Source: Candidatus Lloydbacteria bacterium RIFCSPHIGHO2_02_FULL_50_18 (lineage in GTDB: Bacteria > Patescibacteriota > Minisyncoccia > Phycocordibacterales > UBA6899). Taken from it: a stretch of DNA of 17,815 nt. The translations under genes were made by a program, and so were the position numbers. A model generated the notes under the pieces. It had not been told where the DNA came from, ran no database searches, and saw only the letters and a list, made by a program, of their open reading frames with translations. The DNA lies in NCBI GenBank assembly GCA_001821395.1, contig MHLM01000011.1, forward strand, positions 1 through 17,815, written 5' to 3'. This document shows, one piece after another, positions 1 to 17,815 of this stretch. Position 1 is the first letter of the stretch, and each line of letters begins with the position of its first letter.

Positions 1-8852: not shown

Positions 8853-8984
8853 GGATTTTCCCCTCTTGAAAGGCACACAGTCGGCCCCTCCTGCGGGGGC
8901 CGCTGCCACTCTCGGCCAATTGCCCCATAAGAATGGGGGCCAAGCCAATTGTCCTGCGAGAGTCCTTTCAAGAGGAGAAAATCC
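8853..8984. repeat. Highly structured 132-bp element with 21-bp terminal inverted repeats (one mismatch), sitting between two convergent genes
   Basis: GGATTTTCCCCTCTTGAAAGG (8853-8873) is the reverse complement of CCTTTCAAGAGGAGAAAATCC (8964-8984) apart from one mismatch. Inside are hairpin CGGCCCC / GGGGCCG (8882-8902), outer stem CTCTCG / CGAGAG (8910-8915 with 8957-8962), hairpin GCCCC / GGGGC (8922-8940) and a direct repeat CCAATTG (8917-8923 and 8945-8951). Confidence 0.6.
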
Positions 8985-9048
8985 TCGCTCACGAGGAGTT
9001 GGAGTTTTGGGTGTCATTCAGAATGAAGTCAGAACTTGGGATAGCTAT

Positions 9049-10257
9049 CTACGAGGGCTTCTGATACAGAGCGAATGTTTCTTTTGCCATGTGTGCAATG
9101 CTGAAACGATCACGGATCCGCTCCTTGAGTGTGCGGCCGAGCTCGGCGCACCGCTCTTTGTTGTCGATAAGATAAGTGATCGCTCTTGCCACCTCGCTCC
9201 CGTTTCGCGATTGAATGAGAATTCCGCTCTCCATGTCGTCGATGATCTCGGGAATTCCGCCGACAGCGGTAGCGATGACGGGAAGCCCTGCGTTGCCCGC
9301 TTCGAGGATGACATAAGGAAATGCCTCGGTGATCGACGGGAGAAGAAAAATATCGAACGCCGAGAGGAGCGTGGCGGCATTTTCTTTACGTCCTGCGATA
9401 AAGACCGAGTCGCCCAGTTCATATTTTTTCACGGACGCTTCAATGGCCGTACGTTCGGAGCCTTCTTCTCCGATCATGACGAATATCAACCGATCGTTTG
9501 GACGTTGTTTTTTGAGTAGCGCCATTCCCTCGACGGCATAGATAAGTCCCTTGCTCTTATGCAGTTCAGCAATAGTACCGATGATCGCCAGTGGTGGGGG
9601 GGTAAGGAATTGTTCTTTGTGTTCCCTAAAGATCATGTTGCACGCCTCTTCTTTTGGGAGTGTCGCGATCGGATCCCTTCCATTGTGAATCACGTGGAGT
9701 TTGTGCCAAACGAACGGAAGTATGCCCACTTGATCGCGCGTGCGTTTTGATACAGCGATCGTTACGTGTGCAAGCTCTATTGTGAGCCAATGGAATATAC
9801 CGATCACGAAGCGCTCGAGGTCGCTGCGCTCCTCGTTCCATGCCCAGCCGTGACCCGTGAAAACAATGCGCATGGTCTTTTGTTTGCTGGCGAATGGTCG
9901 CGTGAGATGCCACCAGCCATTCACGAGGCGTGCGGCGAGCGCACCAAGCCCGCCCATTTTTGAACTATTGAGATGAACGATATCGGGCTTCTCTCGGTGA
10001 AATAATGTGATCAGAAAAAAGAAGCTCTGGAGGTCAGACAGTATTTTCACATCCCGTCCCAACGTATCGATGGGAATCGTTCGGATGGATTGCTGCTCCA
10101 GGTATGTTTTTAGCATACCGTTTCCACCGAACACGACCACTACCTCGTGCCCCGCTTTGGTTGCCTCGGTCGCAAGATCAAAGACGTAGCGTTGCGCCCC
10201 GCCAAAGTTCGATTTCGTGATGAGGTATAAAATTTTCAGTTTGGGAGAATTTTCCAT
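9049..10257 (-). CDS. Glycosyltransferase family 1 (GT4-type)
   Basis: N-terminal KILYLITKSNFGGAQRY. C-terminal GT1 motif EAFPYVILEAGNAGLPVIATAVGGIPEII. The ATG at 10257 is preferred over the TTG at 10266 used by the ORF track. Confidence 0.85.
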   Translation of the reverse strand: MENSPKLKILYLITKSNFGGAQRYVFDLATEATKAGHEVVVVFGGNGMLKTYLEQQSIRTIPIDTLGRDVKILSDLQSFFFLITLFHREKPDIVHLNSSKMGGLGALAARLVNGWWHLTRPFASKQKTMRIVFTGHGWAWNEERSDLERFVIGIFHWLTIELAHVTIAVSKRTRDQVGILPFVWHKLHVIHNGRDPIATLPKEEACNMIFREHKEQFLTPPPLAIIGTIAELHKSKGLIYAVEGMALLKKQRPNDRLIFVMIGEEGSERTAIEASVKKYELGDSVFIAGRKENAATLLSAFDIFLLPSITEAFPYVILEAGNAGLPVIATAVGGIPEIIDDMESGILIQSRNGSEVARAITYLIDNKERCAELGRTLKERIRDRFSIAHMAKETFALYQKPS

Positions 10258-10266
10258 GATGGGCAA

Positions 10267-10445
10267 AGAATTATGCGGGGCGTGGGGAAGGGGTCGGGAA
10301 ACAGGGACGTTTTCCGTTGAGGAAAACAGCGACCATCGGGAGTGTTAGAAACCTACGGTTTCTAAAATATTTCGTCTGACGAAATATTGCCCCGCCAAAG
10401 TTTGATTTAGTGATGAGATAGAGTATGTTGAGCGATTCTTTGTCC
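10267..10445 (-). pseudogene. Decayed partial duplicate of the GT1 gene 5' end (58-codon remnant ORF)
   Basis: 10389-10417 is 27/29 identical to 10196-10224. The minus-strand translation MDKESLNILYLITKSNFGGAIF... parallels the GT N-terminus MENSPKLKILYLITKSNFGGAQRY. Similarity ends at the dyad sites. Confidence 0.45.
10345..10388. promoter_or_regulatory. Two adjacent perfect dyad-symmetric sites in the divergent intergenic region (candidate operator sites)
   Basis: TTAGAAACC-TAC-GGTTTCTAA (9-3-9, 10345-10365) is immediately followed by AATATTTCGTC-T-GACGAAATATT (11-1-11, 10366-10388). Confidence 0.45.
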
Positions 10446-10525
10446 ATATTCGTACGCCAAATATAACATAAAATAGCATGCCGAGGTTGCTTCCTTTTCA
10501 GGGTGCTTTTTGTTATCGTTTCTAA

Positions 10526-11866
10526 ATGAGACTTCTGCCATCTTTTCAGATCGTGACCATTTTTGCGGGGGATATCGTGATGCTGTTCTTCTCCCTTTTT
10601 GTGACGCTTGCGTTTCGCTATTTTGAACTACCAAGCACAGAGCTTTTTGTTCTTCACGCGCTGCCGTTCTCGTATCTCTTTGTCGTATGGCTGACGGTAT
10701 TCTATATCGCCAGTCTCTACGAGCCGCATACGGTGATTTTTAAATCGAAGATCCCTGCGACCATTCTCAACGTCCAGGCGGTGAATAGTATCATTGCGGT
10801 ACTTTTCTTTTACTTTATTCCTGCTTTTGGCATCACACCGAAGACGATACTTTTTCTGTACCTCATCATCTCATTCGTCTTCGTCTCCGCGTGGCGTATT
10901 TGGGGCGTGCAATTTCTTGGCCTGCGCAAAAAAGAACATGCGGTGCTCATCGGTTCAGGAGAAGAGACCCGCAAGCTGTACCGAGTCGTGAACGACAACC
11001 CGTTGTATCCGATGCGGTTCATTACGTGGCTTGATCTCGAAAAGCTCCCCGGTATCGATTTCGAACAGGAGGTATTGTCACGCATCTATGAAGAGGGGAT
11101 CAGTCTGATCGTGATCGACATGAAAAATGAAAAAGTACTCCCCATCCTCCCGAAGCTATACAATCTGATATTCTCACACGTCCGATTCGTTGAGCAATAT
11201 CGTATTTACGAGGATATCTTTGATCGCATACCGCTCTCGCTCATCAGCTACAATTGGTTCCTCGAGAATGTTTCATCGCATGCGCATTTCGGCTATGATC
11301 TCCTGAAACGGATCATGGATATTGCGCTCGCGGTCGTGCTTCTTGTCCCAACACTCGTGATCATTCCGTTTGTCATGCTCGCGATCAAGCTCGATGACGG
11401 CGGTCCGTTCTTTTACTCCCCGCTCCGTATCGGAGAGGGGAATCGCCCGTTCCGCATCTTCAAGTTCCGCACCATGAGCGTTATGGATGACGGGAAAGCA
11501 TTGAGCGCAAATGCGAACAAGATCACACGCGTCGGGGGTTTCCTCCGTACGTCACGGATAGACGAGCTTCCCCAGCTCTGGAATGTGCTTGCGGGTGATC
11601 TTTCGCTGATCGGTCCGCGGCCTGAATTCCCTGGCCTCGTCGACGTCTATCACAAGCAGATACCGTATTACAATATGCGTCACCTCATCAAGCCGGGGCT
11701 TTCAGGGTGGGCGCAGGTGCATCATGACAAGCCGCCGCAGACGATCGATGAAACAACAGAAAAGCTTGCATACGATCTCTACTATCTTAAAAATCGTTCG
11801 CTTGCGCTTGACGTTAAGATCGCACTGAAGACGATCAAAACGCTCATTTCCCGAACGGGTCTCTGA
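10526..11866 (+). CDS. Polyprenyl-phosphate sugar phosphotransferase (bacterial sugar transferase, WbaP/EpsL-like initiating glycosyltransferase)
   Basis: N-terminal transmembrane helices. The C-terminal catalytic domain has DIALAVVLL...KLDDGGPFFY...FKFRTM...ELPQLWNVLAGDLSLIGPRPE. Confidence 0.85.
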   Translation: MRLLPSFQIVTIFAGDIVMLFFSLFVTLAFRYFELPSTELFVLHALPFSYLFVVWLTVFYIASLYEPHTVIFKSKIPATILNVQAVNSIIAVLFFYFIPAFGITPKTILFLYLIISFVFVSAWRIWGVQFLGLRKKEHAVLIGSGEETRKLYRVVNDNPLYPMRFITWLDLEKLPGIDFEQEVLSRIYEEGISLIVIDMKNEKVLPILPKLYNLIFSHVRFVEQYRIYEDIFDRIPLSLISYNWFLENVSSHAHFGYDLLKRIMDIALAVVLLVPTLVIIPFVMLAIKLDDGGPFFYSPLRIGEGNRPFRIFKFRTMSVMDDGKALSANANKITRVGGFLRTSRIDELPQLWNVLAGDLSLIGPRPEFPGLVDVYHKQIPYYNMRHLIKPGLSGWAQVHHDKPPQTIDETTEKLAYDLYYLKNRSLALDVKIALKTIKTLISRTGL

Positions 11867-11883
11867 TAACACTTATTGCGCTT

Positions 11884-11931
11884 AGGGGCCGTTCACTAAT
11901 AACATGATAGTTATTCGTGATTACGGCCCCT
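11884..11931 (+). terminator. Extended imperfect hairpin downstream of the sugar-transferase gene (putative terminator, no clear U-run)
   Basis: AGGGGCCGT (11884-11892) pairs with ACGGCCCCT (11923-11931). The loop has internal partial pairing (ACTAATAAC / GTTATTCGT). Confidence 0.35.
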
Positions 11932-11995
11932 TGTGCCACGGCCATATCTATCCACTTATTAATGGATGAGGCCTTAGGGTATATACTTACTAACA

Positions 11996-12802
11996 ATGCG
12001 TATCTTTCCGGATCTCAGCGTCAGATCGATCGGGTTGATGGTTGTTCGCGTAGTGCTCATTGCCTACGTGGTCTATGGTGCGCTGCTCATCCTGCGCCAG
12101 GATGCACTCTTGTATTTTCCTGACCAAATACCATTCGAGGATTGTACCTGGTTTGCTGATGCTTCCCACGTCGATGAGGCGGGGACGCGCGGTTACTTCT
12201 TTAAGAACGGCACATCGACGAAGCTTGTAGTGCTCTATCATGGCAACGCCGGGCGCGCGTGTGATCGGGGCTACTACCGGACCGCACTCGAGCATGCAGG
12301 GTATTCGTGGCTGTTCGTCGAATATGGCGGGTATGCGGGTGACGGAAAGAAGACGAATACCGCTTCCGTGCTTCGTGATGCGGAGCATGTCGTGTCATGG
12401 ATACGAAGGCAGGAATTTACTTCTGTTGCAGTCATCGGAGAAAGTGTTGGCTCAGGTCCGGCTTCATACCATGCCTCACTTGCCGAGGTCGATAAACTTA
12501 TTCTCATCACTCCATTTGTTGACATGACCTCCGTTGCGCGATCATATTTTCCGATATATCCGATCGCGCTCATGCTTCGTGATGATTTTGACAATGGTGC
12601 ATGGGCGGCGCATGCGAAGCGCGTACTCGTGATTCATGGCACCGCTGACACAATCATCCCGTTCTCTTTCGGCAAGGCATTGTTCGACATCTTGCCACAA
12701 GAACAGAAAGAGCTGCTCGTGTTGCCGGGTACAGACCACAATGATGCGCCGGCACTTTTTCAGACACAAAGCACTATTATGAAATTTTTACAGGAAGAAT
12801 GA
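11996..12802 (+). CDS. Alpha/beta-fold hydrolase with an N-terminal membrane anchor
   Basis: N-terminal hydrophobic helix. Nucleophile elbow GESVG (GxSxG). VVLYHGNAG and the C-terminal VLVIHGTADTIIPF, with the His candidate at PGTDHND. Confidence 0.7.
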   Translation: MRIFPDLSVRSIGLMVVRVVLIAYVVYGALLILRQDALLYFPDQIPFEDCTWFADASHVDEAGTRGYFFKNGTSTKLVVLYHGNAGRACDRGYYRTALEHAGYSWLFVEYGGYAGDGKKTNTASVLRDAEHVVSWIRRQEFTSVAVIGESVGSGPASYHASLAEVDKLILITPFVDMTSVARSYFPIYPIALMLRDDFDNGAWAAHAKRVLVIHGTADTIIPFSFGKALFDILPQEQKELLVLPGTDHNDAPALFQTQSTIMKFLQEE

Positions 12803-12856
12803 CCATCTTGACCTTCACGATGATATGATGGCACTTTTTCATATTTCAGGTAGAGT

Positions 12857-13528
12857 ATGCTTATGCGTATCAATAAATACCTTGCAGATGTTACGGGCAT
12901 GTCCCGTCGTGCAGCGGACCGAGAGATCGAGGACGGGAAAGTGCGGCTGAACGGAAAACGGGCAGTTCTTGGCGACCAGGTCGCGAAGGGCGATAAGGTC
13001 ACATTGAGAGGAAAGGAAATAGCAGAGAAGGTCGAGAAGGAGCTTACGACCATCATGTTAAATAAGCCTGTTGGATACATCACCTCGCGTAAGCAGGATG
13101 AGACGAAGGCGCCGACCGTCATGGAACTTCTGCCGGAAGAATTGCAACATCTGAAGCCGATCGGTCGTCTTGATAAAGAAAGCTCCGGGCTGCTTCTTCT
13201 TACCGATGACGGTGATCTCTTGTACAAGAGCACTCATCCAAAATTTGAGATCGAAAAAGAGTACGTTGTTGAATTTGAAGAGCGCATGACCCCGCTCGTC
13301 ATCGGACAGTGGAAAAAGGGAATGAAATTACCGGACGGTATCGCGCGTGCGGATAGTATGGTTCACATGGAGGGGACGACGTATCGCATCGTGCTGCATC
13401 AGGGGAAGACGCGTCAGATTCGTCGCATGGCGGGGAAGACAGGGAATGCCGTCGTTTCTCTCCTGCGTGTCCGCTCAGGAAAAAACGAACTCGGCAATCT
13501 CAAGGTCGGGATGTGGAAAAAAGTTTAA
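12857..13528 (+). CDS. rRNA pseudouridine synthase, RsuA/RluB family (S4 domain plus catalytic domain); the start may be the second ATG at 12863
   Basis: The S4-like N-terminus MRINKYLAD...GKVRLNGK is followed by the RsuA-family motif KPIGRLDKESSGLLLLTDDGDL containing the catalytic Asp. Confidence 0.8.
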   Translation: MLMRINKYLADVTGMSRRAADREIEDGKVRLNGKRAVLGDQVAKGDKVTLRGKEIAEKVEKELTTIMLNKPVGYITSRKQDETKAPTVMELLPEELQHLKPIGRLDKESSGLLLLTDDGDLLYKSTHPKFEIEKEYVVEFEERMTPLVIGQWKKGMKLPDGIARADSMVHMEGTTYRIVLHQGKTRQIRRMAGKTGNAVVSLLRVRSGKNELGNLKVGMWKKV

Positions 13529-13567
13529 CGTACACGCAGGACGTTCATGTGAAACGGAGTTTTTTTG

Positions 13568-13589
13568 AAAAAGGTGTCAGGTACCTTTT
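13568..13589 (+). repeat. REP-like hairpin element, copy 1; also positioned as a terminator for the upstream gene
   Basis: AAAAAGGT / GTCAGGT / ACCTTTT. It is the exact reverse complement of 14282-14303. Confidence 0.65.
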
Positions 13590-13619
13590 ATTGTATATTT
13601 TTTTTGTTATACTTTATTT

Positions 13620-14294
13620 ATGCCCCGCGCCCCACGTGTTGATGTTGGTAATGAAGTGTATCACGTGATCAATCGTGCCAATAATCGTGCACAGATTTTT
13701 AATAATGAAAAAGAGTATCAACACTTCGAGAGACTATTGAAAGAAGCAAAAGTCCACGTGCCCATGCGAATTCTTGCATATGTGCTCATGCCAAATCATT
13801 GGCACCTAGTTCTTCATCCGGAGAATGATGGAGATTTAGCGTTATTTATGCAGTGGCTTACTTTGACGCATGCGCAGCAATATCGTGCAAAAACAAAAAC
13901 GATCGGTCATGGTCATCTCTATCAGGGAAGATACAAATCTTTTCTTGTGGAAAAAGATAACTACCTTATCCAATTGCTGCGTTATGTTGAGCGGAATCCT
14001 CATCGCGCCAAGCTCGTGAAGCGGGCAGAAGACTGGAGGTGGGGAAGTGCGTGGCGCAGATATCATGGAACAAGCAAAGAGCAGCAGCTTCTCCATGTTC
14101 CACCAATTGACCTCCCGCGAGGATACCGTGCGTGGCTTAATGAAAAAGAAGAAGTAGAACAATTGGTCACAATTCGCAATTCAGTAAATAGGGGGCGACC
14201 ACTTGGGACTGAAGGTTGGACTGGAAAGAAAATAACACAGTTTGGATTGGCGTTGACGATGCGCTCTCGCGGGAGACCAAAAAAAGGTACCTGA
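13620..14294 (+). CDS. HUH-Y1 tyrosine transposase of the IS200/IS605 TnpA / REP-associated tyrosine transposase (RAYT) type, with a roughly 70-aa C-terminal extension
   Basis: The HUH motif is MPNHWHLVL. The catalytic Tyr sits in HLYQGRYKSF. Other family blocks are YHVINRANNR and RYVERNPHRAKLV. The gene is flanked by inverted 22-nt hairpin repeats. Confidence 0.8.
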   Translation: MPRAPRVDVGNEVYHVINRANNRAQIFNNEKEYQHFERLLKEAKVHVPMRILAYVLMPNHWHLVLHPENDGDLALFMQWLTLTHAQQYRAKTKTIGHGHLYQGRYKSFLVEKDNYLIQLLRYVERNPHRAKLVKRAEDWRWGSAWRRYHGTSKEQQLLHVPPIDLPRGYRAWLNEKEEVEQLVTIRNSVNRGRPLGTEGWTGKKITQFGLALTMRSRGRPKKGT

Positions 14295-14303
14295 CACCTT
14301 TTT
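14282..14303 (+). repeat. REP-like hairpin element, copy 2 (inverted); it overlaps the transposase stop codon and serves as its terminator
   Basis: AAAAGGT / ACCTGAC / ACCTTTTT is the exact reverse complement of 13568-13589. A T-run follows. Confidence 0.65.
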
Positions 14304-14365
14304 TGTGTTTGTCTTTTATGGGCAAAATGGTAGTTTTGACGTAGTCGTGTACCAAGGAGAGTTAA

Positions 14366-14731
14366 ATGAGTGTCCCAATTTTGTGCTCCCACTGCGGAGA
14401 CGTCACCGGCGAGCTTGATGGAGATGTGTTGTTTGCATCGGGAGGAAATGTCGGAGCATATAACAGCGACTGCCCCGGAAAAGGCAAGCACTCAGTGCGG
14501 GAGAGTAAGTGCTGCTTCTTTGGTCTTTTGAATAAGGTGACCGTGAAGTATCATTCCGCAGGGAGTTCAACGTGGTATGAGTATGTCGGACCCCAATCTC
14601 GATTTTTGTTGTGGCTTGCGATTATGCGCACGGGTGGTGTTGTTGTGAACAACTGGTGGGTGTGGTGGGATTTGAAAACTGGTTTTTTTGGCGAGGGCCT
14701 CAAGGAATTGCTCAAAAAGAAAACTGCATGA
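14366..14731 (+). CDS. Hypothetical small Cys-rich protein (121 aa) with a Trp-rich C-terminus
   Basis: A strong Shine-Dalgarno AAGGAG lies 7 nt upstream. Sequence features include CSHCGD...DCPGKGKH...KCCFF and NNWWVWWDLKTGFFG. A canonical terminator follows. Confidence 0.6.
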   Translation: MSVPILCSHCGDVTGELDGDVLFASGGNVGAYNSDCPGKGKHSVRESKCCFFGLLNKVTVKYHSAGSSTWYEYVGPQSRFLLWLAIMRTGGVVVNNWWVWWDLKTGFFGEGLKELLKKKTA

Positions 14732-14735
14732 TATT

Positions 14736-14768
14736 GCCGCACCCTCTGGGGTGCGGCGTTTCTTTTTT
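14736..14768 (+). terminator. Rho-independent terminator
   Basis: GCCGCACCC / TCTG / GGGTGCGGC, followed by GTTTCTTTTTTG. Confidence 0.75.
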
Positions 14769-14796
14769 GTCGGTACTCACGGTACAATGATGCACT

Positions 14797-15987
14797 ATGA
14801 AAGACAAATTAATTCAAAAACTCATTATCAAAGAAGAAAAGCGCGAACAGTCGGTCATCAACCTTATCGCTTCCGAGAATTTTGTTTCAGACGATGTACG
14901 GCAGGCGCTTGGTTCAGTATTCACCAATAAATATGCCGAAGGGTATCCGGGTCGCCGCTACTACGGCGGCAACAGTGTCGTTGATGAGCTCGAACTACTG
15001 ACTCAAGAGCGCGCACTCAAACTTTTTAAACTTTCATCGTCAAAGTGGCACGTGAATGTGCAGGCGCTTTCCGGGTCACCGGCGAATATGGCTGTCTATT
15101 TGGCACTATTGCCTCTCGACGGTTCGGGGAAGATCATGGGCATGCAGCTCGCGCATGGCGGACATCTGACGCATGGACACTCAGTTTCCGCGTCAGGAAA
15201 ATTTTGGAAACAAATTTCGTATGGCGTGTCAGAAAAAACAGAGCGCATTGATTTTGATGAGTTGATGAAGATCGCGAAGAAAGAAAAGCCGCACATCATT
15301 GTTGCGGGATTCACGGCCTATCCGCGCAAGATCGAATGGAAAAAATTTCGCGCCGTAGCCGATGCGGTCGGAGCGTATCTCATGGTCGACATGTCACACA
15401 TCGCGGGGCTTGTCGCCGGAGGTGCACATGCATCGCCATTCCCGTATGCCGACATCGTGACGACGACGACGCACAAAACATTGCGTGGCCCTCGTGGGGC
15501 GATGATCTTCGTGAAAAAAGACCTGCCTGCGCAGGCAGGTGTGCGTGACCTACCGAGCAAAATTGATAAGGCGGTCTTTCCGGGACTGCAGGGCGGCCCG
15601 CATGAGAATGCGATCGCCGGTATCGCCGTTGCGCTTCACGAAGCAGCGCAGCCGGCATTCAAAAAATACGCCGAACAGGTAGTAAAGAATGCGAGCGCAC
15701 TTGCGGGAGAACTCGCGCTGCTCGGTTGGCGCATTGTTTCCGGTGGCACCGACAATCATCTGATGCTCGTCGATACATGGGCGAATGGCATTTCGGGCAA
15801 AGAGGCGAGTGATCGTCTCGAGATTGCGGGGATCATCGTGAACATGAATACCATACCGAATGATACGCGTAAGCCGATGGATCCTTCAGGTATTCGCATC
15901 GGAACGGCGGCTGAAACGACGCGTGGTGCAAAGGAGCGCGATATGGTTGAGCTGGCATACGTGATAGACGCGGTGCTACGCGGATAA
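14797..15987 (+). CDS. glyA: Serine hydroxymethyltransferase
   Basis: Conserved blocks LIASENFVS, YAEGYPGRRYYGG and HGGHLTHG, plus the PLP-Lys region TTTTHKTLRGPRGAMIF. Confidence 0.9.
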   Translation: MKDKLIQKLIIKEEKREQSVINLIASENFVSDDVRQALGSVFTNKYAEGYPGRRYYGGNSVVDELELLTQERALKLFKLSSSKWHVNVQALSGSPANMAVYLALLPLDGSGKIMGMQLAHGGHLTHGHSVSASGKFWKQISYGVSEKTERIDFDELMKIAKKEKPHIIVAGFTAYPRKIEWKKFRAVADAVGAYLMVDMSHIAGLVAGGAHASPFPYADIVTTTTHKTLRGPRGAMIFVKKDLPAQAGVRDLPSKIDKAVFPGLQGGPHENAIAGIAVALHEAAQPAFKKYAEQVVKNASALAGELALLGWRIVSGGTDNHLMLVDTWANGISGKEASDRLEIAGIIVNMNTIPNDTRKPMDPSGIRIGTAAETTRGAKERDMVELAYVIDAVLRG

Positions 15988-16011
15988 ACCCACTGTGTTA
16001 TCATTGCAGCA

Positions 16012-16851
16012 ATGATCATCGACGGAAAACAGATCGCGAATGAATTACGTGCCGTGCTTCAGAAAAGTGTTGCCGCCCTCCCGCGCCCTCCGGTCCTCGG
16101 GATCGTCATTGTCGGTGATGATCCGGTGATCGAGAGTTTTGTGCGTATCAAAAAAAAGTATGGAGAATCGCTCGGAGTTTCCATTCGTGAATTTCGTTTC
16201 GACAGCAACATCTCAGGGGAGATGCTCAAAAATGAAGTAGCGATGCTTTCTCTCCGCGATGATATCAACGGCGTCGTCGTCCAGCTCCCGCTCCCCGTCT
16301 CGATCGATGCGCAATCGATACTCGATGCGGTACCGATCGCAAAAGATGTCGATGTGCTTTCTCATGCCGCAATGGTCGCCTTTGCGCGCGGTAAGGCAAA
16401 AATATTTCCGCCCGTCGCGAGCGCTATCCAAGAGATCCTTGAACGACATCAGGTGAGTGTCGAGGGGAAAGAGGTGCTCGTACTCGGACACGGAAGATTG
16501 GTGGGGAAACCCGTCACCATACTCCTGCAACACAATCATGCGCATGTGACCGTCATCGACAAACCCGTTGCCGATCTTGCCCTGCATGTGCGCGAATCAG
16601 AGATCGTTATCAGCGGGGTTGGAATACCTGCCCTCATTACCCCCTCAATGCTTTCGCCGAATGTCGTGCTTATTGATGCGGGGACGAGTGAGCAAGGGGG
16701 GCATATCGTTGGCGATGCCGACCCGAAATGCGTTGATCATGCAAGGTTTTTTACTCCTGTACCCGGGGGAGTGGGGCCCATCGCGGTGGCGATGCTTTTT
16801 AAGAATCTCGTACTGCTTGCACGTAGAAAGGACGAGCGACCGCATGCATAG
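16012..16851 (+). CDS. folD: Bifunctional 5,10-methylene-tetrahydrofolate dehydrogenase / cyclohydrolase
   Basis: N-terminus IIDGKQIA. Further blocks are LGIVIVGDDP..S..Y...K, VVQLPLP and GHGRLVGKPV. It sits next to glyA, as is typical. Confidence 0.9.
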   Translation: MIIDGKQIANELRAVLQKSVAALPRPPVLGIVIVGDDPVIESFVRIKKKYGESLGVSIREFRFDSNISGEMLKNEVAMLSLRDDINGVVVQLPLPVSIDAQSILDAVPIAKDVDVLSHAAMVAFARGKAKIFPPVASAIQEILERHQVSVEGKEVLVLGHGRLVGKPVTILLQHNHAHVTVIDKPVADLALHVRESEIVISGVGIPALITPSMLSPNVVLIDAGTSEQGGHIVGDADPKCVDHARFFTPVPGGVGPIAVAMLFKNLVLLARRKDERPHA

Positions 16852-16857
16852 TGTAGT

Positions 16858-17412
16858 ATGCTAATGAGTATGATTGCGATTCATGAAAAGATCTTTTTTG
16901 TTTTTTACGATCTCTTTGGGCCGGCCTCCTATCTTTCAGGGGTGACAATTTTTTTTGCGGAATGGTTTCCATACATCTTGGTTACCGTTGCGCTCATTTA
17001 CGAACTTTTTATACGGAATGAAGGGGAGGTCTTTCGCTCAATGTTGCGTATCTATATCCCGCCGTTGATCGTTCTCAGCATCACTGAGGTATTCAAGCAC
17101 TATTTTCCATACCCCCGTCCATTTGCCGCGCTCGAGATACCTCCATCGATCATCGTTCATGATCCGTTCGGTTCATTTCCCTCATCGCATGCGGCGTTCT
17201 TTGCCGCACTTGGCATCACGATGTATTTCTGTAATAAAAAGTTAGGAAAATGGTTTCTCGTTGGCGCAGTACTCATCGGCATCGCACGTATCGGGGTAGG
17301 GGTGCATTGGCCGATCGATATTTTTGCGGGGCTTTTGATCGGAGTGGTACTCGGTTTTCTCATCGAAAAAATTTCTCTTTTGATCTCAAAAGACCGCATG
17401 GCGCCGTGCTAG
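16858..17412 (+). CDS. PAP2-superfamily membrane phosphatase (undecaprenyl-diphosphatase / PgpB-like)
   Basis: All three PAP2 motifs are present: KHYFPYPRP (KX6RP), FPSSHA (PSGH-like) and GVHWPIDIFAG (SRX5HX3D-like His...Asp). The protein is multi-transmembrane. Confidence 0.75.
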   Translation: MLMSMIAIHEKIFFVFYDLFGPASYLSGVTIFFAEWFPYILVTVALIYELFIRNEGEVFRSMLRIYIPPLIVLSITEVFKHYFPYPRPFAALEIPPSIIVHDPFGSFPSSHAAFFAALGITMYFCNKKLGKWFLVGAVLIGIARIGVGVHWPIDIFAGLLIGVVLGFLIEKISLLISKDRMAPC

Positions 17413-17480
17413 TTTTCTTAAAAAACTAAGTAGATACTAGTTTTTTGTCTTTTTTTGAAATGAGCAGTATTGGTAGTAAA

Positions 17481-17508
17481 ATATGGCTCAGTGGAGCCAT
17501 ATTTTTTT
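17481..17508 (+). terminator. Rho-independent terminator
   Basis: ATATGGCTC / AGTG / GAGCCATAT, followed by TTTTTTT. Confidence 0.7.
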
Positions 17509-17633
17509 CGTGAGTTATCCCCACTTATTTTGATAATTAATCGGAAAACGTTGTGGTTGAGTGCTATTATGGATAGTATCGGCTGATTTCTATCTCCGCT
17601 ACTGTTTTGTGTGGGGATGGGGCCGTATTGCCA

Positions 17634-17815
17634 ATGTTTGGTGTTTACAAATTATCTGTTTTTTATTGGAGGAAGATCATCTCAGTATTTCTCATTCTGA
17701 GCTTTTTGGTGGTGCCATTTCAGACCGCCATCGCCGACTCCTCCCTCTTCCCCAAACAGATCAACTACCAAGCAAAGCTTTCTGATGCCGGAAACATCGC
17801 CATCCCCGACGGTGC
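17634..17815 (+). CDS. Partial CDS (N-terminus only) for a secreted or membrane protein with a signal-peptide-like N-terminus; it continues beyond the window
   Basis: ATG at 17634 opens a frame with no stop before the window end: MFGVYKLSVFYWRKIISVFLILSFLVVPFQTAIADSSLFPKQINYQAKLSDAGNIAIPDG. A GGAGG motif lies inside the frame; its role is unclear. This frame is absent from the ORF track because it is unterminated. Confidence 0.45.
   Translation, partial: MFGVYKLSVFYWRKIISVFLILSFLVVPFQTAIADSSLFPKQINYQAKLSDAGNIAIPDG

What the first reader, a model, noticed from the sequence alone, without database searches (positions are those of the whole stretch)
8853..8984. A 132-bp nested-hairpin element with 21-bp terminal inverted repeats between the convergent lnt and GT1 genes
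Outer arms GGATTTTCCCCTCTTGAAAGG and CCTTTCAAGAGGAGAAAATCC (one mismatch) enclose two GC-rich hairpins (CGGCCCC/GGGGCCG and GCCCC/GGGGC) and an internal 6-bp closing stem. They also carry a 7-bp direct repeat, CCAATTG. The architecture of terminal inverted repeats plus a structured core, sited in a convergent intergenic region, fits a MITE-like mobile element, a structured small RNA, or an unusually elaborate bidirectional terminator. A single mismatch in a 21-bp arm suggests either recent origin or selection for pairing.
Basis: seen in the sequence. Interest (0 to 1): 0.55.

Follow-up and report, generated by a model that had tools for sequence, protein, structure and literature searches.

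The report
Small hopping hairpin element after stop codons
The 132-base inverted repeat is real: it is the core of a roughly 145-base foldback element that sits directly after the stop codons of three different genes in three related groundwater Parcubacteria, keeps its shape through many compensating mutations, and matches no described RNA family or repeat, though how it moves and what it does are still inferred.

Summary
The arms at 8853-8873 and 8964-8984 pair at 20 of 21 positions, and both strands fold far better than shuffled sequence (z about -6.4 and -6.6).

The element is not a one-off. Related copies follow the stop codons of prx (L020/L021) and ftsW (L007) in two related Parcubacteria. 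The window organism is a Candidatus Lloydbacteria.

Orthologous sites in close relatives are empty:
- lnt: L006, L018 and L019
- prx: L027
- ftsW: the window itself and L006

Across the three copies, 27 of 48 base pairs changed on both sides and still pair. Several unpaired motifs stay constant: CGCTC at both ends, the CCUGC loop, a second CCUGY, and the RCCRAGC bulge.

All three copies share the orientation of the upstream gene, which always ends in ATA plus TAA or TAG. All are flanked by YCGCTC / TCGCTY.

Nothing matched in Rfam, 185,579 species genomes, plasmids, phages or viral contigs.

Best reading (about 0.5): a new family of non-autonomous, site-specific mobile hairpin elements, similar to REPINs, PATEs or MITEs, that also gives the upstream mRNA a very stable 3' structure.

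Main rival (about 0.25): a functional 3'-UTR RNA.

Copy number per genome, the mobilising enzyme and the active strand were not determined.

The parts
8840..8845 (+). ATATAA: the last Ile codon (ATA) plus the stop codon of lnt. This is the conserved left context of every copy and the putative insertion target.
   Evidence: All three copies follow ATATAA or ATATAG. Only 8 of 86 genes in the sampled loci end this way, 3 of them being the element-bearing genes. Empty lnt orthologs end ATT TAA, ATT TAG or ATC TAA.
8847..8852 (+). CCGCTC: left flanking direct repeat. It is either a target-site duplication or the element's terminal motif.
   Evidence: The left flank is CGCTC in all three copies. The right flank is CGCTC in the window and L007 and CGCTT in L020 (alignments A4 and A8).
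8853..8873 (+). P1 5' arm, the left terminal inverted repeat.
   Evidence: 14 of 21 P1 pairs changed on both sides across the copies.
8874..8877 (+). Junction CACA between P1 and P2.
   Evidence: Folds. It reads CAAC in L007.
8878..8905 (+). P2 side hairpin (CAG-T-CGGCCCCT / GGGGGCCG-CTG) with the conserved loop CCUGC closed by a U.G pair.
   Evidence: The loop is invariant in three copies while 6 of 11 stem pairs covary.
8908..8915 (+). P1b/P1c 5' strand: ACTCTCG plus G.
8917..8922 (+).
   Evidence: It pairs with 8946-8951. 5 of the 8 pairs in this helix (P1c and P3 together) covary.
8923..8938 (+). P4 apical hairpin: CCCCAT, loop AAGA, ATGGGG.
   Evidence: L020 has CCCACTT-CGGA-AAGTGGG. L007 has a longer hairpin at the same place.
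8939..8945 (+). Conserved 7-nt bulge GCCAAGC (consensus RCCRAGC).
   Evidence: It is partly complementary to the 5' flank GCUCGG: 6 of 6 positions in L007, 5 of 6 here (seen directly in the sequence).
8946..8963 (+). 3' strands of P3, P1c and P1b, with the second conserved CCUGY motif (TCCTGCG at 8952-8958).
   Evidence: Direct repeat D11. The motif is present twice in every copy.
8964..8984 (+). P1 3' arm, the right terminal inverted repeat.
   Evidence: Its single mismatch is C.A on the + strand, which is G.U on the - strand.
8985..8990 (+). TCGCTC: right flanking direct repeat.
8991..9048 (+). G/T-rich right-hand module plus tail, filling the rest of the lineage-specific spacer up to the stop codon of the glycosyltransferase gene.
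   Evidence: It is significantly similar to the sequence right of the L007 copy (2 of 500 shuffles) and to window 7303-7378 (1 of 500). It is absent from L020. The whole spacer is absent in L006 and L018.
7299..7345 (+). Solo copy of TCGCTC plus the G/T-rich module, without the hairpin, in the ftsW-lnt spacer. It looks like an unoccupied or vacated site.
   Evidence: L007-right versus this stretch: 0 of 500 shuffles. The covariance model finds no hairpin copy here. L007 carries the full hairpin at the orthologous ftsW site.

Best explanation
The 132-bp repeat is the core of a roughly 145-nt non-coding, non-autonomous mobile element (8847-8990) that belongs to a small family in a clade of Parcubacteria (Candidatus Lloydbacteria and relatives).

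Shown:
- It occurs at three non-orthologous sites in three related genomes, while the orthologous sites in close relatives are empty.
- It always lies in the orientation of the upstream gene, 6-7 nt after a stop codon in the context ATA-TAR.
- It is bounded by YCGCTC ... TCGCTY.
- Its four helices (P1 to P4) are kept by compensatory substitutions, while short unpaired motifs stay constant.

Inferred:
- It moves as a folded single strand, or is recognised as a hairpin, by an enzyme supplied in trans. A HUH/Y1-type transposase of the IS200/IS605-RAYT kind is the most natural candidate.
- It inserts in one orientation next to ATATAR. That hexamer often coincides with a terminal Ile codon plus the stop codon, so insertions there leave the gene intact and survive.
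- The conserved CGCTC ends, the two CCUGYG motifs and the RCCRAGC bulge would be the recognition or cleavage determinants.
- Once inserted it is transcribed with the upstream gene. Its structure (about -73 kcal/mol, with a 21-bp perfect duplex) then forms a barrier at the 3' end of the mRNA, blocking 3' exonucleases, serving as a possible RNase III substrate, and insulating lnt from the convergent glycosyltransferase gene, whose stop codons overlap in the relatives L006 and L018.
For: Structure above chance.

Second copy, L020/L021, directly after prx: 82% identical overall, a 50-nt core 100% identical, outer-stem differences all compensated.

Third copy, L007 8629-8790, directly after ftsW: found by covariance model (58.7 bits with the two-sequence model, E about 1e-13). 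It folds on its own into the same architecture.

Covariation over three copies: 27 of 48 pairs changed on both sides, 95% of cells paired, 0 of 500 shuffles reached this, and slid controls gave 2-6 pairs.

Empty orthologous sites:
- lnt: stop codons overlap in L006 (86% Lnt identity) and L018 (80%); 13-nt spacer in L019.
- prx: L027, which has a classic terminator instead.
- ftsW: the window and L006.

Element similarity is decoupled from host similarity. Elements: window-L020 82%, window-L007 about 50%. Housekeeping genes: 67-72% nt between L021 and L027, and 70-80% between the window and L007. By Prx, L020's host is closer to L007's host (82%) than to Lloydbacteria (72%).

ATATAR context in 3 of 3 copies, against 5 of the other 83 genes.

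G.U pairs are not favoured over A.C in the helices: 1 non-loop G.U against 3 A.C. This fits a constraint felt by both strands, that is, DNA.

A Y1_Tnp gene lies 4.6 kb away in the window. Its best match is the REP-associated tyrosine transposase family (73.5 bits, cutoff 80).
Against: - Only one copy was seen per genome sampled. None turned up in a further roughly 20 kb of the likely same organism (L027) or in about 20 kb around the other two copies. Multi-copy status, the hallmark of MITEs and REPINs, is therefore unproven.
- The flanking CGCTC repeat is the same in every copy and is not present at empty sites, so it may be part of the element rather than a target duplication.
- The Y1 gene's own flanking repeats (AAAAGGTGTCAGGTACCTTTT) are unrelated to the element. 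No Y1 gene lies near the L007 or L021 copies.
- Conserved loops with covarying stems and a fixed orientation behind genes are equally what a functional RNA would show.
- There are only three sequences, effectively one long and one short branch.
Confidence: 0.5

Rival explanations
1. It is a functional structured RNA: a cis-acting 3'-UTR element or a 3'-UTR-derived small RNA. Its conserved loops bind a protein or another RNA. Its placement 6-7 nt after the stop codon is part of its function, for example ribosome stalling or termination control, RNase III processing, or mRNA stabilisation. It appears at different genes because the module is occasionally copied by recombination.
For: - Strong covariation in all helices with invariant loop and bulge nucleotides.
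- 3 of 3 copies lie in the sense orientation of an upstream gene at a fixed distance from the stop codon.
- In L020 the element is followed about 30 nt later by a normal intrinsic terminator, so it would lie inside the prx transcript.
- The core is more conserved (50 nt at 100%) than host coding DNA (67-72%).
Against: - No Rfam family matches at E up to 10.
- There is no excess of G.U over A.C in the helices, unlike typical RNAs.
- The three host genes (lnt, prx, ftsW) share no function.
- Presence/absence between genomes 80-89% identical in the neighbouring protein needs a mobility mechanism anyway.
- The terminal inverted repeats and flanking direct repeats are features of mobile DNA.
Confidence: 0.25
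2. It is simply an elaborate bidirectional transcription terminator or insulator that evolved in place between the convergent lnt and glycosyltransferase genes.
For: - It sits between convergent genes in the window and in L007.
- The structure is very stable on both strands.
- One terminator-like junction hairpin (8997-8982) followed by TTTTCTCC exists on the - strand.
Against: - No U-tract follows the structure on the + strand, and none was found in L007.
- The junction hairpin's U-run is not conserved in L007 or L020.
- In L020 the next gene is co-directional and a separate canonical terminator is present.
- Homologous copies at unrelated loci and conserved loops are not expected of a terminator that evolved in place.
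- Relatives manage with overlapping stop codons.
Confidence: 0.07
3. It is the cognate REPIN of the neighbouring RAYT-like Y1 transposase (13620-14294). On this reading it is a member of a high-copy REP family of this genome.
For: - A Y1_Tnp gene with its best hit to NF047646, REP-associated tyrosine transposase.
- The gene is absent at that position in L007.
- The element is an inverted doublet that folds as ssDNA.
- REPINs are defined as inverted REP doublets forming hairpins (PMC3116915).
Against: - RAYT genes are flanked by their own REPs. Here the flanks are a different 21-mer that occurs nowhere else in the window.
- The arms are not themselves palindromic REPs.
- The Y1 score is below the family cutoff (73.5 against 80).
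- No further copy was found in about 41 kb.
- The two other element-bearing loci have no Y1 gene within 10 kb.
Confidence: 0.1

Closest known systems
REPINs (REP doublets forming hairpins) mobilised by RAYT/TnpA-REP Y1 transposases
   Same: Two inverted arms plus a spacer fold into a long hairpin in ssDNA or RNA. The element is extragenic and usually sits just after genes. It is non-coding, and pairing is maintained. A RAYT-like gene is present in the same window.
   Different: No evidence of tens to hundreds of copies. The arms are not themselves palindromic REPs. The Y1 gene is flanked by a different repeat. The element has a branched structure with conserved loops. It sits in a specific ATATAR and stop-codon context.
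IS200/IS605-derived miniature elements (PATEs) and the IS200/IS605 insertion mode
   Same: Insertion is orientation-specific and immediately 3' of a short specific sequence. Recognition is of hairpins rather than of terminal repeat sequence. An internal sequence (RCCRAGC) is complementary to the terminal flank (GCTCGG), reminiscent of guide and cleavage-site pairing.
   Different: IS200/IS605 ends carry two similar subterminal hairpins and no terminal inverted repeats. Here a 21-bp terminal duplex encloses two dissimilar hairpins. No TnpA or TnpB partner with matching ends was found.
Correia repeat enclosed elements (CREE/NEMIS) of Neisseria, and similar bacterial MITEs (ERIC, RUP, BOX)
   Same: 100-155 bp with terminal inverted repeats of about 20-26 bp. 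They sit in intergenic sites next to genes and are co-transcribed. The hairpin is a substrate for or protected by RNase III and changes expression of neighbouring genes (PMC2649163). Presence/absence differs between strains.
   Different: No sequence similarity. Correia terminal repeats are conserved in sequence and present in hundreds of copies with a TA duplication. Here the terminal repeat sequence drifts while pairing is kept, and copy number appears low.
Retron msr-msd non-coding RNA (architecture only)
   Same: Terminal a1/a2-like duplex enclosing a short side hairpin and a long hairpin.
   Different: No reverse transcriptase gene is adjacent in any of the three loci.

Membership tests
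Classical MITE (DDE-transposase dependent) | Terminal inverted repeats | tested here: met
   21-bp arms with 1 mismatch. Perfect in L020.
Classical MITE (DDE-transposase dependent) | Target-site duplication that differs from site to site | tested here: inconclusive
   A 5-6-bp direct repeat YCGCTC/TCGCTY flanks all three copies, but it is the same sequence each time and is absent from empty sites. A solo TCGCTC site at 7299 looks unoccupied.
Classical MITE (DDE-transposase dependent) | Terminal repeat sequence conserved among copies and shared with a parent IS | tested here: not met
   Only 5 of 21 arm positions are invariant, and pairing is kept by double changes. No IS with such ends appears in any locus. 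The IS3 in L020/L021 was not seen to share these ends, though its ends were not compared directly.
Classical MITE (DDE-transposase dependent) | Multiple dispersed copies within one genome | not testable with these tools
   The host genome is not in the scannable collections. Only about 41 kb of the same or a sister genome was reachable, with one copy.
REPIN / REP-RAYT system | RAYT gene flanked by the same REP sequence as the dispersed elements | tested here: not met
   The Y1 gene flanks are AAAAGGTGTCAGGTACCTTTT in inverted orientation, unrelated to the element.
REPIN / REP-RAYT system | Inverted doublet that folds as a hairpin in ssDNA or RNA | tested here: met
REPIN / REP-RAYT system | High copy number (tens to hundreds per genome) | not testable with these tools
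   Same limitation as for MITE copy number. No second copy was found in the sequence available.
IS200/IS605-type (Y1 HUH) mobilisation | Orientation-specific insertion 3' of a short specific sequence | tested here: met
   3 of 3 copies lie directly after ATATAR in the same orientation. The background is 5 of 83 other gene ends.
IS200/IS605-type (Y1 HUH) mobilisation | Cognate Y1 transposase that binds or cleaves the element's hairpins | not testable with these tools
   A Y1_Tnp gene exists in the window, but no sequence link to the element was found.
Intrinsic (Rho-independent) terminator | GC-rich stem immediately followed by a U-tract on the transcribed strand | tested here: not met
   No site after the element on the + strand. 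There is one small junction hairpin on the - strand in the window only. L020 has a separate terminator.
Any Rfam 15 RNA family | Covariance-model score at or near the gathering threshold | tested here: not met
   Nothing above 19 bits against thresholds of 35-100 for all three copies.
Integron attC site | R''/R' core sites (RYYYAAC ... GTTRRRY) at the ends, in an integron with IntI | tested here: not met
   The ends are CGCTCGG ... CCTCGCT. No GTTRRRY core is visible on inspection, and no integrase is adjacent in the window or L007.
Retron ncRNA | Adjacent reverse-transcriptase gene | tested here: not met
   No RT domain appears in the gene tables of the three loci.

The most novel reading that the evidence does not exclude
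The element is a new class of structured nucleic-acid mobile element. Its invariant loops would be the active or recognition sites of a so far undescribed mobilisation system: the CCUGC hairpin loop, the second CCUGY, the RCCRAGC bulge complementary to the CGCUCGG terminus, and the CGCTC ends. One possibility is a hairpin-loop nick site for a HUH enzyme with guide-like internal pairing. Another is an RNA that itself promotes its own insertion or processing. Either way it homes precisely to the Ile-stop junction (ATA-TAR) of genes in ultra-small CPR genomes.
Probability: 0.15. Interest if true: 0.8.

Novelty: new variant of a known kind. Interest (0 to 1): 0.5.

Why it matters
CPR/Patescibacteria genomes are tiny and are thought to be poor in repeats and regulatory RNA. 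Here a compact element can be seen gained or lost between near relatives. It lands exactly at the stop codon of intact housekeeping genes and is held in shape by selection. It would therefore be a tractable marker of recent DNA mobility in organisms that cannot be cultured.

If the conserved loops prove to be enzyme recognition sites, it would define a new pairing between a transposase and its substrate. If it acts at the RNA level, it would be one of the first 3'-UTR regulatory structures known in this radiation.

For annotation, it explains a 203-nt gap in the window between two genes whose stop codons overlap in the relatives L006 and L018.

Tried and rejected
1. Exact scans with the 21-mer arm (GGATTTTCNCCTCTTGAAAGG) found nothing in genome contigs or metagenome contigs. 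Not even the source contig was found, so the host genome is not in those collections.
2. blastn of the spacer against plasmids and phages gave no match.
3. Viral contigs gave nothing real. The translated element had no confirmed hit. The exact core had none. A structured pattern gave 24 hits, about the number expected by chance, and none was confirmed by the covariance model.
4. The translated-element search of 185,579 species genomes produced 599 seed matches, none confirmed.
5. Searching the protein database with all six reading frames of two copies, hoping for spurious ORF calls across other copies, returned nothing at E up to 1.
6. Walking along the host genome through neighbouring proteins failed. 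All assemblies break at the rRNA operon on the left and about 450 nt past the PAP2 gene on the right.
7. A long target duplication of the lnt 3' end (8817-8845 against 9020-9048, 17 of 29 identical) was not significant by local alignment.
8. A degenerate copy behind prx in L025 gave a weak model hit. E was 0.0025 locally and 0.69 in the wide search. There is a P2-like hairpin with loop CCAGC, but no overall fold (z -2.5). I treat it as a possible remnant only.
9. No decayed hairpin copy was found in the window's ftsW-lnt spacer. Only the right-hand module is there.
10. Strand assignment from G.U against A.C pairs was uninformative.
11. A sigma-70 promoter upstream of the element was not found in L020 or the window, although ATATAA/TATAAT resembles a -10 box.
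12. CRISPR repeat, attC, retron, riboswitch and known self-cleaving ribozyme readings were rejected for lack of their defining parts.

Full report
**Observation**

The inverted repeat is present exactly as described. The arms are 8853-8873 and 8964-8984, 21 nt each, with one mismatch and 90 nt between them. The 21-mer, allowing up to 3 mismatches, occurs nowhere else in the window, and no shuffle gave two matches.

The 144-150-nt stretch folds into one dominant structure on either strand. The + strand gives -73.2 kcal/mol (z -6.4) and the - strand -82.5 kcal/mol (z -6.6). The same fold appears with DNA parameters.

The architecture is a long rod with one side hairpin:
- P1, 21 bp, stacked on ACTCTCG/CGAGAGT.
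- P3, CAATTG/CAATTG.
- P4, CCCCAT-AAGA-ATGGGG, at the apex.
- P2, CGGCCCCU-CCUGC-GGGGGCCG, as the side hairpin.

The flanking genes are lnt (7379-8845, +) and a GT4-family glycosyltransferase (9049-10266, -).

**Where the window comes from**

The Lnt protein is found on contigs from several groundwater assemblies, including GCA_001818945.1. The source names it Candidatus Lloydbacteria, a Parcubacteria/CPR lineage. Five independent assemblies carry an identical spacer.

**The spacer is lineage-specific**

- In the closest relative, L006 (Lnt 86% identical), and in L018 (80%), the stop codons of lnt and the glycosyltransferase gene overlap.
- In L019 (66%) they are 13 nt apart.
- In L007 (79%) a HIT-family gene sits between them.

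All 203 nt between the two stop codons (8846-9048) are therefore new in the window's lineage.

**It is a family**

Exact-pattern scans with the arm found nothing, and the host genome is evidently not in the scannable collections. A fuzzy search using the translated element found one relative in a 200-kb metagenome contig (L020, the same place as L021 on a 352-kb contig).

That copy lies directly after the stop codon of a peroxiredoxin gene. Its features:
- A 50-nt core, from the inner end of P1 through P2 to the start of P3, is 100% identical.
- The outer stem differs at 5 of 21 positions. Four changed on both arms, and the fifth turns the window's C.A mismatch into U-A, so the L020 stem pairs perfectly.
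- P4 is rebuilt as CCCACUU-CGGA-AAGUGGG.

A covariance model built from the two copies then found a third, much more diverged copy in L007 (the Parcubacteria GW2011_GWA2_47_7 lineage). It lies directly after the ftsW stop codon and is convergent with a phosphatase gene (58.7 bits, E about 1e-13). That copy folds on its own into the same architecture.

**Covariation**

On the three-sequence alignment, 27 of 48 pairs changed on both sides while staying paired:

| Helix | Pairs changed on both sides |
|---|---|
| P1 | 14 of 21 |
| P2 | 6 of 11 |
| P1c plus P3 | 5 of 8 |

Overall, 95% of cells are paired and no shuffle of 500 reaches this. Sliding the partners by 1-3 columns leaves only 2-6 such pairs.

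Two caveats apply. The alignment was fitted to the model, and three sequences amount to one long and one short branch. The independent fold of L007 argues that the result is not circular.

**Conserved unpaired positions**

The following do not vary:
- CGCUCGG at the 5' border and CCUCGCU at the 3' border.
- The P2 loop, U-CCUGC-G.
- A second CCUGY on the 3' side.
- The 7-nt bulge RCCRAGC. This bulge is complementary to the 5' GCUCGG, at 6 of 6 positions in L007 and 5 of 6 here.

**Insertion context**

All three copies share these features:
- They have the orientation of the upstream gene.
- They start 6-7 nt after its stop codon.
- They follow the hexamer ATATAA or ATATAG, which is an Ile ATA codon plus the stop.

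Orthologs without the element also end in Ile plus a stop. The lnt and ftsW orthologs use other Ile codons (ATT or ATC) and stops that include TGA; the two empty prx sites already read ATATAG. Only 8 of 86 genes in the sampled loci end in ATATAR, and three of those are the element-bearing genes.

Empty orthologous sites exist for all three positions. For prx the site is L027, a Lloydbacteria contig from the same samples as the window, where a classic terminator sits instead. For ftsW the sites are the window and L006.

**Borders and a second module**

YCGCTC on the left and TCGCTY on the right flank every copy. Because the sequence is the same each time and is missing from empty sites, it could be a specific duplicated target or part of the element.

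To the right, the window and L007 copies share a further G/T-rich stretch of about 40-60 nt (8991-9048). L020 lacks it. The same module, preceded by a single TCGCTC and without any hairpin, lies in the window's own ftsW-lnt spacer (7299-7345). That is the locus where L007 has the full element. It looks like an unoccupied or vacated site and is the best hint that the hairpin inserts at TCGCTC.

**Element history versus host history**

| Comparison | Element identity | Host similarity |
|---|---|---|
| Window vs L020 | 82% | 67-72% nt in housekeeping genes (L027 vs L021) |
| Window vs L007 | about 50% | 70-80% nt in most genes |

The element identities are and the host gene identities. By Prx, L020's host is nearer to L007's host (82%) than to Lloydbacteria (72%). 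This decoupling fits mobile or horizontally moving subfamilies.

**What it is not**

- No Rfam 15 family comes near threshold for any copy.
- No match in plasmids, phages or viral contigs.
- No relative in 185,579 species genomes at the sensitivity used.
- No U-tract follows the structure on the + strand, and L020 has its own terminator 30 nt further on.
- No reverse transcriptase, integrase or CRISPR array is adjacent.
- A brief literature search found no description of such an element in CPR bacteria.

**Interpretation**

The combination points to a non-autonomous mobile hairpin element whose fold, rather than its terminal sequence, is what matters. The elements of that combination are terminal inverted repeats, flanking short repeats, a fixed insertion context and orientation, presence/absence between close relatives, and pairing kept by double substitutions with no preference for G.U.

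That is how REPINs and IS200/IS605-type elements behave. They move as single-stranded DNA and are handled by HUH/Y1 enzymes; REPINs are defined in PMC3116915.

A RAYT-like Y1 gene lies 4.6 kb away (73.5 bits to NF047646, cutoff 80) and is itself a lineage-specific insertion. However, its flanking 21-bp repeats are unrelated to the element, and the other two loci have no Y1 gene nearby. The link is therefore only suggestive.

The survival of insertions exactly at Ile-stop junctions is explained if the target is ATATAR, because there the gene remains intact.

At the RNA level the element must be transcribed with lnt. It would give the mRNA a very stable 3' structure with a 21-bp duplex. By analogy with Correia elements (PMC2649163) and REPs, I infer protection from 3' exonucleases, RNase III sensitivity, and insulation from the convergent gene. 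From my own knowledge, not checked here, REPs within about 15 nt of a stop codon can also stall terminating ribosomes. None of this is shown here.

The main rival is that the RNA structure itself is the selected function.

**Limits**

Copy number within a genome, the true borders, the mobilising enzyme and the active strand remain undetermined.

Noticed in passing
window 13569-14302: A 224-aa Y1_Tnp (RAYT-like) gene at 13620-14294 is bracketed by perfect inverted 21-mers AAAAGGTGTCAGGTACCTTTT (13569-13589 on +, 14282-14302 on -). The gene is absent at this position in L007 and L008, so the roughly 735-bp unit looks like a separate insertion.
   Followed up: partly
window 4182-4534: The 353-nt spacer after the AAA_28/CYTH gene is extremely structured (-141 kcal/mol, z -6.9). 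It has nested long inverted repeats, including a tRNA T-arm-like CTGGTTCGATCCCAGG. No tRNA, tmRNA or Rfam family was detected.
   Followed up: partly
window 11878-11980 and L027 13205-13300: A second repeated intergenic hairpin sequence (GGGGCCGT...ACGGCCCC, followed by ACTTATTAATGGATGAGGCCTTA) is about 80% identical between two unrelated gene ends, with compensated stem changes. This appears to be another small element family in these genomes.
   Followed up: partly
window 1-1255; L001 981-3401: The 23S rRNA gene carries an insertion of about 380 nt near model position 2500. Further upstream are two LAGLIDADG endonuclease ORFs, indicating intron-rich CPR rRNA.
   Followed up: no
window 1558-1873: tRNA-Arg(TCG) at 1606-1678 sits between the 23S and 5S rRNA genes. 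It is enclosed by two nested inverted repeats, 1558-1578/1716-1736 and 1596-1612/1670-1686, probably processing stems.
   Followed up: no
window 14797-15987 versus L007 15946-17136: SHMT is 98% identical in protein and 93% in DNA between the window and L007, while neighbouring genes are 69-82% identical in protein. This suggests a recent transfer or recombination of that gene.
   Followed up: no
L001, L006, L007, L021, L027 (86 genes): 18 of 86 genes end in an Ile codon, and 8 end in ATATAA or ATATAG. That is an unusually common gene ending.
   Followed up: partly
L025 3125-3291: tRNA-Leu(CAA) at 3210-3291 (-) is faced by an inverted partial copy of its 3' end (GGGTTTTCAAGTCCCGCACCA) about 60 nt away. 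This resembles an attachment-site scar.
   Followed up: no
L001 20000-20484; L014-L017 ends: Contigs of the window organism from many independent assemblies all break about 450 nt after the PAP2 gene, and at the rRNA operon on the other side. This hints at a repeat or hypervariable gene just right of the window.
   Followed up: no
L021 1-7937: Upstream of miaA-prx in the L020/L021 organism lies a mobile and defence island: a large serine recombinase, an AbiJ/AAA_21 protein, and an IS3-family transposase with a frameshifted orfAB.
   Followed up: no
L025 2968-3080: Directly after the prx stop codon (ATATAG) in an 89%-identical relative is a weak match to the element. It has a left-arm-like GGGTTTCTCTACTTGAG and an A/T-rich P2-like hairpin whose loop is CCAGC, but no closing arm. 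It may be a decayed copy.
   Followed up: partly

What the first reader, a model, noticed from the sequence alone, without database searches (positions are those of the whole stretch)
10183..10445. The glycosyltransferase 5' end is duplicated as a decayed 58-codon remnant, with two abutting perfect dyads at the junction
The first 22 or so codons of the GT1 gene, plus upstream-flanking bases, recur 188 bp further upstream on the same strand (27/29 nt identical over the core, MDKESLNILYLITKSNFGGAIF against MENSPKLKILYLITKSNFGGAQRY). Exactly where the duplicate loses similarity lie two perfect dyads, a 9-3-9 and an 11-1-11, placed back to back at 10345-10388. This looks like the scar of a rearrangement, such as a duplication, a gene-conversion tract or a cassette switch at a surface-polysaccharide locus. 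The dyads are either repressor operators controlling the divergent GT and sugar-transferase promoters, or recombination sites.
Basis: seen in the sequence. Interest (0 to 1): 0.55.

Follow-up and report, generated by a model that had tools for sequence, protein, structure and literature searches.

The report
Conserved translated leader before a glycosyltransferase
What looked like the decaying scar of a duplicated gene start is a conserved upstream mini-gene plus RNA hairpins, kept in at least seven lineages of ultrasmall groundwater bacteria, that most likely controls how much of a cell-surface glycosyltransferase is made.

Summary
The glycosyltransferase (GT4) 5' end occurs twice, at 10196-10239 and 10389-10432 (36/44 nt, core 27/29, offset 193 not 188). 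Two perfect dyads abut at 10345-10388. Ten independent assemblies give the identical sequence.

The interpretation as a decaying scar with operator or recombination dyads does not hold. The same block lies between the divergent Bac_transf and GT4 genes in seven Paceibacteria lineages: a small ORF that starts with a copy of the GT4 N-terminus, hairpin H1, hairpin H2, alternative hairpins, and a C-rich end.

- H1 is a dyad of fixed size and position whose stem sequence falls into four unrelated groups. Nine of its 10 pairs show changes on both sides.
- H2 keeps its sequence, with one compensated pair.
- The ORF stays open in all seven lineages and stops within 27 nt of the GT4 ATG or overlaps it.
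- The duplicated codons vary almost only at third positions.
- The C-rich end is complementary to the GT4 Gly-Gly-Ala codons, with one compensatory swap.
- Rfam, Pfam and NCBIfam give no match.
- The three closest relatives lack the block.

Best reading: an ancient partial duplication became a translated, structured mRNA leader that gates GT4 expression. The exact mechanism is inferred, not shown.

The parts
10460..10468 (-). Conserved extended -10-like box (TGTTATATT on the - strand), 12 nt upstream of the small ORF's ATG. In relatives without the leader the same box precedes the GT4 ATG itself. It probably gives a leaderless or near-leaderless transcript.
   Evidence: Sequence conservation with L011, L013, L015, L022, L023 and L032. 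Most genes of the window have a TANNNT box 6-12 nt before the ATG and no Shine-Dalgarno sequence. TA-like signals about 12 bp upstream of starts mark leaderless genes (PMC3160421). The transcription start was not mapped.
10271..10447 (-). Upstream ORF (uORF) of 58 codons plus stop. Codons 1-20 (10388-10447) copy the GT4 N-terminus (MDKESLNILYLITKSNFGGA). Codons 21-58 run through the hairpins and the C-rich tract. The TAA stop lies 13 nt before the GT4 ATG.
   Evidence: Homologous ORFs of 54-78 codons occur in six other lineages, all open, with stops 7-27 nt before the GT4 ATG or overlapping it. It is the only frame open across H2. No Pfam or NCBIfam family matches.
10389..10432 (-). Upstream (uORF) copy of the direct repeat, codons L-N-I-L-Y-L-I-T-K-S-N-F-G-G-A.
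   Evidence: In 14 shared codons there are 8 nt differences from the GT4 copy and only 1 amino-acid change; P is about 3e-4 under random substitution. Across 7 lineages the variable columns by codon position are 2, 2, 12 of 13 each.
10392..10397 (-). 5' strand of helix P0 (UGGCGG), pairing with 10327-10332 and enclosing H1 and H2.
   Evidence: Predicted by RNAalifold. 97.6% of cells are paired in 7 lineages, but the pairs vary on one side at most and show no two-sided changes, so support is weak. Its G-U pairs fit only the GT4-sense strand.
10366..10388 (-). A 23-nt dyad stands at this exact position in all seven lineages.
   Evidence: Folding energy is -7.4 kcal/mol (z = -3.7) on the GT4-sense strand and -7.9 (z = -5.2) on the opposite strand. 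Nine of 10 pairs have changes on both sides, and 96% of cells are paired.
10345..10365 (-). The stem sequence is conserved and the loop varies.
   Evidence: Folding energy is -8.8 kcal/mol, z = -4.1. All 9 pairs form in all 7 lineages. One pair is compensated (U-A to G-C) in L024 and L025.
10327..10332 (-). 3' strand of helix P0 (UCGCUG). It runs directly into the invariant GUUUUCC (region 1).
10309..10327 (-). Hairpin H3: region 1 GUUUUCC pairs with region 2 GGAAAAC. It is perfect in the window and carries two G-U pairs in other lineages. It excludes H4.
   Evidence: -8.0 kcal/mol. 97% of cells are paired in 5 lineages, with one-sided changes only.
10295..10316 (-). Hairpin H4: region 2 pairs with region 3 (GUUUCCC). 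It shares region 2 with H3. In the window it has one A-C mismatch.
   Evidence: RNAalifold consensus. 96% of cells are paired and 3 pairs have two-sided changes in 7 lineages.
10275..10282 (-). C-box (CGCCCCGC) at the end of a pyrimidine-rich tract, inside the last uORF codons (P-R-P-A). It is complementary to the GT4 codons at 10195-10202.
   Evidence: 8-nt inverted match. Helix P5 is predicted by RNAalifold. It forms 8-9 of 9 pairs in 7 lineages with a loop of 70-75 nt, and L025 carries a compensatory CG-to-GC swap. The tract is 40-50% C and 16-25% G.
10270..10275 (-). CATAAT, a -10-like hexamer 12 nt upstream of the GT4 ATG, overlapping the uORF stop codon. It is a possible second promoter for GT4.
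   Evidence: Read directly from the sequence. CATAAT is present in L022 and L034 and GATAAT in L023, but no such box is seen in L024 or L025. Not tested.
10259..10271 (-). Arm of a 13-nt inverted repeat (12/13) whose partner is the first 13 nt of the uORF (10435-10447). In the window's minimum-energy fold it closes the whole leader and buries the uORF AUG. It is specific to this lineage.
10195..10202 (-). GT-box (GCGGGGCG), lying in the Gly-Gly-Ala-Gln codons of GT4 (GGC GGG GCG CAA). It is the 3' strand of helix P5.
9049..10257 (-). GT4-family glycosyltransferase gene (402 aa), including the downstream repeat copy at 10196-10239.
   Evidence: Pfam Glycos_transf_1 and Glyco_transf_4. No NCBIfam equivalog reaches its cut-off.
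10526..11866 (+). Divergent polyprenyl-phosphate sugar transferase gene (Bac_transf, 446 aa). It is the conserved neighbour in all lineages examined.

Best explanation
The 'remnant' and the dyads are parts of one conserved element, a translated and structured leader of about 190 nt (10258-10447, - strand) on the GT4 mRNA.

Origin (inferred). An old partial duplication of the GT4 5' end left the original promoter and start codon driving a small upstream ORF. Its first roughly 20 codons still spell the enzyme's N-terminus.

Layout (shown). The ORF then runs through two adjacent hairpins (H1, H2), a pair of mutually exclusive hairpins (H3/H4) and a C-rich tract. It stops just before the GT4 start. 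The C-rich end can pair with the GT4 Gly-Gly-Ala codons about 55-60 nt inside the gene (helix P5), enclosing the GT4 start in a 70-75-nt loop.

Mechanism (inferred). GT4 has no Shine-Dalgarno sequence, and most genes here look leaderless. GT4 translation therefore probably depends on ribosomes that translate the upstream ORF, melt P5 as they reach its end, and terminate next to the GT4 AUG (translational coupling or unmasking). How easily ribosomes pass the hairpins and the proline-rich end would then set GT4 output. A uORF-controlled, Rho-type transcription attenuator using the C-rich tract is a close variant that I cannot separate from this.

Not shown: transcription through the leader, translation of the ORF, any effect on GT4, and the signal that is sensed.
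For: 1. Conservation. The same block lies between Bac_transf and GT4 in seven lineages: window, L022, L023, L024, L025-L031, L032/L033 and L034. Their GT4 proteins are only 49-69% identical to one another over the first 235 residues compared, measured for five of them. A covariance model built from five lineages found the two others at 120-123 bits, although annotators had called no ORF there.

2. Structure.
- RNAalifold on its own predicts H1, H2, H4, P0 and P5.
- 94.7% (5 lineages) and 97.1% (7 lineages) of cells are paired, against about 83.5% in shuffles and 40-54% when partners are slid. 14 pairs carry two-sided changes.
- H1 has 9 of 10 pairs with two-sided changes. H2, H4 and P5 each have compensated pairs.
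- G-U pairs in P0, H3 and P5 fit only the GT4-sense strand.
- Single-sequence folds of L023 and L025 give H1, H2, H4 and P5, with z = -4.4 and -4.0.

3. Translation.
- The ORF is open in 7 of 7 lineages. It is the only frame open across H2.
- The gap from its stop to the GT4 ATG is 13, 12, 27, -4, 12, 7 and 12 nt.
- Length differences are +2 and +1 in the window and in the L022/L032/L034 type, and +12 in L025. All preserve the frame.
- Duplicated codons vary at positions 1, 2, 3 in 2, 2, 12 of 13 columns, the same as the real gene (2, 1, 12).
- Of 45 within-genome differences between the two copies, 39 are at third positions. The only amino-acid change is Gly to Glu.

4. Context. GT4 and most genes of the window lack a Shine-Dalgarno sequence and carry TANNNT boxes 6-12 nt before the ATG (PMC3160421).

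5. No Rfam, Pfam or NCBIfam match.
Against: - No expression data exist. Transcription, uORF translation and any regulatory effect are all inferred.
- P5 does not pair with the GT4 AUG itself. It rests mostly on invariant G/C positions that are also constrained by coding, and only one pair covaries.
- In the window, and possibly in L022, L023 and L034, a -10-like hexamer sits just upstream of the GT4 ATG. GT4 might therefore have its own leaderless transcript that bypasses the leader.
- In the window's own minimum-energy fold the C-box pairs with the uORF copy of the Gly codons rather than with GT4. The window's version may work differently or be drifting.
- The three closest relatives (L011, L013/L014, L015/L016) do without the leader, so it is dispensable.
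- Only seven lineages were available, several related, so the covariation counts are few events.
- Why the N-terminal peptide is conserved is not explained by simple coupling.
Confidence: 0.6

Rival explanations
1. One reading: a neutral scar. A recent duplication, gene-conversion tract or cassette switch left a decaying 5' fragment of the GT gene, and the dyads are by-products or recombination sites.
For: The duplication is real, and the repeat boundary abuts a perfect palindrome. The closest relatives lack the block. Inter-lineage recombination does occur nearby: SHMT is 97.7% identical to L013 but 88.7% to L011.
Against: - The block is present and alignable in seven diverged lineages.
- The substitution pattern is that of purifying selection, P about 3e-4.
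- The ORF is kept open, and the hairpins are kept by compensatory changes.
- About 55 nt of the 3' half is nearly identical between lineages whose GT4 proteins are about 50% identical.
- There is no polymorphism in ten assemblies.
Confidence: 0.04
2. The dyads are double-stranded DNA sites: operators for a repressor of the divergent GT4 and Bac_transf promoters, or targets of a site-specific recombinase or transposase.
For: They are perfect palindromes near a divergent promoter region. The H2 sequence is conserved across lineages. A Y1 (IS200-like) transposase gene lies 3 kb away, and another lies near the locus in L025.
Against: - H1 keeps its symmetry but not its sequence, with four unrelated stems. 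An operator would keep its sequence.
- The dyads lie 60-100 nt downstream of the promoter, inside a conserved ORF.
- G-U pairs in neighbouring helices work only on one strand.
- No copy of either dyad occurs elsewhere in the window.
- Scans of genome and metagenome collections for H1 gave only chance 22-23-nt hits.
- The inverted repeats flanking the Y1 gene are unrelated in sequence.
- No helix-turn-helix regulator was seen among the ten window proteins scanned against Pfam.
Confidence: 0.05
3. A uORF-dependent, Rho-type transcription attenuator of the tnaC, mgtL, corL or cruR kind. The pyrimidine-rich, G-poor tract is a Rho loading site that is shielded when a ribosome translates or pauses at the proline-rich end of the ORF, and exposed otherwise.
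For: - The 74-86 nt after H2 are 40-50% C and 16-25% G, against a window average of 23% C.
- The ORF ends within this tract with P-x-P-x-P-R-P-A.
- H3 and H4 are mutually exclusive hairpins.
- No hairpin is followed by a consistent U-tract, so an intrinsic terminator is unlikely.
- Precedents are reviewed in PMC12360218.
Against: Whether these genomes encode Rho was not testable here. The tract is largely folded (H4, P5) in predicted structures, whereas Rho sites are usually unstructured. No consecutive prolines occur. This rival overlaps the best explanation and differs only in the step controlled (transcription rather than translation).
Confidence: 0.2
4. The ORF encodes a small protein (54-78 aa) that acts on its own, away from the mRNA, and the hairpins are incidental or stabilise the mRNA.
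For: The ORF is conserved and open in seven lineages, and its N-terminal 13-20 residues are under amino-acid-level selection. HMMER finds homologous ORFs by their tails.
Against: - In the H1 segment the peptide is not conserved at all (IFRQTKY, ESFMKRF, ERLQKAL, LTRNARQ), while the RNA pairing is.
- Between the two indels the window reads a different frame from the other lineages, so that stretch of peptide is not maintained.
- Third positions in the tail are as conserved as the other positions, which points to nucleotide-level constraint.
- There is no family match.
Confidence: 0.08
5. A ligand- or protein-binding RNA, such as a riboswitch or the binding site of an RNA-binding protein. P0, H1, H2 and a mini-hairpin would form a junction that senses a signal, with H3/H4 and P5 as the expression platform. 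The ORF would be secondary.
For: A multi-branch junction closed by P0 has invariant joining nucleotides. H2 and the GCUGUUUUCCUC segment are conserved far beyond what coding needs. The overlap of H3 and H4 is typical of expression platforms.
Against: P0 has no covariation. The conserved ORF, with frame-preserving indels and a 3-periodic substitution pattern, is not expected for a pure riboswitch. No Rfam family matches. No ligand is suggested by the data.
Confidence: 0.1

Closest known systems
Proline-rich leader ORFs with alternative stem-loops and Rho sites: mgtL of the Salmonella mgtA leader, and corL of corA
   Same: A short upstream ORF rich in alternating prolines overlaps alternative RNA hairpins and a C-rich tract just before the regulated gene. 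Ribosome progress through the ORF decides the RNA fold (PMC12360218).
   Different: - Here the ORF is three to four times longer.
- It starts with a selected copy of the regulated enzyme's own N-terminus.
- It contains two extra conserved hairpins (H1, H2).
- It ends next to a gene start that has no Shine-Dalgarno sequence.
- Dependence on Rho, Mg2+ or proline is untested.
- There is no sequence homology.
tnaC, speFL and cruR: arrest peptides at or near a stop codon that shield a Rho site
   Same: The uORF stop lies close to the regulated gene, a C-rich region adjoins the stop, and the peptide ends with proline-containing residues. cruR has a C-terminal RAPP motif (PMC12360218).
   Different: No conserved arrest motif directly abuts the stop: zero to 17 residues follow the P-R-P-A (or P-R-A-A) motif. 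No ligand is known. The long-range helix into the coding region has no counterpart.
Translation attenuation and coupling by unmasking: ermC and cat leader peptides; coupled genes with overlapping or nearby stop and start
   Same: A translated leader overlaps one strand of a helix that restrains the downstream start. Stop-to-start distances of -4 to 27 nt, including an ATGA overlap in L024, are typical of coupling.
   Different: The helix pairs with codons 19-21 of the gene rather than with the ribosome-binding site or AUG. The system appears to operate in a leaderless, Shine-Dalgarno-poor setting. No antibiotic or other inducer is implied. This comparison rests on my own knowledge of these systems.
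Monitoring substrates SecM and MifM
   Same: An upstream ORF whose N-terminal part resembles a substrate or partner of the pathway being regulated, and whose C-terminal part would sit in the ribosome tunnel. With 54-60 residues, the copied N-terminus would just have emerged when the ribosome reaches the stop. This is an inference from typical tunnel length, from my own knowledge.
   Different: No arrest has been shown. The N-terminus copies a cytoplasmic enzyme's first strand and glycine loop, not a signal or membrane segment. This is a resemblance only, not a tested membership.
Pseudogene fragments and duplication scars at polysaccharide loci
   Same: It arises from a partial duplication of a gene's 5' end at a surface-polysaccharide locus. 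It is absent from the nearest relatives, and a deletion between the two repeat copies would remove it cleanly.
   Different: It is conserved in seven lineages, under purifying selection, with an open frame and compensated hairpins.

Membership tests
Decaying duplication scar or pseudogene fragment | Substitutions fall without regard to codon position, and amino-acid changes and stops accumulate | tested here: not met
   8 nt differences in 14 codons give 1 amino-acid change, P about 3e-4. Across 7 lineages the variable columns by codon position are 2, 2, 12.
Decaying duplication scar or pseudogene fragment | Lineage-specific, not conserved in diverged relatives | tested here: not met
   Present in 7 lineages whose GT4 proteins are 49-69% identical, and absent from 3.
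Repressor operator (DNA palindrome) | The palindrome sequence is conserved among orthologous promoters and overlaps or adjoins the promoter | tested here: not met
   The H1 stem sequence differs completely between lineages while its symmetry is kept. The dyads lie 60-100 nt downstream of the -10 box, inside an ORF. The H2 sequence is conserved, so H2 alone is not excluded.
Repressor operator (DNA palindrome) | A cognate DNA-binding regulator is encoded nearby, or the site recurs at co-regulated promoters | tested here: not met
   No helix-turn-helix domain was found in the ten window proteins scanned. No second copy occurs in the window. The whole genome was not available.
Mobile palindromic element (REP or MITE) | Many copies per genome at unrelated sites, with terminal inverted repeats and target duplications | tested here: not met
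   There is one copy per locus, always at the same site between the same genes. The 131-nt insert has no match elsewhere in the held loci. H1 was not found in the genome and metagenome scans beyond chance hits. The source genome itself was not in those collections, so the within-genome copy number is untested.
Intrinsic-terminator attenuator (trp or his type) | A G+C-rich hairpin followed by a U-tract, alternating with an anti-terminator, and regulatory codons in the leader peptide | tested here: not met
   Alternative hairpins H3 and H4 exist, but no hairpin has a consistent U-tract across lineages. The scan flags H2 only on the opposite strand. No run of one amino acid's codons is present, apart from spaced prolines.
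uORF-mediated translational coupling or unmasking | A conserved translated upstream ORF that ends at or near the start of the regulated gene | tested here: met
   The ORF is open in 7 of 7 lineages, with gaps of 13, 12, 27, -4, 12, 7 and 12 nt, frame-preserving indels and a 3-periodic substitution pattern. Translation itself was not observed.
uORF-mediated translational coupling or unmasking | An RNA structure that restrains the downstream start and is opened by the ribosome translating the ORF | tested here: inconclusive
   P5 (C-box with GT4 Gly-Gly-Ala codons) forms 8-9 of 9 pairs in all 7 lineages, with one compensatory swap. Its 5' strand lies in the last uORF codons. However, the AUG sits in the loop, not in a helix, and the window's own best fold uses another partner.
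uORF-dependent Rho attenuator (tnaC, mgtL type) | A C-rich, G-poor Rho loading site next to or overlapping the uORF end | tested here: met
   The tract is 40-50% C and 16-25% G over 74-86 nt, against 23% C in the window overall.
uORF-dependent Rho attenuator (tnaC, mgtL type) | Rho is present and termination depends on uORF translation | not testable with these tools
   The genomes could not be scanned for rho, and there are no expression data.
Known RNA families (Rfam 15) | A match to a curated covariance model | tested here: not met
   No hit at gathering score in the window or in L022-L025. Only chance-level hits (E > 1) occur over the leader.
Riboswitch | A conserved ligand-binding junction with covarying stems, conserved unpaired nucleotides and an identified ligand | tested here: inconclusive
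   A junction of P0, H1, H2 and a mini-hairpin is predicted, with invariant linkers. P0 lacks covariation, and no ligand can be inferred.

The most novel reading that the evidence does not exclude
The upstream ORF is a nascent-chain sensor that uses a decoy copy of the enzyme's own N-terminus. When the ribosome reaches the proline-rich end of the 54-60-codon ORF, the roughly 20 N-terminal residues that copy GT4's first strand and glycine loop have just left the exit tunnel. Something that normally engages the real N-terminus could then change how long the ribosome stays on the C-box, and so set GT4 synthesis by feedback. Candidates are the rest of GT4, its partner the sugar-phosphate transferase, or the membrane surface. 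This would explain the one fact that simple coupling does not: amino-acid-level selection on the copied residues. It would be a self-mimicking monitoring substrate, a type not described to my knowledge.
Probability: 0.1. Interest if true: 0.85.

Novelty: new variant of a known kind. Interest (0 to 1): 0.62.

Why it matters
Patescibacteria (CPR) have tiny genomes, almost no described regulators and very few known cis-regulatory RNAs. They live attached to hosts through their cell surface. A conserved, structured, translated leader in front of a surface-polysaccharide glycosyltransferase would be a rare handle on gene regulation in this group, and it can be tested with existing groundwater metatranscriptomes and in-vitro translation.

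It also shows how a partial gene duplication can be recruited as a regulatory leader instead of decaying. The regulator here keeps a selected copy of the regulated protein's N-terminus. For annotation, the small ORF is mostly uncalled or labelled hypothetical, and the repeat invites a pseudogene or misassembly reading that the comparative data contradict.

Tried and rejected
1. Tandem duplication of a 193-nt unit. Rejected: only 44 nt are shared and nothing else is in register.

2. The 131-nt insert as an inverted, degenerate copy of the GT4 5' region, suggested by a 22-nt, 77% inverted match (10134-10155 with 10275-10296). Rejected: local alignments to four GT4 genes in both orientations score at chance, P = 0.11-0.98.

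3. Recent replacement by a foreign allele with one illegitimate junction (homology-facilitated illegitimate recombination). I favoured this until.
- Sliding-window identity along GT4 shows no clear breakpoint.
- GT4 is roughly congruent with its neighbours.
- The junction register is identical in all seven lineages, so no illegitimate join is needed.
- A homologous re-acquisition of the leader by the window lineage remains possible.

4. Mobile element (REP, MITE, or IS200-end hairpins). Rejected: one copy per locus and no matches. The two public scans for H1 returned only chance palindromes (Dictyobacter, Treponema, two metagenome contigs) and did not contain the source population, so they say nothing about copy number within the source genome.

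5. A closer sister lineage showing the state before the insertion or the donor state. None exists in the protein collection between 78% and 100% (GT4) or 86% and 99% (Bac_transf) identity. L017, at '87%', is the same population with an internal deletion.

6. Gene conversion alone as the cause of the coding-like pattern. Not sufficient:
- L023 differs from its own GT4 copy at 12 of 39 nt, yet has a single amino-acid change.
- Every uORF copy ends GCA, while every GT4 copy ends GCG.
- L024 and L025 do show signs of concerted evolution.

7. Translational bypassing (T4 gene 60 style) from the first Gly-Gly-Ala codons to the second. Considered and set aside: there is no stop at the take-off site, the frame is kept open across the gap, and the second copy has its own start.

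8. Read-through or frameshift fusion of the ORF to GT4. The phase between the two differs among lineages (gaps of 13, 12, 27, -4, 12, 7, 12 nt).

9. A weak covariance-model hit at window 16190-16305 (18.7 bits, inside the FolD gene) was judged spurious.


Full report
**1. The observation.** The window carries a GT4-family glycosyltransferase gene on the - strand (9049..10257). It has Pfam Glycos_transf_1 and Glyco_transf_4 domains and is divergent from a Bac_transf sugar-phosphate transferase gene (10526..11866, +). Positions 10196-10239 and 10389-10432 match at 36/44 nt (core 27/29), the longest direct repeat in the window, and no shuffle reproduces it. The offset is 193 nt in register (190 nt between the ATGs), not 188.

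The 58-codon ORF (10271..10447, -) and both peptide strings are as stated. The two dyads are perfect and abutting, at 10345-10365 (9-3-9) and 10366-10388 (11-1-11), and similarity ends exactly at the edge of the second. I add a third perfect dyad (10309-10327), an overlapping alternative hairpin (10295-10316), and a 13-nt inverted repeat bracketing the block (10259-10271 with 10435-10447). Ten contigs from four sources are identical over 10100-10600, so this is not a misassembly. The source record is GCA_001818945.1, MHLI01000021.1.

**2. First comparison: the upstream copy sits at the ancestral start.** The nearest distinct relatives with the same gene order are L011, L013/L014 and L015/L016. 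Their GT4 proteins are 78%, 69% and 68-69% identical to the window's over the full length, and they lack the block. In L011 and L015 the GT4 ATG lies 78 nt from the Bac_transf ATG. The small ORF's ATG in the window has the same spacing, behind the same conserved sequence (...aacgataacaaaaagc..gaaaggaagcaacc..TGTTATATT..cgtacgaatATGGAC). About 190 nt have therefore been added between the old start and the present gene body.

The two copies differ at 8 nt in 14 shared codons, but by only one amino acid (P about 3e-4 for random substitution). This already argued against decay after a local duplication. I then pursued a foreign-allele replacement model, an inverted-copy model and a mobile-element model. 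None held up (see the section on rejected ideas).

**3. The turning point.** I ran HMMER with only the 38-residue tail of the ORF, the part encoded by the 'junk' between the repeats, against 1.84 billion representative proteins. It found a 90-residue ORF with 65% identity (P0243). Its contig (L022) has the same architecture in a distant lineage. A profile of the two tails found three more ORFs, P0245, P0246 and P0247, the last annotated as from Candidatus Yonathbacteria. Each lies between Bac_transf and GT4 (L023, L024, L025-L031).

A covariance model built from these five lineages found nothing in the three leaderless relatives. My last two look-ups went to GT4 homologues P0060, chosen for an N-terminus like L022's, and P0024, a named Candidatus Lloydbacteria genome. 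The model scored 120-123 bits on both (L032/L033, GCA_001821385.1; and L034), although no ORF is annotated there. That makes seven lineages with the block and three without. GT4 identity among five of the carriers (W, L022-L025) is 49-69% over the first 235 residues compared.

**4. Anatomy shared by the seven lineages (GT4-sense strand; window coordinates).**

| Part | Window coordinates | Notes |
|---|---|---|
| -10-like box TGTTATATT | 10460-10468 | 12 nt before the ORF's ATG |
| ORF codons 1-20 | 10388-10447 | ...ILYLITKSNFG(G/E)A; always ends GCA, while the GT4 copy always ends GCG |
| H1 | 10366-10388 | 23-nt dyad directly after the copied codons |
| H2 | 10345-10365 | UUAGAAACC-NNN-GGUUUCUAA |
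| Linker | 10328-10344 | |
| Region 1 | 10321-10327 | GUUUUCC, invariant |
| Region 2 | 10309-10315 | |
| Region 3 | 10296-10302 | |
| C-rich tract ending in C-box CGCCCCGC | C-box 10275-10282 | Inside the last uORF codons |
| Stop codon | 10271-10273 | |
| GT4 ATG | 10255-10257 | |

Region 1 pairs with region 2 (H3), or region 2 pairs with region 3 (H4).

**5. The hairpins are selected structures.** RNAalifold, unguided, predicts H1, H2, H4, a helix P0 that encloses H1 and H2, and a long-range helix P5 between the C-box and the GT4 Gly-Gly-Ala codons.

| Alignment | Cells paired | Shuffled controls | Partners slid | Pairs with two-sided changes |
|---|---|---|---|---|
| MAFFT, five lineages | 94.7% | 83.6% | 40-51% | 14 |
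| Model-fitted, seven lineages | 97.1% | 83.5% | 40-54% | 14 pairs, 33 cells |

- H1 is the clearest case. Its stems fall into four unrelated groups: AATATTTCGTC in the window; AGAATCTTT and close variants AGAATCTTG and AAAATCTTTGC in L022, L023, L032 and L034; AGAGCGCCT in L024; and ATTGACGCGC in L025. All occupy the same 23 nt, and 9 of 10 pairs have two-sided changes.
- H2 forms 9 of 9 pairs everywhere, with one U-A to G-C swap.
- H4 has three compensated pairs.
- P5 forms 8-9 of 9 pairs in all seven lineages at a constant loop of 70-75 nt. L025 carries CGCGCCGCC opposite GGCGGCGCG where the others have CGCCCCGCC opposite GGCGGGGCG.
- G-U pairs in P0, H3 and P5 are possible only on the GT4-sense strand. 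Together with the loss of sequence in H1, this favours RNA hairpins over duplex DNA sites.
- Rfam 15 has no matching family.

P0 lacks covariation, and P5 rests mostly on invariant, coding-constrained positions. I regard these two helices as plausible, not established.

**6. The ORF behaves like a translated ORF.** It is open in all seven lineages and is the only frame open across H2, whose UAG and UAA triplets close the other two frames. Its stop lies 13, 12, 27, -4 (ATGA overlap), 12, 7 and 12 nt from the GT4 ATG. Length differences between lineages preserve the frame: +2 in H4 with +1 in the C-rich tract, in the window and separately in the L022/L032/L034 type, and +12 in L025.

The copied codons vary at codon positions 1, 2, 3 in 2, 2, 12 of 13 columns, indistinguishable from the real gene (2, 1, 12). 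Of 45 within-genome differences between the two copies, 39 are at third positions, and the only amino-acid change is Gly to Glu in four lineages. Occasional gene conversion is likely, because L024 and L025 copies are nearly identical to their own GT4 and L025 shares ILYAITK in both copies. It cannot be the whole story, because L023 differs at 12 of 39 nt yet has one amino-acid change.

In the tail, by contrast, the constraint is on nucleotides. The peptide across H1 is not conserved, the window reads part of the tract in another frame, and third positions are as fixed as the others. The peptides match no Pfam or NCBIfam family.

**7. How it most likely works (inferred).** Most genes in the window have a TANNNT box 6-12 nt before the ATG and no Shine-Dalgarno sequence, the signature of leaderless transcripts (PMC3160421). 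In leaderless relatives the conserved box drives GT4 directly. Here it drives the small ORF, and the GT4 AUG has become internal, without a ribosome-binding site, and lies inside the P5 loop.

The simplest reading is translational coupling or unmasking. Ribosomes translating the ORF unwind H1, H2, H3/H4 and then the C-box strand of P5, and terminate next to the GT4 AUG. The hairpins and the P-x-P-x-P-R-P-A end would set the flux. Single-sequence folds of L023 and L025 form H1, H2, H4 and P5 (z = -4.4 and -4.0).

A close variant is a Rho-type attenuator like tnaC, mgtL, corL or cruR (PMC12360218). The 74-86 nt after H2 are 40-50% C and 16-25% G, and no hairpin has a consistent U-tract. I could not test for rho.

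Caveats:
- In the window the C-box prefers the uORF copy of the Gly codons, and a lineage-specific 13-nt stem buries the uORF AUG.
- A CATAAT hexamer 12 nt before the GT4 ATG could give GT4 its own transcript.
- The leader is dispensable in three relatives.

**8. Origin and distribution.** The fixed GCA/GCG difference between the two copies and the alignable insert indicate a single old duplication. The window clusters with the three leaderless loci (GT4 65-73%, Bac_transf 74-87% identity), and the other carriers lie outside this cluster. Two histories fit. Either the leader was lost up to three times, or it was lost once and regained by the window lineage through homologous exchange.

Loss is easy by recombination between the two repeat copies. 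It would leave a normal gene with the uORF's N-terminal residues. The relatives' MD(E/Q)KPLK resembles the window uORF's MDKESLN in length and pattern. Exchange between lineages does occur nearby: SHMT is 97.7% identical to L013 against 88.7% to L011. I cannot decide between the two histories.

**9. Comparison with what is known, and novelty.** The element works like known leader-ORF controls (mgtL, corL, tnaC, cruR, erm-type attenuation, coupled genes). It is not a member of any curated family: all Rfam, Pfam and NCBIfam tests were negative. Three features set it apart:
- an N-terminal copy of the regulated enzyme, kept by amino-acid-level selection;
- two extra conserved hairpins inside the ORF;
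- a long-range helix into the gene's Gly-Gly-Ala codons, in a leaderless, Shine-Dalgarno-poor organism.

Five full-text literature searches, two of them aimed at RNA motifs and leader peptides in this bacterial group, found no description of it. I rate it a new variant of a known kind.

**10. Verdict.**
- The duplication origin is supported.
- The 'decayed scar, operator or recombination site' reading is not supported.
- The element is very probably functional (about 0.9).
- Confidence in the whole best explanation, including the mechanism, is 0.6.
- The specific mechanism, coupling or unmasking against a Rho-type attenuator, is a best guess (about 0.4 and 0.2).

Noticed in passing
window 8853-8984 (between the stop codons of the Lnt-like gene at 8845 and GT4 at 9049): A roughly 132-nt element with a 21-bp closing stem (arms 8853-8873 and 8964-8984, 20/21) encloses two G+C-rich hairpins. 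Its fold is very stable on both strands (-82.5 and -74.1 kcal/mol, z = -5.8 and -5.3). It has no Rfam match, even at permissive E-values, and no counterpart in the relatives' loci. It could be an undescribed small RNA, a bidirectional terminator or a palindromic insert. The differences seen in contig L007 are contig-end errors, not variation.
   Followed up: partly
window 13568-14303: An IS200-like Y1 transposase gene (13620-14294, 224 aa, Pfam Y1_Tnp) is flanked by 26-nt inverted repeats (13568-13593 and 14278-14303, 25/26), each itself a hairpin. The layout resembles REP-associated tyrosine transposases. A Y1_Tnp gene also lies near the GT4 locus in the Yonathbacteria lineage (L025 7389-8078).
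   Followed up: no
window 14797-15987 (SHMT gene): The SHMT protein is 97.7% identical to that of lineage L013 but 88.7% to L011, whereas neighbouring genes are 79-82% identical to L013 and 86-91% to L011. This points to a recent exchange of this gene between co-occurring aquifer lineages.
   Followed up: partly
window 9371-9523 (inside GT4); locus L017: One contig of the same population (ERZ28563641) is identical to the window except for a 153-nt in-frame deletion (51 codons) in the C-terminal domain of GT4. It is either a population variant that inactivates or alters the enzyme, or an assembly collapse.
   Followed up: partly
window 1-1873: The window holds the end of an rRNA operon, with a tRNA-Arg(TCG) gene (1606-1678) between the 23S and 5S rRNA genes. 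The tRNA is bracketed by two nested long inverted repeats (1558-1578 with 1716-1736, and 1596-1612 with 1670-1686) that look like processing stems.
   Followed up: no
window, upstream of most gene starts (for example 7379, 11996, 13620, 14797, 16012): Most genes have a TANNNT or TGTTAYANT box 6-12 nt before the ATG and no Shine-Dalgarno sequence. Only two of fourteen starts show GGAG-like motifs. Leaderless transcripts therefore seem to be the rule in this organism.
   Followed up: partly
L013 4813-5000, L014 4604-4778, L032 1423-1825: The same divergent intergenic region takes other lineage-specific insertions. L013/L014, which lack the leader, have about 100 extra nt with their own imperfect hairpin. 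The Lloydbacteria locus has about 400 extra nt between Bac_transf and the promoter. The spacer seems to be an insertion hot spot.
   Followed up: no
window 10259-10271 and 10435-10447: A 13-nt inverted repeat (12/13) pairs the first 13 nt of the small ORF with the 13 nt just before the GT4 start region. In the window's predicted fold it closes the whole leader and buries the uORF AUG. It is not conserved as such in the other lineages. It occurs in 0 of 300 shuffles, but about three similar chance pairs exist in the 17.8-kb window.
   Followed up: partly
L025 4965-4994 (Yonathbacteria lineage, divergent promoter region): A perfect 12-nt inverted repeat, ATGGTATATAAT-N6-ATTATATACCAT, spans the TATAAT boxes between Bac_transf and the small ORF. 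It is either a symmetric pair of divergent promoters or a true operator-like site. The window has nothing comparable.
   Followed up: no

What the first reader, a model, noticed from the sequence alone, without database searches (positions are those of the whole stretch)
13568..14303. HUH tyrosine transposase (RAYT or IS200-like TnpA) bracketed by inverted copies of a 22-nt hairpin (REP-like), forming a minimal 736-bp unit
The 22-mer AAAAAGGTGTCAGGTACCTTTT at 13568-13589 reappears as its exact reverse complement at 14282-14303. Each copy folds as a 7-8 bp hairpin, and the downstream copy overlaps the transposase stop codon. REP-associated tyrosine transposases are characteristically flanked by inverted REP hairpins, whereas classical IS200/IS605 ends are not inverted repeats of each other. 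The protein carries the HUH motif (NHWH) and the catalytic Tyr (YQGRYKS) plus an atypical C-terminal extension of about 70 aa. The hairpins also serve as terminators for rsuA and for the transposase, which is the kind of domesticated role proposed for REPs. If this is a CPR-type genome, a RAYT/REP system would be noteworthy.
Basis: partly seen in the sequence, partly recalled or inferred. Interest (0 to 1): 0.6.

Follow-up and report, generated by a model that had tools for sequence, protein, structure and literature searches.

The report
Hairpin-ended RAYT-class transposase unit in CPR
A 736-bp insertion in a Candidatus Lloydbacteria genome carries one single-strand-DNA (HUH/tyrosine) transposase gene, closest to the REP-associated kind, capped at both ends by its own 22-nt hairpin; it is a real and tidy example of a type of element already described in other bacteria.

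Summary

Homologues in CPR, Planctomycetota, Acidobacteriota and proteobacterial plasmids have the same layout. Their terminal inverted repeats share the core GG[G/T]G[T/A]CAG, which matches the published TIRYT/TIRtron motif, and the stems show compensatory changes.

The three closest syntenic relatives (RsuA 79-88% identical) have rsuA next to the small ORF with no unit between them. Other genomes carry near-identical duplicate units. The whole unit therefore appears to move.

The same hairpin also occurs alone, in pairs and in arrays, mostly between genes. One Planctomycetota genome has at least 37 copies.

The hairpin copy number in the source genome could not be measured, because its contig is only 18 kb.

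Verdict: new member of a known kind.

The parts
13568..13589 (+). Left terminal hairpin (TIR-L), AAAAAGGTGTCAGGTACCTTTT. The stem is AAAAGGT(G)/(T)ACCTTTT and the loop carries the conserved GTCAG. It ends 30 nt upstream of the ATG.
   Evidence: Exact inverted partner of 14282-14303. Folds as a DNA hairpin. A hairpin sits in the same position in homologues from several phyla. Stem covariation is shown.
13620..14294 (+). Gene for a 224-aa RAYT-class Y1 HUH transposase; the coordinates include the stop codon.
13794..13805 (+). HUH motif N59-H60-W61-H62.
   Evidence: Invariant in 62 homologues. Aligns with the HMH of E. coli TnpA-REP.
13983..14000 (+). Catalytic-tyrosine motif Y122-V-E-R-N-P, the class-2 'Y---NP' signature.
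   Evidence: Y122 and N126 are invariant. The motif aligns with YIYINP of 4er8. The motif definition is in PMC6006769, Table 1.
14001..14270 (+). Conserved, mostly helical C-terminal region (residues 128-217) that includes W139-x-W141-G-S143. No Pfam domain was found in the part scanned (residues 127-224).
   Evidence: Conservation is shown. Predicted helices have pLDDT above 90. Pfam found nothing even at E<=10. Plasmid homologues align across it at about 30% identity.
14271..14291 (+). Basic tail G218-R-P-K-K-G-T, which resembles an AT-hook. The codons for K-K-G-T are the A-tract and stem of the right hairpin.
   Evidence: G218, R219 and P220 are invariant or nearly so. This tail has low pLDDT. 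The overlap is read directly from the sequence. The AT-hook reading is my inference.
14282..14303 (-). Right terminal hairpin (TIR-R), the exact reverse complement of TIR-L. The gene's TGA stop (14292-14294) lies in its loop.
   Evidence: In most relatives the right TIR starts about 9 nt before the end of the coding match.
13568..14311 (.). Segment present here but absent at the syntenic rsuA/small-ORF junction of the closest relatives. This is the inserted unit, with boundaries good to about 10 nt.
   Evidence: Empty sites in L221 (RsuA 88% identical), L214-216 (79%) and L220 (80%). Junction alignment.

Best explanation
The 736-bp segment is a self-contained 'TIRtron'-type element. It consists of a single gene for a RAYT-class (TnpA-Y1 class 2, TIRYT-like) HUH/tyrosine single-strand-DNA transposase, bounded by two inverted copies of its cognate 21-22-nt hairpin.

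**Proposed mechanism (inferred by analogy, not shown here).** When DNA is single-stranded, for example at a replication fork, each terminal repeat folds into a short stem-loop that presents the conserved GTCAG loop. The enzyme binds the hairpin. It cleaves next to it using Y122 and the HUH metal site, and rejoins the ends. This mobilises either the whole unit or hairpins alone. Because the stop codon lies inside the right hairpin, the ORF stays complete wherever the unit lands. The invariant GRPKK tail may contact the A/T tract at the base of the stem.

**What the comparisons show.**
- The unit was inserted between rsuA and a small Cys-rich ORF in this Lloydbacteria lineage.
- It is now a single copy, found in the same context in every assembly that carries it.
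- In other genomes the same hairpin has multiplied on its own as a REP-like repeat.
For: **Enzyme class**
- Pfam Y1_Tnp matches.
- The NCBIfam RAYT model scores 73.5 bits and the IS200 model 21 bits.
- The protein has the Y---NP motif.

**Architecture conserved across phyla**
- All 9 full-length homologues in the genome loci have a (+) hairpin upstream and a (-) hairpin over the stop codon, spaced 699-753 nt. They come from Acidobacteriota, Saccharibacteria, Patescibacteria and Pirellulaceae.
- Of 80 metagenomic relatives, 65 have the core GG[GT]G[TA]CAG upstream and 70 have its complement at the 3' end.
- 60 of 65 testable loci have an inverted-repeat score of 13 or more.

**The hairpin is a selected structure**
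- There are 36 double-sided compensatory cells, against 17.9 +/- 2.8 in shuffles (0 of 500 shuffles reach the observed value). 79% of cells are paired, against 33-65% when the partner is slid.
- Protein similarity tracks TIR similarity (Mantel r -0.38, 0 of 2000 permutations).

**The whole unit moves**
- Three syntenic relatives have an empty site.
- No neighbouring genes are shared across the relatives' loci.
- Two near-identical units with different flanks occur in an Acidobacteriota contig. Two more occur on a P. aeruginosa plasmid with 32-nt TIRs starting AAAGGGGACAG.

**Solo hairpins proliferate**
- The exact 19-mer was found in at least 119 genome stretches. At least 37 copies lie in 137 kb of one Planctomycetota MAG.
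- Doublets and arrays are common.
- Hairpins are depleted in long ORFs: 39% fall inside one, against an 84% background.
- In CPR loci most copies lie between long ORFs.

**Published precedent**
- TIRYT/TIRtron elements have the TIR motif GGGG[AT][CG]A[CG] (PMC3733652 section 16; PMC6006769).
Against: - No activity has been shown. The cleavage sites, the strand used and the role of the tail are all inferred.
- In the source organism the unit is single-copy and sits in the same place in all 19 contigs read that carry the protein. It may therefore be immobile now.
- The window has no extra hairpins, and the whole genome could not be scanned.
- The junction with the empty site is not a clean cut. 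About 20 nt in L214 are unalignable, so a deletion in the relatives is not strictly excluded.
- The protein falls just below the NCBIfam RAYT cut-off.
- It lacks the HTH Pfam hits reported for subclass 2.1.
- The correlation between protein and TIR similarity is also expected from simple co-inheritance of linked DNA.
Confidence: 0.75

Rival explanations
1. This is a domesticated RAYT/REP system. On this view the gene is a vertically inherited, single-copy host gene. Its job is to spread or maintain REP hairpins around the genome. The two flanking hairpins are simply the nearest REPs.
For: - The closest solved structure and the best model hit are RAYT.
- The gene is single-copy and in a fixed context across samples.
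- Identical hairpins are dispersed, extragenic and multi-copy in other genomes, including CPR ones.
Against: - The closest syntenic relatives have empty sites.
- Relatives sit in unrelated contexts.
- Whole-unit duplicates occur on chromosomes and plasmids.
- There is no GTAG/CGTC foot.
- The 17.8-kb window has only the two terminal copies.
Confidence: 0.17
2. This is an ordinary IS200 (IS200/IS605 family, tnpA only), or a fragment of one.
For: - Pfam PF01797 is named 'Transposase IS200 like'.
- The unit is small and appears mobile.
Against: - The IS200 NCBIfam model scores 21 bits against a cut-off of 55.
- The motifs are NHWH and Y---NP, not DH[VI]H and Y---Q.
- The ends are identical inverted repeats rather than distinct sub-terminal LE/RE hairpins.
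- No tnpB is nearby.
- The protein is 224 aa with a conserved extra domain, whereas the median for IS200 TnpA is about 152 aa.
Confidence: 0.03
3. The hairpins are merely intrinsic terminators or chance palindromes with no link to the gene.
For: Both hairpins are followed by T-runs and lie at gene ends.
Against: - Chance expectation for the second copy is zero.
- The same hairpin flanks homologues in several phyla.
- The terminator scan does not call it, because the stem has only 2 G-C pairs.
- RNA folding is no better than that of shuffled sequence.
Confidence: 0.01

Closest known systems
TIRtrons / TIRYT (TIR-associated tyrosine transposases; Di Nocera, De Gregorio & Rocco 2013, PMC3733652). 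Quentin et al. 2018 (PMC6006769) assign most of these to TnpA-Y1 subclass 2.1, which is Bertels' RAYT Group 1.
   Same: - A RAYT-like gene is flanked by terminal inverted repeats, and the 3' TIR overlaps the end of the gene.
- The TIR core matches GGGG[AT][CG]A[CG]. The window has GGTGTCAG (7 of 8 positions); relatives have GGGGTCAG or GGGGACAG.
- The protein is about 225-238 aa, with a conserved C-terminal region and a W-x-W-[GS]-S motif.
- TIR copies also occur as singles, dimers and clusters.
- Family members are found on plasmids.
- Proteobacterial members (NHVH/YIELNP/WSS) align full-length with the window protein.
   Different: - The HUH motif is NHWH. Tryptophan is not among the residues listed for class 2.
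- The other signatures are YQ and YVERNP.
- No Bac_DnaA_C/HTH_23/HTH_28 hit appears in the C-terminus.
- The TIR is short (21-22 nt) and almost wholly self-complementary, so it is itself a REP-sized hairpin.
- The hosts are CPR, Planctomycetota and Acidobacteriota.
- Quentin et al. reported no REP-like structures near subclass 2.1 genes.
REPtron: E. coli TnpA-REP (RAYT, PDB 4er8) with flanking REP/BIME.
   Same: - HUH plus a single Tyr in Y---NP.
- The gene is bracketed by inverted hairpins that also exist elsewhere as dispersed extragenic palindromes and doublets.
   Different: - There is no GTAG foot and no bulged imperfect palindrome.
- The whole unit shows insertion polymorphism and duplication.
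- The protein has about 80 extra C-terminal residues.
- It scores below the NCBIfam equivalog cut-off.
IS200 / IS608 / ISDra2 (IS200/IS605 family).
   Same: - Same Y1 HUH fold.
- Hairpin-dependent chemistry on single-stranded DNA is expected.
- No target-site duplication is evident around the duplicated units.
   Different: - Different catalytic signature: Y---Q in IS200, Y---NP here.
- The LE and RE hairpins of IS200/IS605 are sub-terminal and are not inverted copies of each other.
- tnpB is often present in those elements and is absent here.

Membership tests
RAYT / TnpA-REP (TnpA-Y1 class 2) | HUH motif plus a single catalytic Tyr in a Y---NP motif | tested here: met
   NHWH at residues 59-62 and Y122-VERNP, both invariant in 62 homologues. 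They align with HMH and YIYINP of 4er8. The signature definition is in PMC6006769 Table 1.
RAYT / TnpA-REP (TnpA-Y1 class 2) | Closer in sequence and fold to TnpA-REP than to IS200 TnpA | tested here: met
   [not shown]
RAYT / TnpA-REP (TnpA-Y1 class 2) | Passes the curated NCBIfam equivalog cut-off (NF047646, 80 bits) | tested here: not met
   The score is 73.5 bits. Homologues from other phyla score 49-77 bits.
RAYT / TnpA-REP (TnpA-Y1 class 2) | Gene flanked by cognate palindromes in inverted orientation (REPtron layout) | tested here: met
   The layout is conserved in relatives.
RAYT / TnpA-REP (TnpA-Y1 class 2) | Cognate REP at high copy number in the same genome | not testable with these tools
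   The source contig is only 18-21 kb in every assembly. The window has 2 copies. Other genomes have many.
RAYT / TnpA-REP (TnpA-Y1 class 2) | Conserved GTAG (or CGTC) foot next to the palindrome | tested here: not met
   No conserved tetranucleotide lies outside the 21-22-nt hairpin in 203 copies. The window flank is TTTTTTG.
RAYT / TnpA-REP (TnpA-Y1 class 2) | Housekeeping-like behaviour: single copy and vertically inherited | tested here: inconclusive
   The gene is in a single context across 19 contigs. However, it is absent from the syntenic site in the three closest relatives, and the relatives' contexts are unrelated.
TIRYT / TIRtron (subclass 2.1-like) | RAYT-like gene bounded by terminal inverted repeats | tested here: met
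   The inverted repeat is 26 nt at 96% complementarity. 60 of 65 relatives have inverted repeats scoring 13 or more.
TIRYT / TIRtron (subclass 2.1-like) | TIR contains GGGG[AT][CG]A[CG] | tested here: met
   The window has GGTGTCAG, matching 7 of 8 positions. Relatives have GGGGTCAG or GGGGACAG. Plasmid homologues have AAAGGGGACAG and AAAAGGGGTCAG. The motif is defined in PMC3733652 and PMC6006769.
TIRYT / TIRtron (subclass 2.1-like) | Long protein (median 238 aa) with a conserved C-terminal domain and a serine motif | tested here: met
   The protein is 224 aa, with W139-x-W141-G-S143 and a conserved C-terminus. It aligns full-length with 230-235-aa plasmid proteins that carry WSS.
TIRYT / TIRtron (subclass 2.1-like) | C-terminal similarity to HTH domains (Bac_DnaA_C, HTH_23, HTH_28) | tested here: not met
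   [not shown]
TIRYT / TIRtron (subclass 2.1-like) | Placement in subclass 2.1 by the authors' HMMs or tree | not testable with these tools
Only the motifs could be compared.
IS200/IS605 | D-H-[VI]-H and Y---Q motifs, and passing NF033573 (55 bits) | tested here: not met
   The motifs are NHWH and YVERNP. The score is 21.1 bits.
IS200/IS605 | Distinct sub-terminal LE/RE hairpins, often with tnpB | tested here: not met
   The ends are identical inverted copies. The neighbours are rsuA and a small host ORF that is also present at the empty sites.

The most novel reading that the evidence does not exclude
This NHWH/GRPKK family may be an actively transposing RAYT-class element, a living intermediate between IS200-type insertion sequences and domesticated RAYT/REP systems. 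On this reading, its 21-nt hairpin has stayed identical across CPR, Planctomycetota and Acidobacteriota while the proteins diverged to 42-54% identity. It seeds REP-like hairpin populations in some hosts. It reads the A/T tract of its own hairpin with an AT-hook-like tail whose codons are themselves part of the right terminal repeat. It would also be the first RAYT/REP-type system characterised in CPR bacteria.
Probability: 0.3. Interest if true: 0.6.

Novelty: new member of a known kind. Interest (0 to 1): 0.38.

Why it matters
The element shows that RAYT-class Y1 enzymes with terminal hairpin repeats are common in the streamlined genomes of CPR bacteria. More than 7,700 homologues were retrieved, and the best 120 are 56-100% identical over the full length. 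Here such a unit behaves as an insertion, absent from the same site in the closest relatives.

The family offers an unusually clean model pair for asking how RAYT-type enzymes recognise and move hairpins, and how REP populations arise from a transposase-bearing parent element. It has one small gene, one 21-nt hairpin and natural covariation in the stem.

For annotation, the two hairpins and the stop codon inside the right one define the element's borders precisely. Units annotated simply as 'transposase' can therefore be delimited automatically.

Tried and rejected
- **Copy number in the source genome.** Walking outward from the first and last genes of the window showed that the contig ends at 18-21 kb in every assembly. 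No count was possible.
- **Rfam.** No family matches the hairpins, even at E<=5. The whole-window scan found only rRNA and tRNA.
- **Terminator idea.** The consensus scan did not call either hairpin, and RNA folding was no better than that of shuffled sequence. Rejected as unsupported.
- **Promoter in or near the left hairpin.** One 9-of-12 match to the sigma-70 consensus overlaps it, but the number of matches is at chance level. Not pursued.
- **Phage route for spread.** There was no protein match in 50,697 phage records. IMG/VR gave one 57-residue fragment. The 19-mer has no match in viral contigs.
- **Literature.** No held paper prints the 13-mer core. The searches listed no paper that links RAYT/TIRYT with CPR. 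The supplement of Di Nocera 2013 holds no matching TIR strings as text.
- **A remnant hairpin in the empty site of L214.** Only a 6-mer (AAGGTG) matches, which I judged to be chance.
Full report
**1. The observation**

The 22-mer AAAAAGGTGTCAGGTACCTTTT lies at 13568-13589. Its exact reverse complement lies at 14282-14303. At up to three mismatches these are the only copies in the 17,815-nt window, and dinucleotide-preserving shuffles give none. The inverted repeat extends to 26 nt at 96% complementarity.

As single-stranded DNA each copy forms a stem of 7-8 bp on either strand. The energies are -4.0 to -4.7 kcal/mol for the core, with z-scores of about -2.5 to -3.1.

Between the two copies lies one ORF, 13620-14294, of 224 aa. 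Its TGA stop (14292-14294) sits in the loop of the right hairpin. Its last codons, K-K-G-T, are the A-tract and stem of that hairpin. The unit measures 736 bp.

**2. The protein**

The protein matches Pfam Y1_Tnp (64.5 bits, residues 13-126). In NCBIfam it scores 73.5 bits on the REP-associated tyrosine transposase model, just under the 80-bit cut-off. It scores only 21.1 bits on the IS200 model, whose cut-off is 55.

A profile built from 22 homologues finds E. coli TnpA-REP (PDB 4er8) as the best solved relative, ahead of the ISDra2 transposase.

The HUH motif is N59-H-W-H62. The catalytic-tyrosine motif is Y122-VERNP, which aligns with YIYINP of 4er8. It is the 'Y---NP' signature that defines class 2 of the TnpA-Y1 family in Quentin et al. 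2018 (PMC6006769).

Residues 128-217 form a confidently predicted, mostly helical region with invariant W139, W141 and S143. Residues 127-224 gave no Pfam match. The last ten residues are poorly ordered and carry the conserved G-R-P core (G218 and R219 invariant, P220 nearly so) followed by K-K.

**3. Source and abundance**

The window is identical to NCBI contig MHLI01000021.1 of GCA_001818945.1. The protein is named in NCBI as a hypothetical protein of Candidatus Lloydbacteria RIFCSPHIGHO2_01_FULL, so this is a CPR genome.

The family is large. 7,793 proteins passed E<=1e-5 among the 8,000 candidates scored. The best 120 are 56-100% identical over the full length. Those that carry names come from Taylorbacteria, Kaiserbacteria, Parcubacteria and Minisyncoccia.

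**4. The hairpin elsewhere**

- Most stretches come from Planctomycetota: Pirellulaceae, Rhodopirellula baltica, Phycisphaerales.
- Others come from Acidobacteriota and from many CPR lineages: Saccharibacteria, Adlerbacteria, Wolfebacteria, Uhrbacteria, Azambacteria and Paceibacteria.

Across 203 copies the conserved unit is just RR-AAAAGGTGTCAGGTACCTTTT-YY, with nothing conserved outside it.

Copies occur singly and as doublets in both inverted arrangements. (-)(+) pairs are spaced 22-29 nt and (+)(-) pairs 28-52 nt. Direct arrays also occur (examples).

Hairpins avoid long ORFs. 39% fall inside a stop-free frame of at least 150 codons, against 84% of all bases. In CPR loci most copies lie between long ORFs.

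Within the truncated sample, one Planctomycetota MAG has 37 copies in 137 kb and one Pirellulaceae MAG has 22 in 64 kb. So in other genomes this sequence behaves like a REP.

**5. The unit elsewhere**

tblastn of the window protein against those genome loci found nine full-length homologues at 39-54% identity. They are in Acidobacteriota, Saccharibacteria, a Patescibacteria MAG and Pirellulaceae. Each has a (+) hairpin upstream of the start and a (-) hairpin over the stop, 699-753 nt apart.

For 80 metagenomic relatives (49-68% identity):
- 65 have the core GG[GT]G[TA]CAG within 140 nt upstream.
- 70 have its complement around the stop.
- 60 of 65 testable loci have a terminal inverted repeat scoring 13 or more, typically 17-33 nt. 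The right arm usually starts 9 nt before the end of the coding match.

The stems vary with compensation. Examples are AAAAGGT/ACCTTTT, TAATGGT/ACCATTA, AAAAGGG/CCCTTTT and AAAAGGTGT/ACACCTTTT.

On an ungapped alignment of 59 left repeats, an 8-bp helix is 79% paired, against 33-65% when the partner is slid. It has 36 cells changed on both sides, against 17.9 +/- 2.8 in shuffles (0 of 500). One caveat applies: the structure was derived from one of these sequences.

Protein similarity correlates with repeat similarity (Mantel r -0.38, 0 of 2000 permutations). This fits a cognate pair, but it is also expected from linkage.

**6. Mobility**

The exact protein occurs in 19 contigs from several samples, always in the same context: Hydrolase_4, RsuA, unit, 121-aa ORF, GlyA, FolD, PAP2.

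The nearest relatives with the same gene order lack the unit. In each of them rsuA is followed directly by the small ORF.
- GCA_043719805.1, RsuA 88% identical.
- Parcubacteria GW2011_GWA2_47_7, 79% identical.
- A Logan contig, 80% identical.

In the best-aligning case, both flanks of the window unit align to the 62-nt intergenic region of L214. This places the extra DNA at about 13568-14311.

None of the 80 relatives' loci carries any of the window's neighbouring genes.

Two near-identical units with unrelated flanks sit 1.7 kb apart in an Acidobacteriota contig. Their identity begins and ends at the hairpins.

On a P. aeruginosa plasmid, two near-identical copies of a 230-aa full-length homologue (31% identical, with NHVH, YIELNP, WSS and a ...GRPRLE* tail) are each bounded by 32-nt repeats starting AAAGGGGACAG. 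A Rhodospirillum rubrum plasmid homologue has the repeat AAAAGGGGTCAGACCCC.

No target-site duplication is evident, as expected for Y1 enzymes.

The protein and the hairpin are essentially absent from phage collections.

**7. Comparison with known systems**

Di Nocera et al. 2013 (PMC3733652) described RAYT-like genes flanked by terminal inverted repeats rather than GTAG-tagged REPs. They called the elements TIRtrons and the proteins TIRYTs. They noted a shared TIR motif GGGGWSAS, TIRs that are partly or wholly self-complementary, 3' TIRs that overlap the gene, and moderately abundant TIR families arranged as singles, dimers or clusters.

Quentin et al. 2018 (PMC6006769) assign most TIRYTs to subclass 2.1 (Bertels' Group 1). 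That subclass has a median length of 238 aa, signatures NHVH/NH[YF]H, W[EQ]/FQ and YIELNP/Y[IV]HLNP, an SS motif and a C-terminal HTH-like domain. They report no REP-like structures near these genes.

The window element fits this kind in its layout, TIR motif, protein length, serine motif and full-length homology to NHVH/YIELNP/WSS proteins.

It differs in four ways:
- Its signature is NHWH, YQ and YVERNP.
- It has no detectable HTH domain.
- Its repeat is short and almost fully palindromic.
- Its hosts are different.

It is not a canonical REPtron. It has no GTAG foot, it falls below the equivalog cut-off, and it shows insertion polymorphism. It is not IS200 either.

I found no held paper that prints the hairpin core or that discusses RAYT/TIRYT in CPR. 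That library covers open-access papers only.

**8. Mechanism (inference)**

E. coli TnpA-REP is reported to process folded single-stranded REPs in vitro, in a way that depends on REP structure and an adjacent motif (PMC8266576 abstract). By analogy with that enzyme and with IS608, I propose the following.
- The enzyme binds the folded terminal hairpins, with the invariant GTCAG loop as the specificity element.
- It cleaves at the hairpin base through Y122 and the HUH site, and rejoins the ends.
- This moves either the full unit or hairpin-only derivatives.

Because the two ends are inverted copies, the GTCAG-bearing strand differs between them. This differs from IS608, where both ends are processed on the same strand.

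The GRPKK tail resembles an AT-hook. The outer stem is an almost invariant A/T tract, which suggests a contact between them. This is untested.

**9. Verdict**

The element is best filed as a new member of the TIRtron/TIRYT kind of RAYT-class elements, here as a lineage-specific insertion in a CPR genome.

Interest is moderate. The cross-phylum identity of the hairpin, the stem covariation and the clean empty sites make it a good model, but the kind is already described.

Noticed in passing
window 1-1873: The window starts inside a 23S rRNA gene. Positions 1-1255 cover only 890 model positions, so about 365 nt are extra. A tRNA-Arg(TCG) follows at 1606-1678, then 5S rRNA at 1762-1873. An ENA assembly of the same region (L209) differs here and carries two LAGLIDADG ORFs upstream. 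This suggests an intron/homing-endonuclease polymorphism in the rRNA operon.
   Followed up: partly
window 14366-14731: A 121-aa Cys-rich ORF (MSVPILCSHCGD...) has no Pfam match. A small ORF also sits between rsuA and glyA in the relatives that lack the transposase unit (137 aa in L214). The downstream ORF in L220 starts with a similar sequence, and in L221 a 92-aa ORF holds that position. It is therefore a host gene of unknown function, not part of the element.
   Followed up: partly
L058 6131-6285: A Saccharibacteria contig has five perfect hairpin copies in direct tandem, spaced 26-41 nt, immediately downstream of its transposase gene. This is a hairpin array at one end of the unit only.
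   Followed up: no
L147 (left repeat about 51 nt upstream of the gene): The terminal repeat has an internal duplication of its first half (AGAAATGGGGTCAGAAATGGGGTCAGCCACCAT). The same duplication is mirrored at the other end.
   Followed up: no
L212 (P. aeruginosa plasmid NZ_CP116719.1, 11239-17922): The record has three matches to the window protein. The two shown in L212 are near-identical full-length genes, interspersed with genes annotated as a toxin glutamine deamidase domain protein, a DNA/RNA non-specific endonuclease and small hypothetical proteins. Together these may form a polymorphic-toxin cassette array.
   Followed up: no
window 13461-13473 and 13529-13541: A 13-nt inverted repeat at 92% complementarity (TCCTGCGTGTCCG / CGTACACGCAGGA) spans the 3' end of rsuA, with 55 nt between its arms. 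It is unrelated to the element's hairpins and gave only sub-threshold Rfam noise.
   Followed up: no
L107 2046-2438 and 3762-4154: A Saccharibacteria contig carries a truncated copy of the family, with hairpins inside and beside it. It also has two repeated segments with identical scores that encode a more distant Y1-like protein, about 31% identical to the window protein.
   Followed up: no
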